Below are positions 1 through 64,000 of a stretch of DNA of 64,000 nt, piece by piece. Origin of the DNA: Schizochytrium sp. TIO01 (Eukaryota > Protista > Bigyra: Labyrinthulomycetes); the NCBI GenBank assembly GCA_004764695.1, contig SMSO01000006.1, positions 883,859 to 947,858 on the forward strand, read 5' to 3'. Under the pieces are notes generated by a model, which ran no database searches, was not told the origin of the DNA, and was given only the letters and a program-made list of their open reading frames with translations. The stretch's first letter is position 1. Every line of letters starts with the position of its first letter. The position numbers and the translations under genes are program-made.

Positions 1-504
1 TCTTTAGCGTTTGTTGAACTAGCCAAGTAGAAATAAATAAAGGGAGCAAGACTCGAAAGGCTGTCACCTCTGTTGCTCTGCAACAATCATTCGGCCCGAG
101 CCCAGTGACGTTGATTTCTCTTCGCTTTTCGTTTCCCCGTGCAGTTAACTAACTGACCTCTGTCCTAGGCAGGCAGGTGCCGTCACTGGTTCGTACGGCA
201 ACTTTTATTTATCGATTGATCTGTTGACTTACTCTTGCGTATTGTTTTGTTTGCTTTTGTTTCTTCAACTAACGCGGCTCTTTCTGTGAGACAAGAAATA
301 AATCAAAGAAAAACTTTCAGCTTTCGGTGTTGGTGACCTTTCTTGTCACATTTTATTATCATTTCTTTCAATCAATGAAATTAAACCAACTATCATAGTA
401 GTATAACATTACTTCTAAAATTATTTGACGAGTTCCTGCCAGTGCTAAGTCTGTTTATCGTTAGATAAGAAATAAATAATAATTAATTACTAAATAATAA
501 TTAA

Positions 505-509
505 ATAAC

Positions 510-547
<38 letters not shown>

Positions 548-552
548 CAACA
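505..552. repeat. (AAT)n/(AAC)n microsatellite
   Basis: Run of aat triplets grading into aac. Confidence 0.9.
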
Positions 553-1286
553 AGGTTTTCAATAAAAAGCCGGCTAGACACAGCTAGGACTCGCTTACCT
601 TAAACGCCTTAGTCACTTGGCTCTCGTCCTTCTTCTAAGCTGTCTCAGGAACTCCGGACCTGCTGTACTGCTTGCTGATCGTCCTGGCGACGTGGGCAGC
701 CTGCCCGCGTCGCAGTGCCCGGGTTGCGAAGGGCCGACCGGTTTAGTTTGGTCTGTGATCTCAACGTCTGCATGTCAGCTAGGCATTGATTGCGCTGTGC
801 ACTGGAGACACTTCGAAGCGCTTTGTTTGGCTGGCCTAAGAACTTGAATGCCGCCATCGCCAAGGTTGCCGCTTTCGAAGCCCTTCTCCGGGGAAATTGA
901 CGACAGCGGCGATGTCTGCTAGCACAAACCGGCGCCAGCGTGCGCTTGGGGCAGGGCACGTCGGCGACGCACCGATAGATGCTGCCTGCCTGCTCAGCCT
1001 TGCGAGGCTTGAGCCAAGAGCAGGTGCACTGCACAGTGTCTGCGGTTGACCGAAGTGGGCGGGCTGGCTACGGGCGACCAAAGAACCTCAACGCCTCGAG
1101 CAGCTTGAAGTAGCTTCTCCTTGGCAACCCGCCTGAAGGTAGGAGGTAGATGTTGACGAGGCCAGCGCACCTACGCAAGTCAGCTCGAATCAGCGCGGAG
1201 CATTTCATGCGCCAGACCTAGACCGAGCTCAAGGTAGTGCATTTCAAGATGAACTGCCAGAGCAGCATGCTGTTCATTTACATCGT

Positions 1287-1375
1287 GCAGAGCAATGCAA
1301 TGCAATGCAGAGCAATGCAATGCAGAGCAAGGCGATGCAGAGCGGTGCAGCGCAAAGCAATGCAGCGCAAGCCAG
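1287..1375. repeat. Degenerate pentamer repeat (GCAAT/GCAGA)
   Basis: gcagagcaatgcaatgcaatgcagagcaatgcaatgcagagc...; it accounts for several spurious overlapping ORFs. Confidence 0.8.
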
Positions 1376-2381
1376 CGAGCGCAGTCTACATGTATGAACG
1401 TAGCATGCGTGGTTGGTTGGCGGGTTAGCACTCTTCAGGAGGTCAGTACCGGCACGGCGAGCTCTGTGGCTTCGTGGAGCCAGGGTCCCGCTCACCTCAC
1501 GCACCATTTGCAAAGTGCGGCGCAGCAGAGCTAGGTGCCTCAGGCAAGCAAGCAAAAAGAGAGCGCGTGACCATGGATGAACACAAGGAGTGTCTATGGC
1601 GAGCCGTCGCCAGCGCTGCACGGGCCCGCAAGTTAGCTCCTGTGCTCCAAGCGAAACGCCTGACCAGACGGGATCTCTGTGACCTTCACAGAGGTCCTGT
1701 CGACCGATGTGGTCGGGCCATGCTCGTGCAGACCAGCTTCAACTGCAAAAGAGCGCCCCATGCCATAATGGCAGAGACCTTCGAGCGGAGTGACCTTCGA
1801 GCGGAGAACCTGCCAGAGAACGAACGTGAACTTATAATTTAACTTTTCATCGCAGTCCTCTGATTCCTGCTACTTTACCGTATTCTACCTCCCTGTGAAT
1901 GTCTTTGGCAGGTCGACAGAAGAGATGCGACGCGTGCACCTTTGAGATAAGCAGAATGCAGCAGCCCCTTCGTCTCTAGAGAAAGTCTCGGACGAAGATT
2001 GGCAGCAGATGGAGAATAAAGAAGAAAAAGAAAACGAAAGAGAAAAGGAGAAACCCTGTCCCATCTCGGCTGCTCGAGAGGCCAACGTGAAAGGGTTATC
2101 GTCGGAGGCCACCGGCATCCCATTTTATCCAGTCGTGCATCCAGTTGTTAAGCTTTCCATGGTCCTTTGGAAGCTGCCTTTGAGCGTGGCCAACAGGTGC
2201 TTTCAAGCCCCAGCATTGGCAGTAGATAAGAACCTGCCAGTACCGAAGATTTTTTACCCAAGTTAATAAATTTTAACTTATTCCCTCTGACAATGAAAGT
2301 GTGAAAGTGCCTGTTTTAGGTAGGTTAGTTGTACCCAACTACTGCTATCTTTCATCAGACTAGTTTGATTGATTGATTAAT

Positions 2382-2419
2382 TGTTTGTTTGTTTGTTTGT
2401 TTGTTTGTTTGTTTGTTTG
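2382..2419. repeat. (GTTT)n microsatellite
   Basis: Direct tetranucleotide run. Confidence 0.9.
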
Positions 2420-4135
2420 AGGTGTTTTTACTTAGCAATAAATAAACGTTTACTGATAAGGTATCTATATATATAGGTACCACTCGCTCACTTCGAGGGC
2501 ATAAACTCTCCGGGGCTGCGACTGTTGGAGCTTTGCGATTTCACGTTTGGCAATTGAAGCGAAGCCCATAAGTGCGTTTAGATTGTGGAGTAGATCACAA
2601 GTGTACGTAGTTGCGTAGGTAGCTGTGCAAGGCAGTAAGCGTATGAAGAATGATGAGGGTCTAGACATGCATCACGCTGTGCCCTCGGAAGTAATGCAAG
2701 AACAGGCAACACGCAAAAGCAAACTTTCTACTCTAAGAGTAATATCATTACAGTAGGAAAGTACTTGACATCTCAACAACCAAAACCAGAGCATAGATCG
2801 ATGGGCTAAAGTAAGTTTGTTTGCTAAAGCTCGGGGTGCTTGCCTTAGGGAGGAGTGTCACAAACTGAAAGTTTAGGTAGGTACGAATGTGAAAAACGCA
2901 CTAGAGCTATTTCTTGCAGCCATGTATTATCATATGTTTGAAGTAGTAACAACTATAAACTCAATGTTAAATCGGCCGAGGCGTACAGGAATGGAAACCG
3001 TTTACGTTCGCAAATGCATTTCCTCTTGCAAATATGAAGAGGAATGTATACAATACGTCGTGCAGTTCAAAGAATGCCGAGGAGAGACGTGTCACCAGTA
3101 CAGACAAATCGTGATGTACATGTGAGGTGACAAATTGAGTATGTGTAAAGTGAATTAACTCTACAATCCAACCTTCAAACCATTAGGTACTGGAAGTACA
3201 AGCTGCTCACTTCTTTTGCCCAATTGAACAGACAAGTGGGACAAGGTAACTCAGAAACGAATCCAGCATAGCGTCTGTATGCCTGCCAGTACCGTGACAA
3301 TATAACAGACCGGGCTTTTAAAAGTTAGCGCTGAGCCGATTGAAAGAAAGATAAGCAGGCACCTTAGATTCGATTCTTTGCTTCTCTTTTGTGTACGTGG
3401 TTTTCTTATACTATCTAGGCAGTTGTGATGCAATTGATTTTGTTCGTTCTTGAAAAATGATTTTCATGAAGACAAATTTTGCTGTGTTGTGCTTAAGTTA
3501 CTTTATCCATGGCTTGACTCTACCTAATTGAAAAAAGCGTAAATATCATATCAAACAATACTTCAGACACTTAACCTGTTTTGATTTTGTGAAAGTGGTG
3601 TATTGAGGTAGAACTGACTCTATTCCATTAGTGTTCGTTTAATTTAAAAATAAAGCGGCCCCGTTGGAGTACACTTCAGCCTTTTTGAAAAATGTAACGC
3701 TTTGCAAGTTCGTCCCATTTGTGCTGTCAGCAAGAAAATTGCCGGGCTCAATTCATTGTGCTTCTTCAAGATCTCGTATCATGTGCCATAGGTTTGTACA
3801 TTTATATACCCTAGCGTAATATACCTAGATGAAGCATCACAGGGAAGATGATTACAAAATGTGTGACAGAAAATCCACGTCTCAACGGTGTTGTTATATT
3901 TCGAGTAAATAGGTTTTCATACTGCTTTCATGTTATGTCTAATTGTATTTCTTTCTTTTTCTTTAAACTGACGTGTCCGTAAATGTGTGGTGAAATAATT
4001 ATTCGTTACACAGAGATCAAGAGAGCAAATATTTGTATTTTAAAATGATTAACCTAATAGAACAAAAGAACATCAGGCAATAGAGCAAACGCATCTACCA
4101 CATGTATTCTATAGATTGTCAGCCTTGCACATATA

Positions 4136-5530
4136 CTAGCTTACAACAAAGAAGTAATAAATGAAATACATGTGCATGTGGGATATCGCACATACTAAAG
4201 TTAATGCCAACCATGGCCATCGAGGTAAAGTAGGGGGCGATATAACTGTGACTGGATATCCCCTCATGAAGCATATAAATTCTTTCATTATATGTGCAAT
4301 CTGATTAAGGATGAGCATGAAGCAACAACGCAGCAAAATCTCCTGGATACTCCCTGTCCACGCCTGTATAGAAAATGCACAGCAAATAACAAGCGAAAGT
4401 TTTTCACCGATTTCGTTATGCACAACCATTGCTGTCAGATGTTCTTTTGTCATGAAATTAGTCAGTTGACGGAACCGCAATGTAATGATAACTTGGCATA
4501 AATCAAGAGCAAAGCTCACTAGGATAGAACCGATAAAAGAGCTGCGTGATGAAGAAAGAAGAAGGACAACTCGCACTGGAGGCGTCAGAAATATGTCTAG
4601 TGAAAGAATTCGAAAGGCGCGTTGCTCTGAATATAGTTCATCTTCCTTCACATTTCGTGAACTTTTCTGGATCTTGGTGGCGATCATATCTCCTAAATGT
4701 CGCCCGGAGACGTGCAGAGAAGGAACAAAAAAGCCCATAATAAGGATATCAACGAATACTGTGGTACTCTTCCCTACAAACGTTGACAAGAACAGATATA
4801 TTGGACAAAGGAAGCATAGGCCCATCGCACTTGCTGACACAATAAACCTCCTAAGGAGGCTTTTAATCGATGGTATACGATCCATCTTGCGAATCAAAGA
4901 AATGACGAGAAAACTTGCAATATAGAAGCCTGATACAAACCGATATTCAAAAATACGACTATCAGATTGGAATCCAGACACAGCAAGCAGTATAACCCAA
5001 GAAACGACAAGAAGTAAGATTCGTATCGGAAGGATCCAATCAAAGTGATTCCAGGATGTTGAAAGACCGATGGTAAGCATAAGCAGAACAGATTCAAACA
5101 TAAAAAACGCTAAGAGCTCAAAATCCTTTTCGCGAGCATCCAATGCATCCTGAGACAGTGGTGAGCGTTGGGAACCTATCATCAACGTAAACAAAATCAT
5201 CAGCGAGGAAGCCCCTGCCACCCAAAACATACCAATCAAGGATACCTTCAGAGAAAACCATAAAAACTGACGTTGTCTGCGAAATTCATCCTGCCAGGTC
5301 AGTGTATACTTTACAGTATACGATTGCCGTCTCTCTGATTTCCCAACAATGGCCTTCACCACACGAGCAGTTTGGTCAGCAGCAGCGTGCAGCTTCGCTT
5401 TTGAAGTTGATTCTGTTCGAGCACCCACATTCTGCTCCTTGTCATCTACAATACTCTTTATACCGCATGCATCCTCGGCTGCTAAATCGTTGGCAAGATC
5501 GGCTGGGAGAATTAAAGCTCCTCGAGCCAT
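4136..5530 (-). CDS. Multi-pass membrane protein, unknown function (464 aa)
   Basis: Long single ORF in AT-rich surroundings. Hydrophilic N-terminus followed by about 8-10 hydrophobic segments. No family motif recognised. Confidence 0.75.
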   Translation of the reverse strand: MARGALILPADLANDLAAEDACGIKSIVDDKEQNVGARTESTSKAKLHAAADQTARVVKAIVGKSERRQSYTVKYTLTWQDEFRRQRQFLWFSLKVSLIGMFWVAGASSLMILFTLMIGSQRSPLSQDALDAREKDFELLAFFMFESVLLMLTIGLSTSWNHFDWILPIRILLLVVSWVILLAVSGFQSDSRIFEYRFVSGFYIASFLVISLIRKMDRIPSIKSLLRRFIVSASAMGLCFLCPIYLFLSTFVGKSTTVFVDILIMGFFVPSLHVSGRHLGDMIATKIQKSSRNVKEDELYSEQRAFRILSLDIFLTPPVRVVLLLSSSRSSFIGSILVSFALDLCQVIITLRFRQLTNFMTKEHLTAMVVHNEIGEKLSLVICCAFSIQAWTGSIQEILLRCCFMLILNQIAHIMKEFICFMRGYPVTVISPPTLPRWPWLALTLVCAISHMHMYFIYYFFVVS

Positions 5531-7053
5531 CGTCGAAACCGATAGTCATCTCGTAGATGTCAACGATTTGAGTCTACTACATGTTTAGTTTCTCATTTTT
5601 AAAGCAAACAAGTTCAACAGCGATCAATAATAGGTATGTTCTACCATGGTAGGGAACCAACTATATACAGAGTTAAAGTTGCGAATGAAAGGACGCTTGT
5701 ATTCGTTCCATGACTCATATCGTACAGCGTATATTAATCTATTTGTGACTTTAAAAAATGTATTAGATTCAGTGAAACAGAATAATCAACGGCTCAGTAT
5801 CTAACCAAAAGAATAGTACATGGTAGCATGTGTCCTTTCATCGAAATATGATACTTATATACTAGTAGATGGAAGCTTCAAGTATGTTAAGTATAGGCCC
5901 TACATTATATATTTATCCGCTTGTTGCATTGTGTTGTACTGTACTATGCTTGGCTCCTACGTGTTTTTCCTTTTGTATTTAGCGTCCTTATAATTATATT
6001 CTAGGATTTTATTTTTGGAGCCTCAGCTTTCTTGTTTATATGGTAATTTACCAAATGTCTCACATAAATCCGTTATCTCAATATAAACTACCTATTACTA
6101 TAATACTATAATACTACTTAAGGTAAGCTGAAGCTGACCACCCAAAACGTAGGAGGTGGCAAGCTGTGGTAGTTTGCCAGAAATGCAGTGGAAGAAATCG
6201 CCAGGGCTAATCGGTATTATCAGTAGGTAAATCATATGCATAGAATGAAAATGGGTTTCCTACTATTATCTAACAGAAAAAGCATATTAGAGTTGGAGGA
6301 AGAATTCCACGCATTTGTTTTATATTTGACTGAGTTCCAAACGACGTACGTAAGAGGTGATCTGACCTAAAAATACGATAGCGCATCCGCTATTACAACG
6401 ACAATTCGGTGAATAATAAAGTTAAACATAGGTCCTTATGCAGGGCCACGTCATACAATTGCCTTGGGTCTCCTTCTCGGCTCTCCTTGGTAGATAATTT
6501 TGTTTTGTTTTTTTGAGAATAAAATGATTCCAAGATTATGTGTTATACTTCAGGACTTAATTTAGACTTAAACAAGGTTTATTTGCAAGTTACTCCAGTC
6601 AATATAAAAGGCCCGGCCAGTTCCGCTAAAGCTGAGTGATATTTAAGGTGATATTTAAGACTGAAAGCGAATACAGAGCGCTTCCAGATCTTGGCGCTTA
6701 CAAAATAGTCAGAATTGCCAACTCTTCTTTTAAGCCAACAAAGACTAGCGATTATAAATAGTTGGCTAAATGTATTCGTTTCGCTTGAAAAGATGGATCT
6801 AATCATCTTAATACGTGCGACAAGGAAGTCCACTGCTGCAAGATAAACTTTAAAAGGGGAGAAAGAAAACTTAGTTACATTGGGCCTGAGTGCCAGTAAA
6901 GAAAGCTAAGGCAGTTGAGAAGAGTGATGTTGTAAAATGAAATGGTCCTCTTGCTGGAGATCTTAAATAAAAATCTATTCAAGGAAAGATTCTCGGAACG
7001 GCCTCGGTGTATATTTGAGTTCGTTCCTATGATTTGGTATAACCTCGTGAGAT

Positions 7054-7551
7054 TTAAGCCCAGCCAAGAGATTTGCGCACACATTCGTCTGCTTTTGCAT
7101 TAAAAGCATCTCGGTCGGTGCGCCACATTTTTGCAGCATCAATGTTGGCTGGACTCTCATCATTTGGCTCTGCTAACATGCTAATGACTGAGAGGATGAT
7201 TTTTTCAATACTTTGCACAGGTGACCAGCGCTCACAAGACTGTTCATAACCAAACTTGTCTTCTACAGGTTCGTGAAGGATACTGATGCAGACTTTACCG
7301 TCGGGGTAAACATTTGGGTGCCACAAAGGCTGCGTGAAGCGCATGACAGGCGGGTTGAGCGGATAGTCCTTCGGAAAGCTTAATGTGCTGTGAAAGCAGC
7401 CACCATCATAAGGCGTTCCCTCAGGGCCCAGAAAAACACACTCCCACTCGAGCATGTTGCTCTCATCGCCAGCAGGGCCTGCTGCCACGCCGGCTGGAGG
7501 TCGAACAGATAGTTCTTTGTATTCCAAGAGAAGTCTCTTCATGGCCATCAT
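7054..7551 (-). CDS. UBC7: Ubiquitin-conjugating enzyme E2, Ubc7/UBE2G type
   Basis: KRLLLEYKEL, GPEGTPYDGG, FPKDYPLNPP and HPNVYPDGKVCISILH (catalytic Cys), followed by the acidic-loop insertion EPVEDKFGYEQSCERWSP typical of Ubc7/UBE2G. Start placed at the first in-frame ATG (7551); a small upstream exon is possible. Confidence 0.93.
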   Translation of the reverse strand: MMAMKRLLLEYKELSVRPPAGVAAGPAGDESNMLEWECVFLGPEGTPYDGGCFHSTLSFPKDYPLNPPVMRFTQPLWHPNVYPDGKVCISILHEPVEDKFGYEQSCERWSPVQSIEKIILSVISMLAEPNDESPANIDAAKMWRTDRDAFNAKADECVRKSLGWA

Positions 7552-8963
7552 GGTGTCTAATAATATATTGAAATACAGCAACAGTAAACTATCTCAACCT
7601 GCAAGACCTGCCCTTTCCAAGGCTCTAAACAACTGCTGCGTAGTTAACCGTGTTTAGTCTCCGCGGATTGTCCCTTATACAGAAGACAAGGCTATCGCTC
7701 AGTATGCCCTTGGTTGGCAAGTCTTCTCGCGAAGTTCACCAAATTCGTGAACAATCGAAAGCAGTGACACTTAATATGCACGCGAAGGGGGGCAACTCCT
7801 CGCAGGTGTCTTGGGGGATAGAACTCAACACTATGTAGGTCGCTACCTTCAGTCTCTAGGAATAGAGCTGTGCAAGAGAAATGGAATTGATGCACCGCCC
7901 CGGTGTCGGGTTTTCTTGTGTGATGTGTCCTCCTTAATCTCTTTGAAAATAATCTGAATAAAGAAAATACCGTAAACACCTTAATTCAAACGGAACATTT
8001 TGAACACCTTAAATGTTTATCCTGCTGTACCAGAAATTCATTTCATCAGTTTGTTGCTTGCTATAACGGCACGAGATGACTTCTTTAAAGGCTTTTAAGT
8101 TTGACCTCTTAGAACATTGTGTAGTTTGTGGGGTGTTTATGTGCTTCGCTTTTCATGTGCCCTTTTAGTAGATTTGAGAGGCGATTTAGGGAACTTGAGT
8201 TTGACAAAAATGCAGTAGCAAAATTGCTGCGAGCACTCTTTTAGCGTAAGCATTCATTTCCACAAGGTAGCTAGCTATAGATTCATACAAGCACGAAACT
8301 GCTATATCTTTATGAATGCCGTATAAAGTCGTTGTTAAACGAATCCGGATATCAGCCCTTCTTTAGCTTAAATAAGTATTTTGCAAAGACAGGATTTGAT
8401 GGCAGTCGCGTACCTTAATCCCGCGCTTTCCTTCGTATCTGTCATAATTATCTCTAGGAAAAGAAATAAACCAGACATATCGGGGCAAAGCACCGCCTAT
8501 TTGGTAAACCCGAGTTATGATTCACTACTCTTCACAAGAATCAGTTTGCATAAAAGCTCCGTGCTTGTCAATTCAAGATCGGGCATTGCTTGTTATTTAC
8601 TCTAAGCTACGCAATTTCTTCCATTCCCAGCGAAGTCTCTCTCGGCCAGTCAGGCCAGAACATCTCTTTTCAAGTCTCTCCCACGGCTGGTACTACCTGC
8701 ATCACATATCGAAACCTTCAAATCCTCCAAGACATCGCCCTGTTGCAAAACTCCAAAGCAATAAATAATCCCCACTCATTTCCCAACCTGCGGCAATCCC
8801 ACATCTACCTTCACATATCCCAATCCTCTCTCCACGTTATCCAGCTCGTTTTCCAAGTCCTCCTGCCATTTCAACATACCAATCGATCAATCAGCCTCTT
8901 GAAATTAATCGCCACCAAAATCTCAATCTTCTTCTTCTGTTGGAACCAAAAACACAACGATGG

Positions 8964-8972
8964 AAAAAAAAA
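8964..8972 (-). terminator. Pol III oligo-T terminator of tRNA-Arg copy 1
   Basis: T9 on the minus strand about 34 nt downstream of the tRNA. Confidence 0.6.
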
Positions 8973-9005
8973 GAAGGCGTAGCCAGTGAGCTTATTAAGG
9001 CCCGT

Positions 9006-9078
9006 AGTCGCTGAGGAGGGTCGAACTCCTGACTTCTGGATTCGAAGTCCAGCACGCTAACCACTGCGTCACAGCGAC
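9006..9078 (-). tRNA. tRNA-Arg (anticodon TCG), copy 1
   Basis: Acceptor stem GTCGCTG/CAGCGAC, D-arm ACGC/GCGT, anticodon arm CTGGA-CTTCGAA-TCCAG, T-arm AGGAG-TTCGACC-CTCCT; 73 nt, no intron. Confidence 0.96.
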
Positions 9079-9678
9079 GCTATGCATTACCCGCGTTGAA
9101 TACGCGGATGTCTCTGTACGGCGAACAAAGCCTGAAAAACATTCGCTTCGAGATTCACTCCTACTGAGCGCTAGAGTTAGCTAGCAAAGAGCGGAGACGC
9201 CGCAAACTGCTGCGCTGAGCGCAGAAGAGCCTTCGCAGATCCACGGGCGAAAGCTCCAGGGACACCGAAAGAAGGCTCAAACATCGTCGTCCTCGTTGTC
9301 GTCGTCGTCGATTTGCACGCACTCTGAGTCTTCGTCAATCGCCTGCGACGCTATCTCCGCAAGGTTTCTCGAGCGGCCGTTAGGCCTCTTTTCGCTACAG
9401 CTCAGATCAAATCGCACACCCTCATACTACCGCCACTATTAGGTGCTAGGTAGAAACGAAACGAATGAAAAAGAACTTCAACAAGGCAAGTGCATCCCAA
9501 ATCCTCTCCACACCGTGCAAACGGAAAAGGCGAAAGCCTCAGCCATCGCCGCTCGCTGCTTCAAAATCTCCTCCAACCGGTCCTGAGCGGGCAAAAATGA
9601 AGGCGCCAGTCTCAAGAAGCTTCGTTCCTGAGGTTGATGACTGCGAGTCGAGGGCCAAAAGAGGAGGGAAAAGGAGGG

Positions 9679-9686
9679 AAAAAAAA
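9679..9686 (-). terminator. Pol III oligo-T terminator of tRNA-Arg copy 2
   Basis: T8 on the minus strand about 28 nt downstream of the tRNA. Confidence 0.6.
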
Positions 9687-9713
9687 GTAGCTGATGGGCA
9701 TTTAAGTGCCCTA

Positions 9714-9786
9714 AGTCGCTGAGGAGGGTCGAACTCCTGACTTCTGGATTCGAAGTCCAGCACGCTAACCACTGCGTCACAGCGAC
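9714..9786 (-). tRNA. tRNA-Arg (anticodon TCG), copy 2
   Basis: Identical 73-nt body to copy 1, 708 nt away, same strand. Confidence 0.96.
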
Positions 9787-9815
9787 GCTGCTGATTGCTA
9801 GCAGGCTACACAGGC

Positions 9816-9822
9816 TTATAAA
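9816..9822 (-). promoter_or_regulatory. TATA-like element upstream of tRNA-Arg copy 2
   Basis: TTTATAA at about -30 to -36 from the tRNA 5' end, in GC-rich context. Confidence 0.4.
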
Positions 9823-10383
9823 GGGTGTGCTCCCGCACGCCCCGCCCAAGGTGGGCGCCAAGCCCGCCTCTCGAGCCGTCACCGGCAGCCTCGACAAGTC
9901 TGCGGGCAAAGGCCAAGGCTTGGGAACGAAGGAGGAACTATGGGAATAGGGTAAACAAGAATTTTGGGGCTCGAAGATGACATGGAAGGGCATCAATGAC
10001 ATGCGTTAAGGTCGTGGTAAAAAATTAAGCTTTGACGCCGAATGTGCGTGGAAAACAGCTCTGGGGATGGCGGCGGAAGTCAAACTTGGATGAAGATGGT
10101 CGAAGCAGAGTTTGGCGTCGCTGTGCCAAATTATAGCTTCGCAGACCACATCGATGGCGCGAATGACCGCCATTTCTGCGCTTGACGGCGATGCTATCGG
10201 AAGGCCTAGCTTTTATCCTAGGATAGACATAATACCTCCATTAAGTCGCAGGAAATCATTGGAATAAATCTACAAAACGTGGTTAAAAAGAAGAAGGCAA
10301 GCAAATCCAAAAGTTGAACTGCGGCTCCTCACGAGCTTAGACCTCAGACCTGGCGCGAGTTTGGCTGCGGGTAGATCGAAAGG

Positions 10384-10917
10384 ATGTCTGCGCCGGAACC
10401 GTCTCCTGCAGAGGGTGGTGACCTCACGCGAGATGGCGCTGTGCGCCCCACCGACAGCGTGACGGCGCTCCAGAACGAGCTGGTCAAGCTTGGCCAGGGC
10501 ATGGCAACTGTTCTTGAGGACGTTTTACAAATGCACGCACCAGAAAATGTGCCGGCACCTCCTCCAGGTGTGGATCCAGCTGTTTTCTACCCAGAGTACT
10601 GGCGCAAGCAGCGTGAACAGTTTGCCACACGAGGCTTCGAGCAAATTGCCGATTCTGCCGGTGTTGACGGACCTCGCGAAAAACTTCGGGCCAAGGCTCG
10701 CGAGATGGTGGATGTCGTAAGGGCGGTGAATAAGCTGATGGAAGACAATGGAATTGTTCGCAGCGAGGATGATCAGCTCAAGGAACTTCAGGAGCTTAGC
10801 GATGATAATGCCAAGGCTCACGAAGAGCTAGAGAATGCAGTGACGGATGCCAACGAGTTCCTCTCAAGAGTAGCTGAGCTGCAGCGCCGAGTGGCTGCTG
10901 GAGCGCTTGACTTTTAA
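10384..10917 (+). CDS. MED21: Mediator complex subunit 21 (Srb7)-like
   Basis: N-terminal DSVTALQNELVKL, central AREMVDVVRAVNKLM, and SEDDQLKELQELSDDN...ELENAV coiled coil, matching the Med21 pattern as I recall it. Confidence 0.75.
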   Translation: MSAPEPSPAEGGDLTRDGAVRPTDSVTALQNELVKLGQGMATVLEDVLQMHAPENVPAPPPGVDPAVFYPEYWRKQREQFATRGFEQIADSAGVDGPREKLRAKAREMVDVVRAVNKLMEDNGIVRSEDDQLKELQELSDDNAKAHEELENAVTDANEFLSRVAELQRRVAAGALDF

Positions 10918-12689
10918 AAAATGAAGCTCTCAGTCAGGAAGCTCTCAGTCAGGGAACGCAATCTATCCTTATTTGGTTGTGCAAACTTGCAAGACACGCT
11001 GTAATTTTGAATGTCAAGGGCGAAGCCTTTAGCGCTTATTTTTGGATGGTGTGAAAGGGTAACTTCGGTAGCAGAATCCGCCTCGTTTATGCGTTTATAT
11101 CTGCGTAAGCCGCAAGACTGTCTCACGCGCTCTAAAGAACAGTAGGCAAGATGATCATGTGAGCTGGATGTTTTGGGATGCTCGCTATTTGATTGGATGT
11201 GTATAGCTGAAATGTATGTGTTGTCTAGATCAATTATATACCAAGGCGCATATGAGTAGGGCCGTCTTTTCATTGGTATCACATATCACCACGGCATGTT
11301 GCTCTCTTCGAGGAAAGAAATATGATTTACATGTTTCTGTTGGCCCTGTATGTACATTTATTCTCGTTCGCACTGGCAATAGTGAAATTATCATGTGCCG
11401 TTATAATTCGGGCGACGCCGTACTCTTGATTCTTTTCTTTAAGGATCTTCATCTCTAGTCACAACTTGCTGTCAGTGTCTGATAGTCCCTGAATAGAAGA
11501 AGTGTGCTCTGCAAAAGATAGTTGCACTTTATTTAAAGAATAAATCATGGCATACAACCATTTTTATTTTCCTTTATCTTCTTCCCAATCTCATCACCAG
11601 TAGGTCTCCACTAAATTGCAAACCAGGTGCACCAAACTTACCGTCCTCCTGTGATTCCACGCCTGTAAATTGCTGACCGTAGTACTTACTTCTTCCATGC
11701 CGCACAAACTTGAGAAGTCCTCGACTCATCAGACCCTCTCTTCGATCATCGTGGTTCCAAAAGTTGTAGTACAGCTTAGTAACGGTGCGCTGGTCCCCAA
11801 GAACCAGGCTCCGATTCACCAACCCCTTCTAAAAAACACTCCAAACAAACCAATCTTATCTTCATTTTCTCTGCACTCCCAAAACACATCCCACCGGAGT
11901 TCCTTTTCGGTACTCTTCTGCAGCCGCTGCGAGGTTGCTCTAAACCCTGTCGTGTGGCTCCTTCAGTTCATCCCCAAATATTTGTTCCCCAATTTCTTTC
12001 TTTGTTTCTCCATTGAGCTAGTAAAAAGAAAGAAAGAAAGTATGTTGGTAAGTAAGTAAGTACCTATGCAGGTACTAGTCAGTGCTACCTACGTACCAAC
12101 TAAAAGAACAGGCAAAGGGCTGTTCATCTTTCGTTTTCTGGTGACCTATTCACAAGAAGAAATGCAGCAGAGAAACAACAACTCAGGAAAACCGAGGAGA
12201 GCATCGATCGTCATATTCTGCTGCAGCGAGATTTTCGGACCTGAGGCAGCACAAACGGGCCTTCAGACCTAGCCACCTCGATACGCCTTCACCCCCCAAA
12301 GAGGTAGCTGTAGGTAGGTTGTAAATGCACAAAGAAGAGCGCGCACCCTGAGAGAGAGGACCTCGCTACTGTTACTCCAAAGGTTAAGAGGCTCCTAGCA
12401 GCACAAACAGTAAACAAAAGTTAAAAAGAATAAAATGAAGGGGGGTACGCCTTTAGAGAGTCCACGGAAGAGGGAGTATAAATATATAGGTAGAAAGAGA
12501 AAGCAAATAATGGCACTAAGGAAGAAGTTGAGGAAAAGAACACTTTAAAATCAGAACAGCAACGCAAGTTGAAGAGAAGAAAAAGAAAGCAAAGGCAAAG
12601 AAAGCAGAGCACAACTCGAGCGCCCTCGCTCGGAGAGGAGAAGGCGCGAGCGCAGGAAACGGGAGCTGAGTGGGCCTGGGTGAGCCAGC

Positions 12690-15101
12690 ATGGGGTCCCG
12701 CGGCAGCAAGCCATCCCCCAGCTCCAGCCCCAACCCAGACGGCAGCACCAGCAGCGGCAACGCTAATGGATCCTCCTCATCCTCGTCTACCTCGCGCAGG
12801 AGGCTGAGACTCCGCACGGACTCGCAGAATAATGCTCACAATGAAACTAGTAGCGATGACGTCTCGGACAGAAACATTTCACACAGTAATTCTCACAGCA
12901 ACACTGCGAACGCGGGAAGGCGAAGGAGGCGTGGGGCGTCTAATGCGGGCCAGGACGCCTTGAACAGTGGAAATTGCATGAACGATGAAGGTATTATGGA
13001 CCAAGCACCAAAGGTCGGATATTGGCAAATGCTGCGTGGAGGATACGACGAACTTGTGCATGCGATCATTCGACCGCCAAGAGCAGAGTACTCTGAGTCT
13101 GTGCTGGGCCCAACGGTATTCACGGTGGACGGCGTCGTTTTTGAGAGGGAGGACCTCGAGCTGCGGAACAAGAGGGGACAGAAACTGGTTTGCTCGCACT
13201 GGAAACCCAGACATATGAATAGCGAGGATGCACAACCAATGCCCTGCGTCATTTACCTGCACGGAAATGCGAGCTGCAGGGCTGAAGCGCTTGAAACACT
13301 GCCACTGATCTTGTCCAGTGGGATGACGCTCTTTGCACTAGATTTCGCAGGCTCAGGCCACTCAGAGGGCGACTACATCTCGCTTGGGTGGTACGAGCGT
13401 GAAGATCTCGAGGCAGCCATCACGTACCTTCGGGAGTCAGGTAAGACCAGCACAATTGGGTTGTGGGGTCGAAGCATGGGCGCAGCGACAGCTCTCATGT
13501 TCGCAGAAAGGGACCCTAGCATTGCTGCCATGGTGCTCGATAGCCCGTTTGCATCGCTTAAGCAACTGGCCAAGGAACTTAGCGCTGAAGTAAATGTTCC
13601 AAATGTGCTTATGGGCGTGGCATTGCGCATGGTGCGTAGCAGCGTGCGAGCGCGGGCTCATTTTGATATTTTCAAACTTGAACCTATCAAACATGCGGAA
13701 GCTTCCTTCATCCCTGCACTCTTTGGCCATGGCGAGGATGATCACTTCATTTTGCCACACCATTCGCAGCAACTCTTTGATGCATATGGTGGAGACAAAA
13801 ACATCATTCTCTTTGATGGCGATCACTCCTCCACGCGTCCTCAGTTTTTCAATAACTCGGTCGGTATCTTTTTGTATAACACTATGATTTCAACTACACA
13901 GCAAACCTCTGATGTTGTCGGTCATGCAGACCCTCAGAACTTTGACTTCGCTCTCAATTACACGATGCCACCCCCTATGGCGGGCTCATCCGCAGGATCC
14001 ATTGACCGATCCAGCACCGTAGGGGGTCTGCGAACAAACACGAGCGGAAATGGGGATTACTACGAAGAAGCGATGATACGACACGCAATCCAACTCTCAC
14101 TCGCTGAGGCGCAGAACGCGTCATCGTCGGATGTGGACCATCAAGGTGGTGCTGAACATGGTCATGACATCAATGGTAGTAGCGCTCATAATGATCATGC
14201 GAACGAAAACCGGCGCCGCGGTGCTCGAGGAGGCCCTAGCGATAATGATGCCGACGATGATGATGCAACAGATCGTGAGGAGGAAGATGTGCACCTTCAT
14301 ACTGCTGACGACGACGATGATGAGTTTGCTTTGGAAGCTGCTCTTGAGGCATCATATGAAGAACGAGTCTCTGGGCACCCTTCCTCAGCCAGTCCGTTCG
14401 GTGCAGGCGAAGAGGGCTCATCATCTTCATCCTACGAAAATACAACCTCCTCACGCGTACATGGACGCCCCCCCGCTCCTACAGCGGCTTCTCGCGGTAA
14501 GTCTTCGAGCAATCATCACCCACGTCCGCCCGCGCCCACAAGGGCTGCGGTTGGTTCCCATCGACAACGAGTATCTGACAATCCTCTTTTTCAGCAGTCC
14601 GACGAACTTGATGTGAACAATACAGAGTATTCTGACGCCCGCGACGGTATTAGGGCCAGTGAGCTCAATCATGATGACTACAAGAATCCCTCCTCTAGTG
14701 CTGGTCGCTATCTCGCAAACTATGCAGAGCCCCCTCCTGCTCCAAATGCTGCACAACCCTCGCGACGTGGAACCGATGCAAGCATGCGTGCTCGCGCAAG
14801 TAGTGCTGGTGACGATGATAATGATGACAGCAGGAGCAATGATAGTGACGATGTCCAGGATGAGGATTCCGAGCTAGAGGAAGTTCGCGCTAGATCTGCA
14901 TTGGATGAAACTAGCCGACTGGACGACAAGCAAACCCATCTTCATGGCGAGGAGTTTCCAACAATTGATGGGGTACCATTACCCTTGCAAGACAAAGATG
15001 AATCTCTCCGTCGTAAAGCTAGCTATAGCAGTAGCAGTAGCAGTGGCGGCAACGACGGTGCCACACGTTCAAAGACTAATGGTCGTGAACGCCCTGTGTA
15101 A
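12690..15101 (+). CDS. Alpha/beta-hydrolase family protein with long disordered, UIM-bearing C-terminus (803 aa)
   Basis: IIRPPRAEY, CVIYLHGNASCR, nucleophile elbow GRSMG, HGEDD and GDHS (Ser-Asp-His triad). N-terminal MGSRGS myristoylation motif. UIM-like EEAMIRHAIQLSLAE and DEFALEAALEASYEE. Confidence 0.9.
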   Translation: MGSRGSKPSPSSSPNPDGSTSSGNANGSSSSSSTSRRRLRLRTDSQNNAHNETSSDDVSDRNISHSNSHSNTANAGRRRRRGASNAGQDALNSGNCMNDEGIMDQAPKVGYWQMLRGGYDELVHAIIRPPRAEYSESVLGPTVFTVDGVVFEREDLELRNKRGQKLVCSHWKPRHMNSEDAQPMPCVIYLHGNASCRAEALETLPLILSSGMTLFALDFAGSGHSEGDYISLGWYEREDLEAAITYLRESGKTSTIGLWGRSMGAATALMFAERDPSIAAMVLDSPFASLKQLAKELSAEVNVPNVLMGVALRMVRSSVRARAHFDIFKLEPIKHAEASFIPALFGHGEDDHFILPHHSQQLFDAYGGDKNIILFDGDHSSTRPQFFNNSVGIFLYNTMISTTQQTSDVVGHADPQNFDFALNYTMPPPMAGSSAGSIDRSSTVGGLRTNTSGNGDYYEEAMIRHAIQLSLAEAQNASSSDVDHQGGAEHGHDINGSSAHNDHANENRRRGARGGPSDNDADDDDATDREEEDVHLHTADDDDDEFALEAALEASYEERVSGHPSSASPFGAGEEGSSSSSYENTTSSRVHGRPPAPTAASRGKSSSNHHPRPPAPTRAAVGSHRQRVSDNPLFQQSDELDVNNTEYSDARDGIRASELNHDDYKNPSSSAGRYLANYAEPPPAPNAAQPSRRGTDASMRARASSAGDDDNDDSRSNDSDDVQDEDSELEEVRARSALDETSRLDDKQTHLHGEEFPTIDGVPLPLQDKDESLRRKASYSSSSSSGGNDGATRSKTNGRERPV

Positions 15102-15792
15102 ACCATACGACTTTGTTGTTTTTTGTTTCTCAACTTCTATTTTAAACTCGTTTTCTGCTTAATTCTTTCTTAGTTCTGACACGATCAGGATTTCAAACAA
15201 CTATACATTTTAGAATGAACTTGTTATCGGTGTTTCGTATTTTGCTAAAGGGAACCTATGAATTTAAAATTGGGTTTGTGATTGATCAAGCGGAAGACGA
15301 TTCAGGTAGGCGAGCCCTCCTTAAATTGCACAGCATCCGTGGTCTACGATTTAAAATATTATAATAATAATTATTATTAGTTAACAATAGAGGCGGCAGC
15401 ATCAGCACAAATGATATCAGCCAGTTTATACTTGTTAAATTACCCCAAGATGTATAAACTTATATAGTAGAATATAGGCAAACTATATAAGAATATAGGC
15501 AACGTACTTGAAGTAAAGGAAGTACCATACTGATTTGCAATATAGCTATCTACATGGTATATGACGTGAGATTTGGACAGATAGTTAAGAAAATAGGAGA
15601 GGGAGCCTTGTCAAGCATATCAAAACTGACTAACGCTATTGATTATATTCTTGCATTTATATTATAGTCACACCTTCTCATGTCTACCAGAAATTCTATT
15701 GCAGCAAAATGAGATCGGACAATTGAATTTCTGGACTTGTGGAGCGGTCCCAGGGTACAGTGGTATTTGTTTGAGGAGCTATTTAAGGTTCT

Positions 15793-16932
15793 TCAGTGTT
15801 CACGTTGCAAGATCTCGACTTCAAAGTTACCTTGACCGTGATCTTGAAACCTACGTACGTATATGCGTTGTTTTCGGAGCTCTTCTAAGCGCTGACGGAT
15901 GCAAGGTCCAATCCTTGCACGGTTATTGGTAGAATTGAAACCGGCACCACAGATGATGTCGATTGTGCCCCAGGATAAGGTTGTTGATATCTGTAAAATC
16001 GCCTCGAGGCGATCCAGCGCCTCTCGCAAAATCAAATAATGGAAATCCACTTTAACCTGGCGCAATCCTCGCGAGCGCGTAAGCACTGCTCGTGCAAGCT
16101 CTGCATTGTTATGAGCGAAGACGAGGCTCGCAGCCTCAGACATAGCTTCGTCTGCCTGCGCCTGATGATGCCCGCGTGCACCAGGCTCCATGAGGTGTAA
16201 GCGACTAAACTTGGAGAGTGCTGTAACCCGGAGTGAACGTGCGTGCGCCAAGGATGCCTTTGCGCGTGTAATTCTCAATTCCTCCGTCAATTCCTGTACA
16301 GACATACCCATGGGTTTGCGTGTGGTCAAACTCGACCTTCTTGCGGTCCTCATTTGTCTCGACATTGCCGCTTTGGCGCTGTGGCTATCGACTCCAGATC
16401 CCATATAGGTAATGAGGTCTGGGTTCTCTGCATCGAGCATCTCGTTCTTTCGTTTCACCACATCAGCAAAAGAGTTGGACTCGCGTTTAACGACATTCAG
16501 TTGCTCATGAAGCTTCTTCGCCAGCCAGAGATCTTCGTTTTCTTGTTCACGCTGAGCTGCTTCATCATGAGACGCATTCCATTCGCGATGCAGTCTCTGT
16601 GCCACAGCCTCATCCTCTTCTTGGCGTTGAATTTCCTGTGCAGTCGCTGCATCCTCGAGTTCTTGCTGAAGTCGCGCGCAGAGTCCTTCAAGTGCCTCCG
16701 CATCGTCCTCCATCTCAGAAATCTTGACTTCATTACCGCTGTCTTCGTCATCATTATCATCATTATTATTGTCACTGTCCAAGTTATCGCCACGGGCTTG
16801 ATGATGAGCTTCTGCACCCCATTGCGCCGCTAGTTCGCGGGCTAGTGCCGCGTCCTGCTCCTCGCGGGCAGCCTCTTCGCGAGCCCATGCCTCCGCGAGC
16901 TCCCTAGCCAGCGCCGCGTCGGCGTCCTCCAT
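15793..16932 (-). CDS. Smr (small MutS-related) domain protein with N-terminal ubiquitin-binding-like helices
   Basis: C-terminal VDFHYLILREA...IDIICGAGFNS...GNFEV fits the Smr fold. N-terminal repeats DAALARELA (x2), DEAVAQRLH and DLWLAKKLH resemble MIU motifs. Start at MEDAD (16932) preferred over 16986. Confidence 0.8.
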   Translation of the reverse strand: MEDADAALARELAEAWAREEAAREEQDAALARELAAQWGAEAHHQARGDNLDSDNNNDDNDDEDSGNEVKISEMEDDAEALEGLCARLQQELEDAATAQEIQRQEEDEAVAQRLHREWNASHDEAAQREQENEDLWLAKKLHEQLNVVKRESNSFADVVKRKNEMLDAENPDLITYMGSGVDSHSAKAAMSRQMRTARRSSLTTRKPMGMSVQELTEELRITRAKASLAHARSLRVTALSKFSRLHLMEPGARGHHQAQADEAMSEAASLVFAHNNAELARAVLTRSRGLRQVKVDFHYLILREALDRLEAILQISTTLSWGTIDIICGAGFNSTNNRARIGPCIRQRLEELRKQRIYVRRFQDHGQGNFEVEILQREH

Positions 16933-17570
16933 AGTGGGCTTGCGTTTCCCAATTCCTCGACACCTCAAAGGCAATGCAATTCGCATTTACTTGCTTTCGA
17001 TTTCTCATTCACTCATTTCCCCTCTTCTTCTTCCTCTCTTATTCTTCCCATTTGTGTAGTAAGTACTCCTTTAGGACTGCTAGTGCCTAGGTACCTCCTA
17101 AACAAGTAGCATATTTCTCAACACCAGTTGAGAAAACAACAGTGCATTGCACTACAGCTCTGTCAGTTGCTCTTCTGGCCAATGCTAAAGCTTTGCATGA
17201 CTGACCATCTGAAATGTTATTGGTGGCTGGCTAGCTAGCGCGTGCTGCAATGACTTGGGAAACGCTGCACATCTGCGATTGACTTCGTTTGACGTGTGCA
17301 CTGCACTGCATTTGCTTTGCTTTTGTCCTCAGGACTAGCAAAGCATCCATCGAGTTTTGCAGGCTAGTATGCGCGTATGAAGCTAGTTGTATATAGAAGA
17401 AAAACACAAGAACTCTTTGGTTCTAGTTGGCTATATAATTTGTTGGATATTTTCATACGAATTATCTCCTTCGTTTCTTGCCTATTCAAGAATGAAAATA
17501 AATAAATGAAAACAATGAATCGATTTGGAATGATGACAAAATCGATCCCTACTCCCAGACCCTCTGCGCG

Positions 17571-19391
17571 ATGCTGGCGCCCACTGCTCGTTACATGCTT
17601 CGGCCTCGGCCATTGCCTCTGTTCATCCGTTGCCTTTCTGGACTTCCTCCGCGTCCTGGCAGCGGCGGCGGCAGTGTCTTCTCTCGCGATGGCTCCATGA
17701 AAGGTCTTCGTGATCCCGTCTTGGACTCTTCTGGTGACGTCTCGCACTCCGGCACTTCACATGTACGCGCTTCTCCACGCGATGTAATTGGAGAAACTGC
17801 GGAGGAGCGCCTTCGCGAGATCGTCATCGATCGTTCTGGACTCGTGAACCTTCCTGCTCGCGCAGTAGAGTCCGCTCCTGGTGACATGGATCTCATGGCT
17901 GGCGAAAAGGTTGTAAAATCTCCTCTCACGCCACTTGTCAACGAGCTCACAATGCGCATTGCTTCCCGAGGCCCTATATCTGTCAGCGAATTTATGAACC
18001 TTGCTCTTGGTCACCCCCTGTACGGCTACTACATTACTCGTGACGCCTTTGGCGTTGGTGGAGATTTCACGACGTCTCCAGAGATCAGCCAGGTGTTTGG
18101 TGAGCTTATGGGTGTTTGGTGCGTGTCTAATTGGATGGCGATGGGATCGCCTTCGAAAGTAAGGCTCGTGGAGATTGGGCCTGGCAGAGGCACGCTCATG
18201 ATGGATCTTCTCAGAGCGGCTAGTGCATTTCCAGATTTTTGTAGGGCACTTCAAAACGGCGATGGTGTCCGTATGGTCGAGACCAGCCCGGTCCTCCGGC
18301 GCCTACAGCAGAAGACTCTCAAATGTACGTTTATGAGTGGAAGCTCTGTGGCCTCTTACGAAACAGATGAGCCCAGTGGACAAGTTAAGGATCAGGATGG
18401 CCAATCGAAGCATGTCGAGGATGTCTGGGAAAATGCGAAAACTCATGGCAGGCTAGCGATGAGAGCTCCTCTGTCTGGAGTTTCGGCAAGAGCTGGAAGA
18501 ATGGAGGACAGGAGCGTTAAGGTCGAGTGGATGAGAGAATTTTCAGATGTCATGCGACAGGATGACAAGACGCCTCTACTGATTGTTGCTCAAGAACTCT
18601 TTGATGCTCTGCCGATCCATCAGTTCGAGTATAACAGCAGAGGTAGCTGGGTAGAACGTCTTATCGATCTTGAACACCGCGACGCTAATTCAACTGAAGA
18701 AGAGCTCAAGCCGGAAGACACAGTACGTAAATTGCACCATCTTCGCTTTGTCCTATCTAAGAGCACAACTCCGGCCGCTCGCATGCTTTTAGGGCTACAC
18801 CAGCAGACTGCAGAGGCTGAGGGCAAGGAATTTAAGGAGGGTGACTCCATTGAAGTGTGCGCTGTGGGTGCTGCGCTGGTACAGGATATCACAGAATGGC
18901 TTTCTCGTTGCGGTGGTGCTGCCGTGTTTGTTGATTATGGAGACAACGGCCCAGCTCGCAGCAGTTTACGAGGCATTAAGGATCACAAGTTTGTGCATCC
19001 GCTTGCAGAACCTGGCGAGGTCGATCTCTCTGCCGATGTAGACTTTCACTTTTTGCGCTTTGCTTCTGAGCAGGTTTCCAAGAAATTAAAGAACCCAGTC
19101 ACCGTCTCGGAGACCGTGACACAGGGAGAATTTTTGCGTAACATGGGTATCGAGGCTCGCATTGGCGCATTATTGCAAGCAACTCCTGATGAGGAAAAAC
19201 AGATGGAGATCTTTATGGCCTTTAACCGCCTTGTTGAGGGCGACTTCATTGACGAAGATACTGACGAGGTTGTACATGGCATGGGCCAAGCTTACAAAGC
19301 CATGGGGCTTTATGCTGCCCCACCCAATGTCACATCGGCAACACCAGCTGACAAGATTCAAATCGCTGGCTTTGCACCTATTCAACAGTGA
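17571..19391 (+). CDS. NDUFAF7: Mitochondrial protein arginine methyltransferase NDUFAF7/MidA (complex I assembly)
   Basis: Arg-rich mitochondrial presequence, GPISVSEFM, GYY, GDFTTSPEISQVFGE, VEIGPGRGTL, AQELFDALP, DYG, PGEVDLSADVDF and TQGEFL motifs. Confidence 0.95.
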   Translation: MLAPTARYMLRPRPLPLFIRCLSGLPPRPGSGGGSVFSRDGSMKGLRDPVLDSSGDVSHSGTSHVRASPRDVIGETAEERLREIVIDRSGLVNLPARAVESAPGDMDLMAGEKVVKSPLTPLVNELTMRIASRGPISVSEFMNLALGHPLYGYYITRDAFGVGGDFTTSPEISQVFGELMGVWCVSNWMAMGSPSKVRLVEIGPGRGTLMMDLLRAASAFPDFCRALQNGDGVRMVETSPVLRRLQQKTLKCTFMSGSSVASYETDEPSGQVKDQDGQSKHVEDVWENAKTHGRLAMRAPLSGVSARAGRMEDRSVKVEWMREFSDVMRQDDKTPLLIVAQELFDALPIHQFEYNSRGSWVERLIDLEHRDANSTEEELKPEDTVRKLHHLRFVLSKSTTPAARMLLGLHQQTAEAEGKEFKEGDSIEVCAVGAALVQDITEWLSRCGGAAVFVDYGDNGPARSSLRGIKDHKFVHPLAEPGEVDLSADVDFHFLRFASEQVSKKLKNPVTVSETVTQGEFLRNMGIEARIGALLQATPDEEKQMEIFMAFNRLVEGDFIDEDTDEVVHGMGQAYKAMGLYAAPPNVTSATPADKIQIAGFAPIQQ

Positions 19392-20536
19392 ATAAATAGA
19401 AAAAGGTAAGAGATAGCAAAATACAAATCATAGCAACATTAAACATGCATCACAGTCTCTAAAAAGAAACATAATTAAAATAACTCAAAATAGTTGAATA
19501 TTCCTTTATCTCTCATTCATTTCTCAATGTGACGAAAGACACGTTATCTCTTTTGTCCTTGTTGTCTCGATTTGACTTCTAGCATCTTTCTTCGATATTA
19601 TAATTTTTGTCTAGGCAGATCTCCTTTTCTGATTAATTTGTGATTGTATTCACCGGAGTTGTTTGACTCGCTTCGCAAGGGCAGCCGCAAGAAGAACTAT
19701 AGTAGGGATGTGCATCTGGGTGTCCGCATGATACATACATTTGTGAAAGAATGTACACAAGCAGCATACTTGTGGAAAAGTCAAGAGACCATGACCATCT
19801 ATCACTCTTTATACATTCATTTTCTCAAAGTTTACATCGACCTGCAACCTCTGCGAGCTTCAGGTCTGGAGGTAATTTATCACCCAACTCTGTTTGTGAT
19901 GTTAATGACGATGATCATGACAACTCCGATGATGAGGATGAGGATGAGCTTGTACTTTCATTCTGGACTGCACTTGCTTGGTTAGCAGATCCGAGCTCTC
20001 GAAATTCCGCGACAAGTTGTACATAAGGTTAGGCTAAAATCGTAAACTAATAAATTCAATGGCTTTGTTACTTTTTCTTGTCTTTAATTTTGTATATATG
20101 TGGGGATGTGTGATAATGATTGTAAATTTTATTCTCGAGCTGAAAAATTGAACAGATCAGAGACAAATATTATGGGCGACACATCTTAACCTCTCCCTAG
20201 GATTCGAGGTACTTTTGCAAAGCAGTCTTTGGCAAAAGTACAAAGAAAGCACTGTGCATATGAAATTAATTTCCTGAGTGGCACGTATCTAAGCTGGATA
20301 GTATAAGTATCACCGTACTGCGCAGAAGCTAACTTCGACATCCTCATTCAAGTTCTAAGAGATATCCAGAACTCACCCAATCATTACTCTAAGGTTCATT
20401 TTTCTGATTAAAGACTCTGCATGAAAGAAGAGTTTTTTGGTCTAGAAGAAGGAAAGGGTTCATTTAGAGCGTGTGCTTTGACTATATAGTAAAGCAGATA
20501 TTGACTGGGTGTCAATAGTACGAGCAAAGAAGCGTC

Positions 20537-21775
20537 TTAGAGCTCCTTCTCGATAGCAACTTCCTCATCAGGGATGAACTCGATCTCTTCTTCTTCATCC
20601 TCCTCCTCGGCAGCCTCTTCCTCAGCGGCGTCTTCCTCAGCAGCAGCCTCAAGTTTAGCGGCCTCGATAGCCTCCTTGGCCTCGCGCTCGCCCTCCTTGG
20701 TGACCTCGAAGGTCTCCTTGGCAAAGGCCTTGGCCTCCTCAAGATCGTTGCCAATGTAAATGTTGTCAAAGATGGATCCGCTGTCCACAACCCAGAGCTC
20801 AAACCCAACAGATCCAATGTCATCGTAAGCGTATGCCTGGTCGTTGTAGTCCGGGTTCGGGAGCTGCTTGGGCTTCCAAGGTCCCTTGTAGTCTGGGTTC
20901 TTGATCTTCTTCTGCACCCAGGGTCCCTTGAAGTCCGGGTTCGGGATCATGGGGGGCTCCCACTCGCCGTCATCCTCGTCATCCCAGTCCTCAGGCTTAG
21001 CTGCCTCGGGATCGGCAATAGTCTCAGGGATGTCATCGTATCCCTCGGGCTTGACATCCTCCGGGTCGAGCATCATCGGGTCTTCGATCCAGTCCTCAGG
21101 CTTGACATCCTCAGGATCATCGATGGTGGCAGGAGGCATGTTCCAGCCCTCGGGAAGAGAGCCGGAGCTCTTCTCCTGGAGATCCATGTACACAGTGTAG
21201 GTGTTATCAGGGCGGACATGAAGCGTGTAGAGATGGGTGAACTCGTTCTTGTCAGCGTACTCGAGCTTGATATCCTCGTTCTTCAGAAGGTTGTTTCCCT
21301 CATAGTTGAAGATAAGGTGGATCCGAGACACATCGTAGCCACACAGATCAGGGCCAAACATAATCTTGTACGGGGTGTCGCCTCCAAAGTTCTCCTGATC
21401 AATTTCGGAGCCCATGAGCTTGATGTAGCCACCGCCGCAAAAACCTGCGGTGCGTCCCTCATTCTTGACACTAAACTGAAGCACGAGGTCCTGGTCCTTA
21501 TTGGAGAAAGGGGTATCCAACTTGCGAGAAATGCCGTAGAACCGGGCACGATCCTTGGTGCGAATACCCTTATCTTTCACGGCATCGCCAAACCATTCTC
21601 CGGCACTCCACTCCCATGTTCCCATGGCATCTTCGCCCTTCCACTTTGAGTCTACCCACCTGTCACGCCAGGCCTCGTCTTCGAAGGTCTCCTTAAGGTA
21701 CGTCTCGCCCTGAGCAAGACCCAGCACGGTGGCAAAGGCAAGCGCCGAGGCGCAAACACTGGCGGTTAACTGCAT
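20537..21775 (-). CDS. CALR: Calreticulin
   Basis: Signal peptide, CGGGYIK, IMFGPDLCG, P-domain repeats (IDDPEDVKPEDW, GEWEPPMIPNPDFKGPW), acidic tail, terminal EKEL. Confidence 0.96.
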   Translation of the reverse strand: MQLTASVCASALAFATVLGLAQGETYLKETFEDEAWRDRWVDSKWKGEDAMGTWEWSAGEWFGDAVKDKGIRTKDRARFYGISRKLDTPFSNKDQDLVLQFSVKNEGRTAGFCGGGYIKLMGSEIDQENFGGDTPYKIMFGPDLCGYDVSRIHLIFNYEGNNLLKNEDIKLEYADKNEFTHLYTLHVRPDNTYTVYMDLQEKSSGSLPEGWNMPPATIDDPEDVKPEDWIEDPMMLDPEDVKPEGYDDIPETIADPEAAKPEDWDDEDDGEWEPPMIPNPDFKGPWVQKKIKNPDYKGPWKPKQLPNPDYNDQAYAYDDIGSVGFELWVVDSGSIFDNIYIGNDLEEAKAFAKETFEVTKEGEREAKEAIEAAKLEAAAEEDAAEEEAAEEEDEEEEIEFIPDEEVAIEKEL

Positions 21776-23029
21776 TTTCTCAAGCCGCGCTTCACAAACC
21801 TTCTCTCAAACTCGTTCGCAGCACGACTTCAATTCCGGGTGCACAGAGTTCTTGTCTTGAAGACTTTCGAGGTTTGCAGGGACTTTTGAATATGGATTTG
21901 CAGCTCGCCAGCCTGGCTTTCTGAAGAGCCTCCGAGTCCCTATCCAACGTGGCGCTGCTGTCTATTTTCAGTTTCTTGCATCGCTGTATTAATACAAGTT
22001 TTATATGTGCATCTCGAAGCAGCACTAAACCGAAAGACCTCTGCCCTATTTGCAATATAGCGCTGTGGGAATAAAAGCGAAGCGAGAGCTCTGCCGCACC
22101 AATGTTCGAGAGAAAATCTTTCTACAGTACGGTTAAGGATACTATGTAACCCGTGAGTTGATATAATAAAAACTATCAGAAGGATCCGATGGGGCGTTTT
22201 TGCTAAAAAAGAAATTGCAAGGATTAGCGGAGGTCAAGGTGTACTGAAATGTGGGGCTGTTGGGCTAGACACAGGCTGCAGCACATGCACGCTTGACGCG
22301 TGGCGCATTTACAGACGAGAGAGCAACATATTGGAGACGTGGACTTTCGCAAGTTATTGTCAAGAGAGCCAGGCAAGCTAAGATATGGGTGGCGAAGAGT
22401 TTGGTTTACTTCGGAAGTTTGGACGAGAATAAACATACCTTTGCTAGGGAAACAACAAATGCGTAGGTGGGTATGTGTGTATATGTGCATGTGCATACGA
22501 CTATTTGACTGATGCACTGGGAGATGAGCTCAAGTTACCGTAGTCGAGGTTTACTTTCTCAAGTAACGTACCTACGTACTGCATAATCTTTGCCAACAAT
22601 TTCCTCTGTTTGTGAAGGCGTGCTAATGCATGAAGAGACACAACTGAGGCAAGAAAGAAAAACTTTAAGTGCGAGAGAATTGACTCGTCAGTGAGTAGCT
22701 CAGCTGGCATCGCGCCATATTCAGAATAGGACAGGAGACAATTTTATCGTTTTGAGATGTTTCTTGTAATTTGAAAGGGGAAAAAAGATTTTGCGCAATT
22801 CGCTTGCAGCAGGTAGATAGTATCATGTAAAACTCAATTTTGCATGTTGTGACAGCAGCGAAACCCCTGAGCAGGTGGCAAAAAAGAGAAATGAAAATGA
22901 AAGACGTTGGTGACGTCCTTGCCCCTCCCCGTTAGAGATTGGCTTGAGCGTCTGGCAAGAGTCACTGATTCGGATGGCATCACCATTGTTCTCACCTAGA
23001 GACTGCAACAAAAAGGAGGTAAAAACCGT

Positions 23030-24187
23030 TTACTCGGACTTCTTGTCAGAGGCATCCTGCTTGGTCTTGATGGGCTCGAGGAGATCCTTGAGCTCGCCGG
23101 ACTTGTGCATGTCGGCTGTCAAATTAAAAGGAAGGATAATGAGTTCCATGGAAAATACAATGTTAGCAATGCGGTTCTCATGTAGGTTTAGATGAGCTCT
23201 TCTGGCTTGCATTTGTGCAAGCAGGCCTAATCCTGCTGAGAGCAAAAGGAATAACTTACTGATGATGTCACAGCCGCCAACAAACTCGCCGCTCACGTAG
23301 AGCTGGGGGATGGTGGGCCAGCTGGAGAACTCCTTGATGGCGTTGCGAACCTCGTTGGAGGCAAGAACGTCAGCGCTGCTGAAATCGATGCCCTCGGCCT
23401 GGAGAATAGCAACAGCCTGGGCACTGAAGCCACACTGAGGGGAGGTGGGGGTACCCTTCATGAAGAGGAGAACGTCGTGGTCCTTCACAGCCTACAGAAG
23501 TGAAACACGATTTTTAATGCCATATTATTATTAAAAAAAAACACAATATGCCGCACCGAGAACGTTAGTTTTTGTTAGGTCATTTCCTCGGCGATTTCCT
23601 TTCTTTGTTTGAATCTATAAATGGCGCAGCTTGACCTTCTAAACTCTCAAATATACCCTGTCTAAGTCAAATTTGACTGCATTTGGTAAATTGAAAACAC
23701 GAGCCCGCCTCACGATTGTTGAAGCTTCTAGCTCTGAACGAGCCAAGCATGGCAGAAGCGAGGAACCAATACTCGTCATAGAAATCAGAACAAAAAATAC
23801 GAAGAGCAATTTATGCTTGGCGAGTACATACTCCTCCTCCATGACATAATTCGGGAAGCCCCGAAGTTGCTGCTAAAAAAGAAAGAAAAGAAGAAAAGAA
23901 AATCGCCAATCTCTCGCGCTGTTGAGCAGCACTACTTGCTATTTACTTACCTTGGAGAGGAACTCCATGACGTCGTCGTCCTGCTTGACCTTGGACTGCG
24001 GCGCGAAGTCAGAGTGGCTGTCATCGCCGGAGATTTTGCCAGCGAAGCCGCGTTTCCACACGGCGTTCACAGGTGCTGCAGCAGCCATGGCGCGCATGGC
24101 AAGCGGGCTCATCTGAGCACGGGCGGCGGGGGAGCGCACGGCGGTGCGCTGCACCACGGTGCGGGCGGACTTCAGGGCGAAGTGCAT
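23030..24187 (-). CDS. GRX5: Mitochondrial monothiol glutaredoxin (CGFS), 3 exons: 24187-23951, 23491-23260, 23115-23030 (184 aa)
   Basis: Presequence plus SHSDFAP, LFMKGTPTSPQCGFS, WPTIPQLY and GGCDI. GT-AG introns of phase 0 and 1 join the three segments in frame. Confidence 0.93.
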
Positions 24188-25291
24188 CTTGATTGAATTC
24201 GGTTTTCCGTGGACAAGCAAACCTCGCGCTCGAATCGACGGCTCCTGAGTTCGCGATCTGCTGCAAAGACAAACAATCGAAAAGGCTAACAAAAGCAAAA
24301 ATTCAATTTGCTTTTGGGGCTTACTTGAACAGTAGTCACTACTAGCACATACTACCTACTAATAGTGCCAATCACTCGCTTCAAGACCTTTAAATGGAGA
24401 CAGAGAGAACGAACTGATCCTTGTTCTGTTAATATGAAAACAGACACTCTCTAAGCATTGAACCGCAAGCGCCGGCGCTGCCAACAATAGAGAACCACGA
24501 GCTACGAGAAATTGAATCACTCAAAACAAAAGAAGAAAACATACTGCCTAGAACGAAACAAACAAAATAAACCAAATCACTGACCCGCTTTGCTTGTCTC
24601 GCTTGTGTTCGTTCATGTTTATGAAGATGTTGCGGAGAATACATTATGAAACCAGAGCCGCCTGAGCCGATCCATGTCGGCGACCTTAGCTCAAGGGAGC
24701 AAGCAGTTTAGAGGGGTGTTGTCTCTTTCAAGTGCCCTCGAATGTAGTAAGTACGGCGGTCTTTTTCATCCTCACAAATGCCGCATGCAGAGTCTATGTG
24801 CCATATAACGAATACAGTAGTGATACAAGAAAAGGAACAAAAAGAACACCTTTTCCAATGATCTATAGTTTTTACATTAAAAAAAGCGCGCGACTTCAAC
24901 TTCAAGTTCTTTAAAAAGAAAAGAACAGAGTCAAATAGAACAAGAATGGAATGAAATGAAATGCAAACCTCATTCTGCAGAACAGGGCTAATGCAAGATG
25001 GCCAAACAAGCGCTGAGACGCCGATGATGTTTCCGAAAAGTCAGAGAGGTGCGGCTCAGAGAAGGGATTGTTCTGTATTGTGTGAGACTCGGTGAAATTT
25101 ACTTCATCATGGCTTCTCATCTCAATAAACTCGTTGCCAAGGTGGAGGGACTAGCATTTTACATGCGAGTAGCTGGAATTCACTTAGAATTCAACCTATA
25201 AACTTTGCAAAGCTTGCATTCCGTATGGTGACAAAGTGAAGCTAAGGCCCAATTGCGGGTTAAAAACTAACCAACAACTCAGAGACAAGTT

Positions 25292-26419
25292 TTAAATCAT
25301 GTCCTTCGATAGGTACCGCAAATGGATGTATCTGGCAGCGTCGAAATCACGATTAGCTACGTGTTTGCGTATTGAGCATTTGAAAACCATGGATACTCTG
25401 AGCTTGTCTTGGATGGTGGCACATTAGCTGTATGCTTTGGAAGTGTAATCCTCTTAGCAAAGAATAAGTTTACACCAAGGAAAAATCTTGGCTTTGTGAA
25501 TGAGCGCTGGACGGGATCGCAAATGACCCCAACGACACATCATTCGAACTACCTTGCTTTTAATCTAGCTTGTGGACTTGTCGACCATCTGGAAGGTTTC
25601 AAATTAGGGTAAAAGAAGAACACAATAGTTTCCATAGAGTCAAAGTGCAACCTTGTGGTGAATCTCGGTAGTATTGTTCTTGAATTTTTAGGAGTGGGCG
25701 TAGGTATGTGATTGTTAAGGCAGTCTTGCCGTTTTTCTTTTGAGCTGGTTTGCCTTGGATTCTGCGCCGATGCGTCGACAGAGTAGAAACGTGGTCATTG
25801 TGTCTTCCCCTGTGCCCCACGCAATGGCCTGTCGTACATGGTCTGAAACGATTACTTTGTCGGAGAAAGTTTTCTTTGCAAAAACGAAAGCTTTTGAGCA
25901 AAAGTGCGGTTTTGCCTTTCATTCTGCTCCTGTCACGCGACCTGACCTCGAAGAGCCGGGATTTGTCGTTCATTGTACGAGATTTGTAAGAAGATCGAAC
26001 GAGAAGTTCCTTTTTGGCGGCTAATTCATCGCTCTTGATTCGACCAGCATCGAAGGCTTTGATAAAAACCAACGATTTCTAAATTACGCACAGCTTGTGG
26101 CACTTCGAAGACCCGTTCTGGCGCATCCGTACTTTCTTTTCTCCATGGCTACCATCGAAAATTTTAGGATTGCCTTCTTCGTCTTTCAGAACTTGTTTCG
26201 TTTTAGGATGCTTCCTGATGCATTCACCTTGATACAGGGCCACCGTTTCGTCTCTACCTTTGCAAAATTATAATAAAAGGCATAACCAATGTTGTAAGCT
26301 CTTCTGGTTACGCCAAAACATGTTTTGAGTTGAGTGCGCTGGTCTTTGATTGGATAAATATGAATCTTACTAGCACGGACTACATTACACTCCCCCTTGG
26401 TCGCCTTGATCGCCTTCAT
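25292..26419 (-). pseudogene. Decayed Fanzor2 / TnpB-family RNA-guided nuclease gene
   Basis: Collinear motifs across frameshifts and stops: KIHIYPIKDQRTQLKTCFGVTRRAYN, VFEVPQAVR..FIKAF, FEVRSRD, SFQTMYD..AWGTG..FLLCRRI, EIHHKVAL*LYGNYCVLLLP*FETFQMV, SKVVRMMCRWGH, EDYTSKAYS*C, VFKC...NRDFDAARYIHLRYL, stop at 25292. Confidence 0.85.
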
Positions 26420-28516
26420 TCCTTGCCTTGCAGGTCAGCAAGAAGGCGGGAACTACGACTTGCGCATCGCTTCCTCGCCCCTTCAGCAGAGTTTCAAGTC
26501 TATGCGCCAGAATGAGACAGATGCCAAGCTCACCTTTAGAGTAACCACTCGCCGTATACATCCCTAATGTGGTTGTCAATGCCAATAGAGGATGCATTTA
26601 AGGAGAGTTTTGCTTCGATGTAATCCCGCATCTGGGTTCAATCGGGCCACAAAAGGGAACCGAATACATTCCCCAAGAAACCCGCAAACCCCATCAAACG
26701 CTTCAAATCAACGTACTCCTCATCAAGCATCATAAACCCCAAACAAGCATTACTCTGCCTTTAATCTGCCTATTCATGCGCTTCCTTCCCCAGGTTCCGC
26801 AGTTCTTCATTTACATCACATTACTCCTCCTGCCACAGCCGCTACCGCTTCGCCTAACTGAGTCTGCAAGCCCCGCTTTTACTGCGCCTTCTACCCCAAT
26901 CCCTAGTCCCATCCACTTTTGTCTCCAGCCGCCTAGCCTCTAGCTACGGTGTATAGGGACCCATTCGGTGGGTACCTTTTACAGAGGAAAAAGCAGAATA
27001 GCGCGAAATAGGGCAAAATATGGCGAAATAAGGCGAAGTAAGCGAGGCCGTCGCTGGCAAAGAGGCCTCCCTCGTGCTCTCTGTGGTTTCTCCTGTCCGT
27101 TTGGGAGGCATGCTTAGGCTCTGCGGCGCGGCGGCTGTCCCGGCGGGCGGTTTTGCGCGAGACCCCCACGCATAAAAGCAGGTTGCGCCCCTTGTGGCAA
27201 TGCCGGGAGGTTACTCCTGTTACGCCCAATAGGGCGGGTGTGTTTGGGGAAGCGGTTCGAGTCCCAGGGCGTGCCGTGGGAAAGGCGTCGAGACTGCGCG
27301 CACTCTGAGGCAGTTCCCGACAGGGGCACTTCATGTAGGTGGGGTGTCCTGGTCGATAATGAGCAGCGGAACGCGTGAGGCTGGAAACAGAGCAACGAAA
27401 AGCAGGCCTGAGCTGTCAGCAAGTGTAACACGCGGTTGAGTCCGGAACCGGGTCAACATGCTCTGGAATTCATCTGCAACCCCATTTCTAAATCCTTCTT
27501 TTTATTTTCTTTTTTTTTTTTCCCTTTCTATTTCCTTCTTTCGTTTCCTGCTTCTGTGGTTCCTTGCTCTATGCGGAAACCGCATAGCGCTTTCGGATGG
27601 AGAGCCACGGCTTCGTTTTGGTTTTTCTTTGGCTTGCCGACGAAGTTGGCACATCATATGAGGGCATCGGGGTGCTGGCGATGCGAAGGAATTCGAGGCT
27701 CGGGTAGGTGTAGTATCTAAGTGTTTGTTTATCTCTTTTGCAGATGGAAATGGCGTTTGATTGCTTGAGGGTATTGAAAATGAGGGTGTATAGAACATGG
27801 GGAGAAGAAGTGCTGTAGATAGGTGGTGTGCTTTATTTATTTTTCTTTGTAGATTAGCGGAAGGGATGAGAGCAGATGCCTCTCTGTGAACTGATGCCCC
27901 ATATTGGTAGGTATTCACTCAAGGAAAGACACTTCCGATTGAAAAGCTATGTATTATCAACCAGCACAAACCCTTCGGGGGCTCCTGTCTCACCGAATGC
28001 GTTGGTAGTGGGCGTCCTGGAAGCACTTAGATCACGTTGAACAAGATGAATTGATCATAACTCTCCCTTTGTGCACATGAATTTATTTTAGGTTTTACGC
28101 GCAATTCCATCTTGAGAGGCAAGTTTTTAAAAACTGAAAATAAGACATGTATCATGAGGGAGCGAAGTTTTGGAGAAGTGAAGTATCGGCTTTTTCGAAT
28201 GTAAAATTCCCATAGGAAAATCCTGCTTTCCTATGGATAGATGAATTTTTGGCATGTATAATTTGAGGATGATGCCCAAGCCACACGACTTCTGAGAAGT
28301 ATTTGACTTCCAGGCGCTGTTCAACAAAATGCAAGTGTTCGGCAAGTTCCTAATTCTAAACGAAACCTTCAATTTAGTTCTTTGCTTTATAAAGAAGGTT
28401 TTATAAAAGCTTTTCAATATTCTGGTCGTACTGTGGACATCGCATATTTGGAATGAACAGAATTTGGGCATCACGGAAGGCTAATCACTGACCAGCTGGA
28501 GAATGTCTGGGTGGAA

Positions 28517-28600
28517 AGATCTCCAGTCGAAGGAACATATAGACAAGACATTGCTAGAAATGTTTACGTCCAATTGTAAGTCCTCGAAGAATTAGGACTT
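28517..28600 (+). repeat. Dispersed repeat family, copy A (probable decayed TE)
   Basis: 28517-28558 matches the reverse complement of 45313-45354 at 37/42 nt; similarity to copy B continues downstream. Confidence 0.65.
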
Positions 28601-30360
28601 AGGGTTCATATAAAATTAGAACTAGAGAACTAGAGAACTAGATGCGTGGTTGCGAACCCAAGAAAGCCAAGAGCTGAAGGCTGACAGATGCATTCAATTT
28701 GAATATTATGAAATTTGGGTCGACGATGAAGGAGGCAAACTACCACTTCGTATTTATCTAATCTAGACCAAACTTTTCTCAGTCTCCGCGTTATAAAATG
28801 AGCCAGTCTGCTTGCAAGTGTAGCACATCGCTAGCTCTAAAAGCCCAAAGTCAATTAAGCCATCTTCAAGCCTCCCATTCTTGTTTTCGCTATTGATGAG
28901 TTTTATGCTTTAGCACTGGGGAGATGAAGGCAAGGTGTTTGGTGAGCATGGCGCGATGGCGCGATGGCTAAAGTAGGCAATGATAGAGTCTTTTGAAGCT
29001 TCTAACCTTGTAAATGAATACCAAGGTGGCTTGATTCATGCTTCATTTAGTAGACCATAAAACAATTTGATGTCTAGTACTCATAACTGAGGAGTTCAGG
29101 TAAAAGCAGATGCTCGACGACTACTCATTCGGACTTTCTCCTGACATTAATTTTCAAATCTGTAGTGGGGTTTTAGCTGATGTGTTCCCTTCGGCTTTAA
29201 ATCTTCGGAATCTAATTGTCTACTTAATTTCACTTCCTTGAAGACTTATAATATTGTGGCAAGGGATGGTCTAAAGGTTAAGCAAAATTATGAACGCATT
29301 GTATAATTCACCAGCCCATATATGGCTCATGCAGAAGCAAAGCAGGGCCTAATATCAGATTGAGGCGCAAAGGGGATAACTCAAAAGCAAACTTACGAAG
29401 CTGAGACTGTTAAACAAGCACCTTTGCTCCCTCAAGTAGATTAATCAACTTGATGTATCAGTCCTATTTGTAGAGTTGGAACAGGGTACATTATCTTTGC
29501 AACAATTTTCCTAACACAGCAACTCAACCGCCGACCGACTTCAGTTGTAATTATGCTAGTTTTCAAGGTATAGGTTTGCAGACTTTGTACATAGCTATGT
29601 TTATCCGATAAGTATATTGCTTTCGAGAGTCTCAAGGAGAAAAACATGCAATTGATCTACAAAATAGATGTACTTTCCCAAAAGGACCCCTCAAAAGTTG
29701 TTTTAAGGGGAGTTAGTGTTCATTTAGAGGCACATATTTCATTATCATCAGTTGTTTGAAGTGCCAAGAGCTCCCCATACCCTACCAAAAGAAAAACGAT
29801 CAAGGTTATAGCTTGAATAATATATTGTTCACTTATGCTTAGTATAGCAATGAGTCATTGAAGTTTAGGCTTGGTAGTATGCTAGCGCCCTTCGACTAAA
29901 TGTAGAGGTGGATGAATGTGTTGCACGTCATATCGATATATATACACATCTATTGAAATCAATTGTTGGGTGTATATGTACACATATAACACGCACAGAG
30001 CCCTCTATAAACTTGGACAACGTTAAAACAATGTCGAAAGATGAATCTGATCAGCTTTAGAGGTTGACTATGAAAATAAAATATATGAAAAGGGTTAAGG
30101 GGCGATGATAGCCTATGGTTTTAAAGAGTAAACAATCCACTGTCCTCGCAATTGGGTTCCAAGGCAGACTGGTTCACGCTCTAATTAGGAGACTAAGACA
30201 TACTTGATTTGTGCTAGGCATAGTTGACGATTTTAAGCTAACGCGCCTCTCCAACAACCAACTCAAGTTCCATCATACTTGATTCTAGCTAATGCGTACA
30301 TGCACTTTTGATGCATGAATTCACAACCACGCAAGTCTGGGTGATTAGTTCTGTTTCTAT

Positions 30361-30446
30361 GTAAGTCCTTAATGCTTGAGGTCTTGCAATGGAGCACTTA
30401 GACCCCTGGTAGTGTCTTGTCCACTAGTCCCTTCGATCGGAGGCCT
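30361..30446 (-). repeat. Dispersed repeat family, copy B
   Basis: 30413-30442 matches 45321-45350 at 28/30 nt. Confidence 0.65.
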
Positions 30447-32369
30447 CTGCAGACAAGCATAAAAGAATGTATATGCTCTCTAGCTAATAGCTTTGTTAAG
30501 TTCAGGTATGTTTTGGGGACATGTGTGCAAGCTCAATTTCAATTCAACACACGTTTAAACTAATGAGCGTAACCTCTTTTCGTTTCTAAAGCCTATTGGC
30601 CTCAGTGTTTTGTCAAGTCATAGCTGGAAAAGAACTTTCTTTCATTAAATACCAATGTTTTTGTCATCAGGGGAGTGAATATTCAGGTCTATACAAAAAC
30701 CCAATGGGTAATTCATCAAGAACAATGCAAATATCTCGGATAGAAAGAAACCAGTTCTAGCCTTGACACTTCAAATATGGAAGGATATGTTAAAAATCCG
30801 TTTATAAAACTGTTTCAAAGCATAGTCAGTACTGAATACCCTATCATAAACAACTATAAGGCGAGGCTTTGTGGACAATGCATGAGTCTGACCTATTAAC
30901 TGGGTATTATTGAAGTAATATACAGCTACTGTCTATTCAAACCAACCTAACCTAACCAAGCTCTCCTGGCATTATACATTCATTCCTGCCTGTATCCAGA
31001 CCCGAAACCCCAATAACCCATACATCCCCTTTCTCTTTCTCCTGAGTTCGCCATCCTTGTCATACGACCTCTGCACGCTTTACAGTACAAGCTATCCTGC
31101 AATAGGTATTCACTGAAGTTTGCATGCATTCCCAAGTAGAATATACGAATAATGCTAGTGTAAATTATCAGACAAGGCTTGGTTTACGTGAAGAAAGCAA
31201 GCAAAAGAGTGCTAAAAGAAATTTGATGCAGATGAACAAACTATCCTCTTCTAACAGAGAAGTTAGAGGACGCTACGGAGTTATCGAGACATGCAGAGAG
31301 TGACGAAGCTGTTGGCCGCGTTAAGGAATTGGCCATTGCCTTTTTATTTTACTTGATATGTCGTCAATGTAACAATCATGTTTCTTATGAAGCACAAACA
31401 AGGCATTCCGGCAAGCTCTATAAACTCACATCTCCCATCTTTCTCTACCCCTAGCATGATTCGAGCTGCCCATCATGATGATCCATCATCAGGGATCTGA
31501 GATGCTGTCATAGATATGCCGCCAAACGAATAAGCCCGCAACGGAGATATATTGACTATCCTCCAAAAGCTCCAATCCTGCGAAAGTTCTCTAGGCATCA
31601 TCCCTCGGCACTCTCTCCACTAAGGAGTTCGTTCACCCAAGCACCTTAATCTCCAAAAGGCAAACGGCAAATCGGGATTGCGACTCTTCCCCCACCTTAT
31701 CCCCCCAACGGTGTTAGAACATGATCAGCAGAACCAAATGCAAAGGCAGCATCCAAAGCACCACACGAACTGGAATTGATCAATCCAAGTAGAACCCACC
31801 ACCCTCCTTCTATTTAGCAGCCCTACTACCTTATCATCGCCCTAAGTGCTACCTATTAGGCAGTATAACTATGAAACTTTGTTTTTGATGTGAGGGCACA
31901 CACCTAAAACCTACTTGTCAATTTGATACGCTTGGTCCCTCCTATTTTAACACCATAGATCCGAAAACTCCTAGAATTTCCGGTGCCTGTCCCATTAGAC
32001 CTGAGAACCTTTTCGGTCAGGTGTTCTTAGTAAATATACTGTTACTGTGAGTATTAAGGTTTAGCATACAGGGACACTGGCATCTTCACAAGTACAAGTT
32101 TCGTGATTCTAATTTCCATGCTTTGTGTTAAATTCCCTAAAGGCTCGTCCAAGCAGGGCTCTGGCTTGCTCTCAGCGCCTCCAACCACGCCTGAGTAGGC
32201 CAGGAGTGCTTGTGGAGCCTTGGTGGCCTCCTCCTGCCCTTTCCTCGCCCTGGGAAACGTAGTTTCGGCCAATTCGATAAGGGGGTACCCTGCAACTTGG
32301 ACGTTTTTATAATTCTGGTAAATATAATACTGTTACAAGAACGCGAGTATCTCCTCGAGTTCTGATATG

Positions 32370-33450
32370 GGGTGGTGCAATCACCTTGTAGTGGCTTCTA
32401 TCGACAAAGGCTTCGGTGTTATACTCTGCCCCCCTCCTCCCTTCGCGCGCGTGTTGCGGCGAGGCCGCCGCCGCTCGGGCTGCGCGCAGGCCTGGGGCGA
32501 GTCGAGGCGGGCTCGGGGCGCCTTGAACGGCGATCGCCCGGCCTCCAGGCCCCCCGGGGGCGTCCAGAAAGGGCGATGTCTGAACGAGGCGATCCCTTAT
32601 GTAAAGCTGGTCAAGTGTGGTTATCGATCTTGCATAAGGAGTCTGACGCAGTACACAAGCATCGCGAGGTTGTCCTGCACAAGCTGCGGGCGCCATATTT
32701 TGCGAGCCCTCGGCCACAGTCCGCGGAGAGGGCGCCTTCCCGGCCCTATGCCAGGCGCTCCTCTGCGCTCCCCCGCGCTCCGGGCGCGGGGCAGGCCGCC
32801 GGGCGTTGCCAACTTGTCTTGCGGCGAGTCCCTTCGGCGCTCCTCAATTGTGTGGCGCTTCCACAGAGGGGAACCCGCACCCCTCGCCTCCCCTCACAGC
32901 TTTTGCCTAATACTGCGCCCCTTGAGAGGGGAATCTGCCCCACACCACGGGAATTTCGCCGCTGCTTTGTGATGCGCTGCTGCGTTACATCGCCTGTTCT
33001 GCGGCGAAACGCCCGCAGCGGGCACGTACCCCGGCGCGACCTGAGAGCGCTCCCGCTCGCGCAGAGGCCTCGAGCACGGCCTCGAGGGACCTCGAAGACG
33101 GCCTGAGCAGGGAGAGGCCGTGGTCGAGAGTCCTGGCTGACCTTTTACCCACTGCAAATAGTACTAGACTTTGAGCCGCTCCACCTGCACACAGATGTGC
33201 TCAGTAAGCTTCTAGGTCTACTTGTATTAAGCAGTCTAGAGGAGCCTTGCCCATAAGCACTCTGCTTTCACGCCGATCGCGGAGGCCCTCTTGCAGAGCG
33301 CTTCGAGCGGAGCACAGCGGCGGGAGAATGCATTCATTCACCAGTCGCTGCGCCTCCGCGGAGCTGCAAGGGCTGCCTGAGAGGGCTTGGGCCCGAGCCG
33401 CCTGCGCTACGACGAGTGCGGTACGAGCCGTTGAAAACTCCAATAGGAAG
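32370..33450 (-). mobile_element. Possible decayed Ty3/gypsy integrase C-terminus with chromodomain start
   Basis: GC-rich island with fragmentary, correctly ordered motifs: SSAEAQRLVNECIL (integrase-like), PRARKIWRPQLVQDNLAMLVYCVR (GPY/F-like), GAEYNTEAFVDR (chromodomain-like). Highly degenerate. Confidence 0.3.
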
Positions 33451-33911
33451 AAAGCGCGAGTGATGGCGAACTAGACAAAGACTTTTCTAGCAAGGTGGTG
33501 CCGAGCTGAGTAGTACTACGTGGCCAGGCGAGCCTACCCCACGCTCCGGGGCGCAGACTTAGGCAGCTTTGGCCGTCTGCTTCGGCATGGGGTCACCTTT
33601 TGACTTTGCAGGCCTTGAACATGTTATGGCACATGAACTGTCTTTCGTCAGGGTGTTGATTAACTCCTTTTCGTTGGTGTGCGCTTCCACTTTCTAATAA
33701 GAACCGATCATCTTCAATCCAGGTTGGAGATAATCAGTTCGATTCTCAGCCGTGCCGAAGACAGGCCATAGTGAGATCTGCGATACGCTTTTGCGAGCGC
33801 ACCGTCATCAATCGAGAGATTTGCAAGGAAATCTATTAACCGACACACGGTCAAAGTAGTTTCCATATGGCCTCTAGGCAGACGAGCAGCATTGCGAACA
33901 GGCTCAGGTTG

Positions 33912-33946
33912 GCAGTCAGTCAGTCAGTCAGTCAGTCAGTTAGTCA
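33912..33946. repeat. (CAGT)n microsatellite
   Basis: Direct run. Confidence 0.85.
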
Positions 33947-35719
33947 GCCGGCCAGCCCTCGTGACTACCGAAAGCAACTCACCCAGCTGTGACAACGTAT
34001 GAACCTGTGCAAGACACCACCGGAACAGTCACCAAAGTGCCGCGAGAGTTATCTGGAGCTCGACTTCACTTCCATTCAAGCGCTGACCAGAATAAGTAAA
34101 GATACTAACTACTACGTGCCTGCCCTTCATTGGATAAACTGGCGAGACTTGGGTGCGGTAGTCGCGGTAGTAGTATTGATTACAAGCAAGACATGGTTGG
34201 CCCACATAAGTTGCGCACACCGGGTGAGCTAGCTAGCTAGTTCTCTTACGGGCAGCGCTAGAAGTAGCAGATTGGAGGTCTGGAGCAAAGTAAAGCATTC
34301 TCGGCTCAAGACGTGGCAATCCATCTATCTTGGAGGCTTTCAGAACCCTGAAGACGCATCGCTTTAGAGCAAACGACAGCCACCGTAGACTCGTGCTTGG
34401 ACCCCACTTCCTCGACCGCTCTTCTTTTAAGGGGGACGAAGCTGGGTTGAAGGAGAGGTTAGGTACTTTGCTACAGCTGGCTGGCTGTCCATGATACCAA
34501 TCAATATCTTGGGTTCCGACGACCTCGAAGCACTTGGAGAAGATCTGCCTACGTGCCCAGGGCGTGCAACGATGAAGCTTCAAGGAGAGCTAAGCTAAGG
34601 TGGGGCTGGCAGAGCTCGGCCGAAGGCCCTGTGTGGTGGTATCGCCGATTCAACGGCAAGCGGCAATTGTACCGTTCTTAGCGTTCTCAAGTTGGGATCC
34701 ATTGGGTGGTCCCCGTCGCGGCATTGTAGCTATCTATACATACGCCAAGGAAAATGCTCTGGCGATGTACACAAAGAAACGAAAGGAAGCAGCCAGGCAT
34801 TTCTGCTTGACCAAACTGTCGTAAACTCATCAGAAGCACGTGTCGACCTGTGCGGGGTGTTGTCTGTAGCTCTGACAAGCATGACTTCCTTCGGCTCAGC
34901 CTGAACACGACCTCTTCAGCCCTACGTATACCTTGAAGACAGGTAAGTGCTGGATTCACAATCCTTTAGCACCGAGTGCACACCCTCGGCTGTATTTTAT
35001 TAGAAGCAGAGTTCTATAACTCGGGGCAATATCGCGCCGGATTCCAAGAGGCAAGTTAAGGTGTACGTGCCTTCACTCCTCGAGGGGTTTCCAGGCGAAA
35101 GCTAAGCCTTTGCAGGGTTGCAGATATCCCTGAGTTTATCTATCTACTCTTCATCCAGCCTCTGCAATTCCTAAGCTTGGGTCTGAGATACCTTTACGTT
35201 CCCTCGTCTCAGCTTCTGTGGCCATTCATGCTTTTCTGCAGTGCTGAGAATAGTCTCTTTAACAGAAGAAAAGAAAAAGAAATTGAGTTGTTTTTCTTTG
35301 AAGAGTGGTCAAACCCAGAAAAGATAGAAACCAACGCCAAGATAGACAGGCCTTGCTTCGCACGCATGCATGCACGCACGCACTCGCACAGCGAAGAGGC
35401 GTGGAGAGGACCGCGGTGGGTGGGCTTCCCATCGAGCAGCTTCATGTCCACCAGGTCTCGCTCTGCGGAAAGAAGGGCCCTTCGACACGGATATTCTGTA
35501 TCTTCTTGTATCTTCGCTGTATCTTCTTTCATTCATTCATTCTTTCTTTCTTTCTTTCTTTCCATTCATTCGTTTTCTTTCCTCTTTGATACGATTTGCA
35601 CATTCTTTTCTCCGCACCTTCTCGCGCCACATAGGCAATTCTCTAGGCCCTCGCTAGAGAAAGAAGGAATCACGAGGAAGGAAGAAAGAAACTTATTGAA
35701 TCCTCATTTCATTGATCGA

Positions 35720-35850
35720 TCGAACGATTGAAAGAATGAACGATTGAACGATCGAACGATTGAACGATTGAACGATTGAACGAACGAATGAATGGATGAA
35801 TGAATGAATGAATGAACAAATGAATGAACAAATGAGTGAATGAATGAATT
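35720..35850. repeat. Compound microsatellite (GAACGATT)n-(GAAT)n
   Basis: Direct runs. Confidence 0.85.
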
Positions 35851-37520
35851 GAGAAATAAAAAATCAAGCAATCATCGAATGCAATCCCGCGAGGACCTGC
35901 TGAGCCAGCAAAGCCGGCGCCTGCCGCGTATGCGTGCGTGTCCTTCGAAGACGCCTTTGGTGGCTAACCAGCACTCATTCATTCTCCATTCCAAGCACCA
36001 TCTCCAATCTCATAATCTATCCTGACAATAGAACAGAACAGATCCGCAGTTTTCCATTTCATTTCCTACGATTCCAGTCCCTCCAAAGGAACGCGAGGCA
36101 GAAAGAACGCCCCACTACTGCCAATATGCAAACCCAAAAGAACGGGTCTCGAGGCGCCCTTAGCGGCCTCCCATCCTAAACACTAGTCCTGGCGTTCTAT
36201 TCGGGCACACCTGTAGCCCCTATTGAATGGTAGGTACCCAAACACTACGGAAAAGCAGAAGAAAAGGCTGTGTAGTTCTTTCGAGGATGAGGGCGCCAGG
36301 GCGGTAGCAGTCGGATAGGCGCTCCTAGCGGCACAGGGCGGCGCCTTTTATGATCACTGATGCATGTTTTGCGGAAGGAAAGGAGCTCAAGTACGCTGCT
36401 GTTCGTTGGAGGAAAGAACCTCCGCTCGCTGTGCGAGGAGCAGGAGCAGCTCAGCGTCGATCTCTGCCTGGCCGCCCTGGGTTTGTCTGCCTGTGCTGTG
36501 CTGCGGAGGGCCACGAGACGCGGGTCCTGACGCTTTCGATTCCGGACTCGTTGCTTACATGTCTGTCTTTATTAAATTAAAGTTAGTCATGTATCTATTA
36601 TGATGATCTTCTGATTTTAATCTGATTTTGATCTCTTTTTAATCCAAAGAAAGAAAGATAAAAACTGATTGAATGAATAGCGCATTCACTCATTATATCA
36701 TTAAAGGGGCGAAGAGAGAGGACGAATACCTCTCAGGAATGAAAGCAGAAGGCAATCAACAGACAGACAGGCAGGCAGGCAGGCAGAAGACACCGCTGGA
36801 GACAGACCCGGGTCCCGCGCCCTCCCGCCCCGCCCTGCCTGGAGAGAGCAGCAGCGACTGCCTGCGAGAGAGGCCGCCCCCTTCCTGCGACGGTCGCACT
36901 CCGTGGTTCTTGTAGGAAAGAAAGCTCTGGCCTGGCAGCCGCGGGCCTGGCAGGACTGGACGCAGATCCAAACGCGGCTCCTCGTGCACGAGGAGTTGCA
37001 GCGGGGCAAGGTGCTCCGTAGACTGTTGTAGGGCCGGGGTTCATACAGCGAACGGCGAATCAGGGACCCGCGCTGGCGTTAGCTTGGGAAGGGTCGACTT
37101 GCTTCGGTCTGGGGAAGGAAGGGTACGTGCGACGCCTCGCGCAAGTATTCTCTGTCTTTTGCGGCGGTGCTGTGCTCGTTGACGTCCTTGGTGGTTGCTT
37201 TTTACTCGATTGGTGGACTTTGCTTGGCGCCGTCTTAGAGGTCCATCTATCTGTACCTGACTGTATCGATCTCTCCGAATAGACAAGGAAGTATAGATCT
37301 GTTTGATTTGAGCTCGCAAAAACCTGCAACTAACCCCCGGGAACTTGCGAGCGTTATACGATCGAGCGAGCTGTAAAGATTTACTAGAAGAATCTGGTGA
37401 CAAAGATTATTATTTACAGAACTTGGGATAAGCCAACTGTTGGGCATATAACTGAGTGAATAATTAGGTGGTCCAGAGACCCGAACTGTATACGCTAGAA
37501 TAGTATACCTTGGTTGAGGT

Positions 37521-39677
37521 ATGCCGAGCACAGAAATCCAGGCAAAGACATTGGAGGTTAGGGAAGCCGGCGGTGCTGTGGAAGCTTCGGCGGGGACTGC
37601 AATTAAGAAGGCACGAACTCACGAGAACGAACCAGGTTCTCCCGAATCTGCAGAAACCTGGGCTCAAGAAGCCGAGGCCAGGGCTTCAGGATCCAGATCT
37701 AACGCACCTTCGCATAGAGTTCACAAAGAAGCGAAGCATCAAGACTTTGTACAACAGAGTGGCACAGGAACTACGTCGTCAACTGCATCATCTCCGTTTA
37801 CATCAGCAGCTTCTTCCTCGTCGTTGACGTCACAGGGACCTCCATCGGCCATCAGTGAACTTGGCAAGACTTCAAGTGCCAAGAAGCATCCTCATTCAGT
37901 AAAAACCGCTGCAGGGTCACTATCAGCATCCTCGTTTGCATCTTGTGCTGCTAGCCTGTCAAAAAAACATCCCATCGAGGAAGAAAATAAAACCGAAAAC
38001 GAAGGCGAGAAGACTACACCTTCCGCTACGCCAAGATCAGGCAATATGAACGCAACTAGCACATCTAGTCACATCGCAGAGCATGCTGCAACTCAAGAGG
38101 CTCCTGCAACACCCTCGTCACATTCTTCACGAAGCGAATCAGCAGTTGCCACACCCGCTCCTGGCGCATTTGGTCTCAGGCTCTCGTCCTTTATTGAGGA
38201 CTCCTTTGAGAACTGGAAAGTTGGGGATCGTTACAATGTGATTAAGATTCTTGGTCATGGAAGCTACGGACAAGTTGCTGAAGCCTTTGATACGCAAGAC
38301 AAGATTCGTGTCGCTATCAAGTGTATCCACAATGTATTTGATCAAGAAATTGATACAAAGCGTATTCTGCGGGAAGTGTACATTCTGCGCCACCTCAAAC
38401 ACAAAAACGTTATTCGTCTCTTAAACATTGTTACCCCTCCGGAGGACCGTGAAAACTTCAATGAGATCTACCTTGTCTTTGAGTTTGTTGACACTGACCT
38501 TCATAAGCTCATCAATAGTCCTCAGTATCTCACTATTGAGCACGTGCGTACCTTTTTATACCAAATGCTATGTGCGCTCAAGTACATTCACTCATCTCTT
38601 GTGATTCATCGCGATATTAAACCTGCTAATATTCTCATCAGCGAGGATTGTGCACTCAAGGTCTGTGATTTTGGCCTGGCGCGCGTGGTACCTCCGAGCC
38701 GTTTCGTAGGTGACGCTGCGACGGCAATGGCGAGACAGGCCGAAAAAACCGCGCGTGCACGTAGGAAAAGACCTCGGTCGAGTAGTACGGAGTCCAGCGA
38801 GGTTTCTGACACGGGCGCAACTCCCGGTGAAACTGAATCATCAGGCGTTCCTTCGCGCCCTACCTCGCGACGAAAGACTTCACACTCACCGCACTCGCCA
38901 ACAACGCCTCGTGACGCCGTTGATGGTAATGTAGCTGAAGATGACCTTGCGCAAGACGATCAAGAGGGCGTGAGTAGTGCAGACGGCGAAGGTGAAGGTG
39001 AAGGCAACGGTAGTAACGAAGACAATACGACAACCGGAGGCGAGGAAAATGTCGAAGAACCTCGTCGTCTGCAGAGGCAGCTTACAAAACATGTAGTTAC
39101 CCGCTGGTATCGCCCTCCTGAGCTTATCCTCTTGCAAGAGTACACAAACGCCGTGGATATGTGGTCTGTCGGATGCATTTTTGCTGAGCTTTTGGGCATG
39201 GAAAAAGGGAGCGTGAACTCTTTTAAAGAGCGCACGCCCTTGTTTCCAGGCAAGTCGTGCTTCCCTCTTAGTGCTGAACACGACAAAACATACAAGGACC
39301 GTTTGGACCAGCTCAACGTTATTTTCAGAACCATCGGCACACCTTCAGCAGCTGAAATTGAAGACCTTGGTGAAGTTAAGCACTACCTAGGTCGTCTCCC
39401 ACCAAAGAAGCCGATTGACTTTGCTGTTAAATTTAAGGCCGCCACTGCTGAAGCCCTTGACCTTCTTTCCAAGATGCTCGTTTTTAATCCAAAGACACGA
39501 ATCAGCGTAGATGATGCACTACTTCATCCCTTCTTGCAATCTGTTCGGGATATGGAGGCTGAAGAAGTTGCTCCAGAAGGACTACTCAACAATTTTGACG
39601 TTGTTGAGCTTTCCCGCCACCAGCTCAAGGCCAAACTAATTACCGAGATTAACCGTTATCGCGCGGTGCCAATCTAA
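37521..39677 (+). CDS. Atypical mitogen-activated protein kinase (CMGC), 718 aa
   Basis: GHGSYG, VAIK, KRILRE, HRDIKPAN, CDFGLAR, a long insert, LTKHVVTRWYRPPE and DMWSVGC; Ser-rich N-terminal extension. Confidence 0.93.
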   Translation: MPSTEIQAKTLEVREAGGAVEASAGTAIKKARTHENEPGSPESAETWAQEAEARASGSRSNAPSHRVHKEAKHQDFVQQSGTGTTSSTASSPFTSAASSSSLTSQGPPSAISELGKTSSAKKHPHSVKTAAGSLSASSFASCAASLSKKHPIEEENKTENEGEKTTPSATPRSGNMNATSTSSHIAEHAATQEAPATPSSHSSRSESAVATPAPGAFGLRLSSFIEDSFENWKVGDRYNVIKILGHGSYGQVAEAFDTQDKIRVAIKCIHNVFDQEIDTKRILREVYILRHLKHKNVIRLLNIVTPPEDRENFNEIYLVFEFVDTDLHKLINSPQYLTIEHVRTFLYQMLCALKYIHSSLVIHRDIKPANILISEDCALKVCDFGLARVVPPSRFVGDAATAMARQAEKTARARRKRPRSSSTESSEVSDTGATPGETESSGVPSRPTSRRKTSHSPHSPTTPRDAVDGNVAEDDLAQDDQEGVSSADGEGEGEGNGSNEDNTTTGGEENVEEPRRLQRQLTKHVVTRWYRPPELILLQEYTNAVDMWSVGCIFAELLGMEKGSVNSFKERTPLFPGKSCFPLSAEHDKTYKDRLDQLNVIFRTIGTPSAAEIEDLGEVKHYLGRLPPKKPIDFAVKFKAATAEALDLLSKMLVFNPKTRISVDDALLHPFLQSVRDMEAEEVAPEGLLNNFDVVELSRHQLKAKLITEINRYRAVPI

Positions 39678-40484
39678 TGTATCTATCTCTGGCCATGTAC
39701 CTCTCTCTGTTCAAACCTCACGGAAACACAAGTAAGACGTTCTTCTTTCAACTTTTAATTTTCTAATATAAGACACATTTCTGTGATTTGTAAGATTTTG
39801 GCTCCTATTGCTTTCTTTTCTCATCACTTTTCTCACTCCTTCCAAGAATGCAATCTTCAAAGCTGCTTCGACGAGGTAGTACTCTCTACTATACCCTGAA
39901 AATTATTACCAACCACATATGTTTTTATTTTGCTTATATACAATATCTATTGCATAGTTATCGATAGCTCCCCGACCTTCTCAATTCTCAGAAATTGGTA
40001 GTAGGTACTAGAGAATGCAAAACGTATATTCTTGTTTGAGGACCTTCATTTCACAAACACAACTTAATTTAAAGGCCCCCATCGACAACACAATCTTAAC
40101 TCTAATTCATGCACAGCTCAATAACTTGACCCACGCGATTACAAATTTTCCTATCGCGAAACCCATTAAACATTGATCTTACAGCTCCTATTTGTTATGC
40201 AACCGTATCTTTGTTCGTTATCTTGCAAGAATTTGCAAATAAGATGTAACGAGAAGTAATGCGCTCTTGTAAGTTGGTCATCACCTGAAGCTTTGCAATA
40301 CCTCCTCGCAGGAGCAGCGCGGGTGCTGCTGCCCCTCGCCCTTCGCGGATATATCGTCGCTAGATTCATCAATCTCTTCAGCGGCGTCCTTTTTTGCAAG
40401 CTTTGCCGCGTTCGCCAAGGTCTATAAGCTGCGGGAGGTTTGCCTGATTTCCAGCAGACCCGCTTCTCCTTTGAACCCGTGACC

Positions 40485-43235
40485 ATGCTTGGCTGGAGCA
40501 GCCTCCGCACGTCCTCTTGCCTCGTAGGGGGCGTAGGCGGTGGGTCATCGTCTTCTGTGGCACGCTCTGTGCTACGCGAGGCGGTTCCCTTAAGCAAGAA
40601 GTCGTCTACATCGTCCTCATTGGCCTCATTCTCGAAATCCTCACCTTGCTCACCATGGCCTTCTCCAGCCTCAATGCGCCTTGCGGCTGCGCCGTTCTCC
40701 TCGCGGGCTTTTATTGCTCCTAATAGCGCTTGGCGTCATCTCCTCCAGCTGCTTCCGCGTCATGACCGTCGCCTGCTGGTTGCCGGAGGGTCTCTTGCGC
40801 TCCTCGGATTTGCCATGGCGGCGCCATCAATGACCATTTGCGAAGCGGAGCCTCGAACAAGTGTCCTCCGTCTCCACGGGGCCAGGAACGGGGACCTCAG
40901 GGGTATTGTTACTGGTTATGATAGCCCTGAGGCTGCCCCGAACGGGTCTCCTGACGGTAAGAAAGCTGCAAAGGAAGTCGAGAATGACGAGGGTAATGAT
41001 GAGAACAAGGACGAGGATGGCAAAGATGTAGACGAAGAGGCGGACGAAGACGCTGGAACAAAGAAGAAGAAAAAGGGTAAGAAGGAAAGTGAAGCGAAGA
41101 ACTCTGCGAGTGAGGATCGGAAACGATGGGCATTGCTATTGTCTCTTATGGCGAAGGATAAATGGTACTACCTGCTGGCGGCGGTCTCGTCGCTGCTAAG
41201 CTCTTTGGCAGCATCGGCCCAAGGAAGGGTTGTAGGCAAACTGTTTGATGCCATGGGAGGGAAGGAGTTTGAGAACCTCGTTCAGCCGCTTCAGCACTTG
41301 CTTGGATTGTTTCTGTCGCAAGCAGCGCTGTCTTTTGTGTCGTCATTTGCACTGGCAGTCGCTACTACGGAGTTTGGCAGACGCTTGAGAGTTATGTTTT
41401 ATGAATCTACTCTGCGTAAGGATATTGAAAAATTTGATGACTCCCGCACTGGAGAGATTACGCATCAGCTTACACAGGACATCGGATCGCTCCAGACGGC
41501 GGTACGCACGGCGTTCTCTAGAGGTGTAGAGGGTGTGACCTCTATAATCAGTGGCAGTATTTACCTGTACATGGCCTCCCCCAAGCTGGCCCTTGCAATG
41601 TTCTCCATCCTTCCAGTGATGAGTGGCGCAGCCCACGTTCTTGGTGTACTCTTGCGCGGGCTCTCAGATCGCATTCGCCGGGCAAGCAACCGTGCCACGG
41701 GTGTTGCCAACGAGGCACTGAGCGCTATTCACACTGTACGTTCCTTTGGCAGCGAGGATCGCGAGCTTGAGCGTTACAGCGACGAGCTTCAGACCGTCTC
41801 CGACCTTAAGCGTACGATGGCTCTCACGGCAGGCGGGTTCTACTCTCTTCTTCATCTTGGTATCAACTTGATCACATTGCTTATTTGTGGTTACGGTGGC
41901 CAGCTAGTGACGAATGGAGAGCTTACACGCGGTGGAATTGCTGCGATTGTCACTCAAGTGCAAATCTTGGAGCGCTCCATGGCTCGCCTTAGTATTGTCT
42001 CTGCTCAATTAGTCAAGGCGTTCCGCTCTTCGGAGCACATCTTCGACGCCATTCATGATATCCCTAAGGTTAACACTGCCGCTGGCGGACTTGGGCTCAT
42101 GCCAAATTTAAGTGATGTACATGGTGATGTATCCTTTCGTGGTGTAACCTTCGCTTATCCTTCGCGTCCGGAAATCACCGTGCTTGACAACTTCAGCCTC
42201 GATGTGCACAGTGGTCAAGGTAAGTATCTGTTCTCTGTTCCTAGCATTATGTTCTCATTTCTGAAAAGCACTGCAAGTATTGTGGAAAGGCAGGAAAAGG
42301 AGCATGGAGCAATTTAAGGCAGGATAGTTAGGATACAATATACATTGATGCAAGAGCGTAACTAACACGAAATACTAACATGGGCCATTAATGTTGCTGT
42401 AATTGTTACGTCGAATTCCTTATGAATGTAGTCGTCGCGTTGGTTGGTGCGAGCGGTTCCGGAAAAAGCACAATCGGTGCGCTCCTGTAAGTTTGTTTTA
42501 ATCTTATACAATTGTTCATCATGCATGCAGGCGAGCATGAGAAATTGTCGTGGTGGTAAGCTTGAAAAACTCACAAGTTTAACTGATTGCCCCAATTTGT
42601 GCATTTTGTTGTATAAATATAATTTATTGACTGCTCCCATAAACAGAAAACGATTCTATGATGTGGCGGGGGGACAGGTCACTATCGATGGTATTGATTT
42701 GCGCGATTTGGACCCTAAGGCGCTGCACAAAATCGTTGGAGTAGTCTCACAAGAGCCTACCTTGTTTGGCACCACCATTAAGGAGAACATCATGTACGGT
42801 CAGCCTGACGCAACTATGGACGATGTTATTGAAGCAGCCAAGGCAGCAAATGCCCACAACTTCATTATGGAATTTCCGGAAGGATATGACACCGAGCTCG
42901 GTGAGCGTGGCGTTCTTCTTTCTGGTGGCCAGAAACAGCGAATTGCAATTGCTCGCGCCATTATTCAGGATCCCTCAACTCTCATTCTTGATGAAGCAAC
43001 CTCTGCTTTAGATACGGAGTCAGAGCGTGTGGTCCAAGCTGCGCTCGACAAGTTGCTGCAGGATAAGAGGCGCACTACGATCATCATTGCCCACCGCCTC
43101 ACCACAATCCGAGATGCTGATGTCATTGTGGTTCTGGACAAAGGAAAGATCGTAGAAATGGGCTCACATGACGAACTTTTGCGCCGAAAGGGTGCTTACG
43201 CCCGTCTGTACCAAGTGCAGAAATCATCTGTCTAA
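40485..43235 (+). CDS. ABCB (MDL1/ABCB8/ABCB10-like) half transporter, probably mitochondrial; exons 40485-42219, 42432-42486, 42647-43235
   Basis: Presequence-like N-terminus, ABC transmembrane domain, FAYPSRP, Walker [10 protein letters not shown] in a 55-nt exon, Q-loop [29 protein letters not shown] and IAHRL. GT-AG junctions keep the frame. Confidence 0.93.
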
Positions 43236-45291
43236 TCTAGCAATGAAAAGAGAAACGTTTCAGCAGAAGCTGTATGCTTCACCTTTATCTAGCAAACAGT
43301 TTTAGTTTTAAACTGGATATGGGGTGAGAATCGTGGTCGTACATTGCCGATGTCGTTCTCTTATACTCCAAACAAAGTCCAATGCCTCCTAATATCTCTG
43401 TGATACGGATGGCCAGCTTAGTTGCTTGCCTCAAACACCAGCATACTGTTGTTTCTTTTCTTTTCTGTATCAACGAGCACAGTGTCCAGGGTCGATTCTC
43501 CGTCGTTTATTAGATGAAATGTCACCCGTGCTATCGTGTCTGTAGCACGTTTCTTGCTCTCTTTAGAGCTTTATAGATTGACTAGAATGAAGAATGACTT
43601 GTATAAACAATAATTCTTTTTCGTGTTTGTTCCTTCTTTTAGAGAGTTTCGTTTGCTTGGGTTTTCTAAAGTCTGCCCACAATGTTCTGTTCTTTATGAA
43701 AAAATAAGCAAACTTTGTCTTGTTCTCTCTCCCGGTCTTACTATGCCTCTCTTTATATTTAGTCGTCCTTTTGGTTAAACTATGCTAGGGGTATTTTATT
43801 TATATTTAGATTTCAATGTGTACAACGAGATGAAAAGGACATGTTTAGAACTTTGGCAACTACAAAGCAAGCAACTTGAAAGGGAGCAATATCATAAATG
43901 TTCAGTCGTGGTTGTACATGTTAAAAGTTAATTTATATCACTACTGTGACTGTTAATTGAACCTTTTACGTAAGCATCCGACGCAAGACTACATCAACTC
44001 ATAATCAAGATTAATAAGTGCTTGGAATTAGCACACAAATTGCCTGTATTATAAGGCAAGTAAAGATTCATATCAAGTCTTTAATCTTAGTTTAGAGTAC
44101 CAATGCTCCTCAAAATAGCTTCAAAGTGTTCATTTATGATCACTTAAGAATACTCAGCTCTCCTCAATCAAGCCTGACTTTCCAGTTGGGGGTAGCTTGT
44201 TAGTTGTTTCATTCGTGTCATGAATGAAGAGTCCATCGGCAACATGTATAAACCAAGGAAAAAAATTATTGATCAATTTGCGTGATTTCCGCGAACACGC
44301 TTGTTTGGTGTATATTTTATCCCATATTTACATATTTAAGCAGTTAAAATAACCGCTTGGTTAACTTTGCTTAGTCCTATGATGGGCAACATTTATTAGA
44401 ATTCTGCAATCTATTCGTAATTCCTACTAGAACAACGGTATGAACGTATTCCTGCATAGCATTTTGAGACTAGTATCTAATCGAAAGCCTTTGAAGAGTG
44501 TACAACATAGTAAAGACAGCCGAGAGGCAATAACATACGAAAATTGTCTAGTTGGCAGTGCTCGAGCTTCAACAGAGCTGTGGTGCGCATTGCCTGCGAA
44601 GGCAGGTGATGGAGACAGTTTTCTTTTAGGGAGATGAAAGCTAGTTTGATGCACGCAGAACTTTTGTGGAATGGTGTGAACTACCTTGCGCATCAGAGAG
44701 AATATTTAGCACAACACTATTTAATTCCGTCTCGTAAGCATGTATAGTAGACAAACAAAAGCAATATCTCATAGAATCGTTTCTTCTTCATTTGCTTGGT
44801 TCGATTTAGAAATGAAAAATAACATGTCTGTTATTACAATCCAAATCTAGATACCAAAAAACAAATAAAAATCGGGAACTGTCATTTGCATAAGCTGGCT
44901 TGTTTCTCCAGCCTGGGGCATGACATTATGTAAGTCACCATACTGCTGAAAGGTGATAATGATTTGCGTGAGGTTGACTGTAAAGATGAAGGCAAGAAGC
45001 TTGATGAAGGTTATAAGAAGGTTGATTTAAGTGTTAGCGAACTGCTGTCCTGAGGAATGAATTCCAGGACAGATGGATTCATCTAGTAATTAGGGAGATT
45101 AAGACATTCTTGAATGTGGTTGGAGATGATCGATGGGGTTAGGTTATCCACCCTTCTCCAACCATCGATTCAAGCTAAAACAAGCTTGGGTGTCGATAAT
45201 GGGCATTCACACTTCTAGTTCTTGGCTTCAGCAGCCACATAAGTCTGGCTGCCTATTCTTGTTCTAATGTAAACCTTATTGCTATTGGGTT

Positions 45292-45400
45292 TTACAAAGG
45301 GACACCAAGAACTCTAGCAATGTCTTGTCCACTAGTTCCTTCGATTGGAGATCTCAGCACATACGAAGTTAGAATGAAAGCTCGAGTTAGTAGATAGCCG
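45292..45400 (-). repeat. Dispersed repeat family, copy C
   Basis: Shares the RSP(I/V)EGT..QDIAR-encoding core with 28517-28558 and 30405-30446. Confidence 0.65.
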
Positions 45401-45840
45401 GAAATTAGAGTTAAAAAGAGTGTATTATTGCACGCTAGCTTGCTTCTGTGCCAGATCAACAATGAAAAAATTGCGTTTCTTGTTTCCAGGAAGGTGAAGG
45501 AACAATGACTCTGTATCTTATATTCAATAGTGAAAATTACCAGTTTCCAACTACTAAGGCAGAGTTGGAATAGACGGTACATCAGGTACGATCTTCATTG
45601 TCTTACTAGTTTGGTACTCGATAATCATTCCTTATCAAAATGTTACGATAGGTTTCCTTTCCCTCCAAGAGCTATAGAATTGAGTTCTCAAGTGCTGAAA
45701 AGAAGGATCGACCCGGTTGCAAGCTAAGCTTGGACTTAGTCGCACAAGAATGTCTGTAAGAACGACGACAAGGTTGTACTTTGCCAGAGTCTCCTGGAAG
45801 GTTACCTCCATTTTAAAATAAGATTTCAAATTTATCAACG

Positions 45841-48526
45841 TTATTCCAATCTAAATCCGGTGCCGACGATATCTGGTGTTAGTAGGGGTAAGAGTTGTGC
45901 TCCTAGAATGCTGGGAAGGCTTTTGTCTTGAATATTTTTATGCCAGTACTCACGCAGACGCTCCGCGCGTAGCAACCGCCATGCCTCGCGAACTTGCTCA
46001 AATGAATCAGGATAAAATGGGTCTTTCCCAAGTTTTCTGGAGCAGGTTGCTACATGCCTGTGGCACGCGTCACTATCCTCTGAGCAATAACCCAAACACC
46101 AAGCGCAAAAGTTTTGCCCGCATGCCGTATTGCCACATTTCACAGCACAGCACCCATCAAAGGTATCGAAGCAGGCATTGCAGCTCGGACAATATGCATT
46201 CAATATTTTCTCCTGTATGTACTGCAAATGTCGCTGTGCGTCAAGCGCCAGGCCATCCAGCTGTAGAATTTCTGCCATGCGTCTCTGGATTACTTGCTCA
46301 GCATGAATGGCAGCTCCTTCTTCTGCCTTCATCTTCGCAATGAGCAAAAGATGGTTCAAAGCCTTAGGCGCAAGATGAGTAATTGCTTGACCTGTGATTC
46401 TTCCATCACATCCAAGCGTCATGCAGACCATTGTTCCATCAGCATCCACAGTTATAGAGGGGTGCGGTTGTGCAGCAGCCTCTACTGAGCGAACAATACA
46501 ATCTCGGCAGATGAAGTGCCCTTTCTCGCAGCTTGTGCCTTCACAGAGAGGGATTTCCTCGATACACACAAGACACTTCTGAACAGGAACCTCAGGAACT
46601 CCAAATGCTTCGTGCTGGAGTGCTTCTCGAGCGCTCATACGTTGCTTCGGGTTTGGGGCTTTAAGTTTCTTGATAAGGTCCTGCATTGCACTATCTGGCT
46701 GAGAATACAGTTCTTCTAGGACTACACCCACAGAGTACATATCCATCGGTGTTTCGAACCTATCTACTGGTCTACTTTGTAATTCAGGAGCAGCATATCG
46801 AGGTGTTGCGTAAAGAGATGTAAAAGTTGCGGTGCAATCTGCAGTTTTTATACCGTCGAAATCGCCCAGCAAGGGAGTTCCGTTGCTCGAGAGGAATATA
46901 TTTTCTGGCTTGATGTCACAGTGCACGATGTCATGCGAATGTAAGTCCGCCACGCCAACAAGTAAGCCAATGGCAAGTCGGTCACGAGCTGCTTTGTCTT
47001 CGTGAGGATATTTCTCAATCCATTCGGCTAGGCTGCCCTGCTCATAGAAAGGCATAACAATGCAGCCACGCGGCACTCCGTGCGTGGTGTCTACGAAAGC
47101 ACCAATAATTCGGATCACATGGTGAGAAAATACTTTGCCTAGATTTGCTACATTCGTGTAGAACGTCTTGGCGTGGCTTGGGTGTCCCAATTGGAACTGT
47201 TTCAGAACTAGAGTCTTGCCATTACTATCTAAAACCTTTTGCACCGTCTTGCCACCTCTCGATGCGAGGAGGTCACCAATAGGTTGGAAATCCGTAATCT
47301 GCACGTTTACCAGCCAGAGATCCGAGCTAGCCACCTCAAACACACCCTCCGCGCTTACATGTATTCTTCCTAGCCAGGCTTGATCTTTCAGCAGCTCTGG
47401 ATAATACTCTTGCGCATGCTGCAGAGTTTCAGCAAGCTTGTGACGAAACGCTTTACTTAGTTCTATAGGGGTCCCTTGGGAGAGGATCTCCTCTTGTTCT
47501 GCAACCTCATCTCTGTAAAATGCTCTCTTCTTTTCTGTACTTGCAGCCTGAAGGCTATCCTTAGCTCTTTTTAAGCCTTCCATCGCACGTCGTGACCTGT
47601 CTAGCTTTTCATAGATCAGTTCAAGGTTCGTAACGTCTGGCTGGTTTGAGCCTAAAAGCACGTACTCGTGTATCTCCGAAAGTTCTTCTGGTGAAAGCCT
47701 TCTAGTAAGTTTGTTGGACTTGCTACTTTCGGTAAAGTTTTCTACACGCTGGAGTGTTTCGCTGATATCGTAAAGTATTTTAGACACGGGAACACTAAAG
47801 GTGTCTGATTTCAACACTTCGAGCTCCTCTTGAAGAGAATTTTGCAGCTCAGAGAGCTCAAATTCCAGCTTTGCAGCCTTTCCAGGTCTTCTGAGGGCAA
47901 TCCAGAATACATGGCCAAGATTCAACTCAGTTGCTCGCGAGATAACGCTCTCAACAGCTCGTTCGCTTCGTTCTCCAATGTTGTTTAGATGTCCTTCTTG
48001 GTTCATTGTGTACTCTTCAATGCATTTCTCAGCCTCATGGACAAGTTCTTGGCTATGCTCTAAGTCGTCTGCACATGACCCTTCTGTGACTGATGCATCA
48101 CTTGTGTCTAGATCTTCTATCAAGCTTACAAGCCTTTCTTTGAATTTGCAAACGAAATCTTCATCACTTTCGCAATGCTTTGCATGAAGCCACGGATACA
48201 CGTCTTGCAAGAGTGATCGTAGACGCTCCCTTTCGGCATCTCGCTTCTGAACGAGATCATGCAAGCCACCGGGCGGGCTTGCACGAATCTGGACTTGTAA
48301 GGCATCTAAGCGTTCTTTGGAAATTTGGATGTCACCAGACACCTGTCGCAACTTCACTTGGCCAAAGTAGCCCTGGATGACCGGTTCTGTGAAATCCTTG
48401 AGCAAACCGATAGCGGTCTGCAGGAAACTGCCTCTGGTCTCGCCGAGACCCCCGCGCAAGTCGAAGACCTCCTTCGCAAGTTGGACCACATCAGCAAAAC
48501 TCACGCTGGCGGTACCTGGCCTGTCC
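45841..48526 (-). CDS. Terminal exon of the LRR gene: helical/coiled-coil region, Ser/Thr kinase-like domain, C3HC4 RING and RING2/IBR-like domain
   Basis: LVLKQF, HCDIKPENI, GDFDG, YAAPEL, DMYSVG; CLVC..C.KGHFICRDC..CMTLGC; CPSC..FDGCCAVKC..CGQNFCAWC..CHRH. The first ~70 codons of the 964-aa ORF are intron (GCT repeats, pyrimidine tract, TTCAG acceptor at 48527). Confidence 0.9.
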
Positions 48527-51500
48527 CTGAAGCAGGCAGACAAACAAACGAACAGGAATGGGTGAGTGTCGGAATTTGAGTTTGAAAGAGAAAGAGAGGC
48601 CGATTGAGCGAAGACGCCAGCAACGGCAGCAGCAACAGCAGCAATAGCAACAACCAAAACAACAACAGCAAGTAATGAGCAAGTTAGGATCCCATTTTTC
48701 AACGCCACAACTTTTGAAGCAAGCCACGAATTCATAATAGAATAACTAAAATAAATCGGTCAATCACCCGACCAAAGAACGCATGAACTTACGAAGATCC
48801 ATCAGCAGCGCAAGGCTCCACAACGCGCCCAGCTCCACCAACGTTATCATGCTCGCTCTCGGGCTCTGCAGAAGGCTCGCTCGCAGGGTCTCCCGAGAAA
48901 CAGGAATCGGCTGAGGAGTCAATGTCCTCTTCGGGAGCACACACCTTTGCAAACAGTTCTTTGGGGCTTAAACCACGATAAACACCTTCCAAAATCAGAA
49001 CTGTCTCAGAGGAATAGAGAAAACCCAAGAGCACTGGTTAGTTGAAATTGAAGATCACAGAAGGTCTCGCAACTCCATGGATATAGTTTCGAGCAACCAA
49101 CGAAGGAAAGGCTCTGTGCAAACTAAGAGCAGTAGCAGAGGCGACTCAACTTACTAAATTTTAACAGAATCGCGTGCTTTGTGAAGAGACTTCGCGATGG
49201 CCTTGGCGCCCTCAGTGCCAATGTTGGTGTTGGAAATACTGTGTGTGCTCAAGAAAAGAGACAATACATTTTCATCAGTCAGCGAGTTAGTGAGTGAGTG
49301 CGTCAGTGAGTTAGTGAGTGAGTGCGTCAGTGAATTCCATCCACGGAAGAAGTCTTCTTGCTTTGCTTTTCTCTTAGCGTTGTGGGTTTTGAGTTGTTTC
49401 TCCACTTTTACAACAGTGCAATGCTGAGCTCATTCCAGTTCTTCTCCTCTATTATTCAATCACCTGATTGTTCACTATTTGAAACTGAGTTCTGCAAATT
49501 AAGAATCAGCTGCAGAGAATGAAACTGCAGAGAATGAAAAGAAGAAAACAGAGATGTGATCTTTCTGTGGATCAAACGTACTACAATGATTGAAGGTTCA
49601 CGCATTTCTCCAGTGCCTTGGCGACGGAGATGGCGCCCTCAGTGCCAATGTTGTTGTTGTCAAGACTGTGTGTGCTCAAGAAAAGAGACAATACATTTTC
49701 ATTTCATCAGTCAGTGAGTGAGTGCGTCAGTGAGTTAGTGAGTGAATGCGTCAGTGAATTCCATCCACGGAAGAAGTCTTCTTGCTTTGCTTTTCTCTTA
49801 GCGTTGTGGGTTTTGAGTTGTTTCTCCACTTTTACAACAGTGCAATGGTGTGCTCATTCCAGTTCTTCTCCTCTATTATTCAATCACCTGATTGTTCACT
49901 ATTTGAAACTGAGTTCTGCAAATTAAGAATCAGCTGCAGAGAATGAAACTGCAGAGAATGAAAAGAAGAAAACAGAGATGTGATCTTTCTGTGGATCAAA
50001 CGTACGACAATGATTGAAGGTTCACGCATTTCTCCAGTGCCTTCGCGACGGAGATGGCGCCCTCAGTGCCAATGTTGTTGTTTCAAGACTGTGTGTGCTC
50101 AAGAAAAGAGACAATACATTTTCATTTTCATCAGTCAGTGAGTGAGTGCGTCAGTGAGTTAGTGAGTGAATGCGTCAGTGAATTCCATCCACGGAAGAAG
50201 TCTTCTTGCTTTGCTTTTCTCTTAGCGTTGTGGGTTTTGAGTTGTTTCTCCACTTTTACAACAGTGCAATGGTGTGCTCATTCCAGTTCTTCTCCTCTAT
50301 TATTCAATCACCTGATTGTTCACTATTTGAAACTGAGTTCTGCAAATTAAGAATCAGCTGCAGAGAATGAAACTGCAGAGAATGAAAAGAAGAAAACAGA
50401 GATGTGATCTTTCTGTGGATCAAACGTACTATAATGATTGAAGGTTCACGCATTTCTCCAGTGCCTTGGCGAAAGCTTCGGAACAATCAATTTTGTTGTT
50501 GGAAAGACTGTGTGTGCTCAAGAAAAGAGACAATACATTTTCATTTTCATCAGTCAGTGAGTGAGTGCGTCAGTGAGTTAGTGAGTGAATGCGTCAGTGA
50601 ATTCCATCCACGGAAGAAGTCTTCTTGCTTTGCTTTTCTCTTAGCGTTGTGGGTTTTGAGTTGTTTCTCCACTTTTACAACAGTGCAATGGTGTGCTCAT
50701 TCCAGTTCTTCTCCTCTATTATTCAATCACCTGATTGTTCACTATTTGAAACTGAGTTCTGCAAATTAAGAATCAGCTGCAGAGAATGAAACTGCAGAGA
50801 ATGAAAAGAAGAAAACAGAGATGTGATCTTTCTGTGGATCAAACGTACTATAATGTTTGAAGGTTCACGCATTTCTCCAGTGCCTTCGCGACGGAGATGG
50901 CGCCCTCAGTGCCAATGTTGTTGTTTTCAAGACTGTGTGTGCTCAAGAAAAGAGACAATACATTTTCATCAGTCAGTGAGTGAGTGCGTCAGTGAGTTAG
51001 TGAGTGAGTGCGTCAGTGAATTCCATCCACGGAAGAAGTCTTCTTGCTTTGCTTTTCTCTTAGCGTTGTGGGTTTTGAGTTGTTTCTCCACTTTTACAAC
51101 AGTGCAATGGTGTGCTCATTCCAGTTCTTCTCCTCTATTATTCAATCACCTGATTGTTCACTATTTGAAACTGAGTTCTGCAAATTAAGAATCAGCTGCA
51201 GAGAATGAAACTGCAGAGAATGAAAAGAAGAAAACAGAGATGTGATCTTTCTGTGGATCAAACGTACGACAATGATTGAAGGTTCACGCATTTCTCCAGT
51301 GCCTTCGCGACGGAGATGGCGCCCTCAGTGCCAATGTTGTTGTTGGAAAGACTGTGTGTGCTCAAGAAAAGAGACAATACATTTTCATCAGTCAGTGAGT
51401 GAGTGCGTCAGTGAGTTAGTGAGTGAGTGCGTCAGTGAATTCCATCCACGGAAGAAGTCTTCTTGCTTTGCTTTTCTCTTAGCGTTGTGGGTTTTGAGTT

Positions 51501-54500
51501 GTTTCTCCACTTTTACAACAGTGCAATGGTGTGCTCATTCCAGTTCTTCTCCTCTATTATTCAATCACCTGATTGTTCACTATTTGAAACTGAGTTCTGC
51601 AAATTAAGAATCAGCTGCAGAGAATGAAACTGCAGAGAATGAAAAGAAGAAAACAGAGATGTGATCTTTCTGTGGATCAAACGTACGACAATGATTGAAG
51701 GTTCACGCATTTCTCCAGTGCCTTCGCGACGGAGATGGCGCCCTCAGTGCCAATGTTGTTGTTGGAAAGACTGTGTGTGCTCAAGAAAAGAGACAATACA
51801 TTTTCATTTTCATCAGTCAGTGAGTGAGTGCGTCAGTGAGTTAGTGAGTGAATGCGTCAGTGAATTCCATCCACGGAAGAAGTCTTCTTGCTTTGCTTTT
51901 CTCTTAGCGTTGTGGGTTTTGAGTTGTTTCTCCACTTTTACAACAGTGCAATGGTGTGCTCATTCCAGTTCTTCTCCTCTATTATTCAATCACCTGATTG
52001 TTCACTATTTGAAACTGAGTTCTGCAAATTAAGAATCAGCTGCAGAGAATGAAACTGCAGAGAATGAAAAGAAGAAAACAGAGATGTGATCTTTCTGTGG
52101 ATCAAACGTACTATAATGTTTGAAGGTTCACGCATTTCTCCAGTGCCTTCGCGACGGAGATGGCGCCCTCAGTGCCAATGTTGTTGTTGGAAAGACTGTG
52201 TGTGCTCAAGAAAAGAGACAATACATTTTCATTTTCATCAGTCAGTGAGTGAGTGCGTCAGTGAGTTAGTGAGTGAATGCGTCAGTGAATTCCATCCACG
52301 GAAGAAGTCTTCTTGCTTTGCTTTTCTCTTAGCGTTGTGGGTTTTGAGTTGTTTCTCCACTTTTACAACAGTGCAATGGTGTGCTCATTCCAGTTCTTCT
52401 CCTCTATTATTCAATCACCTGATTGTTCACTATTTGAAACTGAGTTCTGCAAATTAAGAATCAGCTGCAGAGAATGAAACTGCAGAGAATGAAAAGAAGA
52501 AAACAGAGATGTGATCTTTCTGTGGATCAAACGTACTACAATGATTGAAGGTTCACGCATTTCTCCAGTGCCTTGGCGACGGAGATGGCGCCCTCAGTGC
52601 CAATGTTGTTGTAGGAAAGACTGTGTGTGCTCAAGAAAAGAGACAATACATTTTCATTCAGTCAGTGAGTTAGTGAGTGAGTGCGTCAGTGAGTTAGTGA
52701 GTGAATGCGTCAGTGAATTCCATCCACGGAAGAAGTCTTCTTGCTTTGCTTTTCTCTTAGCGTTGTGGGTTTTGAGTTGTTTCTCCACTTTTACAACAGT
52801 GCAATGGTGTGCTCATTCCAGTTCTTCTCCTCTATTATTCAATCACCTGATTGTTCACTATTTGAAACTGAGTTCTGCAAATTAAGAATCAGCTGCAGAG
52901 AATGAAACTGCAGAGAATGAAAAGAAGAAAACAGAGATGTGATCTTTCTGTGGATCAAACGTACTATAATGTTTGAAGGTTCACGCATTTCTCCAGTGCC
53001 TTCGCGATGGCCTTGGCGCCCTCAGTGCCAATGTTGGTGTTGGAAATACTGTGTGTGCTCAAGAAAAGAGACAATACATTTTCATCAGTCAGCGAGTTAG
53101 TGAGTGAGTGCGTCAGTGAGTTAGTGAGTGAGTGCGTCAGTGAATTCCATCCACGGAAGAAGTCTTCTTGCTTTGCTTTTCTCTTAGCGTTGTGGGTTTT
53201 GAGTTGTTTCTCCACTTTTACAACAGTGCAATGGTGTGCTCATTCCAGTTCTTCTCCTCTATTATTCAATCACCTGATTGTTCACTATTTGAAACTGAGT
53301 TCTGCAAATTAAGAATCAGCTGCAGAGAATGAAACTGCAGAGAATGAAAAGAAGAAAACAGAGATGTGATCTTTCTGTGGATCAAACGTACGACAATGAT
53401 TGAAGGTTCACGCATTTCTCCAGTGCCTTGGCGACGGAGATGGCGCCCTCAGTGCCAATGTTGTTGTAGGAAAGACTGTGTGTGCTCAAGAAAAGAGACA
53501 ATACATTTTCATCAGTCAGTGAGTTAGTGAGTGAGTGCGTCAGTGAGTTAGTGAGTGAATGCGTCAGTGAATTCCATCCACGGAAGAAGTCTTCTTGCTT
53601 TGCTTTTCTCTTAGCGTTGTGGGTTTTGAGTTGTTTCTCCACTTTTACAACAGTGCAATGGTGTGCTCATTCCAGTTCTTCTCCTCTATTATTCAATCAC
53701 CTGATTGTTCACTATTTGAAACTGAGTTCTGCAAATTAAGAATCAGCTGCAGAGAATGAAACTGCAGAGAATGAAAAGAAGAAAACAGAGATGTGATCTT
53801 TCTGTGGATCAAACGTACGACAATGATTGAAGGTTCACGCATTTCTCCAGTGCCTTCGCGACGGAGATGGCGCCCTCAGTGCCAATGTTGTTGTTGGAAA
53901 GACTGTGTGTGCTCAAGAAAAGAGACAATACATTTTCATCAGTCAGTGAGTGAGTGCGTCAGTGAGTTAGTGAGTGAGTGCGTCAGTGAATTCCATCCAC
54001 GGAAGAAGTCTTCTTGCTTTGCTTTTCTCTTAGCGTTGTGGGTTTTGAGTTGTTTCTCCACTTTTACAACAGTGCAATGGTGTGCTCATTCCAGTTCTTC
54101 TCCTCTATTATTCAATCACCTGATTGTTCACTATTTGAAACTGAGTTCTGCAAATTAAGAATCAGCTGCAGAGAATGAAACTGCAGAGAATGAAAAGAAG
54201 AAAACAGAGATGTGATCTTTCTGTGGATCAAACGTACTCTAATGATTGAAGGTTCACGCATTTCTCCAGTGCCTTCGCGACGGAGATGGCGCCCTCAGTG
54301 CCAATGTTGTTGTTGAAAAGACTATTTGTGTTTTGTATGTTGTAGAAAATGAGTAAGTACGCCATCTTCAAGTCACTATTACCATTCCAAAGCTGTTGCT
54401 AAAACCTTGCTTTACATTTTGAATCACATTGAGAACGCCGTGTCGCGATCTGTCGATTCATTCCGCCATGGCCGACTTACTATATCGTCGTGGTATCTTT

Positions 54501-54533
54501 GCTGATGTCTCCAATGCTATTTGCCTTGGTCAT
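45841..54533 (-). CDS. LRR-array / coiled-coil / kinase / RING-RING2(IBR)-like protein, 16 exons, about 1330-1345 aa if two 1-nt frame defects are resolved
   Basis: Exon 1 is 54533-54481 (MTKANSIGDISKDTTTI). LRR exons: 54321-54238, 53902-53819, 53475-53392, 53048-52965, 52620-52537, 52195-52112, 51770-51687, 51351-51268, 50932-50849, 50507-50430 (78 nt), 50088-50006 (83 nt), 49665-49582, 49238-49155. Linker exon 49000 (or 48966)-48793. Terminal exon 48526-45841. All boundaries are GT..AG and phase 2 in the intended frame. Confidence 0.8.
49155..54321 (-). repeat. Tandem array of 12 intron+exon units (~419-428 nt) plus a bounding LRR exon
   Basis: Unit is GTACGTTTGATCC...CACACACAG intron (335-344 nt) plus an exon, usually 84 nt, encoding xLxxNNIGTEGAISVAKALEKCVNLQxL. 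Confidence 0.97.
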
Positions 54534-55075
54534 TGTCTTGCAGTGCCACCACCGATCAAGCTTGTCACGCTGTTTGTCTCTGCTTTGCTTTGTCGCTCTC
54601 AAGATCAGTTCTTAGAATCGCGCAACTTTCAAGAAAGGGAGAACTCCACGTGTGCGCTCGCGAGAGGGTCTGCAGACCAAGCCTTGTCCCGAAGCAACGC
54701 GGTGGTATGGCACGCGAGAGGATGCGGGATTGTCGTGGTAGCGTCTCTGTGTTAAAAATCTTCAAAGCTCAGGCTGACTTCGTTGTTTTGCTTTGCTTTG
54801 CTTTTTGTTTTTTCACTTTCCCTCTTTCTTTCTCTTCTTTCAAAGGTCCACTGTAAGAGTCAATTTTCCTGAGAGCGTGAAATGTGAAAACTGGATTCGG
54901 CAGTCCAAGCTGCATTACGCTATGGTAGGTCGGCTCTAACGCCAATGCAATAAGTCGCTGGACATCGGGGGCAGATGCGCAGGGTAGCGAAAGCCACGCA
55001 TGGGTTTCGCTTCACCTTTTTAACTAGAGAAAAGTAAAGTCGACTGAATAAATCAGATTGACTTTGATGAACTTA

Positions 55076-55125
55076 TTGGACGAAGTCCTTGGACGAAGTC
55101 CTTGGATGAAGTCTTTGGATAAAGT
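55076..55125. repeat. Short 13-mer tandem (TTGGACGAAGTCC) x3-4
   Basis: Direct degenerate repeats. Confidence 0.7.
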
Positions 55126-57302
55126 ATGGAAGGGAGGGATGTGATCTCATTATGATGCGCTAACTAATCAGTGTGATGGCAAAGGAAAGTCGAGTAGGGT
55201 GGACAATCTTCTGAAGTTTGGTGCAGGGTACTCTGGAAATATTCCTTATGAATTTTGAGGTAAAGCTGTGAAAACTTCAAAATCCCTTTTTATTCCTTTG
55301 CTTGATGCTTAAAGACCAACACAGATTCGCAGATGCTGCTATTTAATTTGTTTGGATTGCAGATAAGTTTGTGTATGTGTGTACAGACGCACAAAAGCTA
55401 TGAGTCTTACAATGGATGTTGTAGAATTTAGCAACTGTTCAACCTACTTGCCCTTCCGGTCGTATATTTCAACAGGCTCTACAGAAGACATTGAGCATGC
55501 TGGGGTTGCTAAAAGGACTTTGTTGTTGTACCACACGAAACGCCGTATTTTTATGCTAGAAAGTACTCTATATTGACACTAGTCCTGATAGGCTTACATA
55601 CTACGAATCAATACATGGAGTTAGCAAAACCCGATTACTATCTTCGGGGTCGACAGCGTTAGAAAAAGTAGATAAGCTGTTTCATCTTTCAAGTGCTCAA
55701 GTTGCATTGATAATTCTTATGTATCTTAAAATAAATGTTATACTTTGGGGGTTAAAATAAATAGGAAAGCTAAACTGGATAAACTGTTTACCTCAGAGTA
55801 TTGATTCGCTAGATTCGATTGCTTTTTATACTTTATAAAAAGTCGTTTTGATGCCTATGTTTTCTTCATCGGTATTTAGGGTCCTCGCGAACGTAAAAAA
55901 CGTGCGTCGTATCTGTTTTCTATGCACACTCCTTTTGGTTCTCTGTTTATGCTGCTTGTAGTCTGGAAGAAGAGTCAACTCAGCATCTTGCAAATTCTGT
56001 GTGACGCAGTAGTCCGCTCGGAATGTATTCCATTTGCCAGCAGATTGCTGACTTTTAATACCTCAGTCCACAAAGTCTTCGCAAGTATGTTGCGAGCCTT
56101 TAGACATTTGTCTTTATTTTGCTAACAAATCTGCTTTCAGCATACACTGATTGCTTTAAGTATTTTATAAACAAAGTTTTGTTAATAAATTTGGAGATGA
56201 GATAGCCTTCCTTTGTATTGTTTTCTAGTTGAACGGATTGGATTGCATAAAATCACTATATAAAATACTACAATTGTTCATATCAATTAACTTGACTTTC
56301 CAGCTGACTAAAGAAGTATCCAATTGTATTCGTTGCTTGAAATATGAATGGTGGCATTATAAACAGTGATTTTTTCTTGACCAGAAGGTATAGATCGAAT
56401 ACATCAATGTGAGTGGCCATTTACCTTTCTTGAACTCTTTGTTTCTAAAGCTCAATCTCAAACTCAACCTAAAGTAGCTCAGGTTGGCCATTATGCAAGG
56501 GTCTGGCGAACAATACTAATACTATTGCTCGCAACCACAACTTGTAATACCAACTGAATTTATTTAAACACAAAATGTCGTATAGCAAGCGTTCTATCAA
56601 TATTGTTTGTATGGTAAGCCTTCAAAGCATGTACAACAAATATAAACCCCACATAAAGCTGCAGCAGGTTCGCAGATAGCGCATAAATATTCCCGCAGAG
56701 CTAACGAGCTAGCTCTAGGGTGCAATATTGCAGACAAGACAACGCCGGCGCCAACGTTCTAACGGATGGAAGAAGATATGTTTCAATACAAGCAAACGCA
56801 TGCGACTGGGCAAGCTTAGTACTCCATGCGCTGTTTTTATCAAGCTAGAGTACTGGAACCAATGAATCGATACTCCTTTCGCAATACACAGCTCAAAGCA
56901 TCGACATCAGACACACAGCACAAAACATCGATATCAGGTAAAAGCTCAGCTGGTTTCGCGCTACGGCTTTTGCGTGAGTGTGTTGTGCCATCGCTAGCTG
57001 TGTCAGCTTGTGTCGCGTGGTGCCGTGCCAAGTTCACCTCACAGGCCGCCAGCAGCGTTGAATTGCCAAACACCAAATTGAGACACTTCGTTGACTTGTG
57101 GCGTGCTGCCACGCCCACTGTGAAACTTGTGGAAGTCTGTGTAATGGAATGCGTAGGAACAAGATAATACTGTATTGCTGTAGCAGTGAGCCACAGTGTA
57201 GACCCACGAAGCAGAGCGCACAATATGCCTGGCCACCCTGGAGGCTAAAAGCTGTTGTGAGTTGCTCTAGCCTGGCAGGCTGTGTCTTTCATCACTATTG
57301 AC

Positions 57303-57394
57303 CGCATCACATTGCATCACATTGCATCACATTGCATCACATTGCATCACATTGCATCACATTGCATCGCATCGCATCACATCACATCGCATCG
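57303..57394. repeat. (ATTGCATCAC)n decamer minisatellite decaying to (ATCGC/ATCAC)n
   Basis: Direct run. Confidence 0.9.
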
Positions 57395-59044
57395 CTATCT
57401 CGCTCTCGGTGCTTCCTCAGCGTCCGAGTCGTCAACTGACGCATTGAACTAATTTTTATTTTTATTAATTCTTATGATATATATATTCCAAATTAAAATT
57501 AACATAACGATAATAATGATTTATAAAACAAGATAGTTATTATAATTGTTATTGTTATAGTAATTGTTGTTTGGGGAAATAATAATAAACAAGCATGAGC
57601 CGATTCACATGCACTAACCTTTTGCTGGCCTTGGCGCAAAGCCTGCTTAGATGCGCGGAAGAACACGCATGTCAAGTTCCGCCAGACTAACTTGCCCTGG
57701 GCGTAGGTGACCTCAGCCGCCTCGACCAACATCGAAGCATCAGCAACCCCTCTGTGCCGCTCTGAGGGCAAAGATAAGACGAAAGCTTCCCTCAATCGCA
57801 TTCTCGTGTAGGTATCAATCGATCCGTAGAGCCCCTGAGATGATTATCGCTAGCCACAATCTCTTTCTTTGTGTGAAGGTCTACTTGCTCTGCGTGCTCC
57901 TCGCTGGCCATCGCCATGCGAGCCCGCCCGTCGCCGCCAATACCGTCTTCACAGTCGTCTTCGAGGCCACATCGAGAACCAGCAAAGGACTCCAAACGGA
58001 GATAGGCGCTCTTGAGAGTTTTGCCAGCATTGGGAATCCGCCGAGAGCCATGCAACGCACGCCTGGTTCTGACTTAGACCAGGGCGTCATTGTGAGTGCG
58101 AGAGCAATCAATCAATCAATCAATCCTCAGAGACAAGCGCTCAGCCACGAGGAGCGAACCTAAGAGCTGCATGTCTCTTGGAGGGCCCAGATCAACAAAC
58201 ACGACGACAACGGAGACTCTGAAGCACAGTGGCGATCGCTTAGAGGCGTCGCAGACTATCTCTCATCTCGCTCCTTGTGCCCAGTTCGTTGAGCCAATCG
58301 CAGCGCAGTGCCGACACGAGCAGAGAGCGGAGGAGGCACACTGCTCAGAGGTCCGCAGATCAACCTTTGGGCCCTGAGCCTGAAATGGAGCTCGTGCATC
58401 CCACGCAGCAGAGCGTTGCCGAAGGAGGACGTGTCCTCGTTCCTGCGACGTTTGCATTCATGGTGCTGCTCCGCTTTCGTACGATTAGAGCACGGCACAT
58501 CGATCGTGAGCATGGATGAGCTTGAAGCTCGCGATTGCGCACAGCAGCAGCAAATGCTCCTGCGATTGATTCATGGAAACGACGACAGCAGTTGAGCTCC
58601 CGATCCAGGACCTCAGCTCAAGCCGGAGGAGCGGAGCAGCTGGCGCTCTTCCCGTTCCTTGAGAAGCCAATCGCCGCCAGCGTCAGCGTGGGCTCGTTCG
58701 TGTGCTCTTCAAGTCGAGGAATGGTCGAGTTGGTTATGAAAGCAGTCGAAGAGGTGAGTGGAAAGAAGTCCGTCTTTCTGATCGACTGAGTTCGGGTTCG
58801 TCCACCACCACTACAAAACTAAACTGAGGTGCCTGCATCATCCGCTCTGACGCGGGCGCCGTCTCGTCTCGGAGGGAGCAGAGCAGGAGAACCAGCTTGA
58901 GGAGAATGAGGAGACGGAGAAGAAAGCTCTGGGCTGCGCTCCGTCGAAACGCCGCGCGAGGCCATTGAGCTATGGCAAGCGAGCAAAGGGCAAGATTCGA
59001 GGAGGGATTCATTCTCAGGCGAAAGCATTGATTGACTCGAATAG

Positions 59045-59160
59045 AGAAAAAAGAAATTAATAAAAGAAACGAAAAGAAATGAAAAGAAATGAAAAGAAAT
59101 GAAAAGAAGTGAAAAGAAAAGAAAAGAAAAGAAATGAAAAGAAATGAGATTAAAAGAAAT
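59045..59160. repeat. (GAAAA/GAAAT)n pentamer repeat
   Basis: Direct run. Confidence 0.9.
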
Positions 59161-60305
59161 GAAGATCCTCAGTCGCTAGCTAGCTAGCTAGCAAGCTAAG
59201 TAGGTACTAGTGGCGCTACTCTCCTCTTCGGCCGGTGGGGCGTTGAGAGGGGGCCCGCGAACTCTCCCACACCCAAGAGGGAGAAGGGCGGCGGCGTAGA
59301 GGGTCCACTGTGAAAATCGCGCATGTCGGGAGAAATTATTCCCTCTTGAGCCTCGCTGTGTGGAGGGCGGAGACCCCCGTCACAGCCGAGCTGCGCATCG
59401 CAAAGCAGCGCCCTCTCCCTGCAGCTCTTTCCCTCCTTTCATGACGCCCTGCCCTCTTTGCCTTCGCAGTTTGTGCATCGCGGCGACCCATCAATCCATC
59501 AATCCATCAATCCATCAATCCGTCAATCCGTCAATCCTTTCATCAATCCTTTCATCAATCCATCAAAACTATCTGCTTATTATCCGAGTCTGAGCTCAGA
59601 TCTGCGACTTTGTTTGCACCATCTCAGTTGTAAAGGCTGGGAAGAGCGCGTCGCTAGGTGCCGCCTACCGACTGCTACGCACGCCTGCTGCCTGCCCCCG
59701 CAGTCTGTGTAGCACAGTGTGGAGGGGAAGCTTGTTTTCGCGCTGTTTGGGGATGTTTGCTACTTCCAGCTTCGACTGCCTCTCTTATCTTTCGTCGCGA
59801 CCTCTGCCAAATCAGCCAAAGCGCTCCCTCTGACTGACTGAGGCAGAGAGAGAGAGGCCAGGATAGCGCAGAGGCGAGGACAGAGCGCCCTCAAGCGCCG
59901 CCCTGACCGCCCGCCTGTGGCTCTGGACAGGGCTTATGGCTGGGGCTTCGAAGGTCCTGGAGGGAGGAAGGCAGGAAGGAAGTCGAACGCGGACAAGAAC
60001 AAGGAGAAAGAAAACACTACATTTTGCTACTTTTTCAATCACTTTTTTCATGATTTGTTTTTATAATTAAAAAGGAAAATGAAAATGAAAATGAAAATGA
60101 AAATAAGTGCACATGTTTTTTAGAACTAGCAAAGGCAACGAGAGTCGTTCGCCCTGGCTTTTAAAGACCTGGGAATAGCGTATAAGCTTTGGGACGTATG
60201 GCGCAGGATAGTTGCGGGAATTGGGCCGTTCATCGTTGGAGGCCGTGCTAGGTGGTCAGCTAGTAGCACTAGTTGAGTTCATTCGTATTTCAGAATACTC
60301 CTGTA

Positions 60306-60396
60306 CTTTTTTCTTTTTCTTTTTTCTTTTTTCTTTTTTCTTTTTTCTTTTTTTCTTTTTCTTTTTCTTTTTTCTTTTTCTCTCTTTCTTTCCTTT
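60306..60396. repeat. Polypyrimidine (T-rich, C-spaced) low-complexity tract
   Basis: Direct run. Confidence 0.85.
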
Positions 60397-61515
60397 TAAA
60401 ACTTATTAGTATGCATTGAGAAAATATATTGAAAAGAGAGAAGAAGAAGGGGACAATTAATTACATGATGGCAGAGCAGAAGAATGAGCGTGATTCAGGT
60501 CTCTCTGTCTTTTTCTCAGCAACTTCGTTTGGGCTCTGAGTTCATTCTTTTCGTGGACCCTTTGTTGATTGACCCTCAAAGAGAGACTTTCATTCATTCA
60601 CTCATTCATTCATTCACTCATTCATTCATACGTACATCATACACGCAAGAAACAGCTCTGGAAACGTCCATTCATTGATTCTCTTTTCTTTTCCTGACTG
60701 ATTGTCAAAGGGTTTTTAAAAGAAGAGAAGGTTTCGGGGTGGGCATTAGGGATATTGGTAGGATACAGTAGAGGTTGAAATTGTAAAGACTTTGGAAAGA
60801 AAGAGGAAATGGTTGAAAGAAGTCTGTCTGAGTTGGACTTTGGTCGAGTTTGAGCAAAACCAGCCAGAAAAAACCGAGACCCTTCCCGTGCTGCATTCGC
60901 AGGCACCTAAATCAAAAGTGGCGCGATACAGGCGAGCGAAACAGGGCATCCGCGACGCTGGAGGAAATCGTGTGCAGGCCTCGTGTGGTTGGTCCCGTCA
61001 CTGCAGCGGGAGCAGACTCGTTTTAGTGAACCATTGTCGTTCCCATCAGCCAGAAGCGGCAAGCCTGGCACTGACAACGAGGCTGACGATACAAGCAAGA
61101 AGGGGTTGAATCAGTACGACGCTTCGAGCTGTGCTACGCAAACAGCGTATTAAGCTTGAAGGACATTGTGGCTTAGTTTTTCTGCAGCTGCTGTCGGAGC
61201 AGGCAAACTTTGAGAGGAGCCAAGGCAACTCTTTTTTTAAGATCGGGATAGACGACACCTTGGTTTATGGTGACAGGTGCAAGCAATACTCATCCAACTC
61301 GCTTGGAAGTATTGGATACAAGACAGATCTCGCGATTATTTAATTTTTTAAATTGTCGCTTTTCTCAGACTCGACTTGTTCGTCTTGAGCTTTTCCTTCT
61401 TTTCAGATTCTGAAGCAAGCAGGACGAAACGTGGTGTGATTGCCAGGATTCACAAGGCAGAATTATACGAGCTGTTTCTGTAGTAGGAAGATCTAGATCG
61501 AAGGAAAGGGACCTG

Positions 61516-62478
61516 ATGAACTCGAGCTTTCACAGCAACCAGCAAGCTTCGTCTGATTTTGACGCAGATTTTGCCATGCCATCCATGTCTTCTTCAGCCT
61601 CATCCTCAATGTCACTGAACAGTTCCATGGTCTCAACAGGGGGCTCTTCTGATTCTCAAAGATCGCCTGTAGATAACAATGATGACAATCATCAAGATGG
61701 GTCATTTCATAGCTCAGGCGGTGAGCCGTCAGAAGATAACAAAACAAATGAAATTGCAAGTGATGCAGACAGTCGCACCTTGCAATATCAGCTTTCTCAC
61801 TCACACGACGAAGACCGAAACCAAGATATCGACATAGATCTTGATGATGCTGATGCACAGAGCGATGGTCCAGACGGCGATACTTCTCACGAAGCAGGAA
61901 GCTTGCAAAACCTTCCACAAACTAAAAGCCTTTTGTCGGCTTGTCTGGCAGGTCCTGAAGAAGTGCAGCGAACGTTGTCCTCCGAATTTGATTTGAACGA
62001 GGATGTTGTTTTTTATGTTTTAGACAAGGTGCTGAGCTGGCCAGAAGGTGACGCAAATGACGCAATTTTACGTGCTTTCCTTCGGGATCCCCGACTTGAC
62101 CTTAGTACAAATGATTGGTGGATACTTCGCAATGCAGCTCGTTTTGGCCGAGCTCATTTCATTCGGGATGCACTGCGTGCACTCGATTGTTCACCAACGG
62201 AGAAATGGGCTATTGTCACATCAAACATTCGAGGGTTATGTACGCTTTCGTGGGCTTGCATCAATAATATGAGTAACGTCATCGATGTACTTCTCGAAGA
62301 AGTAGCCTCCCAAACTCATCCTTCTCTAACGAACCAGGATCTCACGACAGCAATAGCATTTTCAAGAGAACTCGGAAATGCTGATGTCTATGAGCGCTTG
62401 GTCAAATTTACCGCACAGCGAAATTTACCACAACATACACCCTACGCCATTGATGAAAGATTCGCGCATATTGTGTGA
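61516..62478 (+). CDS. Ankyrin-repeat-like protein with acidic, Ser-rich N-terminus (320 aa)
   Basis: DPRLDLSTNDWWILRNAARFGRAHFI, TLSWACINNMSNVIDVLL and AIAFSRELGNADVYERL resemble degenerate ankyrin repeats. Confidence 0.7.
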   Translation: MNSSFHSNQQASSDFDADFAMPSMSSSASSSMSLNSSMVSTGGSSDSQRSPVDNNDDNHQDGSFHSSGGEPSEDNKTNEIASDADSRTLQYQLSHSHDEDRNQDIDIDLDDADAQSDGPDGDTSHEAGSLQNLPQTKSLLSACLAGPEEVQRTLSSEFDLNEDVVFYVLDKVLSWPEGDANDAILRAFLRDPRLDLSTNDWWILRNAARFGRAHFIRDALRALDCSPTEKWAIVTSNIRGLCTLSWACINNMSNVIDVLLEEVASQTHPSLTNQDLTTAIAFSRELGNADVYERLVKFTAQRNLPQHTPYAIDERFAHIV

Positions 62479-64000
62479 TAAAAGCATGTGTTCCGAACAA
62501 CTCTGGCACCTAGTAAGCAGCTTCTTTCTGCCTTGGTTATTTTGCTTCCTGCTGTTTCTACTGTTATCTACGTAAAGGCATCCGCGTCAATGTATATGTT
62601 GAAGAGGTTTCTGTATACTTGTCTGTGCAGTTACAGGCTAATGTGGAATGCGTACCGTGCCTTTGAGACATGTATCATTCCGGTAGGGTAAAGAGTTACA
62701 GGCTCTTGACGAAAATCGCATTGGGGGAAATGGATAACCCAAAGTTTAATTCCTTCTAGCTCGCATGCGATAATGACTACATGCAGATGTATTGCCTCAT
62801 CTATTTCTGATCCATAGATGAAGCTTTGGCATGCAAAGGGCTTTTCATTTGCTTTCTATGCTTTCATGAGGGCAATCAATATATTATAATCCACCTTCGC
62901 ATCGTCAGGAAGAATAGTGCTTTCAGGCCAACATCCCTTTGAAGTGTTTCTCTCTTTGTATGTTTATTTCTTCGTAAAATTTGACTTCTGATCATTCGCT
63001 GCAGAAAAGTGATTTCCCTATAAACCTCAGCACAGGGATTAAACATTGCCTACGTTAGCGTCAAGTGTCAAGTGCGAGTTAGCCTTGCTGCATCTTACGA
63101 ATTTCGCATGCTTTGTTCTGTGCACGATTGTGTTCCTTTCCTAGGTGCGTTTACTCTTTGCCCGCATGAATTGCACGTCCAATCGAATTATTGTTTTGGT
63201 GGGCGATCACCTAGGTTCACCTTGATTGACTATTCTTTTCACAGATCTGCTATAAGCATAGCACTGAATCACAAACATGGATGCATCTACTACTTATGGT
63301 GTCTAAAGCTGTCATGTTATCACCTTCAGAATTCATGAAGTAAGCAGTTAGTCTTGGGTTTGGATTCGAACCTGTTCGAAACAAGCTCGCATAAGCGATT
63401 CAGCTCTATCTTTCCTGGCAGACTTTCGCACCAGGATTTGTTTAAAGCCCGCCCTGAAAACTCGATATATATCCTTAGCTTGAATACTATACACTAAACT
63501 TTAAGACAAGAAAAATGTATTTTGCCATTTGTTTTAGTAACTATAGAGCTGAAACTCTCCACTTGCTATTTCTAAATTGTAAGATATGTTTCGGATGATT
63601 TGTTTTCATGAAATCATTTTGAGCGAACAAGTAGAGAAGAGCATTAGATACATTGACGTACTATTGAGAGTGTATTATCGCTGATTCTTCGTCATCTTAC
63701 ACATTATCACCACAACTAGCACTCAACTTCCAATATCTTTTTGTTTTCGAAAGGAATGAATCATAATCATTTAATATAAAATAGACACGACTATTTTTGC
63801 TTTGTCGCAAATGCCCGCCACCGACGTAAACCTGGATGAGCAAATAATTTGGCTTGTGAATGATACTCTAATGCGAGGCTCATGTTTGACTCAAGGCGGT
63901 GCACTTGAGAGTGACAAGCACGGCAAATGTTTACACCATGTACATGGAGCCATTCTTTTCGTGCCAGACCACTACGAGTATCTTGGTAAACCTTTTCAAG

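Follow-up and report, generated by a model that had tools for sequence, protein, structure and literature searches.

The 5-kb "tandem repeat" in the analysed window, the whole 64-kb stretch of Schizochytrium DNA considered here, is read as the sensor end of a gene for a receptor-like kinase, expressed and spliced. The repeat array of this gene is likely to be homogenised by concerted evolution, and the binding face it encodes to be under diversifying selection. TRF reports positions 49190-54330 of the window as a 419-bp unit in 12.1 copies with 96% matches. On the minus strand this region resolves into 13 LRR exons with 12 introns between them. Eleven of the exons are 84 nt long and the other two 78 and 83 nt, and each encodes one LRR (28 residues per 84 nt). 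The array is preceded by a first coding exon, E0, and followed by an acidic link exon and a 2.7-kb kinase exon with a Cys-rich tail (Table 1); together these form one gene, predicted to encode a cytosolic LRR-kinase. Every intron of the gene is in phase 2, as expected from the symmetric phase-2 exons of the original prediction. E0 encodes a degenerate N-terminal LRR cap, the protein starting MTKANSIG...; an in-frame stop precedes its ATG, and the 5' UTR reaches at least 255 nt upstream. The gene is located near the middle of its contig, at 0.93 Mb of 1.85 Mb, and no rRNA gene is present in the 64-kb window.

Table 1. Features of the LRR-kinase gene (positions are those of the window).
Feature	Coordinates	Strand	Description
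E0, first coding exon	54481-54533	-	17 codons + 2 nt; ATG 54533-54531
Intron 0	54322-54480	-	159 nt, GTAAGT...AG, phase 2; unrelated to array intron
E1	54238-54321	-	LRR exon, 84 nt, LFN...QSL
E2	53819-53902	-	LRR exon, 84 nt, LSN; same sequence as E7 and E8
E3	53392-53475	-	LRR exon, 84 nt, LSY
E4	52965-53048	-	chimeric exon, 84 nt
E5	52537-52620	-	LRR exon, 84 nt, LSY
E6	52112-52195	-	LRR exon, 84 nt, LSN...QTL
E7	51687-51770	-	LRR exon, 84 nt
E8	51268-51351	-	LRR exon, 84 nt
E9	50849-50932	-	LRR exon, 84 nt, LEN...QTL
E10	50430-50507	-	in-frame variant exon, 78 nt, LSNNKIDCSEAF...
E11	50006-50088	-	83 nt
E12	49582-49665	-	LRR exon, 84 nt, LDN
E13, terminal LRR exon	49155-49238	-	ISNT...AKSLHKARDSVKI
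Span of 12 array introns	49239-54237	-	335-344 nt each
Array introns 1-6	53903-54237, 53476-53818, 53049-53391, 52621-52964, 52196-52536, 51771-52111	-
Array introns 7-12	51352-51686, 50933-51267, 50508-50848, 50089-50429, 49666-50005, 49239-49581	-
Intron 13	49001-49154	-	154 nt, phase 2
Acidic link exon	48793-49000	-	kept in paralogues
Intron 14	48527-48792	-	266 nt, phase 2
Last exon	45841-48526	-	2686 nt including stop
Region without Pfam family		-	in last exon
Protein-kinase domain	~46702-47247	-	in last exon
Cys-rich tail	45844-46668	-	in last exon

Evidence of expression comes from contigs assembled from four public runs (X1, X17, X13, and X19) of four studies, the records of which give RNA only as a guess. 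The gene is transcribed and correctly spliced in all four, with intron 14 removed in each. Spliced joints with canonical ends connect E0 to E1, one array exon to another, E13 to the link exon, and the link exon to the kinase exon. In contigs from X17 and X1, 54321 is joined directly to sequence starting at 54481 (E0-E1) and 49000 to 49155 (E13-link exon); the E9-E10 joint is present in an X1 contig. The splicing of the LRR array to the kinase exon is directly evidenced by such contigs, a single one from X17 spanning 48400-48525, 48792-49000, and 49155-49238.

The assembled allele reads as broken because the reference carries two frame breaks, in E11 and in the link exon. E11 is one A short in an A-run, giving a frameshift and an in-frame stop as assembled. 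In the link exon the reference is short of the contigs by 2 nt after 48980, which breaks the frame, and by 3 nt after 48910. The contigs do not have the 2-nt gap; they mend this break only and not that of E11, where the missing A may reflect misassembly or genuine damage to the gene. Array length and order might be products of assembly, or the locus might be a dead, decaying copy; the indels at 48910 and 48980 and the short E11 would fit this, and a related thraustochytrid assembly in the literature relies on Nanopore data and has reduced BUSCO completeness (bioRxiv 10.1101/2023.06.15.545109). We regard such an origin as highly improbable given the transcription and correct splicing described above, with the link exon in frame, and given that the contigs show distinct unit variants as well as the E9-E10, E0-E1, and E13-link exon adjacencies. 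Ordered, codon-specific variants are, moreover, not something that assemblers invent. The depth of the shared exon core in X17 is about 8.7 times the single-copy depth, which is only roughly consistent with the assembled copy number.

The last exon contains a protein-kinase domain (Pkinase, PF00069; E = 1.9e-29), the sole domain found by Pfam in this downstream exon, where no ROC-COR GTPase module was detected. An NLR/STAND receptor was considered and rejected, since Pfam finds no NACHT or NB-ARC NTPase domain in the same exon. A plant-type transmembrane LRR receptor kinase was likewise rejected: the hydrophobic stretch at 48527-48735, transmembrane-like in the long ORF, falls within intron 14 and is spliced out, and the N-terminus is not hydrophobic. 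The Cys-rich tail has no Pfam match at E ≤ 1. Its matches in the PDB are weak, to RNF216 for the tail itself (E = 0.048) and to parkin and Ariadne RING2 for a four-sequence tail profile (E = 0.02-0.03), and the tail is possibly RBR-like.

Judged by their consensus, the array repeats appear to be ribonuclease-inhibitor (RI)-type LRRs of 28 residues each. The consensus LSNNNIGTEGAISVAKALEKCVNLQSL, together with the split codon, fits the RI-type 28-29-residue pattern LxxLxLxxNxIGxxGAxxLAxAL. A single exon matches Pfam LRR_6 (PF13516) with E = 0.008 and 16.6 bits, under the 23.4-bit cut-off, and a 12-exon profile matches LRRC34 (E = 0.002) and DRC5 (E = 0.009). The array intron splits the beta-strand that carries positions x3, x5, x7, and x8, and all 13 strand motifs originally listed were reproduced.

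The 12 array introns had been described as identical by eye save for a microsatellite and two substitutions at 49424 and 49427, and this was borne out. All have the form GTACGT...CACAG and vary at 5 of 335 ungapped columns plus one 0-10-nt indel: two singletons lie at 49424 and 49427, and the other three columns and the indel lie in the acceptor-proximal microsatellite, outside which the reference copies are about 0.1% apart. The accompanying claim that introns are more conserved than exons holds for the whole exon, in which 9 of 84 columns are variable (Fisher p = 3e-4), but not for the 66-nt exon scaffold, in which 1 of 66 is (p = 1.0). The introns have a nucleotide diversity (pi) of 0.009, compared with 0.05 in ten standard exons and 0.12 when all exons are included. 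With scaffold and intron equally invariant, homogenisation is taken to act on the ~420-bp unit as a whole, which corrects the reading of the introns as specially constrained. The near-invariance of the scaffold was itself confirmed for 10 of the 13 exons; irregular exons are the chimera E4, the 78-nt E10, the frameshifted E11, and the divergent E13. In E10 the middle segment has been replaced, and the first 35 nt of this exon are found nowhere else in the genome. E13 is a divergent terminal repeat that is kept in the terminal exons of paralogues. In line with homogenisation of the whole unit, the internal repeats all carry the array-specific scaffold states AISV and EKCV, instead of which AKA[VI] is found in the paralogue family and in the gene's own terminal exon.

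Units of the array show evidence of sequence exchange. The 5' 49 nt of E4 are identical to E13 and its 3' part is standard, and all four combinations (gametes) of 5' and 3' exon blocks occur, so exchange points lie inside exons too. The original prediction casts the identical introns as recombination platforms in a modular diversity generator; a special role for the introns is not supported by these data. A programmed diversity generator, with introns as dedicated platforms or exons as alternative cassettes and many variants per clone, would parallel the somatic-recombination hypothesis proposed for Ectocarpus. Symmetric phase-2 exons make every in-frame combination possible, the frame being kept if the 83-nt E11 is skipped, and unequal exchange is bound to be favoured by introns identical over ~340 nt; brown-algal ROCO genes have also been reported with alternatively spliced LRR exons (PMC11378527). 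We nonetheless consider a generator of this kind unsupported and very improbable, as homogeneity is not intron-specific, breakpoints fall within exons, and the exon joints seen, taking the ambiguity of the repeats into account, can all be explained by consecutive splicing. Further, the array intron has no Rfam match and no excess RNA structure, and is absent elsewhere in the genome. Since it is private to this locus, nothing points to exchanges between this array and other loci. A genome search likewise found the exact array exons only in this array, and no LRR-like ORF is present in the array introns. It is very doubtful that the array is a working diversifier that lends clonal populations a shifting LRR-kinase repertoire through mitotic unequal exchange or a regulated choice of in-frame exons; if true, this would mirror in a unicellular organism the somatic-variation idea raised for brown algae.

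The predicted diversification of the binding face is supported by the distribution of variable sites. Among the nine standard exons, amino acids vary only at codons 2, 3, 26, and 28, which correspond to x7, x8, x3, and x5 of LxxLxLxxN as assigned from the LRR consensus and are predicted to contact the ligand. In these exons pN is 0.284 and pS 0.033 at the four codons (pN/pS ~8.6), and pN is 0 and pS 0.058 at the remaining 24, statistics that take related copies as independent although the 13 units represent few independent events. The residues at the variable codons (S/F/E/D, N/Y, S/T, and S/Y/D) are modest in range compared with those of the paralogues. Five paralogous arrays are hypervariable at the same four codons, with entropies of 2.6-3.2 bits (overlap p = 4.9e-5). 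A second strain, represented by contigs from X19 and X13, carries other residues at these codons. Its divergence from the reference is about 1-2% in the unique introns alongside the array and 0.9-3.8% in the array introns, against about 0.1% between the reference copies outside the microsatellite, which indicates that homogenisation is more recent than the divergence of the strains.

We infer that selection is the cause of the four-codon pattern, though the codons may instead be the target of a mutational process or of templated conversion acting on short tracts. In a neutral, young amplification, the differences at exon ends would reflect local mutational bias or short ectopic conversion tracts, and selection would play no part. 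The units are indeed ~99% identical outside the four codons, several of the differences span more than one nucleotide (TCC vs GAA or GAC), as templated patches predict, and the paralogous arrays offer many donor variants. Neutrality is unlikely, however, to explain why changes are confined to four codons predicted to be structurally exposed and leave untouched a flanking scaffold that is 17-19% different from the paralogues, why pN far exceeds pS at these codons and is 0 elsewhere, or why the same codons differ again in the second strain.

Within a family of at least 47 LRR-kinase copies, the gene is a diverged member located inside a chromosome. At least 47 paralogues of its 964-aa ORF are present in the genome, homologous over the full length of the kinase and tail exon and 60-67% identical to it there, many with LRR exons just upstream on the same strand, and the terminal and link exons are conserved across them. 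With this main family the gene shares its architecture, the 84-nt phase-2 exons, the four hypervariable codons, and the terminal and link exons, but it has neither the family intron nor a subtelomeric, rDNA-adjacent position. Introns of main-family arrays are 0.93-0.96 identical between contigs; the present array intron and the family intron are not alignable, with an identity of 0.53 compared with 0.51 for shuffled sequence.

Homogenisation combined with binding-face variation has precedents in the receptor genes of brown algae and fungi, the same regime having been documented for ROCO LRR exons (PMC3341825, PMC11378527) and NLR repeats (PMC4986451), respectively. The LRR-ROCO genes of Ectocarpus and kelps, which are also from stramenopile hosts, resemble the present gene in their tandem arrays with one LRR per symmetric phase-2 exon, in diversifying selection on concave-face residues (here placed by consensus positions), and in encoding cytosolic LRRs with a signalling domain as candidate immune receptors. 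They differ in having 72-nt exons (24 residues) rather than 84-nt exons (28 residues, RI-type), a ROC-COR effector rather than a kinase and Cys-rich tail, exon shuffling between loci, and antisense or orphan intronic LRR exons, which are not seen in the present array introns. Fungal NLR repeats (WD, ANK, and TPR, as in Podospora nwd, het-d, and het-e) are likewise near-identical within a gene and evolve in concert by reshuffling, with positive selection at few binding-surface positions (four in WD). Those proteins, in contrast, are NOD-based and contain no LRRs, and their repeats are neither encoded one per exon nor separated by introns; in the present gene, the Pfam search of the downstream exon detected no NTPase domain. 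In lamprey VLRs, interchangeable LRR modules also vary a concave binding surface, but there an incomplete germline gene is filled in by somatic assembly of cassettes that flank it, whereas the present germline gene is complete and simply spliced.

The array has probably grown by tandem duplication of the ~420-bp exon-plus-intron unit. Unequal crossing-over or gene conversion probably keeps intron and exon scaffold alike uniform, and diversifying selection would preserve or favour differences at the predicted solvent-exposed beta-strand positions x3, x5, x7, and x8. A ligand-recognition, immune-like role is proposed for the protein.

Our literature search found no description of such receptors in the labyrinthulomycete lineage, and the sole paper found on related repeats in such genomes presents similar repeats as non-coding LORE-TEARS spacers (bioRxiv 10.1101/2023.06.15.545109). 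The gene and its at least 47 paralogues suggest that a labyrinthulomycete possesses a large and fast-evolving repertoire of cytosolic LRR-kinases. As a diverged copy with a private intron and the same four-codon variability, the locus serves as an independent replicate. The pattern thus belongs to the protein surface and not to one repeat family or to chromosome ends. The host genus is known as a carrier of mirusviruses. If these receptors are immune-like, they would provide a tractable unicellular system in which to study the interplay of repeat homogenisation and diversifying selection.

Tandem Repeats Finder resolves the array as one tandem repeat at 49190-54330, with a 419-bp unit in 12.1 copies and 96% matches, which reads on the minus strand as 13 exons (E1 to E13 in transcript order) and 12 introns. 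The introns are 335-344 nt long, and all begin with GTACGT and end with CACAG. A split codon spans each exon boundary, its first two bases closing one exon and its third base opening the following one, which makes all introns phase 2 and all exons symmetric. Each exon corresponds to a single repeat of 28 residues (LSNNNIGTEGAISVAKALEKCVNLQSL and the split codon), and the intron cuts the beta-strand of LxxLxLxxN. The repeat is predicted to be of the ribonuclease-inhibitor (RI) type of LRR: in exon-by-exon searches, a single exon scores E = 0.008 against Pfam LRR_6, below the model's cut-off, and a profile of 12 exons run against the PDB scores E = 0.002 against LRRC34. All 13 spliced strand motifs listed in the original prediction were recovered from the extracted exons.

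The same strand carries, downstream of the array, a 964-aa ORF containing a protein-kinase domain (PF00069, E = 1.9e-29) and a Cys-rich tail. Assembled contigs of four public runs (X17 and X1, and X19 and X13 from a second strain) were aligned to 48400-54399. The run records give RNA as a guess; canonical GT..AG joints in the contigs indicate that spliced transcripts are present in these runs. Contigs of all four runs splice out 48527-48792, those of X17 and X1 splice out 49001-49154, and a single X17 contig spans the last exon (encoding the kinase domain and Cys-rich tail), an acidic link exon and E13. At the other end, E1 is spliced to sequence beginning at 54481, the first coding exon E0, whose ATG lies at 54533 with an in-frame stop ahead of it. 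Several joins inside the array, such as E9 to E10, are also present. These joints unite the array, as the 5' portion, with the downstream exons in a single gene that has 15 introns, all of phase 2. E13 had been a candidate for the last coding exon, since its final TA and the following G (49155/49154) form a stop if unspliced, but the contigs splice E13 to 49000. A link-exon acceptor at about 48968 was likewise rejected because the contigs put the acceptor at 49000, the frame being restored by 2 nt absent from the assembly.

A transmembrane receptor kinase was also considered, and rejected because splicing in the contigs removes the hydrophobic N-terminal segment of the 964-aa ORF as intron. 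With this segment intronic and E0 not hydrophobic, the predicted location of the protein is the cytosol. No Pfam family matches the stretch from the link exon to the kinase. RBR-like matches of the Cys-rich tail (RNF216, E = 0.048; parkin and Ariadne RING2, E of about 0.02) are too weak to name the C-terminal domain. In the kinase domain, HCD replaces HRD in the catalytic loop, the mark of a non-RD kinase, and DFD takes the place of DFG. Kinases of the non-RD class are enriched among receptor kinases of innate immunity.

Features of the LRR-kinase gene and of the surrounding window
Feature	Position	Strand	Size	Details
LRR array	49155-54321	minus		
E0	54481-54533	minus		first coding exon
LRR exons, 11/13 of array		minus	84 nt	
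E10	50430-50507	minus	78 nt	LRR exon
E11	50006-50088	minus	83 nt	LRR exon
Link exon	48793-49000	minus		acidic
Last exon	45841-48526	minus		kinase domain and Cys-rich tail
ORF	45841-48735	minus	964 aa	
Kinase domain	46702-47247	minus		
Tandem repeat	55076-55125		13-nt unit	AT-rich region upstream of gene
Minisatellite	57290-57420	minus	~10-nt units	GATGCAATGT-like; AT-rich region upstream of gene
tRNA gene	9006-9078	minus		Rfam, 67.7 bits
tRNA gene	9714-9786	minus		equal Rfam score (67.7 bits); 708 bp from the other
Signal recognition particle RNA gene	27202-27486	plus		Rfam RF00017, 92.8 bits, full length
ORF	61516-62478	plus	320 aa	acidic, Ser-rich N-terminus; no Pfam family at E <= 0.01

The X17 and X1 contigs show zero substitutions relative to the reference. 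They carry 2 extra bases after 48980, where a gap in the reference breaks the link-exon reading frame, and contigs of all four runs have 3 extra bases after 48910. The reference therefore contains local indel discrepancies, and E11, which as assembled is one A short in an A-run and so acquires a stop, may reflect another of the same kind. In X17 the shared exon core reaches about 8.7 times the depth of single-copy sequence, and in X1 the array intron reaches about 7-11 times that of single-copy introns; these contig depths fit a multi-copy array only roughly.

Among the nine standard exons, the only amino-acid-variable codons are 2 (S/F/E/D), 3 (N/Y), 26 (S/T) and the split codon 28 (S/Y/D), which correspond to LRR positions x7, x8, x3 and x5, respectively, numbered on LxxLxLxxN. 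For an independent definition of hypervariability, arrays upstream of 12 paralogous kinase exons were fetched and the entropy per position was calculated over 65 repeats of five arrays. Entropy exceeded 1.5 bits at exactly these four codons (2.6-3.2 bits), an overlap with p = 4.9e-5, or p = 0.006 with the chimeric E4 included. By the Nei-Gojobori method, the four hypervariable codons have a pN of 0.284 and a pS of 0.033. The other 24 have a pN of 0 and a pS of 0.058, the latter due to GCG/GCC and TTG/TTA, both synonymous polymorphisms. Taken over the whole exon, the ratio is 0.76 and would mask this contrast. Non-synonymous variation is focused on the predicted exposed strand, as had been claimed.

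The introns had been described as more conserved than the exons. The 12 introns have 335 ungapped columns in common, of which 5 are variable: two are singletons in the last intron, confirming the substitutions noted earlier at 49424 and 49427, and three lie in the acceptor-proximal microsatellite, which also holds the sole intron indel. Nucleotide diversity is 0.009 for introns, 0.12 for all exons and 0.05 for ten standard exons. As an average the description stands (variable columns: 9 of 84 for the nine standard exons and 5 of 335 for the introns, p = 3e-4), but it does not hold for the 66-nt exon scaffold, which has one variable column and is statistically equal to the intron (p = 1.0). The whole unit is uniform and the four variable codons (11 bases, diversity 0.247) are the exception.

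The proposal that the introns serve as a dedicated recombination platform was not borne out, as they are no more conserved than the scaffold, have neither an Rfam match nor excess structure, and are private to this locus. Stretches of identical intron are nonetheless bound to promote unequal exchange. An introner or other mobile intron was rejected because all 12 copies of the 335-nt intron lie within the array, with only GTGA-type microsatellite matches elsewhere. A functional RNA, as in a snoRNA-host-like array, was rejected because no Rfam match was found at E <= 1 and the fold is no more stable than those of shuffled sequences (z = +1.44). Long joints in the contigs (such as 49238 to 50006 and 49665 to 54240) were not accepted as exon skipping, given the identical exon ends, the 49 nt common to E4 and E13, and variant exons that belong to the second strain. 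Programmed rearrangement, or use of the exons as splicing cassettes, is possible but unlikely.

E4 joins 49 nt from the start of E13 to a 3' part of the standard kind. Two kinds of 5' block (codon 2 encoding S or E) are found with two kinds of 3' block (SL-tc or TL-ta, three bases apart) in all four combinations, and intron microsatellite types are also recombined with the flanking exon ends. Together these place exchange points in both exons and introns, roughly as their lengths predict. The internal repeats carry the array-specific scaffold states AISV and EKCV; the family consensus and the gene's own terminal exon keep AKA[VI], and the family also EGCK. This dates the homogenisation of the internal repeats, or their re-expansion from a single founder, to a time long after divergence from the paralogues.

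Relative to the reference, the second strain (X19, X13) shows about 1-2% divergence in the unique introns adjoining the array and 0.9-3.8% in array-intron contigs. Among themselves, the 12 reference copies diverge by only about 0.1% outside the microsatellite, which makes homogenisation younger than the strain divergence. The array itself is older than the strain split, as an E10-like exon is present in the second strain. Other residues occupy the same hypervariable codons there (among them LAG, ISH and, at the split codon, N or F), indicating that these codons turn over between strains. The 5' 35 nt of E10 (50473-50507; replaced middle segment, ..NNKIDCSEAF..) are single-copy in the genome. 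Another strain expresses a related version (ISHNNIDCS), which makes E10 an old variant repeat that resisted homogenisation. The most likely explanation for the array is that concerted evolution homogenises the whole unit while diversifying selection acts on the four surface positions. The same regime has been described for brown-algal ROCO LRR exons (PMC3341825, PMC11378527), which are likewise phase 2 but 72 nt rather than 84 nt long, and for the WD, ANK and TPR repeats of fungal NLRs (PMC4986451).

At least 47 kinase-exon paralogues with 60-67% identity are present in the genome (328 first-look candidates). LRR exons 81-83% identical to those of the array sit directly upstream of many of them, and conservation extends to the terminal exon (AKSLHKAxxSVxI) and the acidic link exon. 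In this main family, intron identity is 0.94-0.96 inside an array and 0.93-0.96 when arrays from different contigs are compared (L054, L055, L057 and L059, on contigs C18, C30, C8 and C6), whereas exon identity is only about 0.86, pointing to homogenisation between chromosomes in that subfamily, unlike in the window's array. The window array's intron cannot be aligned with the family intron (0.53 identity, against 0.51 for shuffled sequence). The array lies mid-contig, at 0.93 Mb of 1.85 Mb, and no rRNA gene is present within the window. The locus is an independent, diverged replicate of the family gene. Its most similar kinase exon (67%) belongs to L053 (C36:2583671-2591670), whose array looks old, with 14 LRR exons, diverged scaffolds and irregular introns of 199-1154 nt. 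Homogenisation does not extend to every family member. Outside this genome, kinase-exon matches comprise only three proteins, in Logan public assemblies (51-59% identity).

Our literature search found no description of such receptors in thraustochytrids, and one assembly paper on related repeats treated them as spacers without similarity to known sequences. The kind of system is already known, both as exon-per-repeat LRR arrays and as repeat homogenisation with hypervariable binding sites. The novelty lies in the lineage, in the 84-nt exon of RI type and in an effector half made up of a kinase and a Cys-rich part. By analogy, and from its architecture, the protein would have a recognition or immune-like role.
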